Of a stretch of 64,000 nt of DNA, positions 1 to 64,000 are shown one piece after another. Source of the DNA: Spirochaetia bacterium. GTDB taxonomy: Bacteria > Spirochaetota > Spirochaetia > CAKZLE01. The stretch's first letter is position 1, and each line of letters opens with the position of its first letter. The stretch spans positions 2,912,001-2,976,000 of the forward strand of contig OY782041.1 of NCBI GenBank assembly GCA_963677595.1, read 5' to 3'. A program made the position numbers and the translations under genes. The notes beneath the pieces are model-generated. The model had not been told where the DNA came from, did not search any database, and saw only the letters and a list, made by a program, of their open reading frames with translations.

Positions 1-1
1 G

Positions 2-196
2 ATCCGGAAGCTCGGTCTCTACGAGGAGACCGGGATCAGGGAGTACTGGGTCGTGGATCCGGCCCGGAAGTCAGTCACCCTCTATTTCTTCGAGGAGTAT
101 ACATTCAAGGAGTATTTCGGTACAGGTGATTCATGTGTAGTACAGTCCCTGGCTTTCGAGGGGCTGTCGATCAGCTATGAGGATATCTTCTCATGA
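2..196 (+). CDS. Uma2/DUF820-family endonuclease, 3' partial
   Basis: Hand translation gives IRKLGLYEETGIREYWVVDPARKSVTLY...EDIFS*. KLxLY..G..EYWVVDP is the Uma2 signature. The gene runs off the window start. Confidence 0.8.
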   Translation: MRKLGLYEETGIREYWVVDPARKSVTLYFFEEYTFKEYFGTGDSCVVQSLAFEGLSISYEDIFS

Positions 197-220
197 ATTA
201 CGTGAAGTGATCGTGTCTCA

Positions 221-475
221 CTAAAGGCCTAACTGCGCTATTTGTTTGCGATACTGCATCTCGAGATTGTTCAAGAAGCTGGCAGCAACACCTGTCACCA
301 GTTCCAATCTGGCAGCTAGCTCATACATAATGGGTTGGTCCTCACCGATGATCCTGATGATCGACTGCTCGGTCAGACCGGTCCTGGCCGATAGTTCTTC
401 TTGTGTCATCTTCAGTGTTTCACCAGGTGGTACAGCATAATCTAGTTCATAGGTATGAAGACGTTTGGCTTTTAA
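221..475 (-). pseudogene. HigA-like XRE/HTH antitoxin remnant
   Basis: Frame reads LKAKRLHTYELDYAVPPGETLK-MTQEELSARTGLTEQS...ARLELVTGVAASFLNNLEMQYR. An AAGGAG RBS is present but no ATG follows it, and about 7 aa seem to be missing between ETLK and MTQ. Confidence 0.65.
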
Positions 476-565
476 TGACCTACTCCTTGTATAGATGGCT
501 GCAGACTCCTGACTCTGCAGAATTCAAGCATGCTCCGTGGGCGGCCGAAAGAGCCTCCCTACTAT

Positions 566-985
566 CTATATTCCACTAAACATCTCGGCCGCTTCCACCG
601 CAGTCATACAGGCTGTCCTGCCGTTAATGAAGTCCCTGATATTCCCGGTTATGATGCAGTCAGCGTGTGCCCCGGCGGCTGATTCATCTATGACAGCATC
701 TTCAAAATCACTGATATGTGAATGCAGGGCTTTTTGCAGGATGCGAGCATCAGCAGTCAATATTACGAAATTATCCAGAAGTGTCTGGATCACGGTTTGA
801 TGCTGCTTAGGTGGGAAATTCCATTTCCCAAGAAAGTATGCCAGGGTCGTGATCTCATGGGCACAGATGCAGCCGATAAGCTTCTTTTGGATGCAAAGAT
901 CGACTACTGCCAAGGCAGCTTCATGATGATGTCTCTTCAACAGCATGTCCAGGATAACATTAAGATCTATAGTTACTTTTTTCAT
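566..985 (-). CDS. PIN-domain (VapC/PIN_3-like) toxin
   Basis: IDLNVILD...DFEDAVID...IITGNIRDF PIN motifs; overlaps the upstream small antitoxin gene. Confidence 0.85.
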   Translation of the reverse strand: MKKVTIDLNVILDMLLKRHHHEAALAVVDLCIQKKLIGCICAHEITTLAYFLGKWNFPPKQHQTVIQTLLDNFVILTADARILQKALHSHISDFEDAVIDESAAGAHADCIITGNIRDFINGRTACMTAVEAAEMFSGI

Positions 986-1208
986 GGCATTCCTTTCTCA
1001 TCTCATGCTTATCAGGCACATCCTTACCCTCAAAGATCCCATAGAGGGCAGCAGATTCTGAAGCGATGTCGCTTTGATAGACGTTAGACTGTAGTCTCCT
1101 CAAGTAAGCTTCGAATAGATGAGAAATGGACTGTTTTGTCATGTTAGCGTACTGGTGCGCAAAGGCTATCATATCCGCATCCATACTCAAGGTCAGTTTT
1201 TTATTCAT
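960..1208 (-). CDS. DUF6364-family (RHH) antitoxin
   Basis: MNKKLTLSMDADMIAFAHQYA...SISHLFEAYL; 82 aa directly upstream of the PIN gene. Confidence 0.75.
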   Translation of the reverse strand: MNKKLTLSMDADMIAFAHQYANMTKQSISHLFEAYLRRLQSNVYQSDIASESAALYGIFEGKDVPDKHEMRKECHEKSNYRS

Positions 1209-1215
1209 ATAATAC

Positions 1216-1251
1216 CTCGTACGTATATAATATCACATCTATACGTACGAG
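1216..1251. promoter_or_regulatory. 12-bp perfect inverted repeat, probable TA autoregulatory operator
   Basis: CTCGTACGTATA (1216-1227) and TATACGTACGAG (1240-1251) lie immediately upstream of the antitoxin start. Confidence 0.6.
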
Positions 1252-1352
1252 TAAAGATGTGACTCAATGAGTATCATAATTTCCAAAGTATGCTGGGAGT
1301 TGCGAAGGCAGATATCTGCCAAGACAGAACGTTACCAAATCTTGAGGAACCT

Positions 1353-2216
1353 CTAGCCTTGCTGTGGGAAGATCGGTGAGAGGCTGGCAAGGTCTGCTGT
1401 GAGCTTCTGCTGTTCTTCCGTACTCAAGGGTCCCAGGGGACCCTCTGCCGCTTCAAGGGCATGGCGGAACTGGTAGAGTTCCCCTGATGGGACGATCGCG
1501 GTGACCTGCTGGGAGAGGGTCCAGCGTGCTGCGAGCCGCAGCAGCTCAGGATCCTCATGCGGCTCGTACCAGCACTTGGACTGTTCCCTCCGTGCATCGC
1601 CTGGCTGCCACTGCTGCCGGGCGAGGGCCTTCAGGGCCATGCATGCAGCTCCCTGCCTGGTCGCAGTCTCCAGGATCTCTTTCCCGAACCCGTTGGAGAG
1701 GAAACAGGCATAGTTGAGGGGGAAGAGGACAGAGTCGAAGGGGTATCGAGCCAGGGCAGCAAGGGCTGCCTCGGTCGAATGGGCAGAGAAACCGAGATAG
1801 CGGATGCGTCCTTCAGCCTTTCGTTTGATGAGGAACTCCATGACCCCGCCGGGGGCGAAGGCTGCGTCGACGTCCTCCTTGACTGAGAAGATCGCATGGA
1901 GCTGGTAGAGGTCGAAGTGGTCGGTCCTCAGTCGGTCCAGGGACTGGTAGAACTCAGCTGATGCGGCCTCTGCATCCCGTTTGGTCGTCTTGCAGGCAAG
2001 GAAGCACTCCTTCCGGTAGGGTTCGAGGGCCGGTCCCATACGCATCTCCGCTTCCCCGTCCCCGTAGCTCGGTGCGACATCGAAGTAGGTGACCCCGTGG
2101 TCTCTGCATTCCGAGACGATCCTGTCAGAAGCATCCTGGTCGTAGCCCATGAGCAATACGCCTCCGCATCCTATGACTGACAGCGATACATCATCCTTGT
2201 ACGTCCGGTATTCCAT
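1353..2216 (-). CDS. Aldo/keto reductase
   Basis: YFDVAPSYGDGEAE, LACKT, SLDRLRTDHFDLYQLH and IRYLGFSAH motifs. Confidence 0.9.
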   Translation of the reverse strand: MEYRTYKDDVSLSVIGCGGVLLMGYDQDASDRIVSECRDHGVTYFDVAPSYGDGEAEMRMGPALEPYRKECFLACKTTKRDAEAASAEFYQSLDRLRTDHFDLYQLHAIFSVKEDVDAAFAPGGVMEFLIKRKAEGRIRYLGFSAHSTEAALAALARYPFDSVLFPLNYACFLSNGFGKEILETATRQGAACMALKALARQQWQPGDARREQSKCWYEPHEDPELLRLAARWTLSQQVTAIVPSGELYQFRHALEAAEGPLGPLSTEEQQKLTADLASLSPIFPQQG

Positions 2217-2485
2217 CTCTATCCCTCCTGAATGTTATATCAGTATAGCATGGTATGGGCTCCTCAGGTCATGCTCCATAGGGTAAAACCTGATTATCCT
2301 CAGACAGTAGGCCACCTCACGATGTCTGGGGGCTAACAGGTTACCTGTTAAAGAACTGTGTCGTATCGCGATCAAGCGATTTCCTGCTTTGAGTGGATGG
2401 CAGATTGTCTCTTGACCGACAATGTTGTATATATTATTATATAGATTGATATTAATATCGATATTGATACCGACAAGGAGCAGCC

Positions 2486-2716
2486 ATGACCGTAAATGGA
2501 TACCTGGATTATGCATTGAAGGAGGTAGAGCTTGTTCAGGAAGGACAGGTTTTTATCGTCAAGGATCTATTCAAAGGATACTTATGGAACCAGATCCCCA
2601 GGAACCAGCGGTTACTCTTGGGGACATTGTTCCTGAATGCCGTCAATACTGAGCCCCTGGCAATAGATGTCCTTTCCAAGACGTCATCCGGGCAGCAGAG
2701 GTATAAGAAGATATGA
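2486..2716 (+). CDS. DUF1413-domain small protein
   Basis: FIVKDLFKGYLWNQIPRNQRLLLGTLF...KTSSGQQRYKK; AAGGAG RBS. Confidence 0.7.
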   Translation: MTVNGYLDYALKEVELVQEGQVFIVKDLFKGYLWNQIPRNQRLLLGTLFLNAVNTEPLAIDVLSKTSSGQQRYKKI

Positions 2717-2796
2717 CAATCAGAGAGGGGGAATACGGTCAATATCGGCATCCCCTGTCAGGTTTGCTAACCAAGAATAGAGAAGAGGATCATGAT

Positions 2797-3897
2797 ATGA
2801 GTTCTTTAGACCGACTCACTATCCGGGGATTCAAATCCATACGGGAGATTTCCAGCTTCGAATTAACCAATCTCAATATATGCATCGGTGGCAATGGTGC
2901 AGGAAAATCAAACCTGATCAGTTTCTTCGCCCTCCTCAGAAGCATAATGGAAGGAAACCTCAATGAATTCGTGAGTATGCATGGAGGCGCAGGAGATTTG
3001 CTGCATCTCGGGAGGAAGGTCACCCCCTATATGGAGTTTGAATTATCCTTTGGCAGGAGAGGGTATCGGTTCAGGCTGAACCCTACTCCCCGTGATACCT
3101 GTACGTTGACGCATGAAGCAAGGTACTATGCCGGAAACGCCAGATGGTGGGAGTTCGATTCTGACCATGATGATTCTTCCCAGATGGTTGCGGAAGCAAC
3201 AGGTGGTACAAGCAGCAGTACGTACAGCAAACCGGTGTATGATGCGATATCTTCCTGGCAGATGTATCATTTTCATGATACGAGCCCAACTGCAGGTATG
3301 AGGCATCGTGAGATCATACAGGATAACAGCAGGCTGCGTATGGATGCCTCTAATATAGCACCCTTCCTGTTAAAGCTTAGACAAGAGGCGCCAAAAGCCT
3401 ATAGGGAGATCCTTGACTCGATACGATTGGTAATACCCTTCTTTGACGATTTTATCCTGGAACCGGAGATGTTCGGGGTTAAAACAAGCGTCAACCTCTC
3501 CTGGACGCAGAAAGGTTCCGATTACCCCATGCAGCCGTATCATCTGTCGGATGGATCCATGCGCTTTATCTGCCTGGCAGCAGCCCTGCTGCAGCCGGTA
3601 CCACCTGCAACGATCATCATCGATGAGCCGGAGCTGGGTCTGCACCCTGCAGCGATAGCTGCCTTGGCTGAGATGATACATGATGCAGCACGAAGGACAC
3701 AGGTAATCGTAGCTACTCAGTCACCTGCCCTGATTGACTATTTTGCCGTAGAAGACATCATTGTGGTGTCCAGGGAGACAGGAGCATCAACTTTCTCCAG
3801 ATTGGATGAGAGAGATTTTACCCAATGGCTTGAATCCTATTCGTTGGGAGAACTCTGGAAAAAGAATGTGATCTCTGGAGGACCAACGTATGAATGA
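2797..3897 (+). CDS. AAA_21/ABC-type ATPase (COG4637-like)
   Basis: Walker A GGNGAGKSN, signature LSDGSMRF, Walker B IIIDEPELGLHP, ATQSP. Start moved to MSSLDRL. Confidence 0.9.
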   Translation: MSSLDRLTIRGFKSIREISSFELTNLNICIGGNGAGKSNLISFFALLRSIMEGNLNEFVSMHGGAGDLLHLGRKVTPYMEFELSFGRRGYRFRLNPTPRDTCTLTHEARYYAGNARWWEFDSDHDDSSQMVAEATGGTSSSTYSKPVYDAISSWQMYHFHDTSPTAGMRHREIIQDNSRLRMDASNIAPFLLKLRQEAPKAYREILDSIRLVIPFFDDFILEPEMFGVKTSVNLSWTQKGSDYPMQPYHLSDGSMRFICLAAALLQPVPPATIIIDEPELGLHPAAIAALAEMIHDAARRTQVIVATQSPALIDYFAVEDIIVVSRETGASTFSRLDERDFTQWLESYSLGELWKKNVISGGPTYE

Positions 3898-4569
3898 CTA
3901 CATAGAATGTATAGTCCTCGTTGAAGGAAAGACTGAGGAGTTATTCATCCAGAAGGTCCTGGGAGAGTATATGGCTGAGAGATCCATATACATGACCCCG
4001 ATCCAGATCTCCAAACCTGGACAGAAGGTGGTGATGTACGATTCCAGAGGGTGCTGAAAGATATAGCCAGGCATATAAAGCAGCGTCCGGACACCTTCAT
4101 CACAACTATGATCGATTATTATGGATTGAGAAATGACTGGCCTGGAGTCTTGCAGGCTTGCAGCCGGCATACCCCTTCCGATATAGCAGATTGTATCAAC
4201 ACTGCAACCCGAGATGCAGTCCATGATGCATTGCCTGATTTCCGAACGAGCTCACGATTTGTGCCAAATATCATCGTGCATGAATTTGAAGCACTCTTGT
4301 ATTGTGATCCCGAGAAGACTTCACAACTATTGGGGATTGACACTTCAGCAGTAGGTAAGATCCTGAGTCAGTTCGGGGATCCGGAGAGGATCAATGATTC
4401 CCCAGAGACAGCACCCTCAAAACGACTGGCAGACTTGTACGAACGATACAAAAAAACGATCAATGGAATCAGGATCGCTGAGTCAATCGGCATCCCGACC
4501 ATGCGCTCGACCTGTACGGTCTTTAACAATTGGCTTATTCGTCTAGAACTACTTCTGCAGGAAGAGTGA
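3890..4569 (+). pseudogene. DUF4276-family (TOPRIM-like) partner, frameshifted near 4027
   Basis: MNDYIECIVLVEGKTEELF...KPGQK continues as GDVRFQRVLKDIAR...TTMIDYYGL...HEFEALL...PERINDSPETAPSKRL only if 1 base is restored. Could be a sequencing error. Confidence 0.75.
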
Positions 4570-4630
4570 AGACGTACAAAGAGTTTCCATTGCCGGACTG
4601 AAGATAATCAGTGTCTAGGAAATAGCAAAA

Positions 4631-4678
4631 GAAAGGGGCCATTGCCTAAGTCATATGACTTTTGCAACAGCCCCTTTC
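4631..4678. terminator. Long nested hairpin between convergent genes (bidirectional terminator)
   Basis: GAAAGGGGC..TTGC..AAGTCATATGACTT..GCAA..GCCCCTTTC, with an A-run on the left side. Confidence 0.65.
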
Positions 4679-4699
4679 ATCCTGTAAGGAGTGTGTATG

Positions 4700-5734
4700 C
4701 TATTCCCTGGCAGCCTTGAAGAGAGCCTCCACATTTGCCGGGTTGACATCAGGCAGGATCGCCTCATGGCTCGGCGAGAGGATCAGTCCGGTGGGGAAGA
4801 GTTCCCGAAGGTGGAGCACGGTGGTGCGGATCTGGTCGGGAGTCCCGTTGACCAGGAGGTTCTGGGCATCGACGCCGCCGCAGAAGGAGACATCCTTGCC
4901 GAAGTCCTTGGCCAGGTCATCGGCATTCATGCCGGTGGCAAGTGCCTGGATCGGGTGGATGGCATCCACCCCGAGCTCGATGAGGTCGGGGATGATCGGC
5001 CTGATCGCCCCACATGAGTGGTGGACGACCTTCAGCCCGTAGCTGTGTGCCTGGTCGATCAGTTTCCTCGTGCCCTCGAAGACATGGTCCCGCAGCATCC
5101 CCGGGGAGACGAGCAGGGTCGTCTGGCTCCCGAAGTCGTTGCCGATGAGGACTGCGTCAAGCTTTCCCTTCGTTGCTTCATAGAAGATCCGGTTGGCTTC
5201 GAGGTAGAAATCGGTGATCCTGGTGATGACCGCCTTGTAGAGTTCTGGCTCGAGGATCATCCGCATCAGGGCACTCTCCATCCCGTAGGCAGAGCAGGAG
5301 TCCTGGAAATGGGCTGACCACATGAGACTCATGATGGCAGCATCCTGGGGAGCGTTCTCGACGACAGCCCTGCAGGCCTCCACGTCGATTCCCTCCGCCG
5401 GGTCCGGCCAGGGGAACTTGTCCACATCTGACGGTTCATGGTAGTCCTCGAAGAACCCCGGGGCGGTGAGCGTCCGCTCATCGTAGTTCCCGTGCTCATC
5501 GACCTTTGCGAAGTTCATCGCCGTCGCGATATGGTCACTGTCAGTCGTATGGTAGGGGACGTTCACGCTGAAGACATCGTCGCCGATGGCAGCCTTCAGG
5601 TCCAGCTCATTGTCTACCTTATAGTACTCATGGAGTCCAGGGACCGCTGCAGGTACCGGCTCGCCGAGCCAGGCTGCGGGGTGGTCCACAGATTTCCGTT
5701 CGATCGTCGCGAAGAATCGTTCTTTCTTTGTCAT
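4700..5734 (-). CDS. Uroporphyrinogen decarboxylase/methyltransferase (URO-D/CIMS) family protein
   Basis: IGNDFGSQ, HHSCG, DAIHPIQ, FCGGVDAQ and LSPSHEAI motifs. Confidence 0.85.
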   Translation of the reverse strand: MTKKERFFATIERKSVDHPAAWLGEPVPAAVPGLHEYYKVDNELDLKAAIGDDVFSVNVPYHTTDSDHIATAMNFAKVDEHGNYDERTLTAPGFFEDYHEPSDVDKFPWPDPAEGIDVEACRAVVENAPQDAAIMSLMWSAHFQDSCSAYGMESALMRMILEPELYKAVITRITDFYLEANRIFYEATKGKLDAVLIGNDFGSQTTLLVSPGMLRDHVFEGTRKLIDQAHSYGLKVVHHSCGAIRPIIPDLIELGVDAIHPIQALATGMNADDLAKDFGKDVSFCGGVDAQNLLVNGTPDQIRTTVLHLRELFPTGLILSPSHEAILPDVNPANVEALFKAARE

Positions 5735-5738
5735 GCCG

Positions 5739-6698
5739 CTACTCCTTTCGGTCCTGGAGACTGTTGAGGATGACGGCCAGCAGGATCACGAGTCCGCGTA
5801 CAACCTGCTGCATGTAGGGAGTGACTCCCAACAGGATCATGCCGTTGGTCAGGATACCGACGAAGAGCATACCGACGAGGGTTCCCGTGAGCTTTCCCTC
5901 ACCACCGGAGATCGACGTACCGCCGATGACTACCGCCGCGATGATGTCCAGTTCCCAGCCGGTACCGACCTCGGGAGAACCAGCCATGAGGCGAGAGGAG
6001 AGGATGATCCCCCCGACAGCCGAGAGGGCTGCCGTGGCCACGAAGACCAGTACCTTCACCGAGAAGATCCTGATGCCCGAGAGCCGTGCTGCATCCTCGT
6101 TGCCGCCGATCGAGTAGACCGACCGGCCGAAGGGGGTGTGGTTGAGCAGGATGTAGCCCAGTGCATAGAGGACGATCATGTAGATGACCGGGTAGGGGAT
6201 GCCTGCCAGGTGTCCTGCCCCGATGGGGAAGAAGGACTTGGGCAGCCCGCCGACCGGGTACCCGCCGGTCATGGTGTAGGTGATACCCCTGATGAGTGTC
6301 AGCATGGCTAATGTGACAAGGAAGGCATGGAGCTTGAAGTAGGCGATGATGACCCCGCTCAAGAAGCCCCACAGGGAGCTGATCGCGAGGGTCAGGATGA
6401 TCGCTATCGGCAGCGGGATGCCGGCCTTGAGCAGCAGTGCGTTGAGCACCGATGCGAAGGCGACGACGGCCCCGACACTCAGGTCCATCTGGGCGAGGAT
6501 GATCGCCATGGTCATGCCGATGGCGATGATCGCCTGGATCGAGATCTGCCGCAGGACGTTCACGATGTTTGATGACGTGAAGAACTTCGGCGTCGCGATG
6601 CTCAGGAAGATGATCATGCCAACGAGGGCTACATAGAGAGCATACTCTATAAGGAATAGTTTCAGTGAAAACTGCTTTTTCTGTATCGTATCGTTCAC
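5739..6698 (-). CDS. Sugar ABC transporter permease (RbsC-like)
   Basis: DLSVG, GRSVYSIGGNEDAARLSGI and ELDIIAAVVIGGTSISGG motifs. Confidence 0.92.
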   Translation of the reverse strand: MNDTIQKKQFSLKLFLIEYALYVALVGMIIFLSIATPKFFTSSNIVNVLRQISIQAIIAIGMTMAIILAQMDLSVGAVVAFASVLNALLLKAGIPLPIAIILTLAISSLWGFLSGVIIAYFKLHAFLVTLAMLTLIRGITYTMTGGYPVGGLPKSFFPIGAGHLAGIPYPVIYMIVLYALGYILLNHTPFGRSVYSIGGNEDAARLSGIRIFSVKVLVFVATAALSAVGGIILSSRLMAGSPEVGTGWELDIIAAVVIGGTSISGGEGKLTGTLVGMLFVGILTNGMILLGVTPYMQQVVRGLVILLAVILNSLQDRKE

Positions 6699-8230
6699 GA
6701 CTGTACTCCTACGTCTGTGTTTGAACCGGTATCTTCGGTTGCGTGGTGCAGGATCATATCCTGTGTCACCTCTGCAGCAGAGGCGAATTCAGCGGTGATC
6801 TTCCCGTTGCTCATGACGAGAATCCTGTCGCTCATCTCGAGGATCTCCGGTATCTCCGAGGAGATGAGGATGATCCCGAGTCCCTCTTCCGCAAGCTCGT
6901 TGAGGAGGGAGTATATCTGTCCCTTGGACCCGACATCGATCCCGCGGGTGGGTTCATCCATGATCAGGATATCGGGTTTGGTTGCCATCCATTTGGCGAT
7001 GACCACCTTCTGCTGGTTCCCGCCGCTCAGGGCGCGGGCAGCCTGGTGACCGCCTGCGGCTTTCACATGGAGGTCCTTGAGCAGCCTGGTGACCAGGGGC
7101 TTCTCCAACCCCCTGCGGATCAGGCCGGTTCTCGTGACTTGTTTCAGTACCGGGAGGGTGATGTTCTCCGCGAGGGAGTGGCGGAGGATGAGTCCCTCCT
7201 CCTTCCGGTCCTCGGTGACGAAGGCCATCTTGTTGTCTTTCGCGGCTTTCGGGGAGGTGATCTCCACCGTCTTTCCGTGGATCGTGATCTCGCCTGAGGT
7301 GTGCGGGTCCGCCCCGAAGAGCGCCCGGGCGAGCTCGGTCCGGCCGGCACCAGCGAGGCCTGCAAGGCCGAGGATCTCACCCTGGTGGAGGTCGAAGCTG
7401 ATGTCCCTGAACTTACCGTTCGAGGTGAAATCCCGTACCTGCATCATGACAGGTCCCTGCTCCTTGGCCTCCTTCGGGGTGTGCTCGAGTGCCTTCCCGA
7501 CCATATGGTTGATGATGACCGGTTTCGGTGCATCGGCGATGTCGAGGGTCGTCACGTTCTGTCCATCACGGAAGATCGTTACGCGATCAGCGATGATCGG
7601 GAGCTCCTCGAGCCGGTGGGAAACATAGATGATGCTCATGCCCTTGGCCACCAGCTTCTTGATGACGGTGAACATGTTATCGATGTCATTGTCGGTGAGC
7701 GATGCGGTAGGCTCATCCATGATGAAGACCTTCGCATCGTAGCTGATCGCCTTCGCGATCTCGACGAGCTGCCGCTGCGCGACACTGAGGTTCTTCACGA
7801 GGGTCTTCGGTTCGATGACGGTATCCATCATCGAGAGGACCTCCCGTGCCTCTTCGTTGATCGTCTTCCAGTCAACGAAAGGACCTTTCTTCGTCAGTCT
7901 GCCCATCTGGAGGTTCTCAGCCACACTGAGGCTGTTCACCAGGCTGAACTCCTGGTAGACCGCACTGATACCCAGGTGCCGGGCCTGGATAGGGTTGTGG
8001 ATCTCTACCGTCTCTCCCTGGAAGATGATCTCACCGCAGCCCGGGTCGGGCCTGTATGCACCGGTGATGATCTTGATCAGCGTGCTCTTGCCGGCCCCGT
8101 TGGCTCCGACGAGGGCATGCACCTCACCTGGCTTCAGCTGGAAATCGACGCCCTTGAGGGCCTGGATCCCGCCGAAATGCTTGACCATCTTCTTTACTTC
8201 TAGCATATACTGCATGGGGGTTATCTCCAT
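6695..8230 (-). CDS. Sugar ABC transporter ATP-binding protein (RbsA-like, two ABC domains)
   Basis: GANGAGKSTL, MDEPT, LSGGNQQKV and DEPTRGIDVG motifs. Confidence 0.95.
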   Translation of the reverse strand: MEITPMQYMLEVKKMVKHFGGIQALKGVDFQLKPGEVHALVGANGAGKSTLIKIITGAYRPDPGCGEIIFQGETVEIHNPIQARHLGISAVYQEFSLVNSLSVAENLQMGRLTKKGPFVDWKTINEEAREVLSMMDTVIEPKTLVKNLSVAQRQLVEIAKAISYDAKVFIMDEPTASLTDNDIDNMFTVIKKLVAKGMSIIYVSHRLEELPIIADRVTIFRDGQNVTTLDIADAPKPVIINHMVGKALEHTPKEAKEQGPVMMQVRDFTSNGKFRDISFDLHQGEILGLAGLAGAGRTELARALFGADPHTSGEITIHGKTVEITSPKAAKDNKMAFVTEDRKEEGLILRHSLAENITLPVLKQVTRTGLIRRGLEKPLVTRLLKDLHVKAAGGHQAARALSGGNQQKVVIAKWMATKPDILIMDEPTRGIDVGSKGQIYSLLNELAEEGLGIILISSEIPEILEMSDRILVMSNGKITAEFASAAEVTQDMILHHATEDTGSNTDVGVQS

Positions 8231-8250
8231 TCAACACTGCGATCTGCACA

Positions 8251-8269
8251 GGGGAGGGCATCCCTCCCC
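8251..8269 (-). terminator. Stem-loop after the binding-protein gene (attenuator/mRNA stabiliser)
   Basis: GGGGAGGG-CAT-CCCTCCCC between the SBP and ATPase genes. Confidence 0.45.
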
Positions 8270-8299
8270 CATGCAGCTCTATCTCATAGGTTCGTATTA

Positions 8300-9271
8300 C
8301 TACTTGATCAGGTATGCCCTGTCATCCAGGTACTTCTGGACTTCTGCGGCATCGTCGAGGGTGTAGGTCTTCAGGGGGATGAGGACCTCATTGTCCGTCG
8401 AACCGGTCTTGACTACGTCCACTGCGTTGGAGATCGAGGTATAACCGATCTCGAAGGGCTGCTGTGTGGTGACGGCATAGAGGAATGCGTTATCTTCGAG
8501 CATGCTTCGTGCGATGTCGATACTCATGTCGGTTCCCATCAGGACGATGTCTGTCTCTCCCTTCCCGTTGAGCGCTGCGAGTGACCCGAGGAGTGCTCCC
8601 TGGTTCCAGCACCAGATGAGGTCGACTTCAGGATGAGCCTCGAGGATGCTCTCTGTCACGGAGAGACCGAGTTCCTTGTACTCTGCGTCCTGCTCTGCGA
8701 CGATGGTCGCACCTGCTGCTGCAGCGACTTTGTCCTTGAAACCGTTCACACGGTCGATACCTACTGAGTATTTTGAAGTCCCGATGACTGCGATGTTAGC
8801 CTTTCCGCCCATCTTCTCTTCGATGAACTGTGCGGCATACTCACCAGTCTGGGCACCGAGGTCATAGTTGTCTACACCAATGAAGTACTTTGACTCGGGT
8901 GAGTCGACTTTCGAGTTCCAGGTGATCACGGGGATGTCCGCAGCTACTGCCCGCTCGAATGCCGGGACGGAAGCCTGGTCACTCTGGGGTGAGATACTGA
9001 TGGCATCAACCTGCTGGGCGATGAAGTTGTCGATGAGGTTTGCCTCTTTTGCCACGTCAGAGTCAGAGCTCATGATCATGACGTCGACACCGAGGTCTGT
9101 CCCTGCTTTCTTCATTCCTTCGATCACTTCAGCGAACCACTCATGCTTGGTGTCGAGCAGGATAGCCCCGATCTCGATCTTCCCGTCTTCCTGCTGGCCT
9201 GCAGCGAAGAGGCTTCCTGCCGCTGTGAGCAGCACGCTTACCAGACAGAGTGTCAATACGAATCTTCTCAT
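8300..9271 (-). CDS. Sugar ABC transporter substrate-binding protein (Peripla_BP_4)
   Basis: Signal peptide plus AAGQQE; type I periplasmic-binding motifs (FIGVDNYDLG, DRVNGF, QQPFEIG). Confidence 0.9.
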   Translation of the reverse strand: MRRFVLTLCLVSVLLTAAGSLFAAGQQEDGKIEIGAILLDTKHEWFAEVIEGMKKAGTDLGVDVMIMSSDSDVAKEANLIDNFIAQQVDAISISPQSDQASVPAFERAVAADIPVITWNSKVDSPESKYFIGVDNYDLGAQTGEYAAQFIEEKMGGKANIAVIGTSKYSVGIDRVNGFKDKVAAAAGATIVAEQDAEYKELGLSVTESILEAHPEVDLIWCWNQGALLGSLAALNGKGETDIVLMGTDMSIDIARSMLEDNAFLYAVTTQQPFEIGYTSISNAVDVVKTGSTDNEVLIPLKTYTLDDAAEVQKYLDDRAYLIK

Positions 9272-9322
9272 TACAAAACTCCTTTTATCGTTTCTCTTGT
9301 ATGTTAAAGCTGTGTTCCAGCC

Positions 9323-9645
9323 TTAATCCTGATGGAATACTTCCTTCATCTCGGCCCACCATTCCCCTTTCGCACGTTCGGGGAGCGGGGTCTGCAGTGG
9401 TTTCTGTACCGCCCACCACTTCTGGGTCATCTCATCGGCAGCCATCTTCGCCATGTCGGCATCATAGTCGGTCCCGGTATACTCGTAGTAGGAGAAGAGC
9501 AGCCCGCCGAACCGGTAGATGGAGTAGTTGTGGATGTTGCACTCGGTGATCATCGCAGCACTTCCGGCCATACTGCTGCATGGTATGCCTCGTATGTCTC
9601 GATCTGCTCTTCCCCGATCCCGATCAGCTGTCCGTGTCGTTTCAT
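9323..9645 (-). pseudogene. L-rhamnose mutarotase family, frameshifted near 9555
   Basis: MKRHGQLIGIGEEQIETYEAYHAAVWPEVL joins MITECNIHNYSIY...LFSYYEY...TQKWW...WWAEMKEVFH only if one base is restored (CTG[G]CGATG). Confidence 0.8.
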
Positions 9646-9873
9646 ATCCGCCTCGATAAAATTGATGATAAAGTATGTTGGTAAAACTGTTGTTGGTAAT
9701 CATGATTTTAGCACACATTTTAGCGTTGTCAACTTAAAATTTTATAAAAATAGCAAGAAGTTACAACATATATATGGCAAAATGGCGGTAAAACAGGGGG
9801 TAATGTGGTAAAATTTTGATAAAATTTAAAAATATTAGTGGACAACTGCTGATAAAATGGTAAAATACTATAC

Positions 9874-10923
9874 ATGAAAAAGACAGCACGAAAACCAGCA
9901 GCAAAACTCCAGGATGTGGCATCGAAAGCCGAGGTATCCCTGACCACCGCGTCGATGGCCCTCTCCGGGAAGGGGAGGATCTCCGACGAGGTGAAGCAGC
10001 GTGTGGCAGAGGTCGCGAGGGAGCTCGGCTACGAGCGGAAGGGTGCCCCGAAGGTGAAGAAGCCGGTCCACCACAAGCGGGTGGGCGTCATCGCCTTCAC
10101 CGACTCCTCCTGGTCCTGGACCTGGCACATGCTCACCCAGGTGATCACCGAGATGGACCATATCCTCCAGGGGCTCGGCTACGTGATCTCGATCATCCCT
10201 GTCACTGCCGGCATCGAGCCTGACGAGGTACTGGGGAAGGTCAGGCAGCTCGACATCGATGCGGTGGTATCGATCTACTTCGGGGACCGGGAGCTCTTCC
10301 GGAGTCTCGAGGAGCAGGGTATCCCTGTGGTGATCGTGCTGAACAACAACTATGAGTATGAGTTCAACTGCATCAGTGTCGATGACTTCCAGGGAGCCTA
10401 CGAAGGCACGAGACACCTCATCGAGCTCGGCCATGAGCAGATCGCCTATATTGATTATGAGATCCCCCTGGTCAACTCGATCGTCACCGACCGGTTCATC
10501 GGGTTCCAGAAAGCCATCGACGAGTTTCACCTGGCCTATCCTGCGGAGCACCGGGTGACCTGCGACTTCAACAACATGCGCGATATTCGCCAGAAGGTGC
10601 TGCAGCTCCTGCGCCAGGAGCCGAAGCCTACGGCCATCTTCGCCATAGACGACTACCTCGGCGCGAAGATCATGACGATCCTCCAGGAGCAGGGGATCAG
10701 GGTGCCTGAGGAGATCTCGCTGCTGACCCCGGGTGACGTGCTCAACTACGATGAGCCCTTCATCCCGGCCATCACGACGATGAGCATAGACTTCACCCTC
10801 ATGGGACGCCTCACCGCGGAGATGATCCATAACAAGGTCTCCAACGGCAGCGATCCTGCCAGTGTCCTGAAGGTTACCCAGAAGCTCATCAGGCGCATGA
10901 GCTGCAGGAGTATCGGAATCTGA
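9874..10923 (+). CDS. LacI-family transcriptional regulator
   Basis: LQDVASKAEVSLTTASMALSG HTH followed by a sugar-binding domain; divergent from the ABC operon. Confidence 0.92.
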   Translation: MKKTARKPAAKLQDVASKAEVSLTTASMALSGKGRISDEVKQRVAEVARELGYERKGAPKVKKPVHHKRVGVIAFTDSSWSWTWHMLTQVITEMDHILQGLGYVISIIPVTAGIEPDEVLGKVRQLDIDAVVSIYFGDRELFRSLEEQGIPVVIVLNNNYEYEFNCISVDDFQGAYEGTRHLIELGHEQIAYIDYEIPLVNSIVTDRFIGFQKAIDEFHLAYPAEHRVTCDFNNMRDIRQKVLQLLRQEPKPTAIFAIDDYLGAKIMTILQEQGIRVPEEISLLTPGDVLNYDEPFIPAITTMSIDFTLMGRLTAEMIHNKVSNGSDPASVLKVTQKLIRRMSCRSIGI

Positions 10924-10928
10924 AACTG

Positions 10929-11066
10929 TCAGTGCATCAGAGGCAGAACAGTCTTCTGACTTGATCCTGTCCCTGGCAGCTCTATCTGGTAGGTTCTTCG
11001 TTCATATGCATTGATGAGGTCGATCAGGAGTTCGGCTTCATTATAGGCTGTTTGGTCATGTATCAT
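10929..11066 (-). pseudogene. Short antitoxin-like (HigA N-terminus) remnant
   Basis: GGAGG RBS, then MIHDQTAYNEAELLIDLINAYERRTYQI, resembling the I..E..Y...L..LI.AYE..Y.I pattern; no HTH. Confidence 0.4.
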
Positions 11067-11067
11067 C

Positions 11068-11784
11068 TTATTCCTCCCGATTGTAGACGACCGGGGTGCA
11101 GTACCTCCACTGCTTCCAGAGCGTGTCATCGAGCAGCAGGGATGCCATGAAATGGGCGACCTAGATCCTGCTGGTCTTTCCCGGGTTCGAGAGCGGGTCC
11201 CGCTGCCTGTGTTCACACACATCATAGGTCTTGACAACGTCCTCATCGATGAGCGTATCAGGCCGTACTGCCGTCCATTCAAGGTATGGGGAAGCCCTAA
11301 GGTCCCGGATGAGGAAGTCAGCGGCGTGCATGTTGTCCCGGTGGGGCGGGAGGAACAGCTTCAGGATGGAGAGGACGATGGAGGTCTTGCGTGCCTGGGT
11401 CTCTTTCTCAGTCTCGGTCGTGTATGCGGTGGTGCTCATGAGGATGAACTTCTTCATACCCCCCGAGCGTTCTGCCGCTTGTGCGACCCTTCGCACCAGG
11501 TGGGTCACCAGGTTGTACGGGGGGCCGAAGATGCCCCTGGGGTCGATGGTATGACCGAGGCAGCAGACGACCGCATCACAGTCAGCGATGAGCTCCCCGA
11601 TCCGTTCGGTCCCATAGGTGTCGATACTTCCCCGCAGGACCTCGATGTTCGGGTTTTCCTCGAAGGGTTCCGGGATGGAACTGCGCTCCCGTATGATGGC
11701 CCGTACCTGTATGCCGTTATCTGCCAGCTGCTAGACGACGAGCCTTCCGGTCGCCCCGCTTGCCCCTGCTACGAATACTCTCAT
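11068..11784 (-). pseudogene. NAD(P)H-binding (atypical SDR) oxidoreductase with two in-frame TAG codons
   Basis: MRVFVAGASGATGRLVV*QLAD...WTAVRPDTL...KTSRI*VAHFMASLL...VVYNREE*; TAG at 11731-11733 and 11161-11163. Confidence 0.85.
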
Positions 11785-11819
11785 AAGTCATTCTATCACA
11801 GTCTCGACATGACTGGTGC

Positions 11820-12034
11820 TCATTTCCTAGAGTTTTGGCTGTTCTCCTGGACCCTGAATGCAACGATCTCCCTGATCAGCCCATAGGGGACTGGCTTGGA
11901 GTAGGGGAACTGCACCGAGCCCTTTCCCTGCTTATAGGCAGACAGCCTCTCAACAAAGGCCTCATGGCCTGTGGGGGTGGCATAGAAGCCGAGGTGCTTC
12001 TTCTGTGCCGCGAAATAGACCAGGGGGCTACCGC
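11820..12034 (-). pseudogene. 3' fragment duplicate of the DUF1801/YdhG gene
   Basis: 11851-12030 matches 14341-14520 with 8 mismatches in 180 bp (hand count); it has its own C-terminus and stop but no 5' half. Confidence 0.85.
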
Positions 12035-12066
12035 AGGGGCTAAAGCCGAGCAGAACTGTGCTCTCG

Positions 12067-14007
12067 TTAATCAACCTCATCAAAAGTGAATATATGGGCA
12101 CTTCCCGAATCCATTCCGTTGTCATCATCAAAAAAGGACCCGCAAAGTACCTGGTTCCCGCTGAGAGAGACTGAAGCCCCAAAATAGTCTTCGGCAGCGC
12201 CGTCTGGAGCCGTGATCTTTGTTCCTGTATCCCAGTTCCCACTATCGTCTTGCTGGAATATATACGCGCTTCCTGAACCTGCCCCATGATCACCATCGTA
12301 CTTTGCTCCCACGACAGCCAGATTCCCGTTGATTGATACTGATTCTCCGAATCTATCATAGTCGACTGCATCATGGGCAGTCAGCTTGATTTCGGAATCC
12401 CAGATACCACCGATTCTCCTGTATATATACGCACTTCCTCTTGAATACCCTCCATCACTGGTGAGAGGGGATCCTGCGATGAGCGTATCTCCTTCTATTG
12501 CGATAGAGGTGCTGAAGTAATCATATCCTTCCCCGTCAGAAGCGCTTATGTTTGAGTTCAGGTTCCAGGTCCCGCTGAGATCCCTGTCATAGATATAGGC
12601 ACTTCCCGAATCCACTCCATTTTCAGTATCATCGCGGACGGCTCCGACTGCCAGACAATCACCGCTTATACTGACCGAATGACCGAATCTGTCCCCTTCA
12701 GCACCATCATCGGGTACCAGCTTCGTCTGTTCTGACCAATTGCCTGCTGTATCCCGATGGAACAGATAGACGCTTCCTGAAGCTGGTGTGAATCCACTGG
12801 GGTAAACGGGCGCTCCGACTACGGCATAATCACCGCTTATCCCGACGGAATAGCCGAACTCGTCACCGGCAGCGATATCACCGGAAATGATGCGTGTTCC
12901 GTCATCCCAGTTCCCGTCTCCATTCCGATGGAAGATATAGGCAGATCCTGCAGTGTCGCCGTTCGCATCATCCCAGGGAGCTCCCACGATGACATCTTCC
13001 TCGCTGATGGCAACTGACAGACCGAAGGCATCATTTTCAGTACCATCAGAAGCTGATATGTTCGTACCGGTATCCCAACTCCCATCCTCTTCCCGATGGA
13101 AGATATAGGCACTGCCCGAACTGTCCCCATGATCATCATCACCCCAGGCACTGATCACCGCATAATCTCCGTTGATTGCAGTATACTGGCCAAAGTAATC
13201 AAGAGAAGCTCCATCAGCAGCCAGGAGCTTCACATAATCCATCCACCTGGCATAGAAGGTCCTGGTGCCTGTTGAGCCCTCAAGTATCGTATCTGACTCT
13301 GTAGTGTATTCAGCATCACTGTACCAGCCGATAAAATAACTCTCGCTCTTTGTCGGTGGATTGAGAGTTATGAGCTCATCGAGGATCGTATATGTTAACG
13401 GATTCACACCATTGGTGCCGCCGGAGAGCATGTAGGTGATCGTATAGGTCTCAATGACCCATTTGGCATAGATGACCTGATCGATGAGGGTCCCTTCCGG
13501 GATCGTCGGGGATGGTACCGTGAATCCCGCATCACTATACCAGCCGGCAAAGTCATAGCCGTCCTTGACAGGATCGATGAATGTGATGGTACCATCCTCG
13601 ATAGTGAAACTGTTGGGGTTGTTTACACTGTTGACCCCTTCATCCATGATGTACGTGATCATGAACGGGGCTACCAGCCATTTCGCATAGAAGACCCTGT
13701 TCCCGGTCGAACCGGAGGGGATCGTTGATGCTTCTGTGGTGAATCCTGCATCGCTGTACCAGCCGATAAAGTCATAGCCTGTCTTGACCGGGTCAGTCAG
13801 GGTGATGAGGTCGTCCTCGGATGTATAGGTTGCAGGGTTTGTACCGTTGGTCCCGCCATCCAGTTCATAGTGTATGGTAAATGACTCCACAGGAGGATCC
13901 AAGGTGCAGACTAAGAGGCTGGTACTTACTAGCAGGAATATGGTGATCAGCAGGACATGCTGTATTGCATTTTTTTTAGATGTCGATCGAACCGAGTGTT
14001 CCTGCAC
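12067..14007 (-). CDS. Surface (lipo)protein with 3 InlB B-repeat/Flg_new domains and an FG-GAP repeat beta-propeller
   Basis: Three ITY.L.GG.N...P.K.GY.F.GWYSDA...YAKW repeats; about seven FG.SVAISGD...VGAP.DD..G..SGSAYIF repeats; hydrophobic leader ending LLVC. Confidence 0.85.
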   Translation of the reverse strand: MQEHSVRSTSKKNAIQHVLLITIFLLVSTSLLVCTLDPPVESFTIHYELDGGTNGTNPATYTSEDDLITLTDPVKTGYDFIGWYSDAGFTTEASTIPSGSTGNRVFYAKWLVAPFMITYIMDEGVNSVNNPNSFTIEDGTITFIDPVKDGYDFAGWYSDAGFTVPSPTIPEGTLIDQVIYAKWVIETYTITYMLSGGTNGVNPLTYTILDELITLNPPTKSESYFIGWYSDAEYTTESDTILEGSTGTRTFYARWMDYVKLLAADGASLDYFGQYTAINGDYAVISAWGDDDHGDSSGSAYIFHREEDGSWDTGTNISASDGTENDAFGLSVAISEEDVIVGAPWDDANGDTAGSAYIFHRNGDGNWDDGTRIISGDIAAGDEFGYSVGISGDYAVVGAPVYPSGFTPASGSVYLFHRDTAGNWSEQTKLVPDDGAEGDRFGHSVSISGDCLAVGAVRDDTENGVDSGSAYIYDRDLSGTWNLNSNISASDGEGYDYFSTSIAIEGDTLIAGSPLTSDGGYSRGSAYIYRRIGGIWDSEIKLTAHDAVDYDRFGESVSINGNLAVVGAKYDGDHGAGSGSAYIFQQDDSGNWDTGTKITAPDGAAEDYFGASVSLSGNQVLCGSFFDDDNGMDSGSAHIFTFDEVD

Positions 14008-14309
14008 TGTTCCTCCTCAGGTTCTAAGACAGGATACCCGGTTGGACTAGGCATTTGACTGAACGTGCGGGATAGGCTGTCTGATCCCTAGTAACAGTCT
14101 ACTACTGCTCATCATGAACTACAATGGTTGGCATGGATATATATTTCGGCGATTAGTAATGTATTGGACATGATCTCCCAGATCCTGACATGGTCTTGTG
14201 AAGGAAAGACCTGATGTCTTGATACCGGGATCGTATGACGTGAAGGGTATAGATGGGATAGGAGCTTATGAGGCTGCAGAACTGCGGAACTATCGGGAAG
14301 GACCAGGAC

Positions 14310-14663
14310 TCACTTCACGTCATCATCGGTATTCTCGGAGACCCGGAATGCAACGATCTCCCTGATCAGCCCATAGGGGACCGGCTGGGAGTAGGGGAAC
14401 TGCACCGAGCCCTTTCCCTGCTTATAGGCAGACAGCTTCTCAACAAAGGCCTCATGGCCTGTGGGGGTGGCATAGAAGCCAAGGTGCTTCTTCTGAGCCG
14501 CGAAATAGACCAGGGGCCTGCCGCGGAGCTTGTAGGCGGGCATGCCGTAGGAGATGTTCTCTTCTGCCTCAGGTGCGCACTCCCTGATGATCTCCCGAAC
14601 CTTCTTGAGGATGGGCTGGACAGCTTCCGGCTGGGCCTGTATGTAGGTATCGACTGGGTTCAT
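14310..14663 (-). CDS. DUF1801/YdhG-family protein
   Basis: VDTYI...[15 protein letters not shown]...[14 protein letters not shown]...KGSVQFP. Confidence 0.88.
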
Positions 14664-15019
14664 ACCGTTCCCTTCCTCAGGATCTTCTCCAGCTTCTTCC
14701 CCCGTGCCAGCTCGTCGATGAGCTTGTCGAGGTACCGGATCTCCCGCATCACGGGGTCCTCGATCTCCTCGACCCTGATGCCGCAGACCACCCCGGTGAT
14801 CAGGGACCTCGCAGGGTTGGGTGCAGGACTTTGGGAGATGAAGGTCTCGAAGTCCGTCCCGAGTGAGAGCTGCTTCTCCAACCCTTCGGGGGTGTAGCCG
14901 AAGAGCCAGCAGATGATCTCATCGACCTCCTCCTTCGTCCGACCCTTCCGCTCCGCCTTGGCGATGTAGAGGGGGTAGATAGCAGAGAACTTCGTGGTGA
15001 ATATACGGTGTTTTGCCAT
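14660..15019 (-). CDS. DUF2200-family protein
   Basis: [29 protein letters not shown]...[34 protein letters not shown]; start MAKHRIF after GGAGG. Confidence 0.88.
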
Positions 15020-15038
15020 GGGACCTCCTGTATGTGAC

Positions 15039-16139
15039 CTAGGCCTTGGCGGGGGTCGATCCCCGGTAGGCGATCTTCCCGTTGATATAGGTCCGCTGGA
15101 AGATATCATCCCTGGCCTGGAGGCGTTCACTCAGCCGTTTCAGGGCGAGTCCGACGAGTTTCGCATAGTGGTAGTCGATGCTGGAGAGGGTCGGGAAGGT
15201 CAGGTCGCAAACGGAGGTGTTCCTGCTGCCGAGGACCATGACCTCTTCAGGGCACCGGATACCTGCACGCTGCAGTTCGTTGAGTGCCGCGACTGCCATG
15301 TTGTCGTTTGCGCAGATGATGATGTCCGTGGTATTCCCGGCTGCGAGCCAGGAAGCCACAGCTTCCTGGTAGCACTCCATCGTCCACGCCGTCGCCTCGA
15401 TCCTGTCCAGCGCGATCTCATTCCCGGCCTGCTGGACTGCCAGTTCCACTCCCTGCCAGCGCTTGCTGGCAGCATCGAAGGGCTTCGGGTTGTCCATATA
15501 GGTCAGGCGGCGGCAGCCCCTCTCGATCAGGCTGTTCGTCTCGAGGAAGTAGGTCCTCAGATAATCGATCCCAACGACATCGACTGCATCATCGAGGGCT
15601 GCAGGCAGCAGTGCCACGACCGGTATATGGTGGTCCTGTGCCATGCGGATCAGTTCGGGGTCGATGAGGTTGACGATGATGAGCCCGTCGATCTTCCCGA
15701 GCATCTCCTCATACTGGGTCCTGCTCTGGGGATCGTGGTAGCTCACATACCGTGAGACGGGATGCCAGCCGTAATCATCGGCCTGGTCATGGACGGAGGT
15801 GAGGATGTTCCCGAACAGCGTATGCAGCTGTTCCTTCGGTGTCGTCCCCTCACCGTTGTCGATCACGACGCCGATCAGGCCGTACGACGGGGTCTTCACC
15901 TCCTGGTTCTCGATGACGAAGGCTCCCTTGCTCGGCAGGATCTCTACGAGTCCCTTCCCCTGGAGGATCAGGATCGCCCCCTTGCCGGTCTCGTGGCTCA
16001 CCTCGTACATTCTGCCGAGATCCCGCATCGAGGGGAGGCGGTCCCCGACCTTCAGTTCCCCTGACAGGATCTGGTTCTCGAGATCCTCCGCGATCTGTTC
16101 CTGGAGCGTCATTCTGGGTTTCTTCTCAAGATCGTTCAT
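15039..16139 (-). CDS. GntR-HTH/LacI sugar-binding hybrid regulator (AraR-type architecture)
   Basis: [10 protein letters not shown]...KGAFV winged HTH plus IICANDNMA and PTLSSID periplasmic-binding-like domain. Confidence 0.88.
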
Positions 16140-16150
16140 ATGGTTTCCTT

Positions 16151-16164
16151 ACGTAAGCTTACAA
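16151..16164. promoter_or_regulatory. Probable operator of the GntR-type regulator (autoregulatory copy)
   Basis: ACGTAAGCTTACAA (palindromic core GTAAGCTTAC); exact reverse complement of 19567-19580. Confidence 0.65.
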
Positions 16165-16227
16165 TCATTCTACCGTAATCGAGCCATTAGTCAATCAGGA
16201 ATCGACAGAAGTGACGGGAGTTACACA

Positions 16228-17238
16228 TCAGCCCTTGACCGCCCCGAAGGCAAGGCCCTTCACCAGGTACTTCTGGAAGAAGATGATGACGATGATGATC
16301 GGGATCGTGATCGATACCGAGGCCGCTGCGGCGATCGCCCGGTACGCCGCATCCTCACCGCTGGTATACGAAGCGATGGCAACCGGCAGTGTCCAGTTGG
16401 CCTGGGTCAGGAGCTTCGGCATGAGGAACTCGTTGTAGGCAAGCAGCAGGGTGAATAGGCTGGTAGTGATGATCCCCGGCCAGGCGATGGGGATGATGAC
16501 CCGGAAGAAGGATTCGAGCCGTCCCGCCCCGTCGATCATGGCTGCCTCCTCGATCTCCTTCGGTATATCCATGAAGAAGGATCTCAGCATCCAGATGGTG
16601 AACGGCTGGTTGATCGCGACCATGACGATGATCAGGAGGAATCGGGTGTCATAGAGGTGGGTCATCTGCCCGAGGTAGTAGTAGGGAAGGCTGAAAGCCA
16701 TCCTCGGCAGTGCGCGGAACCCGAGGGCGGCGATCAGGATGACAACGCCCCAGATCTTGCTGTAGCGCGCCAGTGCGTAGCCGCCGATACAGCCGATGGT
16801 GATCGATACGACCAGGGTTCCTACCGTGACGATGAGCGAGTTGAGGAAGTAGTTGTAGAATTTCGACATGCTTGCGAACCGGGGCAGGAGCAGCAGGACC
16901 AGGAGGATGGCAGCTGCTGCGATCATATTGGTCTTCGGCTTTGAGAGCCACTCATATTTCACGGAGAGGACGGCGAAGATGACGATGAGTGCCATGATCA
17001 CCAGGATCGCTATGGCATAGGGGAGGAACTCGGACCCTTCCATATAGAGCCAGAGTTTCGAGTAGTTGCCCATGGTGGGCTTGAAGCCCCACAGCTTCGG
17101 TCTCGGGTTGTTAGCCTCCACAGGGAACTTGATCGAGGTGAGCAGGCTCCAGACGAAGGGCATCACGCTGTAGACGACCAGCAGCATCAGGGCCAGGTAT
17201 ATCAGGATCCTTCCGATAGGGTTCTTCACTTTTTCCAT
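16228..17238 (-). CDS. Carbohydrate ABC transporter permease (CUT1, MalG-like)
   Basis: FMDIPKEIEEAAMIDGAG EAA loop; C-terminal FFQKYLVKGLAFGAVKG. Confidence 0.92.
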   Translation of the reverse strand: MEKVKNPIGRILIYLALMLLVVYSVMPFVWSLLTSIKFPVEANNPRPKLWGFKPTMGNYSKLWLYMEGSEFLPYAIAILVIMALIVIFAVLSVKYEWLSKPKTNMIAAAAILLVLLLLPRFASMSKFYNYFLNSLIVTVGTLVVSITIGCIGGYALARYSKIWGVVILIAALGFRALPRMAFSLPYYYLGQMTHLYDTRFLLIIVMVAINQPFTIWMLRSFFMDIPKEIEEAAMIDGAGRLESFFRVIIPIAWPGIITTSLFTLLLAYNEFLMPKLLTQANWTLPVAIASYTSGEDAAYRAIAAAASVSITIPIIIVIIFFQKYLVKGLAFGAVKG

Positions 17239-18098
17239 TATCTGCTCTCCATCTGCTGTTTGTAGGTGATCCTCAGGAAGGGGATGAGTACCACGAAGAT
17301 CCCGATGACGGTGAGGATCGACATGGCATTGGCCTTCCCGAGCCGGCCGAACATGACGGCTACCTTGTAGTTATAGTACATGACCGTATCTGCGCGGAAC
17401 AGCGGGTTCTGCTTGGTGATGACCAGCACCTGGTCCAATACCCGGTAGGCATCCATCACGCCCATCAGGCTGATGAAGAGGAACAGGCTCCGCAGGTGGG
17501 GCAGGATGATATGCCAGAGCTTGCCGATCCGGCCGGCGCCGTCCACTGTCGCAGCCTCCATGAGCTGTTTCGGCAGGGTCTGCAGTCCGGCGAAGAGGGT
17601 GATCATGGCGAACGGCGTCACCTGCCAGATCCCCTGGCCGATGATCAGCAGCCGCACGGTGGTCGTGGTCATGGTGAAGTCGTAGTCGAAGAGGACCCTC
17701 AACAGGTACCAGTAGAGCCCTGATCGGTCGAACATCGTCCGGAACATCAGGGAGCCGACTACCGGCGTGATGATGTGCGGGATCAGCGCAGCCGCTATGA
17801 AGACGCCCCTGAAGGCCGTCACCTGGTCAAGGAGCAGGGCGATCGCGAACCCCAGGAGCATCGAGATCGGGACGACGGTCACGATGTAGATGAACGTGAA
17901 CTTGAAGGATGCCCAGAAGTCAGGGTCGCTCAGCATCTCGGTATAGTTCTGGAGTCCCACGAACTGCGGGTCCTCAAGGTTCGAATAGGTCACGAAGTTG
18001 AAACCAAGGACCACCGCCGTGATCAGCGGCAGGACCATGAGCAGGATCATGATGGTCACCGAGGGACTCACGAATCCGAAAAACGTCTTATCATTCAT
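17238..18098 (-). CDS. Carbohydrate ABC transporter permease (CUT1, MalF-like)
   Basis: FVGLQNY motif and AGLQTLPKQLMEAATVDGAG EAA loop. Confidence 0.92.
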   Translation of the reverse strand: MNDKTFFGFVSPSVTIMILLMVLPLITAVVLGFNFVTYSNLEDPQFVGLQNYTEMLSDPDFWASFKFTFIYIVTVVPISMLLGFAIALLLDQVTAFRGVFIAAALIPHIITPVVGSLMFRTMFDRSGLYWYLLRVLFDYDFTMTTTTVRLLIIGQGIWQVTPFAMITLFAGLQTLPKQLMEAATVDGAGRIGKLWHIILPHLRSLFLFISLMGVMDAYRVLDQVLVITKQNPLFRADTVMYYNYKVAVMFGRLGKANAMSILTVIGIFVVLIPFLRITYKQQMESR

Positions 18099-18125
18099 AG
18101 CAAACTACCTTACTTGTCTTGAAAA

Positions 18126-18163
18126 ATGAGCCTGATCCTTCATGGTACCAGGAATCAGGCTCA
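18126..18163 (-). terminator. Stem-loop after the binding-protein gene
   Basis: ATGAGCCTGAT...ATCAGGCTCAT inverted repeat followed by a T-run on the minus strand. Confidence 0.55.
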
Positions 18164-18198
18164 TCTCATAATCTTTTTATCTTGGAGTACTGGGATCC

Positions 18199-19509
18199 CT
18201 AGAGGTAGCCCTGCTTGGTCGCTTCCTCGACATAGAGGGCTGCGGCCTCGTCAAGGACCTCCTGCACGCTCTTATCGCCGTTCACTACGGTCGGAAGCAC
18301 GTTCTCTATGGCCGTCCGTGCAAGCTTGCCTGCCGGGTTGGTCCCGTAGTTGGATGCACCGTTGGCGATAGTCTCCTGGGCTGCGGCAAGATACCTTCCG
18401 CCTGCACCGGCTTCTGCCACGGCACTCCTGGTGACCATGCCGTAGTCGGCAGCGGCCATCTGGCTCTCGAGGTCAGCAGCTTCCATGATGACCTGGAAGA
18501 TCAGCTCTTCGTCCACGTCGACGTTCGCCGGGATGCAGTAGAAGTCAGCAGCAGCAGGTCCTGCATGGGGCCCTCCCTCCACGACTCTCGGTGCCGGGGC
18601 GAACCCGATCTTCCCTACATAGAGGGACTTCTCCGGGTCGTCCATGTTCGCAGCCCTGGAGGTCCAGGTCATGCAGGAGGCCAGGGTCCCGGTCTCCATG
18701 CCGATCTCCGAGTCATCGATACTCCAGGTCAGGCCGACATCGCCCATGCATGCCTCATAGACTTCCAGCATCTTCTCGACTGCCAGGACGCCTGCAGGGC
18801 TGTTGAAGGCAGGGGTGTTGTCCGCATTGAGCCAATCCCCGCCTGCAGCCTTCAGGAAGTTGTGGAACTCGACCCTCCAGGCCCAGCCTGCATGCAGGTT
18901 GATGGTGAAGGGGAGGTCTATGCTCCCCTCAGCCTTCAGGACCTTGGCCGTGGCGATGACGTCATCGTAGGTGTCAGGCACTTCCAGACCGTATTTGTCA
19001 AAGAGCTCCATATTGTAGAAGTAGTTCATCGAGTTTGCGATGATGGGGATCCCATAGATATTGCCTTCATAGGAGCCGAGCTCATACATGGCATCCGAGA
19101 TATCGCCGAGGTCGTACTTGGTGGAATAGGTATCGATCAGGTCGTTCAGCGGCATGAGCCAGCCTTCTGAAGCGAGTTCGATCACCAGTGCGTCGTCCGC
19201 ATGGACGATCTCGTACGGGGAGGTACCCCCGCCCGAGAGGGCGAGCCTCATCTGCTCCTTGGCAGAGCCGGAGTCCAGCAGCTGGACATTGACCTGGAGA
19301 TTCTTCACCGAGTTGCTCTTCTCGAGTTCCCCAGCATAGAACTCAGTGATCGGGTATCTCCAGCCGATCATGTCTACCGTCGTGGCCTTCGCAGGTACCG
19401 TGATGGCACTCTCCTCTACAGCAGCCGGTTCCTGTGCCCCGCCGGCGAAGAGCGCCATGGACGGTATCAGACATACCATGATCATCAATACAACGATTCT
19501 TCTGTTCAT
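18199..19509 (-). CDS. Extracellular solute-binding protein family 1
   Basis: Signal peptide plus AGGAQE; LMPLNDLI, IYGIP, YN.ELFDKYGLEVPDTYDD motifs. Confidence 0.9.
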   Translation of the reverse strand: MNRRIVVLMIMVCLIPSMALFAGGAQEPAAVEESAITVPAKATTVDMIGWRYPITEFYAGELEKSNSVKNLQVNVQLLDSGSAKEQMRLALSGGGTSPYEIVHADDALVIELASEGWLMPLNDLIDTYSTKYDLGDISDAMYELGSYEGNIYGIPIIANSMNYFYNMELFDKYGLEVPDTYDDVIATAKVLKAEGSIDLPFTINLHAGWAWRVEFHNFLKAAGGDWLNADNTPAFNSPAGVLAVEKMLEVYEACMGDVGLTWSIDDSEIGMETGTLASCMTWTSRAANMDDPEKSLYVGKIGFAPAPRVVEGGPHAGPAAADFYCIPANVDVDEELIFQVIMEAADLESQMAAADYGMVTRSAVAEAGAGGRYLAAAQETIANGASNYGTNPAGKLARTAIENVLPTVVNGDKSVQEVLDEAAALYVEEATKQGYL

Positions 19510-19566
19510 AATTCCCCCTTTGCGTGACTGACAACGTGGTCAGTTCATGTATCCATGCTACCACTG

Positions 19567-19580
19567 TTGTAAGCTTACGT
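19567..19580. promoter_or_regulatory. Probable operator upstream of the ABC operon
   Basis: TTGTAAGCTTACGT, the same 14-mer as at 16151-16164 in opposite orientation. Confidence 0.65.
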
Positions 19581-19942
19581 CAAATAAAAAATACATAAAT
19601 TCATAAAATTGTACTACACATCGTATATTACAAGGTTTACACATCTGACAGATAGTATAAACCGTAAACTTGATAGCAAGCAGTGTGCAAACATATATAA
19701 CTTTCGAAATATAAACAAATTACTAATATAAAATCGGTAGCAGTACGTGCAGGATCATTACCGGTATGTAGGAATTAACTGAAATTATCTTCATGAATGT
19801 GGGTTTTATTGTATCTTTACTGTAATAAACTGTAATATAATCTGTACGCTAAAAATTGAATTTTATTATTGAGTTTTCCCTGAACCTGTCGTATAGTGAT
19901 ACTAGGACAGACGTGAGGAAGAGATATAAAGGAGATTGTCCT

Positions 19943-20962
19943 ATGGGCAGATTCACAGAGGCGAAGAAGATCGTCCGGGCGTACTTCAATGACCTGGAGC
20001 AAGCGTCAGTTGACAGCGTACTGGAAGTGATCGAATCATATACGCATGAGAACTATTCCTGGAGAGGGGTCTACCCCTTCCGGGAGCAGCCGGATGCGGC
20101 ATCGGCTGTGCAGGTGTTCTGGGCTCCGCTGCTGAAGGCGGTATCCCATATACAGCGGAGGCAAGATATCTTCATCGCCGGTGACAATGAGATCTCAGAG
20201 GGAACCTGGGTCATGAGTATGGGCCACTTCATGGGGCTCTTCGACCGGGAGTGGCTCGGGATCAGGCCCACAGGGAAGATGGTGAGTCTCCGGTATGCGG
20301 AATTCAACCGTGTCGAGGATGGGAAGATTACGGAGACCGGCCTGTTCGTCGACCTCATCGGGTTCATGGGGCAGGCGGGTGTCTATCCGCTTCCCCCGGC
20401 TACCGGGCAGTACTTCATCTATCCGGGGCCGAGAGGGCATGACGGGCTCCTGTTCGAGGATGCCCCGCCGCAGGATGGGGAGAAGACCCTTGGACTGGTG
20501 AACCAGATGGTGCAGGACCTCTCGGACCTGAATGAGAGCGGCTCCATGGGCTGTGCCCCAGAAGTGCTGGAACGGACCTGGACGGATGACATGATCTGGT
20601 ACGGTCCGGCTGGGATCGGTGCCAGTTACACGATCCCCCGCTACCAGAGGCAGCACCAGCTGCCCTTCAGGAGCAGCCTCGAGGGGAAGAAGTTCCTCGG
20701 CCACCGCTGCAGGTTCGCAGAAGGGGACTTCGCCTGTTTCTTCGGCTGGCCGAACCTGGTCAACAGGCCGGTCGGCGGTTTCCTCGGACTTCCCGGGGGC
20801 AGCGCCGTCGCTGCGGAGATGCAGGTCGTGGATGTCTATTGCCGGAGGGGCGACAAGCTCTCAGAGAACTGGGTGTTCATCGACTTGCCCTGGTGGCTGA
20901 AACAGCAGGGCCTCGACATCTTCGAGCGGACAGCCGCTATCTTCAACCCCCGGCTGGGATAG
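19943..20962 (+). CDS. Double-domain SnoaL-like/ester cyclase family protein
   Basis: WLGIRPTGKMVSLRYAEF, WYGPAGIG, GWPN, ENWVFIDL; start MGRFTE after GGGAG. Confidence 0.75.
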   Translation: MGRFTEAKKIVRAYFNDLEQASVDSVLEVIESYTHENYSWRGVYPFREQPDAASAVQVFWAPLLKAVSHIQRRQDIFIAGDNEISEGTWVMSMGHFMGLFDREWLGIRPTGKMVSLRYAEFNRVEDGKITETGLFVDLIGFMGQAGVYPLPPATGQYFIYPGPRGHDGLLFEDAPPQDGEKTLGLVNQMVQDLSDLNESGSMGCAPEVLERTWTDDMIWYGPAGIGASYTIPRYQRQHQLPFRSSLEGKKFLGHRCRFAEGDFACFFGWPNLVNRPVGGFLGLPGGSAVAAEMQVVDVYCRRGDKLSENWVFIDLPWWLKQQGLDIFERTAAIFNPRLG

Positions 20963-21012
20963 GATGTGCCGGCTTTTGCCGTAGAGATACCAAAACATAG
21001 CAGGAAGATCGT

Positions 21013-21594
21013 ATGGATAATGAAACAAGAGACAAACGGAAGGAATGGGAAGCGTTCGTGAATACCTGTGAGTTCAGGGATACCGATGAGGTAGCAGAAT
21101 ACTTCGAGAAATACACCCAGCTCATACATGACTACAAGATGATCGGGCGGATCTATGACTGTTATGACGATGATATCGTCATGAACCGTTCGAGCGGGGT
21201 CAAGATACAGGGGCTGACGAACATCTTCGGCCGCTCGATGCAGCTGCTGACGACAGTCCCCGACCTGCAGTATGAGTTCCTCGACATCTTCGCTGAGGGG
21301 AATCCCGAGGACGGGTACTCCTTCGCGCAGCTGACAGTGAACCACGGGACCTTCAGCGGGTATTCCCGGGCAGGGGAGCCGTCAGGAAGGAACTATGACG
21401 ATCCGTTCCCGAAGTACGGGATCTGCGAATGCTTCGTGGAGAAGGTCGACGGCAGGTGGATGATCACCAGAGAGTGGGTAGGCGATTCTGAGTTCTACGA
21501 TGACTACCTGCTGGGGATCACCGACACGCTCGACGGGTCGAGGGTTGACACGGAATTGAAAGAAACGGGAGAAGAGGAGGCAGTCGATGCGTGA
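21013..21594 (+). CDS. SnoaL-like/ester cyclase family protein (single domain)
   Basis: TQLIHDYKMIGRIYDCY, VPDL, HGTFSGYSRAGEPSG, WMITREW. Confidence 0.65.
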   Translation: MDNETRDKRKEWEAFVNTCEFRDTDEVAEYFEKYTQLIHDYKMIGRIYDCYDDDIVMNRSSGVKIQGLTNIFGRSMQLLTTVPDLQYEFLDIFAEGNPEDGYSFAQLTVNHGTFSGYSRAGEPSGRNYDDPFPKYGICECFVEKVDGRWMITREWVGDSEFYDDYLLGITDTLDGSRVDTELKETGEEEAVDA

Positions 21595-22090
21595 GAACCC
21601 CATAGACAGGATACTCCAGGTCTCGAGGCGGCTTGATGACCTTGAGATCAAGACAGCTAACGATGTGAAAGAGTATATCAGCCTGGTGACCGAGCTGATC
21701 TATGACCAAAAGATGATCGGGAAGGTCTATGACTATTATGCCGATGATGCAGACGTGGTACTCCAGAGCAGGATCAACCTGAAAGGGCCCGATGAGGTCT
21801 CCTATGACATCATGCAGTTCTGCACGGCATTCCCCGACCTGCGGGCTGAGGTGAGGAACATCATCGTGCAGCAGGATGAAAAGGGGTTCAAGGCCTTCAG
21901 GCGGGTAAACTTCTCCGGTACCAATACCGGGACAAGCATCTACGGGCCCCCTACGGGCAAGAGCCTGGGGGACGAGTGTCTCTGCATGAGTTACATGAAA
22001 CTCAGGGAGGTTGATGGGTCATGGAAGATCTCGCAGGAGATCACCAACAACAGCGAACGGCAGATACGGCAGACGCTGACGGCTGAATGA
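21587..22090 (+). CDS. SnoaL-like/ester cyclase family protein (single domain)
   Basis: TELIYDQKMIGKVYDYY, AFPDL, SGTNTGTSIYGPPTGK, WKISQE. Confidence 0.75.
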   Translation: MRENPIDRILQVSRRLDDLEIKTANDVKEYISLVTELIYDQKMIGKVYDYYADDADVVLQSRINLKGPDEVSYDIMQFCTAFPDLRAEVRNIIVQQDEKGFKAFRRVNFSGTNTGTSIYGPPTGKSLGDECLCMSYMKLREVDGSWKISQEITNNSERQIRQTLTAE

Positions 22091-22111
22091 TACGATTGGC
22101 AGGAGATGATC

Positions 22112-23143
22112 ATGAATAGTGTACACGACAGGAATAAGAGACTCATTGCACGATATCGGGCAGCCTTGTATGACTTGGAACCAACGAAGCTCCTCACCGT
22201 CATGAAGGAGGTCTTCTCTGAGGACTGTATTTTCCATATGTGCTCACCCTTCGGGGATATCATCGGGCCTGAGGCGTATTATGAGGCGGTATTCTGTCCG
22301 ATGCTCACCGCCATGCCCGACCTCGAGCGGCGTGACTACATCGACGTGGCCGGGGACTCGAAGGGGGTCGACTGGGTTGGCAGCTGCGGCTACTGGATCG
22401 GTGTCTTCGAGCAGCCCTGGCTTGATATACCGCCGACCTGCCACCCGATCGCGATGCGGTACCATGAGTTCTTCAAGGTCGAATCCGGGAAGGTCGTGGA
22501 GTTCCAGGGGATCTGGGACATGGTCCACTTCATGATGCAGGCGGATGCATGGCCTCTTGCTCCCAGTCTTGGTATGGACTGGGTCGGCCCGGCGCCGGCT
22601 CTACAGAACGGCCTGCAAGCCGGGGATCGCGATGAAGCCATGGCTAAGGCTTCCTGCGACCTCATCCTCGACATGCTGACCCATATGAACCGGTATCCCA
22701 GCCAGGGGACCCGTGATGTCATGGAGATGGAGCGGTTCTGGCACCCGAAGATGACCTGGTACGGTCCGGCAGGGATCGGGACTAACCGGAGGATCAGCGG
22801 GTTCACCAACTGGCATTCGATCCCCTTCCTTAAGGCCCTGCCTGACCGGGGGGATACGACCGGGCTCGATGACCATTTCTTCGGGGACGGCCATTACGCT
22901 GCCTGTACCGGCTGGCCGAACATGCAGATGACCATCAGCGGTGACGGCTGGATGGGCCTGCCCCCTGTGGGGAAGAAGCTCACGATGAAGAGTTTGGATT
23001 TCTGGCGGGAGGAGAAGGGCCTGATCCGGGAGAACTGGGTCTTAATAGACCTGCTGGACATCTACGACCAGCTGGGAGTGGATGTCTTCTCGAGGATGCG
23101 TGAGCGTACGGTCGCACGACAGCAGGTCAGGCCGGCACTGTAA
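22112..23143 (+). CDS. Double-domain SnoaL-like/ester cyclase family protein
   Basis: AMPDLERRD, WLDIPPT...MRYHEFF, WYGPAGIG, GWPNM, ENWVLIDL; paralogue of 19943..20962. Confidence 0.75.
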   Translation: MNSVHDRNKRLIARYRAALYDLEPTKLLTVMKEVFSEDCIFHMCSPFGDIIGPEAYYEAVFCPMLTAMPDLERRDYIDVAGDSKGVDWVGSCGYWIGVFEQPWLDIPPTCHPIAMRYHEFFKVESGKVVEFQGIWDMVHFMMQADAWPLAPSLGMDWVGPAPALQNGLQAGDRDEAMAKASCDLILDMLTHMNRYPSQGTRDVMEMERFWHPKMTWYGPAGIGTNRRISGFTNWHSIPFLKALPDRGDTTGLDDHFFGDGHYAACTGWPNMQMTISGDGWMGLPPVGKKLTMKSLDFWREEKGLIRENWVLIDLLDIYDQLGVDVFSRMRERTVARQQVRPAL

Positions 23144-23192
23144 CGATAGTGAAGTTCAGGATACCCAGTCTGTGACCCGCAGGCCGGGTACC

Positions 23193-23381
23193 TTACGGCT
23201 CTTTTACATCTCTATCCTCTATCGACCCGAACAGTTCCTGGTAGCCCTCAGGATAGGATGAGTCCAGTTTTTCTCTAAGCTGCGTCACCACCCAATTCGA
23301 GATTGAAGTCTTAGCAGCATTAGCTGCCTCCTGGATCATCTTCAGTGTCTCTTTGTCGACATACAATGATATCTGGGGCAT
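23193..23381 (-). CDS. Orphan ribbon-helix-helix antitoxin-like protein
   Basis: GAGGAGG RBS; MPQISLYVDKETL...SISNWV...YPEGYQELFGSIED; no toxin gene follows. Confidence 0.6.
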   Translation of the reverse strand: MPQISLYVDKETLKMIQEAANAAKTSISNWVVTQLREKLDSSYPEGYQELFGSIEDRDVKEP

Positions 23382-23445
23382 CGACTCCTCCTCATGTGAA
23401 AGTATACGTCACGAGGGATGTACTTGAACAGATACTTGTTTGAAT

Positions 23446-24021
23446 TCAAGCCCTGTCCTGAAGGTGCATGTGCTCACCGGCTATGCCTGTCTGGCGGTCC
23501 AGCCCCTGGATCGCCGGCAGGATGACCCCGGCAAGTCGTTCCAGGTCCTCCGGGTGTTCCTTCAGGCAGTATGTGCTGGTCTCATCGGCCTTGGCAGCTT
23601 CCGATACCTTACAGAATTGTGCGATATGGAGGTCGAGGAACAGGGCCAGGTCCTTCCCGAGTACCTTCTTGAGCTGTCCGACCGGTTTCGTGTTCGGCCC
23701 GAGCGCCCCGCCGCTCAGGGCAACGAAGGCATATCTGCCGACCTGCTTCCTGATGGCCTTCATGCAGGTCATGAGCGGGGAACAGATATGGAACATCCAG
23801 ACCGGCCCCATGAACAGTACGAGGTCGTATTGTTTTACCTGTTCAGGGATCGCCTGTACGGCAGCGTTCCTGTGGAACACCATATCGAGGACGATCTGCT
23901 TGACGGTCCTCTCCTTCGTCTCGACCAGCCGGAAGGTGTCGGCCCTGAGTCTCGCTGCGACCTGCTCGGCCAATACTGCGTTGTTTCCTGTATAGGAATA
24001 ATAGATGATCAAGGTCCTCAT
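23446..24021 (-). CDS. Flavodoxin-family protein
   Basis: LIIYYSYTGNN FMN-binding motif; YDLVLFMGPVW. Confidence 0.75.
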   Translation of the reverse strand: MRTLIIYYSYTGNNAVLAEQVAARLRADTFRLVETKERTVKQIVLDMVFHRNAAVQAIPEQVKQYDLVLFMGPVWMFHICSPLMTCMKAIRKQVGRYAFVALSGGALGPNTKPVGQLKKVLGKDLALFLDLHIAQFCKVSEAAKADETSTYCLKEHPEDLERLAGVILPAIQGLDRQTGIAGEHMHLQDRA

Positions 24022-25016
24022 AGTCTCTCTCCTCCTTGTCTGTGATAGTTCTCTCGCAGGAACGTGAGCATCCTGCTGTTCACCTCATCCGGCTTCTCCA
24101 CGTTCAGGCTGTGCCCCGTCCCCTCGACCAGTGCTATCTGGGCATGGGGCAGGGCGTTCCCTGCCGCGAGGGCGAATGCTCCCGGGTCCTTGTAGATGAT
24201 CGGCTTGCCGCCCGCCAGGATCAGTACCGGCATGTCTACCATGGTCAACTCCTCCGGGGCGTAGACCCGGTGCTGCGGCACGTCCATCATGCCGACGGTC
24301 CCGTACTCGATCACATCGATCATGTGCTCCAGCCAGATGTCGGATTCAGTATCAGCGAAGCCTCCCCCGATCCAGCTGAAGAACTCGCGGTACTTCTCCC
24401 TGCTCGGGAAGAGCATGAAGTACCTGAACCCCTGCCATGCCATGATCCCGCTCATCTTCATGAATGTTTCCGACGGGTCAAGCATGATCACGGCAGAGAT
24501 CTCCTGCGGTATCTCGCGTGCCAGGGCCAGTGATAACCAGCTCCCGTAGGAGAGTCCTGCTACTGCCGTCCTGTCATAGCCGTACTGGTCCAGCAGGGCC
24601 TGAAACCATGCGGCATAGTCCGTGATATCTGCGATCTTTCTGTCAGACGGTTCTCCCTTCCCGCCGAAAACGAGGAGGTCGACTGCGTATACTCGATACT
24701 CCTCAGCCAGTGCGGAGGCATTCGCGTACCACATCGTGGCATCCGCGAAGAGCCCCGGAAGCAGGAATACCGGCTGTGCATCCTCCGGTCCTGCGATGAT
24801 GATATGGGTCCTCCCGTAGTCAGTGTCGACCCAGTCCTCGGTGTAGGCTGTCTCCCACAATCCCATGACTTGGTCGTAGCTCCGGTATGCTGCAGCCCGT
24901 GCTTCATCATCGGCATACAGGTCTGTAGACTCTTCTGTATACTTGTTCGTCGAACAGCCGGTGAAGAATGCGACGGCGATGATGCAGATGCTTATCCCTA
25001 TCCTTTTCCCTCTCAT
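24018..25016 (-). CDS. Alpha/beta-fold hydrolase, lipoprotein
   Basis: Lipobox FFTGC; GLSYG nucleophile elbow; GTGHSLNVEKP. Confidence 0.88.
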   Translation of the reverse strand: MRGKRIGISICIIAVAFFTGCSTNKYTEESTDLYADDEARAAAYRSYDQVMGLWETAYTEDWVDTDYGRTHIIIAGPEDAQPVFLLPGLFADATMWYANASALAEEYRVYAVDLLVFGGKGEPSDRKIADITDYAAWFQALLDQYGYDRTAVAGLSYGSWLSLALAREIPQEISAVIMLDPSETFMKMSGIMAWQGFRYFMLFPSREKYREFFSWIGGGFADTESDIWLEHMIDVIEYGTVGMMDVPQHRVYAPEELTMVDMPVLILAGGKPIIYKDPGAFALAAGNALPHAQIALVEGTGHSLNVEKPDEVNSRMLTFLRENYHRQGGERL

Positions 25017-25050
25017 GATCTCCCTCCTGTGATCTGGTGTGTCTGTAATA

Positions 25051-25064
25051 TAAACGACCGTTTA
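25051..25064. promoter_or_regulatory. Probable TetR operator
   Basis: Near-palindrome TAAACGACCGTTTA between the divergent hydrolase and TetR genes; related TAAACAAATGTTGA at about 25095. Confidence 0.5.
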
Positions 25065-25139
25065 GTTATTTGCAAGAGTTGGGAGATAAAAAAATAAACA
25101 AATGTTGATTTTTTTAGAGAACTCTGAGATACTCATCCT

Positions 25140-25778
25140 ATGAGCAGACCAAAAAAATCAGAGATGGACCCGACACCGACAAAAGAACGACTCTACCGGA
25201 AAGCCCTGGAACTCTTTTCCAAGAAAGGTTTTGATGCTGTTTCAGTGAGGACGATCACGCGATCGCTTGGCTTGAACGAAGCGACCCTCTACATCTATTA
25301 CAAGAACAAGTCAGCCCTGCTGGCAGAGATCCTGGAACGGCTGGAAGCCAAACTCATCATCCCGGGGTTCAGGGTCCCGCCCCCTGAACACTTTATGCCG
25401 CTGGAAGACTTCGACCTGCACAGCTTCCTCATGGAGGGTGCGAGACGCTTCTTCTCCATGGCTGATGAAGAGGTGCTGATGACCTGGAGGCTGCTGATGA
25501 TCAGTCAGTATACCTATCCCTCTGCCCGGGACAGCATCGAGAACCACCTGCTGAACACCCCGGTCCGTTTCTTCACGGGGATGCTGGAGAACATCGCGAA
25601 GGCAGGCCTGATCAAGGAGGATGTGGACTGCAGTTCACTGGGGAAGGTGATAGGCTCGCTATTCTTCGATTACTCCTTCCGTGCCAACCTGAAGGCTGCT
25701 TGGGACAGGGATCAGGAAGGGGAGATGCAGAACCTATCAGATGAGATCAGGCTGGTAGTGAGGTTGGTTGCGATATAG
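25140..25778 (+). CDS. TetR/AcrR-family regulator
   Basis: ALELFSKKGFDAVSVRTITRSLGLNEATLYIYYKNKSALL. Confidence 0.92.
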   Translation: MSRPKKSEMDPTPTKERLYRKALELFSKKGFDAVSVRTITRSLGLNEATLYIYYKNKSALLAEILERLEAKLIIPGFRVPPPEHFMPLEDFDLHSFLMEGARRFFSMADEEVLMTWRLLMISQYTYPSARDSIENHLLNTPVRFFTGMLENIAKAGLIKEDVDCSSLGKVIGSLFFDYSFRANLKAAWDRDQEGEMQNLSDEIRLVVRLVAI

Positions 25779-25833
25779 CGTTACCACCTTCTTCTCTCTG
25801 GTGGTGCATTGCAGAACATATTAGGAGATTCGT

Positions 25834-25935
25834 ATGAGTATGAGGCTTACTCTTACGATCGATGAGACCGTATCCCAGTTGATGGGCAGTAACGCTGTCC
25901 CTGCTAACAGATTAAAATCCAAACTGTTTCAATAA
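25834..25935 (+). pseudogene. N-terminal stub of a DUF6364-like antitoxin
   Basis: AGGAG RBS then MSMRLTLTIDETV (compare MNKKLTLSMD at 1208), followed by unrelated sequence. Confidence 0.35.
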
Positions 25936-26157
25936 AACGAGATAGACTTAATTCAAAGCGTACCCAATACCATTCCCAAAATTCATATTTACAGGCTTCT
26001 TATGTTGTATTATACTTAACATATGAAAAGTAGTTGTAGATTCAAAAAATGTATATCAAGAAAATCTCAGTGTGCTTCGCTCATATTCCAGATAGATGGT
26101 TTTCCAACGGAACGTATGATATGAAAGAAGCTGTTCTCTTGGCTGAGAAGAAAATTA

Positions 26158-27668
26158 GGATCAATCACTTTTTCTGTGGGATGAAGTTATGGAGTATCAA
26201 AGAATAGGAGAAGAGGAAAAAGAGTCTGCTGCGATTGCATAAGAAGGGGCCATCCCTGTATTGTTAGGTTACGACACAAAACAAACAGGAAGACAGCCCC
26301 GCATGCAATATATCACGTTACCTTCAGGATTGATAGGCTTCACCAATGACAAGACGGAAATTGTAAAGACCACGACGAACAGAGAGATGTATCTGCTGTA
26401 TGGTCAACTGGAAAGCAATAGTGATCAATGTCATTGTCCCAAATGCGGGAATACCATGCACATCCATAACCGTTATGAAGTCACTCTCAGACACCTCTGC
26501 TTCGGGCATCGAATGAGCTGTCTACGGTTCACCAAGCTCAGATACCTGTGCCCATCATGCCGAAGGACGCAGATGCAGGAGGTACCGTTTCAGGCCCAGG
26601 GGCACCGCATCAGCGAGGAATTGTTGACCTATACGAGGGACCTGCTTGCCTATGGCCTTACGAACAAGGAAGTGGCATACCTGACTGGTTTTGGGAAGAA
26701 CACTGTCAAGGATATTGACCTGCAGCGACTTAAGGAACGGTACACCATCGACGGGAAGCGCCTGATCAAACCAGAGAAGCAAGCCAGGATCCTGGGTATC
26801 GATGAGTTCCTGCTACATAAGGGACATAAGTATGCGGTGGTGATCATCGACATGGAAAGCGGGCACATCCTGTGGTTGGCGCATGGGAAGAAGAAGGCCT
26901 CGGTGCATGCCTTCATCGACCATGTCGGTGAGGATTGGATGGATGGCGTCGAAGCTGTCGCCTGCGACATGAACAGCGATTTTCAGGAGGTGTTCGAGGA
27001 GCGCTGTGCCCACATACAGCCTGTTTTCGACCACTTTCATATCGTCCGCAACTTCAATGACAAGGTCGTGGGGCAGATACGCAAGGATGAACAGAAGAGG
27101 CTGATTGCCGAGGGGGACCTCGAGGGAGCCAAGTCGCTTAAGGGGTGTAAGTACATCCTCGCCTCTTCGAAGCAAACCCTTGCGAGAAAAGATGAAGATG
27201 CCGGATCGGTCATCAACAAAGGCTCCTCCCTATTCAGCAGGGAACACTATGTCCTCAAAGGTGGACATCTGGACAAATATGAGGAGTTACTCAGACAGAA
27301 TAAGCTCTTGTTTACCTTAGATTTGATCAAGGAGAAGCTCAGCGGGGCTTACAAAATGACCGATGAACCATCCATGGCCAATGCTATCTCGGAAATCATG
27401 GATATGTGCTGGGACTCCAAGAACACCCACCTGCGATGGTTTAGAAGATTACTTGACAACCACTTCGAAGGCATCATCGCACATGCGACCTTTGCCATCT
27501 CTTCCGGAAAGATTGAAGGTATCAATAACCGTACCAAGACCCTGCGAAGGCAAGGATATGGGTATGCTGATGATGATTATTTCTTCCTCAAGCTCTTTGA
27601 TGCTAGTAGGAGGACCTACATCAGGAACTCTATCGCTGCTAGAATCCCACAAGATTTATGATTGAGCC
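26158..27668 (+). mobile_element. ISL3-family insertion sequence
   Basis: Imperfect 24-bp terminal IRs (GGATCAATCA...TGTGGGA vs GGCTCAATCA...TGTGGGA, 17/24) around an ISL3 transposase; no target duplication visible. Confidence 0.8.
26303..27661 (+). CDS. ISL3-family transposase
   Basis: Zinc finger CPKCG...CPSC, LGIDEF, VACDM, FDHFH, KIEGINNRTKTLRRQGYG. Confidence 0.93.
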   Translation: MQYITLPSGLIGFTNDKTEIVKTTTNREMYLLYGQLESNSDQCHCPKCGNTMHIHNRYEVTLRHLCFGHRMSCLRFTKLRYLCPSCRRTQMQEVPFQAQGHRISEELLTYTRDLLAYGLTNKEVAYLTGFGKNTVKDIDLQRLKERYTIDGKRLIKPEKQARILGIDEFLLHKGHKYAVVIIDMESGHILWLAHGKKKASVHAFIDHVGEDWMDGVEAVACDMNSDFQEVFEERCAHIQPVFDHFHIVRNFNDKVVGQIRKDEQKRLIAEGDLEGAKSLKGCKYILASSKQTLARKDEDAGSVINKGSSLFSREHYVLKGGHLDKYEELLRQNKLLFTLDLIKEKLSGAYKMTDEPSMANAISEIMDMCWDSKNTHLRWFRRLLDNHFEGIIAHATFAISSGKIEGINNRTKTLRRQGYGYADDDYFFLKLFDASRRTYIRNSIAARIPQDL

Positions 27669-27985
27669 ATCAATATACAAGAAAAGATATAGATGTTAAA
27701 ATTAAAGAGGAAATTGTTCCAAGATTATTGACCTCTTTAGATATTGATTTCAAAGGCAAAACAATAGCTGGTTGTGATTTGTTTAATGGGAAATTCAACT
27801 GGATTAGATCTAAAGATGCTGTGAATGATGCTATGCTTGTAATGAATTATAATTTATATTTAAAGCTTGAATTAGGGAAAAGTAGAGACGATTGGACTGT
27901 CGATGATTGTAAAATTGCTTTAAAACTGCTACCACAAAGAACTGAAATCGTTGAAGAAGTATTGAGAGCTTATATTGAAGAGTAA
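27669..27985 (+). pseudogene. 3' remnant of an AT-rich gene truncated by ISL3
   Basis: Open frame starts exactly at the IS end, has no own start/RBS and is followed closely by the next ORF. Confidence 0.55.
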
Positions 27986-28015
27986 ATCTTAATGAATCAG
28001 ATTAGGGGGAAGGAC

Positions 28016-28342
28016 ATGAATCAAATAGAAAAGGAAATGTATAAGCTGATATATTCACCACTTATAACCCCAAAGAACTTAGTTGAAAATATATATTTAG
28101 AGAATTATGAATCAATAAAATTCATTAAAACTAATGGGAGAATAGTTTGCGAATTACATTGCACCTTGCCCCATGGTGAAATTGCACTCTTTACATATTT
28201 TTTTGCAGACAATGATTTTCTTGAAAAAATACAAAAACAGTTACCAGGTAGAGAACCAGAAATTGTATTTGATAGAAAAGAAAAAATGGAATCTCTTTCT
28301 TCTAGATTTTACAAAAAACGAAAAACCAAACGTGCAGTTTAA
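28016..28342 (+). CDS. Hypothetical protein (AT-rich)
   Basis: 108-aa ORF with a GGAAGG RBS; no recognised family. Confidence 0.6.
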   Translation: MNQIEKEMYKLIYSPLITPKNLVENIYLENYESIKFIKTNGRIVCELHCTLPHGEIALFTYFFADNDFLEKIQKQLPGREPEIVFDRKEKMESLSSRFYKKRKTKRAV

Positions 28343-28377
28343 GCTTGATTGTGGTTCCCAAAATATTCACAGCGCTG

Positions 28378-28494
28378 CTAATGAAAACATGGAATGATAC
28401 TAGCATTTGTCCCAATCATGATAGTCAGGGGATCAATATAGAGCGTTCCTTCCTTATAACTTTTCCAGTTATTGACTACCAGCTTGGTGATCAT
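28378..28494 (-). pseudogene. 5' stub of an AAA ATPase paralogous to 30486..31739
   Basis: GGAGG RBS, MITKLVVNNWKSYKEGTLYIDPLTIMIGTNAS|IIPCFH*; 28399-28472 is identical to 31644-31717 (74 bp). Confidence 0.85.
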
Positions 28495-28645
28495 TGATGC
28501 CCTCCATGTTCATTACTGTGGAAATAGTATAACCTAAAAATGGTTACGGATTGAAACACAATGCCGGGAATTATTGATGCTTGCCTGGCAGTGAAAAACC
28601 TGTTTTTCTGTATCTTCTTTGCAATTTTAATGATAGACTTTAGAT

Positions 28646-29800
28646 ATGCAAACTTATATTCCAAGAATGAAAGAACCTGTGCTTCTAAAGCATCTCTCAG
28701 CCTTTCCTGCAGTAGCACTGCTCGGGGCCAGGCAGGTTGGTAAATCCACCTTAGCTAAACAGGTTATCGAGACAGTTCAGGATGCAGTCTACCTGGACCT
28801 GGAAGATCCCAGGGACTTTGCCAAGCTTCAGGAACCACTGGCATTCCTGGAAGCGAACAAACACCATATGATCTGTTTTGATGAGATCCAGCGGTATCCT
28901 GATCTCTTTCATATACTTCGTTCCCATATCGATGCACAGAAACGTCCGGGTCAGTTTCTGCTGCTGGGTTCTGCTTCACGGGACCTGATCAGGCAGGGTT
29001 CAGAGACTCTGGCAGGGAGAATTTCTTTTGTGGAGATCGGCCCATTCACCATCTCAGAGATTGAGGACTTCAATCGGCTGTGGCTGCAGGGAGGCTATCC
29101 GGTAAGTTACGGTTTGGATACGGAGTTGAGTTTTGACTGGAGGATCAACTATATCAGGACCTTCCTCGAGCGTGATATCCCGCAGCTGGGAATCACGATA
29201 CCGGCAGAGACTCTGCGCAGATTCTGGACCATGCTTGCGCATCTCAACGGGAGTATCGTGAACTACAGCAGCATCGCCGCTTCTATGGGACGTTCAGGCC
29301 CCACGATCAGGAACTATTTCGATATCCTTGAAGGGACATTCATCATAAGGAGACTGCAGCCGTATGTAACCAACACGAAAAAGCGGCTGGTCAAATCTCC
29401 CAAGCTCTATATCCGGGATACCGGCCTCACGCACTGCCTGCTCGGGATCGAGACGTTCAATGACCTGTTGGGCCATCCGGGACTTGGCAGCAGCTATGAA
29501 GCCGCCATCTTATCGAGTCTCATAGAACGGTATCCACGCTATTCGCCGAGTTTCTACCGCTCCTCCAGTGGAGCGGAAGTCGACCTGATCCTGGAAAAAG
29601 GGAAACGGCGTTTTGCTTTTGATATTACCGTCAGTTCTGCACCGAAGATCCCGCGAGGTTTCTATGAAGCCCTGAAGGTCATAGAACCTGAACAGGCGTT
29701 CGTGACCGCACCGGTAGATGCACCGTATCCTGTAGGGGACAACATTCTGGTTTGCCCGATCAGGGAGCTGCTGCATCTACTTGATAAGCTGCTGGGTTGA
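28646..29800 (+). CDS. AAA_14 ATPase with DUF4143 domain (COG1373)
   Basis: GARQVGKST, FDEIQ, LLGSAS, GGYP, KSPKLYIRDTG, EVDLI. Confidence 0.92.
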   Translation: MQTYIPRMKEPVLLKHLSAFPAVALLGARQVGKSTLAKQVIETVQDAVYLDLEDPRDFAKLQEPLAFLEANKHHMICFDEIQRYPDLFHILRSHIDAQKRPGQFLLLGSASRDLIRQGSETLAGRISFVEIGPFTISEIEDFNRLWLQGGYPVSYGLDTELSFDWRINYIRTFLERDIPQLGITIPAETLRRFWTMLAHLNGSIVNYSSIAASMGRSGPTIRNYFDILEGTFIIRRLQPYVTNTKKRLVKSPKLYIRDTGLTHCLLGIETFNDLLGHPGLGSSYEAAILSSLIERYPRYSPSFYRSSSGAEVDLILEKGKRRFAFDITVSSAPKIPRGFYEALKVIEPEQAFVTAPVDAPYPVGDNILVCPIRELLHLLDKLLG

Positions 29801-29861
29801 ATACGTATGTCACACAACTTGCAGCGAATCTCAAATGAGATCCAACACTTGTGTTGCTGCT

Positions 29862-29942
29862 GTGATATACTCAGAGAACAAAGATAAAAGAGGTAGTAGG
29901 TATGAAGAATATTCTCTGTTTCGGAGATTCTAACACCTGGGG
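29862..29942 (+). pseudogene. Promoter plus first codons (MKNILCFGDSNTWG) of an SGNH hydrolase gene (copy A)
   Basis: Near-identical to 33753-33833; similarity stops after ACACCTGGGG (29933-29942). Confidence 0.88.
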
Positions 29943-29970
29943 AGAATGATCCTACCTCCTATGATACCTT

Positions 29971-30489
29971 TTATGATCTAGTTCTTCTCCTCCTTGGAAC
30001 ATCCAATTGAGGTTGTACCGGTTCATATGTCTTCAAGCCGGCATCCCCGGTCAGTATCTCTACAACACATGGTATTTTGGCATAATATTCTGCTACATCT
30101 TTGATTGTGGCATCTCCCAGGGATAGACGGCTAGCTGCCAAATCAGGCCAGGAACCTGCAAGCAAGATCATGTTTTCCTTAGACCACAACTCTGCTTGGA
30201 CTGAGAAGGCAGCCCAAGGTGATTCCTCACAAGCACTTTTCATGATCAAGTCCCCTAAATCCTTGGCACGTTCATACCTAAACTCCGGGGCTTGGGCTAT
30301 ATGGTTTCCTGTTTCGATTATTGTTGCCAAAGGGAGAACAAATGTTGTTCCCGCAGATTCTTCTTCCTGTATTTTTATTTGTAATCTTGTCTTGTCCCAC
30401 TCGTCAACTTCAGGTCCGCAACGATCCATGCCAGGGACTCCCAGCCAGACACAGAGGATGCTTGTATCAATTATGAGAACTTTCCTCAT
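29971..30489 (-). CDS. PIN-like domain protein
   Basis: IIDTSIL...IIETGNHIAQ...SLGDATI...ILTGDAGL acidic tetrad pattern; ATGA overlap with the ATPase. Confidence 0.7.
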   Translation of the reverse strand: MRKVLIIDTSILCVWLGVPGMDRCGPEVDEWDKTRLQIKIQEEESAGTTFVLPLATIIETGNHIAQAPEFRYERAKDLGDLIMKSACEESPWAAFSVQAELWSKENMILLAGSWPDLAASRLSLGDATIKDVAEYYAKIPCVVEILTGDAGLKTYEPVQPQLDVPRRRRTRS

Positions 30490-31739
30490 TGCAGAGCTCC
30501 CTTGTCCAATGATCTTTCGATTGTTCCTTCAGAAGAAAGTCTTCCCAAGGATCCTCCAGCCATCATTTTGGGAAGTTGGGCCAAGTCTTCCAATTGAAGC
30601 AGGTTACTTGTACCTGTTGATCGGTCTCTATGAATCACCGTTATAAACGGTACCATTTGTGGTCCTGCAGCATCGAGAATAGCAGGATTGTGCGTAGTTA
30701 CAATAACATCAATACCTCGTTCTTTCCCTAGGGTTCGAAGCATTGTCAGCAGCAACTTAGCCCTGGATGGATGCAGGCCGTTATCAACTTCTTCAATAAC
30801 CAGCAGGCTGTTAGGATCCCTTGTCAGCATTGCTGTCACAATAGATAGATAGCGTAATGTTCCATCAGACATCCCACGGGCATCAACAATATGCACGTTA
30901 GCTTCTGACCACCCCTCCTCACAATACAGCATCGCATCATTTTGGAATTTCCCTATGGGTTCAGTCCATACTCTTCTTATATCTTTCTCAGGGATGGTTT
31001 TCAGGTAATCTGTGAGGGTTTTCTCTACTTCCTTCTTCTTGTCAGGTTCCAAAGCTGCTAAAACTCCTGAAAGATTGGATCCATCAGAAAGGAGTTTTTC
31101 TGAGAAAGCTGTATAATCTCTCATGTGACTGGGGATAGGGTCAAAGACGAATATGTTCTGTAATTGGTTTAGAACTACTTTTATCCCTGCCTGTACTTCC
31201 TTTATCAGATTCAGCCCCTCTGATTGGGTTAATATGACATGAGAACGATTCAGGTCAATTCGTTTGCTGGGACCTCTTTTACTGGTAGCAAAATATGCAG
31301 GGATCCCGGGAGTTGAATCATTGGCTTCCTGTGTATAATACAATCTTCTTTCTTTTGATACGGTGCCTCTTGCATTATATTTAAAGGATTTCAGTTCCTC
31401 GAAGAAGACTTCGGCTTTGATGCCATTTACTTGTACAGACAGGTGGTATTCATATGTGAGGTTATCAGCCTCATTCTCGATCGTGATCGTGATGGAAAAC
31501 CTGCTCTCTGGTTTCAGGCAGATCCATTCTAATCCTCCCCGTAATGCATGCAGACTAACATCACCAGTAATCGCAGGATAGAGTCCAACGCCAGAGGAAA
31601 TTCGCTGCAAGAACAGGAAGGCATCGAGGATATTCGATTTACCACTAGCATTTGTCCCAATCATGATAGTCAGGGGATCAATATAGAGCGTTCCTTCCTT
31701 ATAACTTTTCCAGTTATGTACTACCATCTTCGTAAGCAT
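30486..31739 (-). CDS. AAA_21/ABC-type ATPase
   Basis: GTNASGKSN, MSDGTLR, IEEVDNGLHP, TTHNP. Confidence 0.9.
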   Translation of the reverse strand: MLTKMVVHNWKSYKEGTLYIDPLTIMIGTNASGKSNILDAFLFLQRISSGVGLYPAITGDVSLHALRGGLEWICLKPESRFSITITIENEADNLTYEYHLSVQVNGIKAEVFFEELKSFKYNARGTVSKERRLYYTQEANDSTPGIPAYFATSKRGPSKRIDLNRSHVILTQSEGLNLIKEVQAGIKVVLNQLQNIFVFDPIPSHMRDYTAFSEKLLSDGSNLSGVLAALEPDKKKEVEKTLTDYLKTIPEKDIRRVWTEPIGKFQNDAMLYCEEGWSEANVHIVDARGMSDGTLRYLSIVTAMLTRDPNSLLVIEEVDNGLHPSRAKLLLTMLRTLGKERGIDVIVTTHNPAILDAAGPQMVPFITVIHRDRSTGTSNLLQLEDLAQLPKMMAGGSLGRLSSEGTIERSLDKGALQ

Positions 31740-31903
31740 AGCCGTCCTCCAAGTGCATTGATATGGAAATAATACAAATTACAGTTACTTAATTCTATGT
31801 TAACCAGTTTGCTTTTATTGTTCTTTAAGTTCCTTTTCCGTATGCACGTTAGTATATCACACAAATGGAAGGCAATTGTGAGGTAACGTTATAAAACAGT
31901 AAT

Positions 31904-33695
31904 CTATAGTTCCCACTCCATTTTCGTACCACACAAGATGGAGGCCCCCGATATGTGATGCTGGAACCCAATTTCGGTTCAGTATCCCTTATCTCCTTTT
32001 AAATGGCTTGTTCTCACTGAAATACCCACTATAAATCTGATAAATCAGACACAATGCTGACCATCTTCTTGTCACAGGAGGAGGAATGTGGTACTATTGT
32101 GGTACGAATACAGAAGTACCACAAGGAGTATGCAGTGGCACACTACATCAGATACCAGAACAAGGCAGATAAGACCTATGCGCAGATTATTGATGCGGTC
32201 AGGGTGGACGGCAAGAAGGAAAACCACTATATCGCCAGCCTCGGTACGGTAATCGATAAAGAGCAAGGGGTCTTCAGATCAAAAGAGCGAGGGATCTACA
32301 CCTATACCCTGGAGGACGGATACGGTGAAGCTCCTCGAGAGATTGAGATGCTCCATGAAGGCATGAAGCGGGAGCGGCTTATCCTTGATTTCGGTGACAG
32401 TTATATGCTGGATCACTATCTGAGGAATTCCAGTCCGTTCTTTGATCTGTTCTCTGCTATCCTGCCACAACAGCGTGACAGTCTGTTTGCGCTTCTGTTC
32501 TTCAGGCTCCTCACTGATAAAAAGGCCTATATGTATGCACAGTCCTGGCATGAAGGGAATTATGCAAGCATTCTCTATCCAAACGCACGACTCCAGAGTC
32601 AGCGGATCAGTGATTTCCTCACCGCACTTGGTGATGAAGAGGTGGGCCGGGGCTTTTTCTCTTCCTATCTGAACCAGCTGTATCCGGATCATACCGGCAC
32701 GGGGATTCTCATTGACAGTACCGGGCTGCATAATGCGGTGGATATGCCGTTGACCGCACTGAGCAACCATAATGGAGACATCAACTTTGAGACACGGTTG
32801 ATCTATGTGATTGACCGGTTCAACGGCATGCCGCTGTACCTGCGCTATTGCCCCGGGAATGTAGTCGATGTAACCACATTGTGCACCACGGTAGAGGAGT
32901 TACGGCAGTTAGGAGTACGGACAGACTTTGCGATCGTAGATGCCGGATACTATAGTGAAGATAACGTTGATGCGCTTTATGCAGCTGATATAGCTTTTGT
33001 CTCCCGAGTGGGCCCCAACAGGAAGCTGTGCAAGACGCTTATCGAAACGCATGCCCCAAGTATCCGACAGGCACAGTATATGGTGCCGTTTGGTAATCGA
33101 ATCGTGTATATGAGGCGATTCTCCGTTGATTTGCATGGACATCCCGGCTATGCCTATTTGGGCGTTGACATGGACAGTCGCAATTTGCAGGAGAAGAAGG
33201 TGTCCCTGCAGGCGCTCAATGACAGGCTCCCATTTGATGAGATAGACAAGAAGATGGGGAAGTTAGGCTCCTTTGTCCTCGTATCCTCTCAGAAGATGGA
33301 GTGCCAGGATATGCTGCCCCTGTATTATACGAGAACACAGGTGGAGCAGGTATTTGATATCGCCAAGAATAATGCTGATGTGGTTCCGCTCAGGATTCAT
33401 GGAGAACAGACCCTTCGAGGTCATCTGCTGCTCACATTTCTCGCAACGGTACTGTTTCAGCAACTTCAGAAAGACCTGGTACTGCATACGCAGAAAAAGG
33501 ACAAACTGAACCCTGAAGGCAGTTTCTTCGTACTGAGAAACCAGAAGTGTAAAGTATATGATCGACTGGTGATTCCACAAGAACCGACAAAGAAGATGAA
33601 TGACATCTATAGACTTCTAAAGGTTCCTACCCCAACTTCCATCCCCTATACGCGGTTGTAAGTCCTGTGGTACGAAAAGGGGGTGGGAACTATAG
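31904..33695 (+). mobile_element. IS1634-like (IS4 superfamily) insertion sequence, 1792 bp
   Basis: 30-bp terminal IRs CTATAGTTCCCAC(T/C)CC(A/C)TTTTCGTACCACA (28/30) and a 5-bp target duplication GTAAT (31899-31903, 33696-33700). Confidence 0.88.
32135..33661 (+). CDS. DDE transposase (IS1634-like)
   Basis: LIDSTG, PGNVVDVTTL, IVDAGYYS, YYTRTQVEQVF, GHLLLTFLA; GTG start after AAGGAG. Confidence 0.88.
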   Translation: MAHYIRYQNKADKTYAQIIDAVRVDGKKENHYIASLGTVIDKEQGVFRSKERGIYTYTLEDGYGEAPREIEMLHEGMKRERLILDFGDSYMLDHYLRNSSPFFDLFSAILPQQRDSLFALLFFRLLTDKKAYMYAQSWHEGNYASILYPNARLQSQRISDFLTALGDEEVGRGFFSSYLNQLYPDHTGTGILIDSTGLHNAVDMPLTALSNHNGDINFETRLIYVIDRFNGMPLYLRYCPGNVVDVTTLCTTVEELRQLGVRTDFAIVDAGYYSEDNVDALYAADIAFVSRVGPNRKLCKTLIETHAPSIRQAQYMVPFGNRIVYMRRFSVDLHGHPGYAYLGVDMDSRNLQEKKVSLQALNDRLPFDEIDKKMGKLGSFVLVSSQKMECQDMLPLYYTRTQVEQVFDIAKNNADVVPLRIHGEQTLRGHLLLTFLATVLFQQLQKDLVLHTQKKDKLNPEGSFFVLRNQKCKVYDRLVIPQEPTKKMNDIYRLLKVPTPTSIPYTRL

Positions 33696-33792
33696 GTAAT
33701 TTGTTCGAGAGACCTATGGTCCGCAAATAGGCATGCAAGATTGTGCAAATCAGTGATATACTCAGAGAACAAAGATATAAGAGGTAGTAGGT

Positions 33793-34416
33793 ATGAAGAA
33801 TATTCTCTGTTTCGGAGACTCGAACACCTGGGGGTACAATCCGGTCTCTAAGGAACGGTACGACCGGGATACCCGGTGGACCGGGGTCCTGCAGAAGCTG
33901 ATCGGGAGTGAGTACTACATCATCGAGGAGGGGCTCAACGGAAGGACCACGGTCTTCGATGACCCGATCGAAGAGGGTAGGTGCGGCAAGGTGTACCTTG
34001 AACCCTGCCTTATCTCCCACAAGCCGCTGGACCTGGTCGTGCTGATGCTCGGGACCAATGACCTGAAGAAGCGGTTCGACGTCTCTGCCGATGATATCGC
34101 CAGAGGGATAGAACTCCTGATCGAGAAGATACAGAAGAGCGAGACCGGAAGAGGCGGTGCCGCTCCTGAAATACTCCTGCTTTCCCCAGCCGTGATCAAG
34201 GAGACCGGGGAGTTCAGCGAGATGTTCGCAGGTGGAGAAGAGAAGTCGAAGAGGTTCGCCCGGAAGTATCAGGCAATCGCATCGTTACACGGCTGTCACT
34301 TCCTCGATACCGCACCGTTCATGGCGGTCTCGGATGTGGACGGGATCCACTTCCCTCCTGAAGCTCATAAGACGTTGGCGGAGCGGTTGCACGATGTGGT
34401 AGCAGAACTCATATAA
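33793..34416 (+). CDS. SGNH/GDSL hydrolase (intact copy B)
   Basis: FGDSNTWG, EEGLNGRTT, MLGTND and DGIH catalytic blocks. Confidence 0.93.
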   Translation: MKNILCFGDSNTWGYNPVSKERYDRDTRWTGVLQKLIGSEYYIIEEGLNGRTTVFDDPIEEGRCGKVYLEPCLISHKPLDLVVLMLGTNDLKKRFDVSADDIARGIELLIEKIQKSETGRGGAAPEILLLSPAVIKETGEFSEMFAGGEEKSKRFARKYQAIASLHGCHFLDTAPFMAVSDVDGIHFPPEAHKTLAERLHDVVAELI

Positions 34417-34496
34417 CACGTCTTGCTTCACGTTTTGCTCTTTACTTACGGATAAAATATGCTATACTTAATATATAAGAGTAGTAGAAAGTATAC

Positions 34497-35114
34497 ATGC
34501 GTAAAGATGGCAGACAAACAGAGACAGAGAAAGCACTGAAGATAATCGAAGAATACCATGGTCTTATTCGGACCTCCCAGGCTATAGCACTCGGCATTCA
34601 TCCGAGAGCATTGTATGCATTGCGGGATTCCGGGGAGTTGATGCAGTTAACAAGAGGGGTTTACTGCCTGCCCCATTATGAATTCTCAGGGAGTATGGAC
34701 CTTGAGGTTGTTGCTGTTCGAATCCCTAAGGCTGTCGTTTGTCTGGTTTCAGCATTGGCTTTTCATGAGATGACTACTCATATACCGCATACTGTTTCCA
34801 TAGCGATCCCGAAATCTATGAAAAACCCCATTCTGGAGTTTCCGCCCATAGAGGTGTATCATTTTTCGAAGAACCCATATGAGACTGGGATTGAGTACCA
34901 TGAAAAAAAGCATGTTACAATAGCTGTATACGATCGTGAGAAGACCATAATTGACTGCTTCAAGTTCAGAAACACCATAGGTCTTGATATTGCCATTGAA
35001 GCGCTGAAAACCTATAGACAGCAACAACGGCCTGATTTTATCAAACTGATTGAATATGCACGTATCTGCCGGGTAGAGAAGGTCATGACACCGTATCTGG
35101 AGATGCTGCAATGA
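34497..35114 (+). CDS. Type IV TA antitoxin, AbiEi family
   Basis: L..LTRGVY, CLVSALAFHEMTT, YDREKTIIDCFKFRNTIG. Confidence 0.88.
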   Translation: MRKDGRQTETEKALKIIEEYHGLIRTSQAIALGIHPRALYALRDSGELMQLTRGVYCLPHYEFSGSMDLEVVAVRIPKAVVCLVSALAFHEMTTHIPHTVSIAIPKSMKNPILEFPPIEVYHFSKNPYETGIEYHEKKHVTIAVYDREKTIIDCFKFRNTIGLDIAIEALKTYRQQQRPDFIKLIEYARICRVEKVMTPYLEMLQ

Positions 35115-36025
35115 AAGAGATTAAGAACCTGCCTGCATCGGTTAGACAACGCCTCATGAATGAGGCGAGAAAAGAGAAAAGGCCATATGATGAACTCGTA
35201 CGGTACTATGCTATGGAACGTTTTCTTTTTCGGTTGTCAGAATCAGTATTCTCAAGACAGTATATCTTGAAGGGCGGGCTTCTTCTTAAGCTGTGGGATT
35301 CCTCAAAAACACGGTCCACCATGGATATTGATATGAAGGGTGTTGCCAGTAACCATGAGCAGGAAGTACTGAACCAGATTGAGAGGATCCTCTCTCATCC
35401 TGTTGTGCCTGATGGTATCATCTTCGATCCGAGTAGTCTGAAAGTGGAGAGCATTACCGATGATTCTGAGTATTCCGGCCTAAGAATAAAGTTCTTGGGC
35501 TTTATTGGGACCCAGCGAATCCCCATGCAGCTGGATATCGGGTTCGGTGATGTGATTACCCCTGAACCAATAGTGCTAGAGTATCCCACTATATTGGATT
35601 TCCCTGAACCGAAGATTTTCTGCTATAACATGGAAAGTGTCATTGCTGAAAAGTTTGAGGCAATGATCAGTTTAGGAAGAATCAACAGCAGAATGAAAGA
35701 TTTCTATGATATCTGGTTGTTGGCTTCACAAAACCATTTTGATTTTCATTCTCTGGAAACTGCTATTGAGGCGACTTTACGAAATAGGGGGACCAGAATA
35801 CCCGAAGATCTTAATGTATTCTCAGAAGGGTTCATAACTTCAAAACAAGCACAGTGGGAAGCTTATAAAAAACGAACTAAGCTCGATACCGTACCACTGG
35901 AGTTTGCGGTGATCGTACGGCTGATATCATGTTTCTTAACTCCTATTGTTGAGCATTTGATTTATGATTCTATTTATTACGTAAAGCTGCATTGGGTTCC
36001 CACTGATGGGTGGATGGATGCTTGA
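35111..36025 (+). CDS. Nucleotidyltransferase toxin, AbiEii/AbiGii family
   Basis: ILKGG, RSTMDID, LDIGFGD, IAEKFEA, SRMKDFYDI; ATGA overlap. Confidence 0.92.
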   Translation: MKEIKNLPASVRQRLMNEARKEKRPYDELVRYYAMERFLFRLSESVFSRQYILKGGLLLKLWDSSKTRSTMDIDMKGVASNHEQEVLNQIERILSHPVVPDGIIFDPSSLKVESITDDSEYSGLRIKFLGFIGTQRIPMQLDIGFGDVITPEPIVLEYPTILDFPEPKIFCYNMESVIAEKFEAMISLGRINSRMKDFYDIWLLASQNHFDFHSLETAIEATLRNRGTRIPEDLNVFSEGFITSKQAQWEAYKKRTKLDTVPLEFAVIVRLISCFLTPIVEHLIYDSIYYVKLHWVPTDGWMDA

Positions 36026-36102
36026 GAAAGAGAACAGCTACTCGTCCTATGCAAAGAAGAGAGTATCTTCTTTAAGTATTTATTCATTACTATAAAGTCT
36101 GT

Positions 36103-36698
36103 ACACCTGGGGGTACGACCCGGTATCGAAGGAGTGGTATGACCGCGATACCCGGTGGACCGGTATCCTGCAGAAGCTGCTCGGGAGTGAGTACTACATC
36201 ATCGAGGAGGGGCTCAACGGAAGGACTACGGTCTTCGATGACCCGATCGAGGAGGGAAGGTGCGGCAAGGTGTACCTTGAACCCTGCCTTATCTCCCACA
36301 AGCCGCTGGACCTGGTCGTGCTGATGCTCGGGACCAATGACCTGAAGAAGCGGTTCGACGTCTCTGCCGATGATATCGCCAGAGGGATTGAACTCCTGAA
36401 CGAGAAGATCCAGAAGAGCGGGACGGGCAGGGATGGTGCCGCTCCTGCTATCCTCCTGCTTGCACCTGCAGTGATCAAGGAGACCGGGGAGTTCGGTGAG
36501 ATGTTCGCAGGTGGAGAAGAGAAGTCGAAGAGATTCGCAAGGAAGTATCAGGCAATCGCATCGTTACACGGATGTTATTTCCTCGATACCGCACCGTGCA
36601 TGGAGGTCTCGGATGTGGACGGGATCCACTTCCCGCCTGAGGCCCATAAGACGTTGGCGGAGAAGCTGGAACTTAAGCTGCAGGACTTGTTTTCGTAA
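36103..36698 (+). pseudogene. SGNH hydrolase lacking its first ~11 codons (copy C)
   Basis: About 92% identical to 33824-34383 by hand count; begins at ACACCTGGGG; frame stays open to its stop; catalytic GDS is missing. Confidence 0.88.
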
Positions 36699-36713
36699 CC
36701 TGCAGGGTGTCCC

Positions 36714-37172
36714 TCACACCGAGATCCTGGCAGAACCAGGGAACCAGGGACCGTTGTTCCTGGAGGATCCCTGCGCCTTCTTTGGACGCAGTGCTGCTGT
36801 GAACACGGCCTTGAGCTTCCTCACGATATTTTCCGGGATGGTGTAATGTTCCCGCCGGGAGAGCTTCAGGTAGTACATGGCGACCTTGCGGTCGGCATCC
36901 CCCTGACGGTTGGGGTGGCAGAAGTAGCGCTCGAGGGTCCGCAGGCCGGAGAGCCTGTCCTGGTTCATCTCATAGAGCCCGGCAAGTTCCATGTAGGGTG
37001 CCGATGATATCCTGGAGGGGACGAGGCTGCAGGTTTCGAACTCCCTGAGCAGGATGATCTTCGTCAGGATCTCGATGGCAGAATCGTAATCTCTCTTCTG
37101 TTTCAACCTCTCGACCAACTCTGCACAGGCGATGGCATCGCCGACGAGACTCTCCTTGAAGTCGTTATCCAT
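36714..37172 (-). CDS. Hypothetical helical (TPR-like) protein
   Basis: GAGGAGG RBS before MDNDFKE; APYMELAGLY...LERY helical pattern. Confidence 0.55.
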   Translation of the reverse strand: MDNDFKESLVGDAIACAELVERLKQKRDYDSAIEILTKIILLREFETCSLVPSRISSAPYMELAGLYEMNQDRLSGLRTLERYFCHPNRQGDADRKVAMYYLKLSRREHYTIPENIVRKLKAVFTAALRPKKAQGSSRNNGPWFPGSARISV

Positions 37173-37278
37173 TGAGTCCTCCTCATAGGGATTTCTGTAA
37201 AAAGATCCTCTAAGGCAGCAGGGAAAGTATACCACCTATCTCATGGTCCGATTATGAGCATATCGTGTATTCGTTTTC

Positions 37279-38553
37279 TCAGACGCTGTAGGTGCTGATC
37301 ATGTAGCCGCCGGGCTCCCGCTCCTTCACGGTGTTCATCGCGTTGTAAGCCCGGTTGATGAGCGGCAGGACCTGGTCCCCGTTCGTCGGGTAGATCGCGA
37401 TCCCGATATTGACCTGCAGGTCTATCGAGTAGTGCTGGAAGACGATGGGGTCCTTGAACCCCTGGGTAAGCTTCTCCGCGACAGCGAGGATATCCTTCCG
37501 GGAGGTGATGCTCGGCAGGAGGACGAGGAAGGTGGACCCTTCATACCGGGCGAGGAGGTCGCTCTTCCTGAAGAGCTGCTTCATCCTGGCCGTGGCGAGC
37601 TTGAGGACCTCATCCCCGATGTTCCTCCCGTACCGCTCGTTGATCATGGTGAACTTGTCAAGCTCGATGATGAAGAAGGTGACGAGATCCTTGGTATAGC
37701 GTGCCTGGGACAGGGTGAGCTCTGCCTGGAGCTGGAAGAAGTTCTTGTTCGGGAGGCCGGTCAGGATATCATGGTTGGAGAGGAAGGAGAGCTTCTGCTC
37801 CAACTCCTTCTGGAAGGTGATGTCCTCGAAGGTCCCTTCGATGGAGATGATCGACTGGTCATCCCCATAGTTGGCTGTGAGGTTGATGCGTGCCCAGATG
37901 ACCACCCCGTCATACCGCTGGATCTCCACACTCCGGCCCTGCACCTGGCCCTCCTGGCTGATGATGGAGGTGATCACCTTCTTCTCTTCCTCATCGTTGA
38001 AGAAGGAGAAGAAGTTGTCCTCGTAGATGACATCCTTGAACGGTGCCTTCAGCAGGGATGCCATCTGCTTGTTGGTCTCGATGAAATCGCCTTCGGGATT
38101 GGTCCTGAAGAGTCCCAGCGGGACAGAGTCGATGAGCGGCGTACCTGTCTCAACCCTGCGGCTTGACTTCATGGCGCGATCGAGCTCATCTAGCTGGTTG
38201 TCAATGATCGAGAGGATCATGGCTGCCCCGCCCTGGGGATCCTCGATGAGGATCGGCATCACCTTCTCGTCAAGTTCAGTTTCCAGGGGGACCCCGCGTT
38301 CAGTGAGCAGGAGTACCTTCTGGATCTCAGGCAGGCTGGTGAGGGTATCGAGGACCATGGAGACCGAATAGGAATCCTCGAAATCATAGGAGATGAGCAC
38401 GAGGTTGAAGGTGTGGGCTTTCATGAGGGTCAGCCCGCTGAGCAGCGAGTCCGTGCTGACAAGCTCGTTATGGGCTCTCTTCAGCTGGTCGAGGATCATG
38501 TCCTTCTTCTCGCTCTTCTCGGTGATCGATATGATGTGCATCTGGTTCTTCAT
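37279..38553 (-). CDS. PAS + degenerate GGDEF-domain protein
   Basis: PAS (PLGLFRTNPEG...EDITFQK), HDILTGLPNK, INERYG..IGD; active-site position reads YEGST, preceded by RKSD. Confidence 0.85.
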   Translation of the reverse strand: MKNQMHIISITEKSEKKDMILDQLKRAHNELVSTDSLLSGLTLMKAHTFNLVLISYDFEDSYSVSMVLDTLTSLPEIQKVLLLTERGVPLETELDEKVMPILIEDPQGGAAMILSIIDNQLDELDRAMKSSRRVETGTPLIDSVPLGLFRTNPEGDFIETNKQMASLLKAPFKDVIYEDNFFSFFNDEEEKKVITSIISQEGQVQGRSVEIQRYDGVVIWARINLTANYGDDQSIISIEGTFEDITFQKELEQKLSFLSNHDILTGLPNKNFFQLQAELTLSQARYTKDLVTFFIIELDKFTMINERYGRNIGDEVLKLATARMKQLFRKSDLLARYEGSTFLVLLPSITSRKDILAVAEKLTQGFKDPIVFQHYSIDLQVNIGIAIYPTNGDQVLPLINRAYNAMNTVKEREPGGYMISTYSV

Positions 38554-38752
38554 GACTGGGTTCCCCTTGCTTGATACGTGGATTCCTATAAAAAAGAGTA
38601 TATCGGCAGGTCATTAATGTCAATGAAAGAGTAGGACCGCAGGGGGTTTTCCTTGCTGATACCCCCCTGCTTACCGGAGGAAACAGGCCTGGTCAGACGA
38701 TTTTGTGTAAAAAACAGTAGAAAATAGCTACCTGCTCTTCTATACTGAATAT

Positions 38753-40039
38753 ATGCAGGAACCAAGACGCATTTACCACATTCCCAGGCGGTTCGTCACC
38801 GACGAGTGGGGCGGATCAGAGACCTTCATCTCGGAGATAGCGGTGCGGCAGAAAGCCGCGGGGCTCCAGCCGGAGATCCTCACGACCCTGGCCCTCAGCA
38901 CTGTGCGGGCTGAAGAGCACCGGGGAGTGCAGGTGCGGAGGTTCCCCTATTTCTATCCCTACCTGGGGCTGAAGCCTGCCCAGAAGACAGCACTCGACAA
39001 GAAGGCAGGAAACCTCTTCTCCTTCTCCCTCATGAGGGCGCTTCGGAAGGGGCCAAGGCCTGACCTGATTCATCTCCATACCGGCAAGCGGCTCGGGGGT
39101 ATCATCCGCCACTATGCCGTGAAGCGCGGCATCCCCTATATCATATCGCTGCACGGCGGCAGGCTTGCCGTACCGCAGGAGGAGCAGGAGACCTGGACCG
39201 AACCGACGAAGGGTGCCTTCGAATGGGGCAAGCTGCTCGGGATGCTCGTCGGTTCCCGACGGGTGCTGCAGGATGCGGCAGCCGTCATCTGCGTCGGCAG
39301 AGAGGAGTATGAGGCTGTCTCGAGGCAGTTCCCGGACAAGGAGGTCATCTATCTCCCGAACGGGGTGGATGTGAAGAGGTTCTCGACCGGTGACGGGGCA
39401 GCCTTCAGGAAGAAGTACGGCATCCCGTCCGACCGGTTCGTATGCCTGACCGCCGCACGGATCGATGTGCAGAAGAACCAGACGGCACTGATCGAGGCGC
39501 TCTCCGGCTGCGCGGCAGAGCTGCCGAAGCTGCATCTTCTGCTGCTCGGTGCGGTGACCACTCCCTCCTACCTGGAGGAGGTGAACCGGCTCATCGACTC
39601 TGAAGGGCTTGCTGACCGGGTGACCATCATCCCCGGCATCCCCTACCAGAGCCCTGACCTCATCGATGCCTATCATGCATCCGACTGCTTCATGCTCCCC
39701 TCGCTCCATGAACCCTTCGGCATGGTCGTGCTCGAGGCCTGGGCGGCAGGCCTGCCGACCGCGGCTTCAGCCCGGGGCGGGCTGACGGGGATCATCACCC
39801 ACGGGGAGAACGGGCTGCTCTTCGAGCCGGTACCGTCAGATGACGGGGAGCATTCTGCCGATGGGAAGTGGTTCTCCTCTATCACTGAATCCTTCCGCTA
39901 CCTCTACGGTGAACGTGAGGAGAGGATGAGGCTGGCCGAAGCCGGCAGAAGACAGGCACGGGAGGTCTACAGTTGGGATGCTGTGGCTCTCCGGCTGCTC
40001 GAGATCTATAGGGGGGTGTATGCGCGTACTCTTCCTTAA
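38753..40039 (+). CDS. Glycosyltransferase family 4
   Basis: LPNGVD, QKNQ, PSLHEPFGMVVLEAW. Confidence 0.92.
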   Translation: MQEPRRIYHIPRRFVTDEWGGSETFISEIAVRQKAAGLQPEILTTLALSTVRAEEHRGVQVRRFPYFYPYLGLKPAQKTALDKKAGNLFSFSLMRALRKGPRPDLIHLHTGKRLGGIIRHYAVKRGIPYIISLHGGRLAVPQEEQETWTEPTKGAFEWGKLLGMLVGSRRVLQDAAAVICVGREEYEAVSRQFPDKEVIYLPNGVDVKRFSTGDGAAFRKKYGIPSDRFVCLTAARIDVQKNQTALIEALSGCAAELPKLHLLLLGAVTTPSYLEEVNRLIDSEGLADRVTIIPGIPYQSPDLIDAYHASDCFMLPSLHEPFGMVVLEAWAAGLPTAASARGGLTGIITHGENGLLFEPVPSDDGEHSADGKWFSSITESFRYLYGEREERMRLAEAGRRQAREVYSWDAVALRLLEIYRGVYARTLP

Positions 40040-41180
40040 TACGACCGGGGGGTTCTTCGGTGGTGTGGAACAGAACATCTACCTTGCGGCATCCGGGCTG
40101 GCTGTGCGGGGGGTCGAGGTCTTCTTCGCCTCCTGGAACTGGTCCGGGAAGGAATTGGCGAGGTTCTCAAGCGTCTTCACAGAGGTCTACAATGTCATAG
40201 AACAACCGCTCGGGGAGATCATCGCAGCCTGCGCTCCCGATGTCATCTATATCCACAAGGTGGAGAGCGTCCGCCCGGTGATGGAAGCCGCGGGGGACAT
40301 ACCGCTGGTGCGGATGTACCATGACCACGACGTCTACTGCCCCCGCAGGCATAAGTACTATGCCCATAACCAGCACATCTGTACCCACCGTGCAGGCTGG
40401 CGGTGTTATGCCGACCTCGCCTTCCTCGAGCGGGGGCCGAACGGGCTGCGGTATGCATCGATCGGGAGGAAGCTCGCCGAGCTTCACCTGAATACCAGGA
40501 TCGGTACCGCGATTGCCGGAAGCAGCTACACGAAGGGGGAACTTATCAGGAACGGGTTCGACCCCGACCGAATCGTGGTACTCCCGCCCTGTACGGCACC
40601 GTCGGACCATGCACCGCTTCCCATGCCGGAAGACCCGTCCCTGCTCTTCGTAGGACAGCTGATCAGGGGAAAGGGGGTGGATTTCCTGCTCGAGGCCTAT
40701 AAGAAGCTGGTTGACCGTACCGGTACGGCAGTCCCCCTCCATATCGTCGGTACGGGGAACAGCTTCGATGCCCTTACCAGGATGGCAGAGGATCTCGGGA
40801 TCTCCGCCTCGGTGACGTTCCACGGCTGGGTGTCGAGCGGGGAGATCCGCCAGTTCTACCAGGAGGCATCCCTCGTGGTCGTCCCGTCACGCTGGCCGGA
40901 ACCCTTCGGGATGATCGGCCCTGAGGCCATGTTCAATGGGCGTCCGGTAGTCGCCTCCCGGGCCGGGGGTATCCCCGACTGGCTGGAGGACGGGGTGACC
41001 GGCTATCTGGTCCCACCGGGTGACACCGATGCACTCTCCCGGAAGATCGAAGAGTTGATCGATGACCCTGAACGTGCCCGTCAGTTCGGGCTGGCAGGGT
41101 TCGAACGTGCCACTGCCCGGTTCGGGTACGATGACTATATTGATTCCCTCAAGACACTGCTTGAAAGGAGTATGCTATGA
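40020..41180 (+). CDS. Glycosyltransferase family 4
   Basis: GGVEQ, FVGQLIRGKG, PSRWPEPFGMIGPEAM; start MRVLFLN. Confidence 0.92.
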   Translation: MRVLFLNTTGGFFGGVEQNIYLAASGLAVRGVEVFFASWNWSGKELARFSSVFTEVYNVIEQPLGEIIAACAPDVIYIHKVESVRPVMEAAGDIPLVRMYHDHDVYCPRRHKYYAHNQHICTHRAGWRCYADLAFLERGPNGLRYASIGRKLAELHLNTRIGTAIAGSSYTKGELIRNGFDPDRIVVLPPCTAPSDHAPLPMPEDPSLLFVGQLIRGKGVDFLLEAYKKLVDRTGTAVPLHIVGTGNSFDALTRMAEDLGISASVTFHGWVSSGEIRQFYQEASLVVVPSRWPEPFGMIGPEAMFNGRPVVASRAGGIPDWLEDGVTGYLVPPGDTDALSRKIEELIDDPERARQFGLAGFERATARFGYDDYIDSLKTLLERSML

Positions 41181-42328
41181 TCCGTATCGGGATACCGAGC
41201 TTCGGGACAGACAGAGGACGGTCCGGGATCGGCAGTTACATGCAGGAACTGATCGACCGGTTCGACCGTGATGAACTCAAAGGAGAGTTCTCCTTCGAGC
41301 TCATCGGGCCGCAGGAGGATAAGGAGCAGTATCTGGGTAAGACTCAGAACATCGGATGGTACCAGGTGGAGGGGGCTGACTCCTCCCCGATACACAACTT
41401 CTTCTGGAACCAGTTCCGGCTGCCCGGGATCTGCAGGAAGCGAGGCTATGACCTGCTCTTCCTCCCGGCTGCGAACCGGAGGCTGACGGGAAGGGCCCCG
41501 TGCCCTTCGGTCGGCACGGTCCATGACCTGGCTCCGCTCCATGTGAAGGACAAATATGACTTCATCCATACCGTCTTCAACCGGAACCTGCTACCGAGGC
41601 TGATCAGGGGCCTGGATGAGATCATCACGGTGAGCCAGTTCTCCAAGGATGATATCGTCCGGTTCTCCGGTGTGGAGGAGGAGCGTGTCCATGTGATCCA
41701 CCTTGCGGCGGATGACGCACGCTACTTACCGGCTTCTGGGGAGGACCCGGCTGCAGCCTTGGGTGAGAAGTACCACTTCGCTGCCCCCTACATCCTCTAC
41801 ATCTCGCGGATCGAGCACCCGGGGAAGAACCATGTCCAGCTGATCAGGGCCTATTCGGAGTTCCGCAGCCGGACCGGCATGCAGGTATCCCTCGTCCTGC
41901 CCGGGCCGGACAAGGAACGGGCCGAGGAGGTCCACCTGGAGGCGGAACAGTCCCCCTTCGCGGGAGATATCATCTTTCCCGGCTTTATCGATGCCGCTGA
42001 TGTCCCCGACTTCTACCGCGGGGCGAAGCTCTTCGTCATGCCATCCCGGTTCGAGGGGTTCGGGCTCCCCGTGCTGGAGGCAATGGCCTGCGGGACGCCG
42101 GTCATCACCTCCACCGAAGCATCGCTGCCCGAGGTCAGCGGGCCCCACGCCCCGAAGGTCGACCCTGATGATGTCGGGGAGCTGAGCCGCATGATGGAGG
42201 GGATCCTCACCGATGGGAAGCGGGCTCAGGAGCTCGCTGACGCAGGCCTTGCCTGGGTGAAGGGGTTCTCCTGGGAGAAGACGCTCGAAGAGACGCTTGA
42301 GGTGTTCAGGAAGAGCGTGGGGCAGTGA
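41177..42328 (+). CDS. Glycosyltransferase family 4 (mannosyltransferase-like)
   Basis: [35 protein letters not shown]. Confidence 0.92.
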
Positions 42329-42372
42329 GCGGGTCACTTGACGAGCTGCGAGGAAACAGGGGAGTATAACGT

Positions 42373-43581
42373 ATGGATAGATATATCGTCTTATTGGACG
42401 GCCCGCTCGAAGCTAGGAACCGGCAGTTCGCCAAGGAGCTGATACGGCTCCTCTCCGGGGAAGCGACAGCCAAGGCTGTTCCGTTCTCTGAACTTCCGGC
42501 TGTGCTGGACATGGCTGCATGTGCTGACTGCCGCTACTCAGTCGTCTACGGGGACGGGGTCTTCTCCCATGAGGAGCTCTTCGGCCTGGCTGACTTCCGG
42601 GTCTTCATCGAGAGCAGCCAGCTCGATATCACGGCGGCAGAGCTGAAGGGGAGGAAGGCTTCACGGAACCTGCAGTCAGGTTCCCTCAATGCCGACATCG
42701 CGGAGATCGTGAAGGGCGATGAGGGCGGCAGTCACGGCAGTAGTGACCGGAAGGGCCAGGCCCATACGACCATCGGTCCTGATGAGATGCCTCAGGAGGC
42801 AGTCGTAGGTCTGTACCGGTACATCCTCAGGACGGACCCGGCCCTTGCCGGCAAGCGGGTTGCTGAGGAAGAACGGAAGAAGCGCATCAATGAGATGGCA
42901 AAGCGACTCGAGTCCTCCCAGCGGGGGGCACGGCTGAAGGCCCGGGTGAAGCGGGCTCTCTGGATGGCCCTCATCAAGGCGACCCTGCTCTTCAAGCGGA
43001 TCCTGGACTTCGCTGCCGCCTTCACCATCCTGCTGATCCTCTCACCCCTCCTCCTTACCGTTGCGCTGATCATCAAGGCGACCGACCGGGGGCCGGTCTT
43101 CTATACACAGACCCGTATCGGCCGGCACGGGAAGCCCTTCCCGTTCCCCAAGTTCCGGTCCATGGTGCTCGATGCCGACAAGATGAAGGATAACCTGCTC
43201 AAGGATGCCGACCGGGTCGGGGATGTGACCTTCAAGATGAAGCATGACCCCCGTGTGACGAGGATCGGCAGGTTCATCCGCCGTTTCTCCATCGATGAGA
43301 TGCCCCAGCTCTGGTGTGTCCTCAAGGGTCAGATGTCCCTCGTGGGACCACGACCGCCTGTCCCGAGGGAGGTTGCCCTCTATACCCAGGAGGACCGCAG
43401 GCGCCTCGAGGTGACTCCCGGGCTGACCGGGATCTGGCAGGTGAGCGGACGTGCCGATATCGAGTTCAAGCGGCAAGTCGAGCTGGATGTGCTCTACATC
43501 GAGAGCCACGGGTTCTGGCTCGATATCCTGCTGCTGTTCAAGACCATCCCTGCAGTCCTCACCGGACGGGGGGCGTACTGA
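42373..43581 (+). CDS. Priming polyprenyl-phosphate sugar transferase (Bac_transf) with atypical N-terminal domain
   Basis: KRILD, KFRSM, DPRVT, SIDEMPQL, MSLVGPRP, PGLTGIWQVSGR. Confidence 0.93.
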   Translation: MDRYIVLLDGPLEARNRQFAKELIRLLSGEATAKAVPFSELPAVLDMAACADCRYSVVYGDGVFSHEELFGLADFRVFIESSQLDITAAELKGRKASRNLQSGSLNADIAEIVKGDEGGSHGSSDRKGQAHTTIGPDEMPQEAVVGLYRYILRTDPALAGKRVAEEERKKRINEMAKRLESSQRGARLKARVKRALWMALIKATLLFKRILDFAAAFTILLILSPLLLTVALIIKATDRGPVFYTQTRIGRHGKPFPFPKFRSMVLDADKMKDNLLKDADRVGDVTFKMKHDPRVTRIGRFIRRFSIDEMPQLWCVLKGQMSLVGPRPPVPREVALYTQEDRRRLEVTPGLTGIWQVSGRADIEFKRQVELDVLYIESHGFWLDILLLFKTIPAVLTGRGAY

Positions 43582-44348
43582 TGGAGAGGAAACCTCTTAC
43601 CCTGGCAGGCATCCGGATCGACAACCTCATGATGGACGAGGCCCTCGATATGATATTCTCGGTCGTGGGTTCCGGCGGACCCTGCCGGGAGCTCCACTTC
43701 GTGAATGCCCACTGCATCAATGTCGCCTATACCGATGATGCGTACCGGCTGTTGTTGCAGGGAGCCGCTGCGGTCTTCGCCGACGGGTCGGGGATCAGGA
43801 AGGCCGGCGAGATGCTTGGGACTCCGATCGTGGACAACGTCAACGGGACTGACATGTTCCCGCTGCTCTGCAGGCGGTGCCTGGCAGAAGGGAAGCAGCT
43901 CTACCTCCTCGGTGCCGAACCCGGGATCGCCGAGCGTACGGCTGGCTGGGTCGAGGAGCATATCGGGGGCGGGGTCGTTGCCGGCTGCCATGACGGCTTC
44001 TTCACCGAAGAACAGGCTCCCGGGGTGATCGCCGGGATCAACGACTCAGGGGCCTCGATCCTGCTCGCGGCCATGGGGGTCCCGAGACAGGAGCTGTGGA
44101 TCCATGAGCACCTGCAGCAGCTGCAGTGTCCGGCTGCTATTGGCGTCGGCGGGCTCTTCGACTTCTTCTCCGGGAAGATCAGGCGGGCGCCGCTGTTCAT
44201 GCGGAAGCTCGGGATCGAGTGGGTCTGGCGCCTGCTCATGGAGCCTCGCCGGATGTGGAGGAGGTATGTCATTGGGAACTTCGTGTTCCTCAGGCGCATG
44301 AAGCGATTGATGAAGGCAGGGGGAGAGCCTGCCGGAGGGAGAGATTAA
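43581..44348 (+). CDS. WecB/TagA/CpsF-family glycosyltransferase (GT26)
   Basis: FADGSG, NGTD, MGVPRQE, GVGGLFDF, EWVWRLLMEPRRMWRRY; start MERKP. Confidence 0.93.
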   Translation: MERKPLTLAGIRIDNLMMDEALDMIFSVVGSGGPCRELHFVNAHCINVAYTDDAYRLLLQGAAAVFADGSGIRKAGEMLGTPIVDNVNGTDMFPLLCRRCLAEGKQLYLLGAEPGIAERTAGWVEEHIGGGVVAGCHDGFFTEEQAPGVIAGINDSGASILLAAMGVPRQELWIHEHLQQLQCPAAIGVGGLFDFFSGKIRRAPLFMRKLGIEWVWRLLMEPRRMWRRYVIGNFVFLRRMKRLMKAGGEPAGGRD

Positions 44349-45767
44349 GTGAGAGCTATATGTGACTTTACCCGGATCCCGTCGCTGACCGAGGCAGGAG
44401 AATCGTTCAGGGTCCCGTCCTGCTTCCTGCCGATCATGGGGAAACGGTTCATCCAGCACGTCATCGAGTACATCGAGCGTCTCGGCTGCAGTACCCTCGA
44501 GATCTTCATCTCCTCCTATGCCGATGAGATCGAGCAGTTCGTCGGGGACGGGGAGCGCTGGGGCACGACCGTCTCCTACCACCTGCTGAAGCGGGATGAG
44601 TCTGTCTCTGCGCGGGTCGCCCTGCTCGAAAAGCGGTGGGATGAGCAGGAGTACCTCTTCTGCAATGTCGAGCACCTTCCGGTCATCGAGGCAGAGGACC
44701 TGCAGGCTCCCTGTTCCATCACTGCTGCAGCGTCACAGGGCGGCTATGATACCGGCTGGTTCTACGGGACCCTCGCTGCCTTCACCGACCGGGACGAGGC
44801 AGCGGTCATCCCTGCCGAGACCTACAGTATATCGAGTGGGGAAGTCTACCTGGAGAGCCTGAGGAAGGCCCTGCTCGAGGGAGGCCGCGGGCTGATCTTC
44901 ATGGGGAAGCAGGCCAGGGAAGGGATCTGGCTCGGGCCGGGTACTAATGTCCACTCGAGTGCCACCCTCATCCCGCCGGTCTATATAGGCGGCAAGGTCA
45001 GTATCGGCTCTGATGCGATCGTGGGGCCGCATGTCGAACTCGGCACGGGAGCGGTCATCGATACCGACAGCTATATCACCGACTCATCGATCCTGTCGGG
45101 AAGCTACATCGGCAAGAACCTCGATATCCGCAAGTCGGTGGTCAACCAGAACCAGATCCTCAGGGCAGACCTGAAGAGTATCTACACCGCTGCAGACCAG
45201 ATCCTGCTCTCCCCGGTGGAGTTCACCGAGACGGTGAAGAGGCGGGTCTCCGTCCCGCTCCTCTCACGGTTGTTCGCCGTACTGCTTATGATCGTGACGC
45301 TGCCGCTGTATCTCATCTCCCTTATCGCAGCGGGGAGGGGGAAGACGATCACCATCGTTCCCATTCCCCAGCAGGTCGGTGCTGACTCCCTCTCCGGGCC
45401 TGCGACCCGGAAGATGCGGGTCCTCAAGGAACGGCAGGAGACCAACGGTCCGCTCTACAGGCATCTGGTCTGGCGGCTGATCCCCGGGCTGTGGAGGGTC
45501 GCGGCGGGACAGCTTCGTTTCGTCGGCATCCCATTCAAGACGGTCGAGGAGGTCGACCACCTCGACCGGGACTGGAAGGGAGTCTATCTCCAGTCGAATC
45601 CCGGCCTCATCTCAGAGGCTGATGTGCTCTACCGCGAATACCCTGATGAGTATATGCTCTTCGCCTCGGAGATGCTCTATCGTGTCAATGAGTCATGGAA
45701 GTACAACCTGAAGCTATCTTTCAGGTACCTCAGGGCGCTCTTCCGGGGCCAGGAGGACTCCCGGTAG
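44349..45767 (+). CDS. NDP-sugar-synthase-like + hexapeptide + degenerate sugar-transferase fusion
   Basis: LPIMGKRFIQHVIE...GDGERWG, PVYIGGKVSIG repeats, C-terminal PGLWRVAAGQLRFVG...PGL; the GxGxR motif is absent. Confidence 0.7.
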   Translation: MRAICDFTRIPSLTEAGESFRVPSCFLPIMGKRFIQHVIEYIERLGCSTLEIFISSYADEIEQFVGDGERWGTTVSYHLLKRDESVSARVALLEKRWDEQEYLFCNVEHLPVIEAEDLQAPCSITAAASQGGYDTGWFYGTLAAFTDRDEAAVIPAETYSISSGEVYLESLRKALLEGGRGLIFMGKQAREGIWLGPGTNVHSSATLIPPVYIGGKVSIGSDAIVGPHVELGTGAVIDTDSYITDSSILSGSYIGKNLDIRKSVVNQNQILRADLKSIYTAADQILLSPVEFTETVKRRVSVPLLSRLFAVLLMIVTLPLYLISLIAAGRGKTITIVPIPQQVGADSLSGPATRKMRVLKERQETNGPLYRHLVWRLIPGLWRVAAGQLRFVGIPFKTVEEVDHLDRDWKGVYLQSNPGLISEADVLYREYPDEYMLFASEMLYRVNESWKYNLKLSFRYLRALFRGQEDSR

Positions 45768-45776
45768 CAGCCTTGT

Positions 45777-46859
45777 TCAGTTATAGTGGTTCCAGAGCCC
45801 GACGAACCGGTTGGCTCGTTCCCTCCACGCAGCATCCTCAACTGAGGGGCTGTCGAGCAGGGAGGCAAGCTCCCGGTAGAGTCCCTCCCTCGGGTACCGC
45901 AGGGAGAGGACTCCCCGCTTCACATTCTTCACCAGGTTCCTTACCAGCTTCTTTCCCCGGTGCTGCAGCTCCTCCCGGATGAATCGGTCACGGGAGTACG
46001 CAGCCGCGTCCTTCCAGTCTCTGCCGGTCCTCTCCTGTTCGCAGTGGAGGAGCGCAGCACAGAAGAGCCCCGCGGCCTCGATGAGTAGGGGCAGCTCCGG
46101 CGGGGCTTCGGGCAGTGAACCAGGGTTGGACTTGAACTCGATGGCTGCCCCGTAGAGCTCCGCAAGCTGTCCAGACGGGAGGTCGGTCTCACTGATGCAT
46201 TCCTTCAGGACCTCCGCCCGCTCAGCCATCGGTCGCGGGTAGGCCCCGTGCGTGATCAGGAGACTGTCCCCCAGGGCGAGGAGGCACTTCTGGAGGTTCC
46301 TCCTGATAAAGTCCCCATCGGGGAGGATGAAGTGCTCATCCGCCATGCTGCGGTACTGAGCGGTGATAGCCTGCAGGAGGCCTGAGCCGCGGTTGAGCAG
46401 CAGCCTGAGGGCCTCGATCTTCGGGAGGGGGTCCATCATGCCGGGAGGCATGTTGTCCGTGAGGACCGACTGGTCCCCCGATACCACCTGGTACCCGTTG
46501 AAGAGGTCCTGCCACATCAGTTCATGGGGCAGGGAGCGTAATCCCCCCGGTGTCAGGGGACGGCCGATGTCCACATCGATACCCAGGATATGTTCATACT
46601 TCTCCGAGACTCCCAGCACCGCCTCAGGCACTGGTCCCGGTGTCTGGAGGATGATGAAGAGATCAAGGTCATTGTAGGGGGCCTCAGCCCCGTCTTTCTG
46701 AACACAGGCTCCTTCCCCGCGCCCATACCCGCCTCCGAGGACCAGGGCGACGAAGGGGGCCCCGGCAGCCTCGGCTACGTCACGGCCGAGTGCCGTGATC
46801 GAGGTGTGGAGCTGGTCGTTGAATGCCTGCGTACCCCGCTGACTATACCGTTTACTCAT
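45777..46859 (-). CDS. Pol-beta-superfamily nucleotidyltransferase-like protein
   Basis: LVLGGGYGRGEG...NDLDL...VDI motif set. Confidence 0.65.
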   Translation of the reverse strand: MSKRYSQRGTQAFNDQLHTSITALGRDVAEAAGAPFVALVLGGGYGRGEGACVQKDGAEAPYNDLDLFIILQTPGPVPEAVLGVSEKYEHILGIDVDIGRPLTPGGLRSLPHELMWQDLFNGYQVVSGDQSVLTDNMPPGMMDPLPKIEALRLLLNRGSGLLQAITAQYRSMADEHFILPDGDFIRRNLQKCLLALGDSLLITHGAYPRPMAERAEVLKECISETDLPSGQLAELYGAAIEFKSNPGSLPEAPPELPLLIEAAGLFCAALLHCEQERTGRDWKDAAAYSRDRFIREELQHRGKKLVRNLVKNVKRGVLSLRYPREGLYRELASLLDSPSVEDAAWRERANRFVGLWNHYN

Positions 46860-47715
46860 GCAGTCCCTCCTGGAAGCCCTTCCTCCTGCCGATCATCTGG
46901 TTGAAGCGGAGGGCCGGCGAGTGGAAGAACGCCTGGGCTGAACGGTGCTTGAGCGCATAGCCCCAGTCACTCTTCACCTGTCTGAGGCAGGGGAGGAGTG
47001 AGTACCGGAGCCAGGAGCGTTCCCAGCCGCTCCAGCTGAAGATCTGCGCATCCGCCTTTCCTTCCCCATAGTGCCGCTTGCGGAACTGCTTCAGGCTGTA
47101 GTTGTGCGAGTGGTAGACGGCAGAATCCCTCACATACGCGATGCCCCAGCCCCGCTGTCGTGCCCGCCATGTCCAGTCGATGTCCTCCGAATACTGGATA
47201 TCCTCCCGGAAGGGACTCTCCTCCCAGCAGGAACGTCGGATCGCAGATGAGGCCATCGAGAAGCAGTGCTTCCAGTACTGCTGCCTCGACCCGTCACCAT
47301 AGGTGTCCTCGGTGTCCTTGGCGAAGAGGGGGAGGCAGTCAGGGCGGGGCAGCTGGCGTCCGAAGACCGCTGCGGTCTTGGGATCGGAGAACCCTCCAAG
47401 GAGGTTCTCCAGCCAGTGTTCATCAGCCGGGGTGCAGTCGGAGTTCAGGAAGACGATGAACTCAGCGGCAGGGTCCGCTGCCTCGACTGCCCGGTTCAGC
47501 ACCTTCCCGGGGACGTAGGTCCCTGCCGGTACCCGGTAGACCTCGTCGGTATACTGGGAAAGGAGCTCCCGTGTGCCGTCAGTCGAATCGTTGTCGAAGG
47601 CAATGAGTGTGAAGGGGGTTGTCTGCTTTGAGACCATCCCGAGCGTCTCCCTGATCAAGGGCAGGTCGTTATGGGAACGCATCACAACCGGTACAGGTTT
47701 GGTCATGGATTCCAT
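46852..47715 (-). CDS. Glycosyltransferase family 2 (rhamnosyltransferase-like)
   Basis: DNDSTDGT, FLNSD, FGRQ.P, SED..W, VYHSH. Confidence 0.88.
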   Translation of the reverse strand: MESMTKPVPVVMRSHNDLPLIRETLGMVSKQTTPFTLIAFDNDSTDGTRELLSQYTDEVYRVPAGTYVPGKVLNRAVEAADPAAEFIVFLNSDCTPADEHWLENLLGGFSDPKTAAVFGRQLPRPDCLPLFAKDTEDTYGDGSRQQYWKHCFSMASSAIRRSCWEESPFREDIQYSEDIDWTWRARQRGWGIAYVRDSAVYHSHNYSLKQFRKRHYGEGKADAQIFSWSGWERSWLRYSLLPCLRQVKSDWGYALKHRSAQAFFHSPALRFNQMIGRRKGFQEGLHE

Positions 47716-48887
47716 CGGTCGATCTCCTCCCGCATCAGGGTATAGAGGCTGTCGAGCCGCGGGGGGTATGCGTCAAGTTCTACGTTCGTCATGAACGAGG
47801 CGGTGGAGTCGGGGTCACCTGGCTCATAGCCGTGCATCCCCGCAAGGGGGCGCTCTCCCATATGGCTCGGCACGAGCAGGATGCCCGGGTTGAGGAGGAA
47901 GAAGAGGTCCCCATACCGCTTGTCGCGGAAATCGGCACCCCAGAGGGTGAGTTCCTCATCAGTGAGGATCCTCCCGCCCTCTGCCGTCTCGAGGGCCCTT
48001 CGGATCGGTGCTTCTGACTGCTCATCGATGAACCAGAACCGCGCCATGGTGGAGTCATAGACAGCAGCGTAATCGGTGCCGAACTTCAGGCCGGTCGCCT
48101 CTATGACGGGGATCAGGTCGCAGGTCCCGGTGATGTTGGTCATGCCGTGGTCGGAGAAGAGGAAGATGCGTACCTCTTCATACTCCTCTTCTGCTGCACT
48201 GATGAGTTCCCGGAGTCGTGCGTCATACCAGCGCATCTTGGCAGAGACCTCGGGATGGGGTTTCCCGTACTGGTGGAGGGTCGCATCCATGGCTGCCATA
48301 TAGAGGTAGGCGAAGGTGCAGTCCCGTTCCGGGGAGGTGATCGCCTCCTTCAGTGCGGCAAGGTTGGTCTCCTCCGAGGCCCTCCAGTCGGAGAGGAAGA
48401 AGTCGATCCCCTTCTCCCTGGCATAATCCATGATGGTAGGGCTTCCGCTGTTGATCCCGTCCGGCTGGTAGAGGTCGCGCTTCTCGGTATAGTCGAAGAG
48501 GGGCAGGAGCCTGAAGGGCATGTTGTAGATGTTGAAGTAGCCTGAGTAGGCCAGCTGCCGTCTGAGGACCCTGCTTACCACGTTGCGGACCCGGTGCCTG
48601 CTCGCGAGTACCTTCGGTACAAGCCGCATGAGCAGGAGAAACAGGTTTCTCCTGAAGGGTGATCGTTCAGGGTCATAGGCGAAGAAGGAGAAGTGCCCGT
48701 GGTCGCGGGGCAGCAGCCCGGTGAGGATGGTGGGGTCGCAGGTGGCACTGTAACCGAAGATCGTCTCGATCGGCTCCCGGCAGGGGAGCAGGTCCGGGAG
48801 GAACTCCTCGGTCTTTAGCAGCTCCCAGCCGAGGGCATCGATGAATACCGCGATGCTGATGCCGGCTTTCTTGTTTCCTTTGGCCAT
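47703..48887 (-). CDS. Alkaline-phosphatase superfamily protein (nucleotide pyrophosphatase/phosphodiesterase-like)
   Basis: FIDALG, YS.T.DPTILTG, DATLH, FSDHGM, GMHGY metal ligands; start MAKGN. Confidence 0.85.
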   Translation of the reverse strand: MAKGNKKAGISIAVFIDALGWELLKTEEFLPDLLPCREPIETIFGYSATCDPTILTGLLPRDHGHFSFFAYDPERSPFRRNLFLLLMRLVPKVLASRHRVRNVVSRVLRRQLAYSGYFNIYNMPFRLLPLFDYTEKRDLYQPDGINSGSPTIMDYAREKGIDFFLSDWRASEETNLAALKEAITSPERDCTFAYLYMAAMDATLHQYGKPHPEVSAKMRWYDARLRELISAAEEEYEEVRIFLFSDHGMTNITGTCDLIPVIEATGLKFGTDYAAVYDSTMARFWFIDEQSEAPIRRALETAEGGRILTDEELTLWGADFRDKRYGDLFFLLNPGILLVPSHMGERPLAGMHGYEPGDPDSTASFMTNVELDAYPPRLDSLYTLMREEIDRWNP

Positions 48888-48932
48888 AGAGTCTCTCCTG
48901 GATTGCTGGTCGGTCAGGGAGGTCACCTTTCC

Positions 48933-49262
48933 CTAATCGAGTGAGTCGAGTGCCTCATCCCGTGTGCCGTATATATCGAGGATCTGGTGGAGCCTGACCA
49001 TCTCGAAGAGGATCCGCACCGGCTTGTTGATGCCGCAGAGCTTCAGGTCCCCTCCGTTCTTCTGCAGGCGCTTGATGCAGAAGAGGAAGGCACCGAGGCC
49101 GGAACTGTCGATGAAGGTCAGGCTGCTCAGATCCAGGACGATATGCCGGCCCTTGTCGAGATAGGGCTCTATATCGGCCTTGAACTGCTTCACGTTATTG
49201 ACGTTGAGGGTCGTCAGGCTCAGCTCTATGATGATCGCCCGGGGGTCTTCGATGACTTGCAT
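48933..49262 (-). CDS. STAS-domain anti-sigma factor antagonist
   Basis: VLDLSSLTFIDSSGLG phosphoacceptor motif; start MQVIED after GAGGAG. Confidence 0.92.
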   Translation of the reverse strand: MQVIEDPRAIIIELSLTTLNVNNVKQFKADIEPYLDKGRHIVLDLSSLTFIDSSGLGAFLFCIKRLQKNGGDLKLCGINKPVRILFEMVRLHQILDIYGTRDEALDSLD

Positions 49263-49442
49263 GGTACTCTCTCCTCTGCTCTGATGTGACAAATAGTATA
49301 TACCTCAGTATAGCAGGAGATTCCCATCTCTTCTACTGTTCTTTTACGACGGCATACGATTATCGCAGGCCGGCAGGGAAGAAATATTCGTGACATCTCC
49401 TGTGGTTATCCTGTATAGTGAATACGAGGAATCAGATCATAT

Positions 49443-50816
49443 ATGAAATACATACTGTTTGTCACAGCCCTCGTCGCAGGGGTACCGGGTATGGCAGCCC
49501 TGTCTGCACTCTCTGTGAAGATGAAGCACCTGCTCTTTACCCTGCTCATCTTCTCGTTCATGCTGGGGTCGCGCCTGAGTATCAACCTCGTCTCGATGGA
49601 ACACTACCGGGGGCCGGTGCGGGGCTTCGAGATCACGTTATCGGATCTCATCACCCTTGGGCTTGTCATAGGCATGCTGCTGCGCAGCGGCAGCCGGGTC
49701 GTCTTCCTCCCGAGGTTCTTCTGGCCCTTTCTCGCGTTCTTCCTCGTGGCTGTCGCGAATGTCGCCCTCTCGGAGTATACCCTCTACGGCTGGTTCGTCA
49801 TCTGGCAGCTCTTCCGGATGGGCCTCCTCTACTGGATGATATACAACTTCTTCGTCACCGATGAGTACAGTCCCGAGTCGATCCGTGCCCTCATGAACGG
49901 GTTCATCCTCACCGGTCTGCTCCTGCTTGCGATCACCTTCAAGCAGAAGTATGTCGACGGGATCTACCGGGCCATGGCGTTCTTCGACCACTCGAACACG
50001 ATACCATCGTTCGCTCTCCTCTATCTCTGCCTGCTGATCGTCTGGGGCCTGTATGAGCAGCGGCTGGGACTCATGACGGTCCTCATCGCCCTCGCAGCCG
50101 CCCTTGGGACGACCTTTGCCATCCTGGCTACCGGTTCCCGTACGGGGATGGTCACTGCCGCCGGTGCGTATGCGGCGGCGATCGGGCTCGCGAACCTCTT
50201 CAGGAGTTCGAGAGGGAGACCGAGGGGAGTGACCCTCAGGACGCGGGTAGCCTCGGTGATCATCATCCTCGGCATGCTTGCCGGGTTCCTCATGGTCCTC
50301 GATACCGTCATCGACCGGTTCCTCAATGCACCGGCCTCGAGTGAGGAGGCAAGGGAGGAGTTCGAGATCTCGGCCGTGATGATGGCAGACGACTATCGCT
50401 TCGGGGTCGGGCTCAACCAGTTCTCACAGGTGCTGACAGAAGAGTCTGCCTACCGTGAGCACTTCGTTGCCATGGGGAACGAGGAGGAGGGCGGGGTGGC
50501 CCACCATATCTACCTGCTCACGGCAGCCGAGATGGGCTGGCCGGGGATGTACCTCTTCATCGGGCTCATCGCCCTCCTGGTCCTGTCTATGGTGTGGAAC
50601 GGGATCAGGATGCGTACGACCGATGAGCGGCTGCTGCTGGCGGCAGCAGTGGGGGTGTGCATCCTGCTGCTCATCGGGTTCTATGAATGGGTACTGCGGC
50701 AGACGCCGGTCCTCTGTGAGTTCGTGACGCTGATCGCGTTCGGGCAGGCGATGGTCAGTAAGGTCAAGCGGGACCGGAAGGCCAGGATCCGGGCAGGCAG
50801 GGAGCAGAAGGGATGA
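49443..50816 (+). CDS. O-antigen ligase/Wzy-type polymerase
   Basis: Multi-TM; TGSRTG, FGVGLNQF, AHHIYLLTAAEMG. Confidence 0.85.
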   Translation: MKYILFVTALVAGVPGMAALSALSVKMKHLLFTLLIFSFMLGSRLSINLVSMEHYRGPVRGFEITLSDLITLGLVIGMLLRSGSRVVFLPRFFWPFLAFFLVAVANVALSEYTLYGWFVIWQLFRMGLLYWMIYNFFVTDEYSPESIRALMNGFILTGLLLLAITFKQKYVDGIYRAMAFFDHSNTIPSFALLYLCLLIVWGLYEQRLGLMTVLIALAAALGTTFAILATGSRTGMVTAAGAYAAAIGLANLFRSSRGRPRGVTLRTRVASVIIILGMLAGFLMVLDTVIDRFLNAPASSEEAREEFEISAVMMADDYRFGVGLNQFSQVLTEESAYREHFVAMGNEEEGGVAHHIYLLTAAEMGWPGMYLFIGLIALLVLSMVWNGIRMRTTDERLLLAAAVGVCILLLIGFYEWVLRQTPVLCEFVTLIAFGQAMVSKVKRDRKARIRAGREQKG

Positions 50817-50935
50817 AACCCTTCCCTGCAGCCGTTCTTTGGGGTATGATAGAGGGAACAGCCGTAGGTCCCTTAGGGGGCCAGGCGGATGAAAAGTGAA
50901 GAACGATCAGATCTTTGTATGAGGGTGCGTAGATT

Positions 50936-52861
50936 ATGAGTGAAGAATATGACGAACGGGCTGAGGAGTTCCACCTCCCCCTTGAACTGAAGACCGTCCT
51001 CAAGTCGGTCAGGCGCAAGTGGTACCTGCTCCTGCTCCTGGCAGTCCTTGCCGCTGGTGCCGGGTATGAGGCAGCCCTGGAGTTCGGCTCCAAGACCTAC
51101 GCTGCCGTGACGGTGCTCGCCTACCAGCCGATCGAGTCGATCGTTTCCGACACCTTCCAGATCTTCCAGACGATGGGCGAGGGGACTGAGCTCTCCTATG
51201 CCCAGGGGGCAGGCGTGGTCCGGCTCTCAGACAGCGACAAGTCGCTGAGCAACCAGATCCACCGGGTGAAGCTTCCCTCCAACCTCGAGCAGCTGCGCCA
51301 GGAGCTGCAGCTGGAGATGACCATCGACGCTGTCGGCAGTGCCGTCGATGTTGATACGGAGGGGAACACCAACCTGATGATCATCAGCGCTGAAGCCAAC
51401 ACTGCCGAGCTGGCGAGCAGCATGGCGAACACCCTCCGTGATATCTACCTGGAGCAGGCTGACGAGATCATCGCCGAGAACCTGCAGCAGAACATGGACT
51501 CTCTCAAGGCCCAGTATGAGGTCTCAAAGGGGATGCTCGATGACGTGAGGACCGAGTTCAGGGCCTATGTCGAGCAGTACAAGATCACCAACATCGATTT
51601 CGCTATCCAGAGGATCTCGGAGGAGCTCATCGGGCTCGAGCTCTCCCTGCCGCGGATCGCCGAGGAGATCGATTACAACAAGCAGCAGATCGCGGCTCTC
51701 GAGGCGAGCATCGGGAAGGACTCGGGGGCTGATTCCTACCTGGTCCCCCTGGTGAAGAAGAAGATCAACGACCACCAGCTAGCCCTGATCGAGGCTGAGG
51801 GCACCTATGCCTCAGACAAGAAGCGGTATGACCAGCTCTACGGGCAGTATGAGAACCTGCCGGAGATCAAGCAGCAGTATACCATCCTCTCAGGACAGCT
51901 CGCCACGCTCGAGGCTGAGACCAAGGGGCTCGAGAAGGTCCTCAGCCAGTATGACCTCCTGTCGGCAGATGTCTACTCCGATTTCGCGATCATCTCGGAA
52001 GCGGTGCCTCCCAGCCTCCCGATGAGTTCGAACAGGAAGCTGATCGCCGTTGCGGTAGCCGGGGTCATCTTCATCTTCGGCTTCATGCTTATCCTCCTCC
52101 TGATCATTACGGACACCCGCCTGCGATCTGCCGGGGATGCCCGGCAGAAGCTGCAGGAACCGGTGCTCAAGGAGTTCCCCTATGAGAAGCACCAGGGCAT
52201 CCTGCTGCCGGGAAGCGACGGGAGGGAGGCGAAACATATCGAGACCTACCGGATCCTCGCACGTTCCCTGCGGATGAAGCTCCCCGATACGGGGGGGACC
52301 CTCCTCATCACCAGCACGACTGCCGGTGAGGGGAAGACCACGGCCGCGATCAACCTCGCCGCGGTCTACGGGAGGCAGGACCAGCGGGTCCTGCTCATAG
52401 ACGCGCAGGTCCGTTCCGGTGCGAAACCGAAGCTGCTGCATAACCTCATCGCTGAGGATGAAGCCGACGAGGCTATGGGCCTGGGGGAATACCTCTCCTA
52501 TAAGGCCTTCGATCCCGAGGAGATCATCTCCCGGACGTGGCTGCCCGGCGTCGATATCATCACCGGTTCCCAGGAGGCGGTCATTCCCGACCTCCTGCAG
52601 TCCCAGCGCATGGCTGAGCTTGTGACGCAGCTCAAGGAGACCTATTCGATCATCATCTTCGAGGGGGCTCCCGTCGGGGAGAGTGTCGACTCGGAGATCA
52701 TCGCCCAGTACTGCGACTACTGGGTCATGACCGCCGCCTGCGGCAGGGAGAGACCGGACAGTATCAGGGCAGCATTGAAGCGGATGAAACAGGAGCCGAT
52801 CCTGTTCGCCGGGATCATCCTGACGAAGGTGAGGAAGACGTTTCGTGATACAGCCTTATAG
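50936..52861 (+). CDS. Wzc/GumC-like polysaccharide co-polymerase with kinase-like domain
   Basis: TM, coiled coil, TM, then ITSTTAGEGKTT, VLLIDAQ, IIFEG. Confidence 0.85.
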   Translation: MSEEYDERAEEFHLPLELKTVLKSVRRKWYLLLLLAVLAAGAGYEAALEFGSKTYAAVTVLAYQPIESIVSDTFQIFQTMGEGTELSYAQGAGVVRLSDSDKSLSNQIHRVKLPSNLEQLRQELQLEMTIDAVGSAVDVDTEGNTNLMIISAEANTAELASSMANTLRDIYLEQADEIIAENLQQNMDSLKAQYEVSKGMLDDVRTEFRAYVEQYKITNIDFAIQRISEELIGLELSLPRIAEEIDYNKQQIAALEASIGKDSGADSYLVPLVKKKINDHQLALIEAEGTYASDKKRYDQLYGQYENLPEIKQQYTILSGQLATLEAETKGLEKVLSQYDLLSADVYSDFAIISEAVPPSLPMSSNRKLIAVAVAGVIFIFGFMLILLLIITDTRLRSAGDARQKLQEPVLKEFPYEKHQGILLPGSDGREAKHIETYRILARSLRMKLPDTGGTLLITSTTAGEGKTTAAINLAAVYGRQDQRVLLIDAQVRSGAKPKLLHNLIAEDEADEAMGLGEYLSYKAFDPEEIISRTWLPGVDIITGSQEAVIPDLLQSQRMAELVTQLKETYSIIIFEGAPVGESVDSEIIAQYCDYWVMTAACGRERPDSIRAALKRMKQEPILFAGIILTKVRKTFRDTAL

Positions 52862-52889
52862 TAGACCTGAAGCAGGATGAGGGGGAGAG

Positions 52890-55451
52890 ATGGAAGAGCT
52901 CAAGACGATCGAACATATCTGCTATACGATACTCCTGGCCATCGGTGAGTCGAATGACCTGACCAGGATGCTCAGTACGAGCCTCTCTGCCTACATGCGG
53001 GAACTCAACTGTTCCAGGGGGGCTGTCCTCCTGCGGTCCGAAGGTCCTGCGGGACCATCAGACCTGTCGCTCGTCTACTCGATCCCGAGAAAGCTCGACC
53101 GTCATGAATCGTTCAACCTGCTCTACGAGGAGATCATGCACAGCCGGTATATAACCGGTGATGAGCTTGTCCGGCAGGGTGAGGATGGTATCTATTACGT
53201 CCTGAGCATCGGCGATATCGGGCTGCTCGTGCTCTACCGTAAGTATGGTTCTCTTCCCGATGAGCTCATCCGCCAGCTGCGGCCAGTCAACAGCAAGCTT
53301 GCCGTAGCCTGCAGGAGCTGTACAAAGCATGAGGCCTACCTGGCGAGCTATCACCGGTTCATGGACATGGTGAACATGCTCCCCGGGATCATCTTCGAGC
53401 TCGACCGGGACCTCACCATCACCTTCTACAACCGGTACACCCAGGAGGTCTTCCAGCAGGTGGACTCGAGCAACTTCAGTCCCGAGACCCTCTATGACTT
53501 CTTCCCGGCTGATGAGAAGCCGTCTGTCCGTGCCCTCTTCGACCGGATCAGCTCCGGGGAGGAGCTGGTGGACGAGGATCTCTGGATGATCAACAGCCGG
53601 CAGGAGCGGTACAAGGTGAACCTCCTCGTCTCGCCGATCCGCAGCAACCAGGCGGTCACCGGCTACCGGGGGATCGCCACCGATGTCACGCATCGGTACA
53701 AGCTCGAGCAGGACCTGCTCAGGCGGGATAAGGCCCTGCAGGCGATCACCTTCTCTGCCCAGGAGCTCGTCAAGTCAGATGACCTCATGGCGAGTCTCGA
53801 GACGGTCCTCAGACTCGTTGGCGAGGGGATGGCTGTCGACCGGTGCTACCTCTTCGTGAACGACCATGATGCATCAGGCAGGGCCGTGACGACGAGCCAG
53901 CGGATCGAGTGGTGTGCGCCGGGGGTCGTTCCGGAGATCGACAACCCCGAGCTGCAGGCCCTCCCGATGAATGAGGGTGACAGCCTTTACCAGCCACTGT
54001 TCAGCGGAGAGATCTTCAGTGCAGTCGTGGGTGAGATGGAAGAGGGGGAGATCCGCGAACTGCTGGAGTCCCAGAGTATCCGATCGCTGATCCTCTTGCC
54101 CATCTACCGGAAGAAACTCTTCTGGGGCTTCATCGGTTTCGATGACTGCTCGAATGATCGGCAGTGGGCCTTCCTCGAGCAGGGCCTGCTCGAGGTCCTG
54201 GCAGTCTCCATCTCGGAGGCGATAGAGCGGAAGGATCAGGAGATGAAGATCCGCTCCCTCTATGACGATATCCTCGAGGACCTCGATACCGCACAATCGA
54301 TCCAGAACTACCTGCTGCCTCCCTGGAGTACCAGGAAGAACACGATCGTCTCCTCCTCCAATTACCTCCCGTCGGAGAAGATCGGCGGCGACCTCTTCGA
54401 CTGCTTCCAGCTCTCTGAGAATCAGTATATCTTCTATGTCGCCGACATCTCAGGGCACGGGGTGCAGGCTGCCCTCATCATGACTGCGGTGAAGTCGATC
54501 ATCAAGATGATCCTCACCGAGGAGGAGGGGAAATCGAACCTGGGGAGGGTGATGACGAAACTCAATGCCATCCTCTGCCAGAGTCTCCTCCAGGAGAACT
54601 ACATGACGATCCTCATGTGCTACCTGGATCTGGAGTCAGATACACTCAGCTATCTCAATGCCGGCCATCCACCCCTGCTGATCCTCAACCGGGAGGCAGG
54701 CACGATGCGTGCTCTAGATGCCGGCGGTGCGATCCCGGTCGGCTGGATCGGTGACCACGTCTACCGGGATGACCAGGTGGAGACGGTCCCCGTCCTTCCT
54801 GCGGATCGTTTCTGCCTCTATACCGACGGTGTGTATGAGTGTGCTGATGCTTCTGGCGAGCTGCTCGGGTTCGACCGGTTCCTCTCATTCGTCTCGGAAG
54901 AGCTCATAGAATATGCACCGATCATGATCCCCCATGTCTGCTTCGACCGGATCAGGGATATGGGGTACCATGACCGGGGTGATGACTTCACCTTCATCGT
55001 GTTCCATACGCCGTTCGGGAAGGAGGCTTTCCCTGATACCTGGTGCTTCCATATGGAGAGTGACCTGCAGTATATAGACCAGGCGGTGGAGGAGAGCGAC
55101 CGGTTCATGGAAGCCCACCAGGCTGATGAGGTCCTTCGGATGCATGTGAGGCTCGTCATGACGGAGTTCCTGGCCAATATCATCACGCACGGGTTCGATG
55201 AACCCTCTGCTGAGATCATCGTCATCGAGATCGATTACGGGGAGGAGGTCGTCCTGACCTTCAGGGACCGGGCCATGGAGTGGGACATGCCGCCGAAGGC
55301 CGAGAGTCAGGAGCACTTCTTCGACATGCTCAATGATGAGCAGTCAGACTGCGGACGGGGCATGCAGCTCATCTATGCTGTCTCCGAATCACACAGCAGG
55401 GTACGGTACGACCGGGTCAATGAGACCCGGATCATCCTGAAACAGTCCTGA
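52890..55451 (+). CDS. PAS-GAF-SpoIIE(PP2C) phosphatase fused to HATPase_c (RsbW-like) kinase
   Basis: IGGD, ADISGHG, NAGHPP, YTDG, DD motifs; C-terminal EFLANIITHG...GRGMQLI. Confidence 0.9.
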   Translation: MEELKTIEHICYTILLAIGESNDLTRMLSTSLSAYMRELNCSRGAVLLRSEGPAGPSDLSLVYSIPRKLDRHESFNLLYEEIMHSRYITGDELVRQGEDGIYYVLSIGDIGLLVLYRKYGSLPDELIRQLRPVNSKLAVACRSCTKHEAYLASYHRFMDMVNMLPGIIFELDRDLTITFYNRYTQEVFQQVDSSNFSPETLYDFFPADEKPSVRALFDRISSGEELVDEDLWMINSRQERYKVNLLVSPIRSNQAVTGYRGIATDVTHRYKLEQDLLRRDKALQAITFSAQELVKSDDLMASLETVLRLVGEGMAVDRCYLFVNDHDASGRAVTTSQRIEWCAPGVVPEIDNPELQALPMNEGDSLYQPLFSGEIFSAVVGEMEEGEIRELLESQSIRSLILLPIYRKKLFWGFIGFDDCSNDRQWAFLEQGLLEVLAVSISEAIERKDQEMKIRSLYDDILEDLDTAQSIQNYLLPPWSTRKNTIVSSSNYLPSEKIGGDLFDCFQLSENQYIFYVADISGHGVQAALIMTAVKSIIKMILTEEEGKSNLGRVMTKLNAILCQSLLQENYMTILMCYLDLESDTLSYLNAGHPPLLILNREAGTMRALDAGGAIPVGWIGDHVYRDDQVETVPVLPADRFCLYTDGVYECADASGELLGFDRFLSFVSEELIEYAPIMIPHVCFDRIRDMGYHDRGDDFTFIVFHTPFGKEAFPDTWCFHMESDLQYIDQAVEESDRFMEAHQADEVLRMHVRLVMTEFLANIITHGFDEPSAEIIVIEIDYGEEVVLTFRDRAMEWDMPPKAESQEHFFDMLNDEQSDCGRGMQLIYAVSESHSRVRYDRVNETRIILKQS

Positions 55452-55457
55452 GCAGCT

Positions 55458-56639
55458 TTAGTCGAGTACTGACTGCAGCAGGGTCTCGATCTCGTCGACG
55501 TAGCGGGTGAAGGAGAACCGTGTCACCGCTGTCTCCCTGCCGTTCTCCGTGAGACGGGAGTACAGTTCACTATCCCCAGCCATTCTTCCGATCGCCTCAG
55601 CAAGCTCCCCGGCATCGCCCGGGGAGAAGGTGAGGGCGTTCTTCCCGTCTTCCAGGAACTCTCCCTGCCCGCCGTTCGCCGTGCTGATCACGGCAAGGCC
55701 GCTCGACATCGCCTCAAGGTGGGTGAGCCCGAAGGGCTCCTCCCAGATCGAGGGGAAGATGAAGAGGTCATGGCTCTGGTAGAGTCCCTTCATCTGGTCA
55801 TGCGGCAGTCTGCCGAGGAATGTTACCAGTACCTCCAGCCTCCCTGAAAGCTCCTTGAGCTCTCTGACATACGCATCAGGTCCCGTCCCCGCGATCGAGA
55901 GCGTGCAGGGCGGGCATGCCGTCTTCTCCTCGAGCAGTGAAAGGGCCTCGAGGATGGTATGCACCCCCTTGTAGTGGTGGAGCTGTCCTGCATAGAGGAT
56001 CCTGATCGGGTTTCCCATGCTGCCGGCATCGGGCTTCAAGGGAAATTCCTCTAGTGGTATCCCCTGATAGATGACCGTAGAGTCCTCGACCGGGACCCCG
56101 CCGGCGATGAGATTGTCCTTCAGCAGCCTGCTGATGCTCGTCGAGGTGGGGAATCGCAGGCCCCGGAACGTGATCTGCGGGGTGATGAAGCGGTCCGTGA
56201 ACCATCGTACGGCTTTTCTCGGGTGTGATGAGCAACGCGTCGGGGCGAATCCAGCCATGTGTTCGTCATTGAAGGTGTAGAGGGTCGGGATCCCTGATTC
56301 CTCCGCAGCCCGGGCCGGGCCCAATGTGAGCCTGAGGATACTCCAGATGAAGATCACATCGGGCTTGACTTCCTCTATGACCGCTGCGGTCTCCCGGTGG
56401 TTGAACCGCTGGGTCTTTACCCGGTCGAACCGGTTGAAGTCCCCGGGTTCGCTGAACGGCAGGTAGAGTCTCAAAGAGCGCCGTACCGTATCAGTGGAGA
56501 CCGGGCTCTCATGGTCCGAGGTCAGGACGAACAGGGAATGGCCTCGTTCTTCGAGGTGCTGGACCACCTGCCCGCAGAGGATCTCGTAGCCGCCGAGGAT
56601 GTAGGGGGGATAGAGGTTAGAGATGATCAGGATCTTCAT
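55458..56639 (-). CDS. Glycosyltransferase family 4
   Basis: YPPYILGGYE, YAGQL..YKG, PSIWEEPFGLTHLEAM; start MKILIIS. Confidence 0.92.
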   Translation of the reverse strand: MKILIISNLYPPYILGGYEILCGQVVQHLEERGHSLFVLTSDHESPVSTDTVRRSLRLYLPFSEPGDFNRFDRVKTQRFNHRETAAVIEEVKPDVIFIWSILRLTLGPARAAEESGIPTLYTFNDEHMAGFAPTRCSSHPRKAVRWFTDRFITPQITFRGLRFPTSTSISRLLKDNLIAGGVPVEDSTVIYQGIPLEEFPLKPDAGSMGNPIRILYAGQLHHYKGVHTILEALSLLEEKTACPPCTLSIAGTGPDAYVRELKELSGRLEVLVTFLGRLPHDQMKGLYQSHDLFIFPSIWEEPFGLTHLEAMSSGLAVISTANGGQGEFLEDGKNALTFSPGDAGELAEAIGRMAGDSELYSRLTENGRETAVTRFSFTRYVDEIETLLQSVLD

Positions 56640-56690
56640 ACCACCAGTGTACTCCAAGAACGGGGGTTTTCCAACCGGTTATCGCAGGTT

Positions 56691-59012
56691 TCAGAACCGG
56701 GCCCTGGTATCCAGGAAGCCGTAGAGACAGATGTTCCAGACCATGGTCTCCCAGACGGAGAACTCGTTGTTGTTTACCAGCGACCAGCCGTCAGCCCACC
56801 TGCGCTGCAGGGGGAGCTCTTCCCAGGCCGGGTAGAGGGTGTCTGATACCACCTTCTGGTACTCCTGTCCGCTGCGCCCCTCGGTCGGCCCGAAGACCAG
56901 GATGCCGGGTACCGACCCGATCGGGTCACCAGCATGGGCGGTGTTGTCCCCCACGACTGCACCGAACCCGGTCGCATAGGAATCAAGGTGGAGGATGCTC
57001 TGCGGCTGTTCGCTGCCGAGACCGGTGACAAAGGAGATACCCAGCGGGTTCAGGCCCAATGCATAGTCACCGAGCTGTGAAATGAGCCCGAAGAGCCGTT
57101 TACGCTCAGCCGGATCCGTCGACAACCGGTAGGCGAAGATATAGACATCGGCATACCTTCCCTGTGCGGTGGCTGCACCCCAGCCGTAGCCCTTGCTCAC
57201 GCCCTGCGGGTAGGGGGCCGTATCGAGGTCGACGCCCTGGTAGCCGCCTTTCGCTGCCTGATCCCTGATGATATCTTCCAGCTCCCGGGCGAGATCCCTG
57301 TCGGTAGGTTCGTCTGCTATGAGGTAGCTGATGAAGTGGGCGGTGGTACAGGTCGCATAGGTGTTCCCGGGCACATACTGGTCCGGCCAGCTGCCTCCCG
57401 CTACGAGTTCTCGTTTAGCTGTATCCTTGAAGACCCGGTGGTAGTAGTCTGCCAGTTCGGCCTTCTCCGGATACATCGCGGCAGTGGCGAGGTAGAGCTG
57501 CCCGGAGGCATAGAGGATCTCACTCTTCTGAGAATCCCCCACACTGGAGCCGTCGGCATCCCCGTGCTTCTCGAGATAGGACCAAGCCGTCTCTGCCTTG
57601 CCGTAGAGCTCCCCGGCACGAGCTGCGTATCGGGGGAATTCGGACAGCAGGCGAGCAGCCTGCGCCATCATCCCGGCACCGTAGCCCGTCACCTCGGGTG
57701 AGACTGCCCAGGTCCCGTAGTCGAGCCCGTCGGTATCGGCTGTTGCCTTCCCGTATTCGGGATGGGCATCCGTCTCGGTCCCGGCCCGTATCCCGCCGTA
57801 GTCGGGGTCATCCTCATCGAGTATGAGCAGCTGCTCCCAGATCGACATGCCCCAGAGGGCCTCGTCGAGGAAGTCGGGGATCGTGTTCCCCGATTCGGGT
57901 ATGGTGTGTTCCCCGTCAGAGAAGTTCCCGGGGAACGCCTCATAATAGCTTAACATGAGGATGGGGATGATCGTGTGCTGGGGTCGGCGGTCGAAGTCCC
58001 CGGCATCATGGTAGCCGCCTGAGATCTGGAACCAGGCATCATCCCTTTCTGGGGTGATCTTCCCGTTCGAACTCCAGGGGATGCGGGTATCGGCGACTTC
58101 CGTGTGGCAGATCTCGCGGGTGTAGGGAGTATAGGCCTCCTCGAGTGCGATCCCGCAGCGCTGGTGGTAGAGTCCGCGTGCGTAGACTTCCGCGATATGA
58201 GATACAGCATTTAAGCTGACCTCGAAGGGGTAGGACCTGCCGAAGCCGTCCACCTCCACCTGGTAGGGACCGCCTTGTGGAACATCAGCAAGGTCAAGGC
58301 GGTAGACATGCTCTCCCGAGGAGACGAGCCCCTCCTCGACAGTGGTGTCGTCTGCCCGATATGCAGCCGTGCCGGAGAACACGATCGACTGGCTCTCCAA
58401 ATCCCTGACCCGGTAGGCCACTGGTTCATCAAGCTTCCGGGAACCCCCAGTGCCGAGATAGACGCCGAGATTGGCATAGCGTACGGGGGAATCAGGATGG
58501 TAGCCTGCCTGGTTCACCTTGATCGACTCGCAGAAGGTGGAGGAGTCGTCGAAGGTGAGGATGATCTCCCCGTAGGGTCCCTCGATGGTATACACCTCAC
58601 CGTCAGCCAAGGGGGTTCCCAGCTCGAGGTAGGTCCAGTACTTCATGGACACAGGGTAGGTGCCGTCTTTCTGCTTCGGCAGCTCATCGACCGAACGGGC
58701 GTAGTGGAAGACTGCGTTCGGAGACATGCCGTTCACGCGCCAGTCATCGACCCCGGTCGTATTCGGGTCCGTCTCGAGGAGTTCCGGGTGGAAGTTATCG
58801 GTCAGGGTCACGGCAATCACTGTGGATGATGCGGTATGCACGTCAAGCAGGGCGGAGACGGGTACCTCGAGTGGTTCGGTTATCGCTTCGATCATTCGGG
58901 ACTCTGATCCCGGGTGGCTTGATGATGTCTCTGGGCTGCAGGCGAGGAGCAGCAGGGAGGACAGCAGGATCAGCAGAGCTACTGCAGAGTAAGAGATATG
59001 CCATTTTCTCAT
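56691..59012 (-). CDS. Glycoside hydrolase family 9 lipoprotein (Ig-like domain + catalytic barrel)
   Basis: Lipobox LLLAC; IKVNQAGY, YHQRCG, GGYHDAGD, LGLNP...FVTGLG, NNNEF; start MRKWH. Confidence 0.85.
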   Translation of the reverse strand: MRKWHISYSAVALLILLSSLLLLACSPETSSSHPGSESRMIEAITEPLEVPVSALLDVHTASSTVIAVTLTDNFHPELLETDPNTTGVDDWRVNGMSPNAVFHYARSVDELPKQKDGTYPVSMKYWTYLELGTPLADGEVYTIEGPYGEIILTFDDSSTFCESIKVNQAGYHPDSPVRYANLGVYLGTGGSRKLDEPVAYRVRDLESQSIVFSGTAAYRADDTTVEEGLVSSGEHVYRLDLADVPQGGPYQVEVDGFGRSYPFEVSLNAVSHIAEVYARGLYHQRCGIALEEAYTPYTREICHTEVADTRIPWSSNGKITPERDDAWFQISGGYHDAGDFDRRPQHTIIPILMLSYYEAFPGNFSDGEHTIPESGNTIPDFLDEALWGMSIWEQLLILDEDDPDYGGIRAGTETDAHPEYGKATADTDGLDYGTWAVSPEVTGYGAGMMAQAARLLSEFPRYAARAGELYGKAETAWSYLEKHGDADGSSVGDSQKSEILYASGQLYLATAAMYPEKAELADYYHRVFKDTAKRELVAGGSWPDQYVPGNTYATCTTAHFISYLIADEPTDRDLARELEDIIRDQAAKGGYQGVDLDTAPYPQGVSKGYGWGAATAQGRYADVYIFAYRLSTDPAERKRLFGLISQLGDYALGLNPLGISFVTGLGSEQPQSILHLDSYATGFGAVVGDNTAHAGDPIGSVPGILVFGPTEGRSGQEYQKVVSDTLYPAWEELPLQRRWADGWSLVNNNEFSVWETMVWNICLYGFLDTRARF

Positions 59013-59199
59013 GTGGTGCGATCCTCCCCCTGGTCTCGATTCTACCTGATTTGGATTGCGTATGCAATGAAAAGGACTTAGGCACATACCATGCAGGAAG
59101 ACGTGTAAAAGGGAGACATAGTGCCGGTTCTCGTGTAGAATAAGGAAACGGCCGGGACCTGAACGGGTCAGCCCAATCCAGTAGACGGGGGAGCGGTTC

Positions 59200-61881
59200 A
59201 TGAAAGATGTTTCCAGGAAAGAGATGTCCAGGGTCCACAGGGTCTCGATAAACGCGGCTACGAACTACCTGCGTTTCATCGTCACCATGGTCATCACCTT
59301 CTTCCTGATCCCCTTCGTCATCAGGCAGCTCGGGGAGGACCTCTACGGTCTGTGGACGTTGAGCTTCTCTATCATCGGCTTCTTCGCCCTCCTGGACTTC
59401 GGGTTCGGACTGGGTGTGGTCAAATGGACCGGGGAGACGCGTGTCTCCGGGGATATAGAACACAGGAACCACATGCTGAGTACCGTGTTCTTCATCTATC
59501 TCATGATCGCAGCGCTCGCCATGGCCCTGCTCATCGGGTTCTCCTTCTTCTTCCCGCGACTCTTCTCGATCCCTGATGAACTCAGTAAGCCTGCTGTCCT
59601 CGTGCTGATCATCCTCGGTCTCAGGTCCCTGGTGATCCAGTTCCCGCTCTCCCTCTTCAAGGGAGTGCTCTTCGGGGAGCAGCATATACCGCTCATCAAC
59701 ATCATCCAGATGACCGGGACCGTGGTCTATGCAGGCCTCGCATGGTTCTTCCTTACCACAGGCGGCAGCCTGACGAGCCTTGCTGTTGCGAACTGCATAG
59801 GGTTCTTCGTCGAGAACCTCCTTTATACCATCCTCGCCTTCGCGAAGGTGAAGAAGCTGAGGATCTCGCCAAGGCTGGTGCGGAAGAAGTATGCCCTCGA
59901 GGCAGTCTCGTTCAGCGTCTTCTCCTTCATCACCACCATCGCAGGGCTGGTCCTCTTCAACACCGATGCCCTCATCATACAGCTGACCATGAGCCTCTCC
60001 TTCGTGGGTATCTACGGTGTCGCGCTGAAGGTGGCGGAATATGCGCTCATGCTGACCAAGCAGCTGGTCAATGTCTTCACCCCCCTCATCCTCGAATTGA
60101 AGGAGAAGCAGGAGCATGACTCGATCAGGTTCCTGCTGCTTGACGTATCGAAGTATATTCTCACGACCGGGGCGATCCTCACCGGGACCGTCGTGGTGTT
60201 CGGCAGCGACCTGCTGCTGTTCTGGGTCGGGGAGACCTTCCTCTCTGCCTATATCCCGCTCATCCTCCTGGTCACGGCACTGATGATCACGATCCCGGAG
60301 CTCGTTGCTTCCAGTGTGCTCATGCTGACCGGCCACCATGCCTTCACGGCAAAGATAGCGGTCTTCTCCATTGCCGTGAACATCACGGTCAGCCTGCTGC
60401 TGGTCGGTCCGCTCGGCTTGACGGGGATCGCCCTGGGGACCCTCTTCTCCACCCTGGTGAATTCCGGCATTCTGACGCTGAAGAAGGCTGCGGATGCCTA
60501 TGAGTTTCCCTTCCACCGCTATCTGTTCAAGGTCTTCCTTCCGGTACTCATCCCGCTCCCGCTGCTCATGGCGGCAGGCTGGCTGATCAGGCAGGCGACC
60601 GGGGTGCATTCCCTCCTGGACCTCATCCTCAAGGCAATCCCCGGGGTCGTCGTCTATGTCGTTATCTTCTGGGTCTTCTTCGTCGATAAGGGGATCAAGA
60701 GGAAGGTCTACCGAAGGTTGCCGGGAAGGAACGGCAAGAAGGGGGGGGCAGTGACAACGACAGGGTCCTGTGTGTCGGGACATGCTGAGGGCGGCCTCAA
60801 GGCCCAGTTGTGTGCCTGGCCGGTCGATGATGCGTTCCGGGCGGACTGGGACCATTTCCTGAACGACCTGCCGTGCCCCTATCCTTTCAACCGCCTCGAT
60901 TGGATCGAGAATGTAGTCTCCTGCTATCTTGCAGACGAGGGTACCGAGATCCTTCCTTTTCGATTCGTCGATGAACAGGGCCAGACCTGCGCTATGGGGA
61001 TCTACCAGCGGGTATTTGAACAGGCCTTTCCCGGTAACAGGGTAGTGATCAGGACCATCGACAACAATGCCCAGAGGATCGTCCCCCTGGTCTCACCATC
61101 CCCTGAGATGACTGCCATGGCCCTGAAAGCCCTCGTGAAGTGGGGAGGACGTCGGGTGGATTACTTCGATCTCTTCAAACTCGACAACCATGAATCGTAT
61201 CTGCAGACCGTGGACAGCCTGCTCAGACAGCAGAAGGTAGAGGTGAGCCTCACCACGTTCAACACACAGCCGAGGTTCATGCTCGTTGATGACTGGACTA
61301 CCTATCTCTCACGGAGGACCCAGGGGCATCGCAAGCGGATCCGCAGGTATACGAGGAAACTCCAGGAGGCGTATGATGACTACCAGTATATACGACTTCG
61401 CAGCGCTGCAGAGTTCGAGGCTTACGGGATCGACCATGCGTTCTCCGAGATCGCTGATATCTATTTCCTGAACTGGGATATCAATTCGCTGGCGGAGGGT
61501 GAGCAGGAGCGCCTGAGAGCCCTGTGCGGGTTCTACGAGCGCATCTTCCGTACCTGGATACCGGCTGGTCTGTGTGACCTCAACCTCCTGAAGGCGAATG
61601 GGGACCTGATCGCGTTCGACCTGAATATAGCGGAGAGGGGCAGTGTATTCATGATGGTCGGGACCTACCATCCTGATTATGCCTCACGTTCTCCTGGGAA
61701 CGCCATCTTCTGTGAAGAGGTGCAGGACAGTTTTTCCCGAAGTGAGCATGTTCTGGAGATGGGCGGGGAGTTCCTGGAGTACAAGAGGCTGTGGGCTAAA
61801 GAGAGTGTTGACAGTTATCATCTGCGTTTGTATGGGGGAACGCTGCGCTCACGCATCAAGAGGATGCTCAAGCGCGGTTGA
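59200..61881 (+). CDS. Wzx-type flippase, in frame with a GNAT (Acetyltransf_6/CelD-BcsL-like) domain; possibly two genes
   Basis: LGEDLYGLW...LLDFGFG, FNTDALII flippase motifs; C-terminal SPGNAI...LEMGGEFLEYKRLW; the junction has a G8 run and GTGA. Confidence 0.82.
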   Translation: MKDVSRKEMSRVHRVSINAATNYLRFIVTMVITFFLIPFVIRQLGEDLYGLWTLSFSIIGFFALLDFGFGLGVVKWTGETRVSGDIEHRNHMLSTVFFIYLMIAALAMALLIGFSFFFPRLFSIPDELSKPAVLVLIILGLRSLVIQFPLSLFKGVLFGEQHIPLINIIQMTGTVVYAGLAWFFLTTGGSLTSLAVANCIGFFVENLLYTILAFAKVKKLRISPRLVRKKYALEAVSFSVFSFITTIAGLVLFNTDALIIQLTMSLSFVGIYGVALKVAEYALMLTKQLVNVFTPLILELKEKQEHDSIRFLLLDVSKYILTTGAILTGTVVVFGSDLLLFWVGETFLSAYIPLILLVTALMITIPELVASSVLMLTGHHAFTAKIAVFSIAVNITVSLLLVGPLGLTGIALGTLFSTLVNSGILTLKKAADAYEFPFHRYLFKVFLPVLIPLPLLMAAGWLIRQATGVHSLLDLILKAIPGVVVYVVIFWVFFVDKGIKRKVYRRLPGRNGKKGGAVTTTGSCVSGHAEGGLKAQLCAWPVDDAFRADWDHFLNDLPCPYPFNRLDWIENVVSCYLADEGTEILPFRFVDEQGQTCAMGIYQRVFEQAFPGNRVVIRTIDNNAQRIVPLVSPSPEMTAMALKALVKWGGRRVDYFDLFKLDNHESYLQTVDSLLRQQKVEVSLTTFNTQPRFMLVDDWTTYLSRRTQGHRKRIRRYTRKLQEAYDDYQYIRLRSAAEFEAYGIDHAFSEIADIYFLNWDINSLAEGEQERLRALCGFYERIFRTWIPAGLCDLNLLKANGDLIAFDLNIAERGSVFMMVGTYHPDYASRSPGNAIFCEEVQDSFSRSEHVLEMGGEFLEYKRLWAKESVDSYHLRLYGGTLRSRIKRMLKRG

Positions 61882-61888
61882 TCCACAG

Positions 61889-62908
61889 TCAGTGCACGAT
61901 GATCGGAGGCGCGGTCGACTCCCTGATCATGAACTCACATTTCAATGCACTCAGGTTCCCGAGGTTCGGCTTGCTCTGCTCGAGGTGCTCGCACAGCTTC
62001 CAGACCAGGGTCTGCCCGATCTTCCTCGTCGGCAGTGCGACCGTCGAGAGCGGGGGATTGGTATAGGCTGCGTAGTCGATGTCATTGAAGCCGATCAGGG
62101 AGAGGTCTTGGGGGATTCTCAGGCCCCTGCGGTTCGCCTCATGGAGTACCCCGATGGCGATCAGATCATCGAACGCCAGGATAGCCGTGGGCCGTTCTGC
62201 TTCCGGCCGATCCAGTAATCGCCGTGCCGCCTGGACTGCCTCCGAGATGTTGGGGAAGCACCAGGTATAGAGGTCCTCCGGGAGTGTCCTTCCATGGCTG
62301 CGGAGCTCGTCCCTGACGCTCGTGAGCTTGAGTTGTTCGGAGATCCATTCCGGAAGGCCCGAGATGCAGGCTATACGCTCATGGCTGAGGTTGAGGAGGT
62401 GCCTCACTGCCTGGGAGGTCCCGGACTCGTAGTCGATCAGGATGCAGGGCAGTTCGGGGACCTCAACCATCCGAGAGATGATGACCGGGATCTTCGACCT
62501 GCGGTTGAACTCGACGATCTCCTCCGGCGGCAGCTTGGTCCCGACGATGATCAGCCCGTCCAGTCCCCATTTCCTCGTCTTCTGGAGGTTCTCACGCTGC
62601 AGGCTGAGTTCCTGGGTAGCGGTGAAGACCGCGAGGATCATCCCCCTCCTTGCCGCTTCCTCCTGTGCCGCATTGGCGACCTCGGTCATGAAGGGGTTGT
62701 AGATGTCGGGAAGCAGGAGCCCGATCTTCAGAAGGGCTGGGGCAGCCTTGGTCTGGGACCGGGTATATCCCAGCTCGTCGATCGCCTGCTCGATCCGCTC
62801 CCTGACTTCCCGTTTCACCGGGGCGGTGTTATTGATGACCCGTGATACTGTTGCGCTCGATACACCGCAATGTCTCGCGATGTCTCCCAGTTTTATCTTC
62901 TTTGCCAA
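61889..62908 (-). CDS. LacI-family transcriptional regulator
   Basis: LGDIARHCGVSSATVSRVIN; AFDDLIAIG; SLIGFND; PPLSTV. Confidence 0.93.
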   Translation of the reverse strand: MAKKIKLGDIARHCGVSSATVSRVINNTAPVKREVRERIEQAIDELGYTRSQTKAAPALLKIGLLLPDIYNPFMTEVANAAQEEAARRGMILAVFTATQELSLQRENLQKTRKWGLDGLIIVGTKLPPEEIVEFNRRSKIPVIISRMVEVPELPCILIDYESGTSQAVRHLLNLSHERIACISGLPEWISEQLKLTSVRDELRSHGRTLPEDLYTWCFPNISEAVQAARRLLDRPEAERPTAILAFDDLIAIGVLHEANRRGLRIPQDLSLIGFNDIDYAAYTNPPLSTVALPTRKIGQTLVWKLCEHLEQSKPNLGNLSALKCEFMIRESTAPPIIVH

Positions 62909-62998
62909 TTTCCTGATACCTCATAATCACACTGACTGTCAGGGAAGGGTATTCCCCTTGCCATGCTATGGTTATAGTATAAGATGATTGTTCAATAA

Positions 62999-63055
62999 TG
63001 TAAATATTTAAAAGTTTTCATGAAAGAAAAAAATATTTACAGTGAAATATTTACA
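62999..63055. promoter_or_regulatory. Three LacI-operator-like sites
   Basis: TGTAAATATTTAAA, AAAAATATTTACA and GTGAAATATTTACA between the divergent lacI and bmp genes. Confidence 0.55.
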
Positions 63056-63139
63056 TTTGCAGGATGGCGTTCTATAATCAGGGTAATTCCAAAACGGTGC
63101 CGCCTCATAAGGCGGGCACGAGTACAGGAGAGTATACAC

Positions 63140-64000
63140 ATGAACATGATGAAGAGATTGACAGGCCTGCTGGTCGTCCTATTGATGGCACTGGCATTCA
63201 CGAGCTGCAGCAAGCCGCCGGAGACCACTACACCGGCGGCCTCGAATGAGGTGTCGTCTGCTGCCGAGGAGACTACCCCGAAGATGAAGGTCGCCCTGCT
63301 GCTGGGTTCGACCATCGATGATGAGGGCTGGTCCCAGACCTCATACGAGGGGTTCAAGAAGGCCGAGGCTGACTTCGGGTTCGCCGGTGCCTATACCGAG
63401 AGCATCGCCCTTCCAGACCAGGAAGCGGTCGTACGCAACTATGCATCAAGCGGCTATGAGGTCATCGTCCTCTCCTCCGCTGATTTCACCGATGTGGGCG
63501 TGAACATGGCTGAGGTCTACCCGGATGTCAAGTTCATCCTGATCAACGGCAACGCGGCCAAGGAGCCGAACCTCGCCAACTACCGACCGCTGACGGTCGA
63601 ATGCGGGTTCATCGCAGGTGCGTTCTCAGCACTCGTCACGACGAACAACGCAGTCGGGATCATCAACGGTCAGAAGTTCCCGCCGGTCGAGGATGCGGCA
63701 AAGGGGTTCGAGGCTGGGGCGAAGTACATCAATCCTTCGATCGATGTGCGTGTTGCCTATACCGACAGCTGGACCGACGTCCAGAAGGCGAACGAGGCCG
63801 CGCTCGGCATGATCGAGGCGGGGGTAGACGTCTTCTCCTCCAACTGCAGCAACGGGGTCGCAGGCGTACTTGATGCCGCGATCAAGAACGATGCCCTGGT
63901 TACCGGCTATATCGGGGACCAGTACGGCATGGCTCCGGGGACCGTCCCCTTCTCAGCCATCCAGGATATCGGGATGGTCGTCTATTCGGGTATCAGGGAT
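63140..64000 (+). CDS. BMP-family ABC transporter substrate-binding lipoprotein, 5' partial (runs off window)
   Basis: Hand translation MNMMKRLTGLLVVLLMALAFTSC...KVALLLGSTIDDEGWSQTSYEG...YPDVKF...GFEAGAKYINP; AGGAG RBS. Confidence 0.88.
   Translation, partial: MNMMKRLTGLLVVLLMALAFTSCSKPPETTTPAASNEVSSAAEETTPKMKVALLLGSTIDDEGWSQTSYEGFKKAEADFGFAGAYTESIALPDQEAVVRNYASSGYEVIVLSSADFTDVGVNMAEVYPDVKFILINGNAAKEPNLANYRPLTVECGFIAGAFSALVTTNNAVGIINGQKFPPVEDAAKGFEAGAKYINPSIDVRVAYTDSWTDVQKANEAALGMIEAGVDVFSSNCSNGVAGVLDAAIKNDALVTGYIGDQYGMAPGTVPFSAIQDIGMVVYSGIRD

Follow-up and report, generated by a model that had tools for sequence, protein, structure and literature searches.

Defence genes nested in an SGNH hydrolase gene of a spirochaete: possible cassette gain and loss by host recombination

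In a window of 64,000 nucleotides, the whole stretch of DNA analysed here, which comes from an uncultured member of the Spirochaetia, one SGNH/GDSL hydrolase gene is present as a stub (copy A), an intact gene (copy B) and a 5'-less remnant (copy C). A 10-bp core, ACACCTGGGG, is common to all three, and the DNA between them carries genes predicted from their sequence to act against phage: AbiE and PDC-M07. How did a gene come to be split from both ends at the same ten bases and yet be kept whole in between? A first-pass annotation offered as its headline a single self-complementing island and, as an alternative, two successive insertions that reused one crossover point.

Organization of the locus

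Copy A (29862..29942, + strand) consists of a putative extended -10, an RBS and SGNH codons 1-13, and ends with the core (29933-29942). Its ATG is at 29902, from which it reads MKNILCFGDSNTWGE and then a stop. The putative -10, TGnTATACT, was read by eye; a promoter scan of the locus did not call the SGNH promoter, and its sites were not in excess. The next 28 bp (29943..29970, +), the right arm P', are probably what is left, in degenerate form, of SGNH codons 14-22; the similarity is weak, with p from 0.008 to 0.24 depending on partner and control. There follow a single operon on the minus strand matched by PADLOC, namely a PIN-like protein (PDC-M07B, 29971..30489, E 3e-46) and an AAA_21 ATPase (PDC-M07A, 30486..31739, E 1e-161), and an IS1634-family IS (31904..33695, +) whose transposase scores above the NCBIfam cut-off. 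This IS, with three copies in the genome, 30-bp terminal IRs and a 5-bp target duplication, is a late passenger.

Copy B (33753..34416, +) has the promoter region and an intact 207-aa ORF (33793-34416). Downstream are the adjacent genes for the AbiEi antitoxin/regulator (34497..35114, +; PADLOC, PF13338) and the AbiEii nucleotidyltransferase toxin (35111..36025, +; PADLOC, PF08843), arranged as in AbiE type IV toxin-antitoxin systems. A conserved non-coding block, the left arm P (36058..36102, +), is homologous to two sites in G001, a genome of the same genus, and lies in the register of SGNH codons 1-11. It leads into copy C (36103..36698, +), which runs from the core onwards with neither a start codon nor the catalytic GDS motif; an in-frame stop stands four codons ahead of its core codons.

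Two direct repeats bear out the claim that the three copies meet at the core. The A/B repeat (29862-29942 vs 33753-33833) is 81 bp long and 96.3% identical, the B/C repeat (33824-34383 vs 36103-36662) 560 bp and 92.3%, and the core is exactly their overlap. Copy A and the first 81 bp of copy B are the left and right repeats of one cassette, Y, and 33824-34383 of copy B and copy C those of a second, X. Core to core, Y measures 2094 bp without the IS and 3891 bp with it, X 2279 bp and the whole segment 6170 bp. Fusing A and C across the core gives a single in-frame ORF of 208 aa, just as the annotation had it, and its list of cargo (ATPase and PIN genes, IS1634, AbiEi/AbiEii) agrees with the PADLOC and NCBIfam matches. 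It was also right that the segment has no integrase: every ORF could be assigned, genes for integration or transfer are absent, and PF00589, PF07508 and PF00239 have no match inside.

Two features left of copy A can be added to the earlier map: the 5' stub of an older PDC-M07A ATPase gene (32 codons plus upstream sequence, 134 bp; 28399..28532, -; 87% identity to 31644-31777) and an AAA_14+DUF4143 ATPase gene, PDC-S01 (28646..29800, +; PADLOC), 85% identical to the G001 cargo between the core junction and the second SGNH copy. Both belong to the same array as X and Y. Weak further A/B similarity extends to the left of the 81-bp repeat (p=0.016 for 35 bp).

The core and its arms

The core is the best-conserved 10-mer among six SGNH alleles (8/10 columns invariant), and an overlap like that seen between two random breakpoints in the 624-bp gene has p=0.017. 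It sits in a conserved, degenerate copy of the SGNH start of ~60 bp, P-core-P', found three times in the genus. The likeness of P to codons 1-11 is clear in G001 (p 0.001-0.002 for 30-45 bp); in the source genome (G000) P resembles copy B weakly (p 0.04-0.24), as P' does copy C (p 0.06-0.24). Between the two genomes P is conserved, with p<=0.001 at 30, 45 and 75 bp. The AbiE fourfold sites are 31-39% identical between G000 and G001; as P would not be kept under neutral decay, its conservation suggests a bound site. Judged by sequence, P-core-P' could be the attachment site of an absent recombinase; a check by eye of the core for dyad symmetry and for likeness to dif sites or IS ends gave nothing consistent.

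The P-core motif has one copy in G000 and two in G001; elsewhere in the scan of GTDB species genomes it turned up at only one unrelated non-SGNH place. P-core-SGNH is also present in G001 at C20, there without AbiE. Further core-bounded segments, which the annotation suggested looking for, did not turn up: the remaining five copies of the core in the genome are without SGNH context. Matches to P-core in G003 (inside the start of an ABC gene) and in L163 (which has no SGNH) were taken as chance.

Strain alleles in short-read runs

Contigs from run X5, which contains two strains, cover 29898-31673 and 35171-36195 with 0 differences; the contigs of this run traverse the junctions of A and C, the core of B and the B-AbiEi boundary. 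A misassembly, which the annotation had named as a way in which it could be wrong, is therefore not borne out. An allele free of IS1634 is also present in X5.

The empty A+C allele that had been predicted was not found. In run X1 there is an uninterrupted allele that differs from A+C; it is known from a single contig (depth 5.6), and the strain is ~5% divergent. It is A-type at 29887 and B-type from 29928, placing the joint within 29888-29927. To the right of the core it is B-type at at least seven of the first eight B/C-diagnostic sites, becomes C-type at 33885/33886, and its 30-mer at 34144-34173 has five differences from C and 12 from B, so that its distal part is a mixture of B and C letters. 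A change from A-type to B-type sequence before the core is reached, with B-type sequence beyond it, is the outcome that would be expected of homologous recombination across long repeats. The allele gives no polarity and could derive from the G000 state.

Neither excision nor circle junctions, also predicted, were seen in the contigs of any of the four runs compared, though contigs drop rare forms. X3 and X4 are small-share runs, and X3 contigs match IS parts only; X1 and X2 leave PDC-M07 and most of AbiE uncovered, at a depth (2-5) too low to show absence.

Distribution among relatives

In G001 the order is SGNH1-AbiE-P-core-P'-PDC-S01-SGNH2, with SGNH repeats of 587 bp and 97% identity. This order (SGNH-AbiE-core-cargo-SGNH) is the reverse of that in G000; the two maps are exact circular permutations of each other with reciprocal junctions in register, and G001 keeps the att-like P-core-P' junction intact. 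G003 has SGNH-AbiEi, its SGNH gene being a mosaic, and the 97%-identical contigs L027 and L028 carry SGNH without AbiE. The annotation had held that independently varying breakpoints would tell against it. The two halves of the locus do vary separately among relatives; the junction types of G000 recur in G001.

SGNH alleles group by host and not by AbiE linkage (3/3 pairs; support 82/83, 99/100 and 84/93). Their divergence is patchy, and the repeats are 4-8% diverged. In a survey of 401 genomes of the class, this AbiEi occurs in 62 and lies next to SGNH only in G000, G001 and G003 among the best 30 loci. SGNH itself occurs in 122; among the matches listed, 5'-less copies starting at the core, as judged by open-frame length, are confined to G000 and G001. 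In a metagenome scan L027/L028 were the only close relatives, and viral contigs gave no SGNH relative and one weak AbiEi match.

Recombinases and other inserts

The search for a recombinase serving the locus, another proposal of the annotation, gave two PF07508 and six PF00589 matches in G000, none at the locus, and no cognate enzyme was found. The only serine recombinase genes of G000 are 50 kb away, bounded by their own ssb repeats. No recombinase match lies near the SGNH loci screened, and the serine recombinase loci of G001, G002 and G005 have no SGNH match except at C20 of G001. One P-core-SGNH fragment in G001 lies ~150 bp ahead of a serine recombinase gene, and the serine-recombinase islands at ssb, in G001 as in G000, produce 5' stubs and 5'-less remnants of the kinds seen here.

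G000 has 38 low-copy repeat pairs, and in 18 of them the enclosed DNA is a low-GC insert other than an IS; 17 of these inserts have no PF00589, PF07508 or PF00239 match. Seven IS copies bear repeats of 94-710 bp with 97-100% identity.

Origin of the locus

The locus is best seen as a variant of the insertion-duplication islands. Our preferred reading, to which we give about even weight, is that it comprises two nested recombinase-less cassettes gained and lost by host homologous recombination over the SGNH repeats. Each would lie between two copies of a long stretch of the SGNH gene, with copy B as the meeting point of the two repeats. Cassette Y would have brought PDC-M07, the promoter and the first 13 codons, and cassette X the rest of the gene and AbiE, presumably by way of circular intermediates and in dependence on RecA. 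The shared core would be an old junction carried since by both cassettes, and one whose most likely origin is a single event, a crossover between an intact SGNH gene and a degenerate P-core-P' copy of its start at the gene's ten most conserved bases. Two events at one crossover point fit better than the single island of the headline because the X1 allele switches off the core, the two halves vary separately and no A+C allele, excision or circle joint or cognate recombinase was found. The grouping of SGNH alleles by host with their patchy divergence, the mosaic SGNH gene of G003 beside AbiE-less L027/L028, the permuted order and long repeats of G001, the 17 inserts between repeats that have no recombinase match, the conservation of the core and the likeness of P in G001 to codons 1-11 speak for the nested cassettes too. 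Against them tell the conservation of P between G000 and G001, the P-core-SGNH of C20 that has no AbiE, the single low-depth X1 contig with its mixed distal part and missing polarity, the weak likeness of P and P' in G000 to the SGNH copies, and the failure to see a circle. Many other inserts in the genome appear to come and go likewise.

A tentative alternative, clearly behind the nested cassettes, is one non-autonomous element (SGNH-AbiE-attP-cargo-promoter) equipped with an attP and with its target gene in full. In G000 it would have been inserted at the core by a recombinase supplied in trans, the likeliest kind being a large serine recombinase; in G001 and G003, homologous recombination at its SGNH copy would have brought it in. 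The permuted maps with their in-register junctions, the conservation of P at three sites, the stubs and remnants of the ssb islands and the fragment near a G001 serine recombinase gene all argue for it. Against it stand the lack of an A+C scar or circle joint in the four runs, the off-core X1 switch, the distance of the G000 serine recombinases and their own ssb boundaries, the lack of a recombinase match near the screened SGNH loci, and the scarcity of P-core. Equally tentatively, such an element would be a minimal defence satellite with an attachment site and a complete target gene, entering by a borrowed recombinase, which splits and replaces the gene, or by RecA, which duplicates it, and so switching, like a small cassette shuffler, from the order of G000 to that of G001 or back. 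Should the conserved core arm prove to be a genuine attP, the SGNH gene would be a target not recognised before and the satellite one with two modes of entry.

An accordion in place, in which a G001-type array was duplicated in tandem and then lost DNA by two short-homology deletions at the core without any transfer, has in its favour the older tandem units that the ATPase stub and the weak A/B similarity (p=0.016, 35 bp) show; it is improbable, given the patchy 4-8% divergence of the repeats and its need for two independent deletions at the same ten bases. Marginally less probable still is that the repeats are long target duplications of some age, produced when IS1634-type transposases acted on segments of the cargo. 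The long repeats of the seven IS copies, and reports of long, variable repeats for IS1549 and IS1634 (PMC2266710), speak for this origin; however, the boundaries of X and Y carry no IS ends, the IS within Y duplicated 5 bp of its target and is missing in one strain, and the G001 order is left unexplained. An artefact of mixed strains, suggested by the single-contig assembly with its 6.28% contamination and by the two strains in X5, is very unlikely, as X5 contigs cross all four junctions and the same junction types exist in a same-genus genome.

On the preferred reading of nested cassettes, defence genes can join a genome and be reordered in it with no enzymes of the element's own, an ordinary accessory gene serving as landing pad, and with 17 inserts between long repeats this recombinase-less route seems common in the genome.

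Relation to known systems

Campbell-type insertion-duplication is a single crossover of a circle bearing a piece of a resident gene. As at this locus, it leaves long direct repeats of the resident gene around foreign DNA and an intact gene, and needs no recombinase; long direct repeats were found at both ends here, and a switch inside a repeat in one X1 contig. The locus differs on three counts: it is natural, it has two insertions nested in a single gene, one from either end, and it is linked to an att-like junction that is conserved.

At icd/icdC of E. coli, the 15-kb prophage e14 replaces only the 3' end of icd, leaving an intact gene on one side and a displaced pseudogene fragment on the other, which recombine on its loss (PMC13626634). 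Copies B and C, and B and A, resemble this pairing, but the locus has no phage or integrase gene, its whole copy has a 5' stub on one side and a 3' remnant on the other, and no precise empty core site was found in the small sample of relatives. CIMEs are described as segments that lack genes for integration and transfer and accumulate at a single site, and site-specific serine-recombinase IMEs as disrupting their target genes (PMC5704250). The locus shares the stacking and the missing genes with CIMEs; unlike the targets of such IMEs, one copy of its target is kept whole. Beside it there is neither an ICE nor an IME with a matching integrase, and the nearest recombinases are the ssb-bounded ones 50 kb off. 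A limited literature search found no SGNH gene as an integration target, which does not prove absence.

The translocatable units of IS26 are unique segments separated by direct copies, permutable in order and incorporated independently of RecA (PMC4196232). The locus is likewise a permutable array of unique segments split by direct repeats, but its repeated unit is a hydrolase gene without a transposase. Insertions of IS1549 and IS1634 are reported with variable long direct repeats of host DNA (PMC2266710), and long-repeat ISs are active in this genome; X and Y differ from these in having no IS ends and repeats that are 92-96% identical.

Architecture of the locus

The three SGNH pieces reported by the first-pass annotation are all present in G000, a single-contig genome of 4.33 Mb: a 5' stub (copy A, 29862-29942), an intact gene (copy B, 33753-34416) and a gene lacking its 5' end (copy C, 36103-36698). 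Copies A and B have 81 bp in common at 96.3% identity (mismatches at 29887, 29928 and 29931), and B and C have 560 bp in common at 92.3% (43 mismatches). The shared 10-bp core is borne out, as these two repeats overlap in ACACCTGGGG, and A joined to C over it does rebuild one ORF, of 208 aa. By itself, copy A meets a stop after 15 codons and copy C has neither a start nor the GDS motif. The cargo is likewise as described: PDC-M07A/B (ATPase and PIN), one IS1634 and AbiEi/AbiEii. A PDC-S01 ATPase and a second copy of PDC-M07A, present as a 5' stub, lie 5' of the locus. The left end of this older array is cut by an ISL3 transposase and two unassigned low-GC ORFs of 107 and 116 aa (26261-28342).

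Related genomes

The order comprises six genomes. In G001, of the same genus, the arrangement is SGNH1-AbiEi-AbiEii-P-core-P'-PDC-S01-SGNH2, where P and P' are the arms left and right of the core and both SGNH genes are intact and 97% alike. G001 and G000 have one circular map in common, opened at the SGNH gene in G001 and at the core in G000. SGNH-AbiEi is located behind gpmI in G003; in the related contigs L027 and L028, SGNH is followed directly by a membrane-protein gene, and L027 is 96.9% identical to G003 across 10.6 kb. SGNH is held at the gpmI position in G003, L027 and G004 but is missing there in G000 and G001; therefore, SGNH too counts as an accessory gene in this genus. A search for PDC-M07A at E 1e-30 found it in none of the five relatives.

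On one short contig of G002 the PDC-S01 orthologue lies together with TA genes and the decayed end of an SGNH gene; on this contig (C249, L144; 41-4059) the orthologue is followed by HipA-like and VapBC-like genes, named by eye, and the SGNH 3' end is inverted. PDC-S01 (AAA_14+DUF4143) belongs to an unusually large family, with 27 tblastn matches across G000, one member standing alone between 52-bp repeats (1753190-1754714).

The core and its arms

The core is the best-conserved 10-mer among six SGNH alleles. P, taken as 30-75 bp left of copy C, has homologues at two sites in G001 (p<=0.005 in six of six tests), both of them followed by the core and then SGNH-like codons. Fourfold sites of AbiE are only 31-39% identical between G000 and G001. 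The G001 P aligns with SGNH codons 1-11, the start-to-core distance being 30 versus 31 bp, and matches copy B with p 0.001-0.002 at 30 and 45 bp (among 18 left-arm tests); its alignment with G001's own SGNH2 is not significant. The 28 bp right of A (P') are weakly like the G001 right arm (p 0.008 by shuffle, 0.038 by genome control), and their likeness to C is not significant. From the codon alignment and the arm likeness, P-core-P' is likely a degenerate mini-copy of the SGNH gene start. An attP often has the look of a degenerate mini-copy of its target start. P-core-P' thus looks like a decayed duplicate and also like an attP; its conservation favours a function.

Strain variants

An empty A+C allele had been predicted and a search for excision junctions proposed; neither this scar nor a circle joint is among the six joints listed for four sequencing runs. 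In run X5 one allele is free of the IS (joint 31898 to 33696, depth 33.5), and another joint (35200 to 36714, depth 26.5) removes most of AbiEii, P and C without using the core. The sole uninterrupted allele seen is one 497-base contig of run X1 (depth 5.6), leading from the PDC-S01 end into SGNH; its joint falls within 29888-29927, to the left of the core. Between 33779 and 33977 the contig has seven differences from B, six of them identified, and so is B-type at at least seven of the first eight diagnostic sites right of the core; it carries C-type letters at 33885, 33886, 33901 and 33972. Distal pieces from X1 and X2 are ~11% from B and C alike, with mixed letters that end C-like. This pattern makes the allele an A/B/C mosaic rather than the A+C scar. 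Such a mosaic is what exchange across long repeats would give, although it comes from one low-depth contig and has no polarity.

The AbiEii toxin seems to decay repeatedly: it is mostly missing in the X5 strain with the 35200-36714 joint and is lost just after its start in G003. In another X5 contig, of depth 50.5, the early part of the gene contains a single additional base (35139).

Mechanism

We favour, at about even credence, a reading in which the locus holds two nested insertion-duplication cassettes that homologous recombination moves: cassette Y (PDC-M07, later joined by IS1634) between the 81-bp repeats and cassette X (AbiEi/AbiEii) between the 560-bp repeats. Recombination across the duplicated SGNH pieces would move both, and one past crossover between an intact SGNH gene and P-core-P' would be enough to yield the shared core. 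Two findings favour homologous recombination: SGNH alleles group in pairs according to host and not to AbiE linkage, and the switch points seen lie off the core. The locus would work in the same way as an insertion-duplication island. It resembles e14/icd (PMC13626634), CIMEs (PMC5704250) and IS26 units (PMC4196232); having no integrase or partner, it is not a member of the integrase-island and CIME classes.

A single element with an attP and its own copy of the target gene, its recombinase supplied in trans, would account for G000 and G001 as economically as the cassettes and would also explain the conserved arm, but neither scar, circle nor enzyme was found, and we hold it to be possible and rather doubtful. 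The remaining readings fit worse. An in-place accordion and long-repeat transposition are both unlikely. Misassembly is the least credible of all; the A and C junctions are each crossed by X5 contigs with 0 differences, X5 being perhaps the source sample and so not independent support.

Similar inserts across the genome

Self-comparison of G000, surveyed alone, gave 49 direct-repeat pairs, 38 of them low-copy. Eighteen low-copy pairs (repeats of 43-992 bp, 88-100% identity) flank non-IS inserts of <21 kb with GC at least 4 points below their flanks. Cassette X is one of these; Y is not counted, because its flanks are also low in GC and it failed the filter. A few of the 18 may simply be pairs of paralogues. 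Of 16 inserts examined, 10 have a repeat that contains or adjoins the stop codon of a long adjacent ORF, some of these ORFs being perhaps spurious.

Only one of the 18 holds a recombinase, the ssb serine-recombinase island 50 kb upstream of the locus (G000:C1:2879816-2891850, ~20-32 kb before the window start). It shares its architecture with Y: a 204-bp stretch with the promoter and the first 10 codons is duplicated at 94%. Its first recombinase gene appears 5'-truncated. A different serine-recombinase island occupies the same ssb codon in G001 (C20), with the recombinase unit in two 99.4% copies.

The 17 recombinase-less inserts carry sugar ABC clusters, TA and defence genes, and are bracketed by diverged repeats that are often the 3' end of the adjoining gene. 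Examples lie at 144584-147039, 1552956-1560712, 3453552-3461522 and 4202837-4209972 of G000, and one of these inserts, within the window (11842-14524), has 193-bp repeats (94%) around a 646-aa ORF.

A further seven low-copy pairs, with repeats of 94-710 bp, flank IS copies (G000:C1:492820, 571329, 589005, 784874, 2572738, 756995 and 1575878). These are of two related types, of 630 aa (five copies) and 597 aa (two copies), both with near-perfect target repeats and putatively IS1549/IS1634-like.
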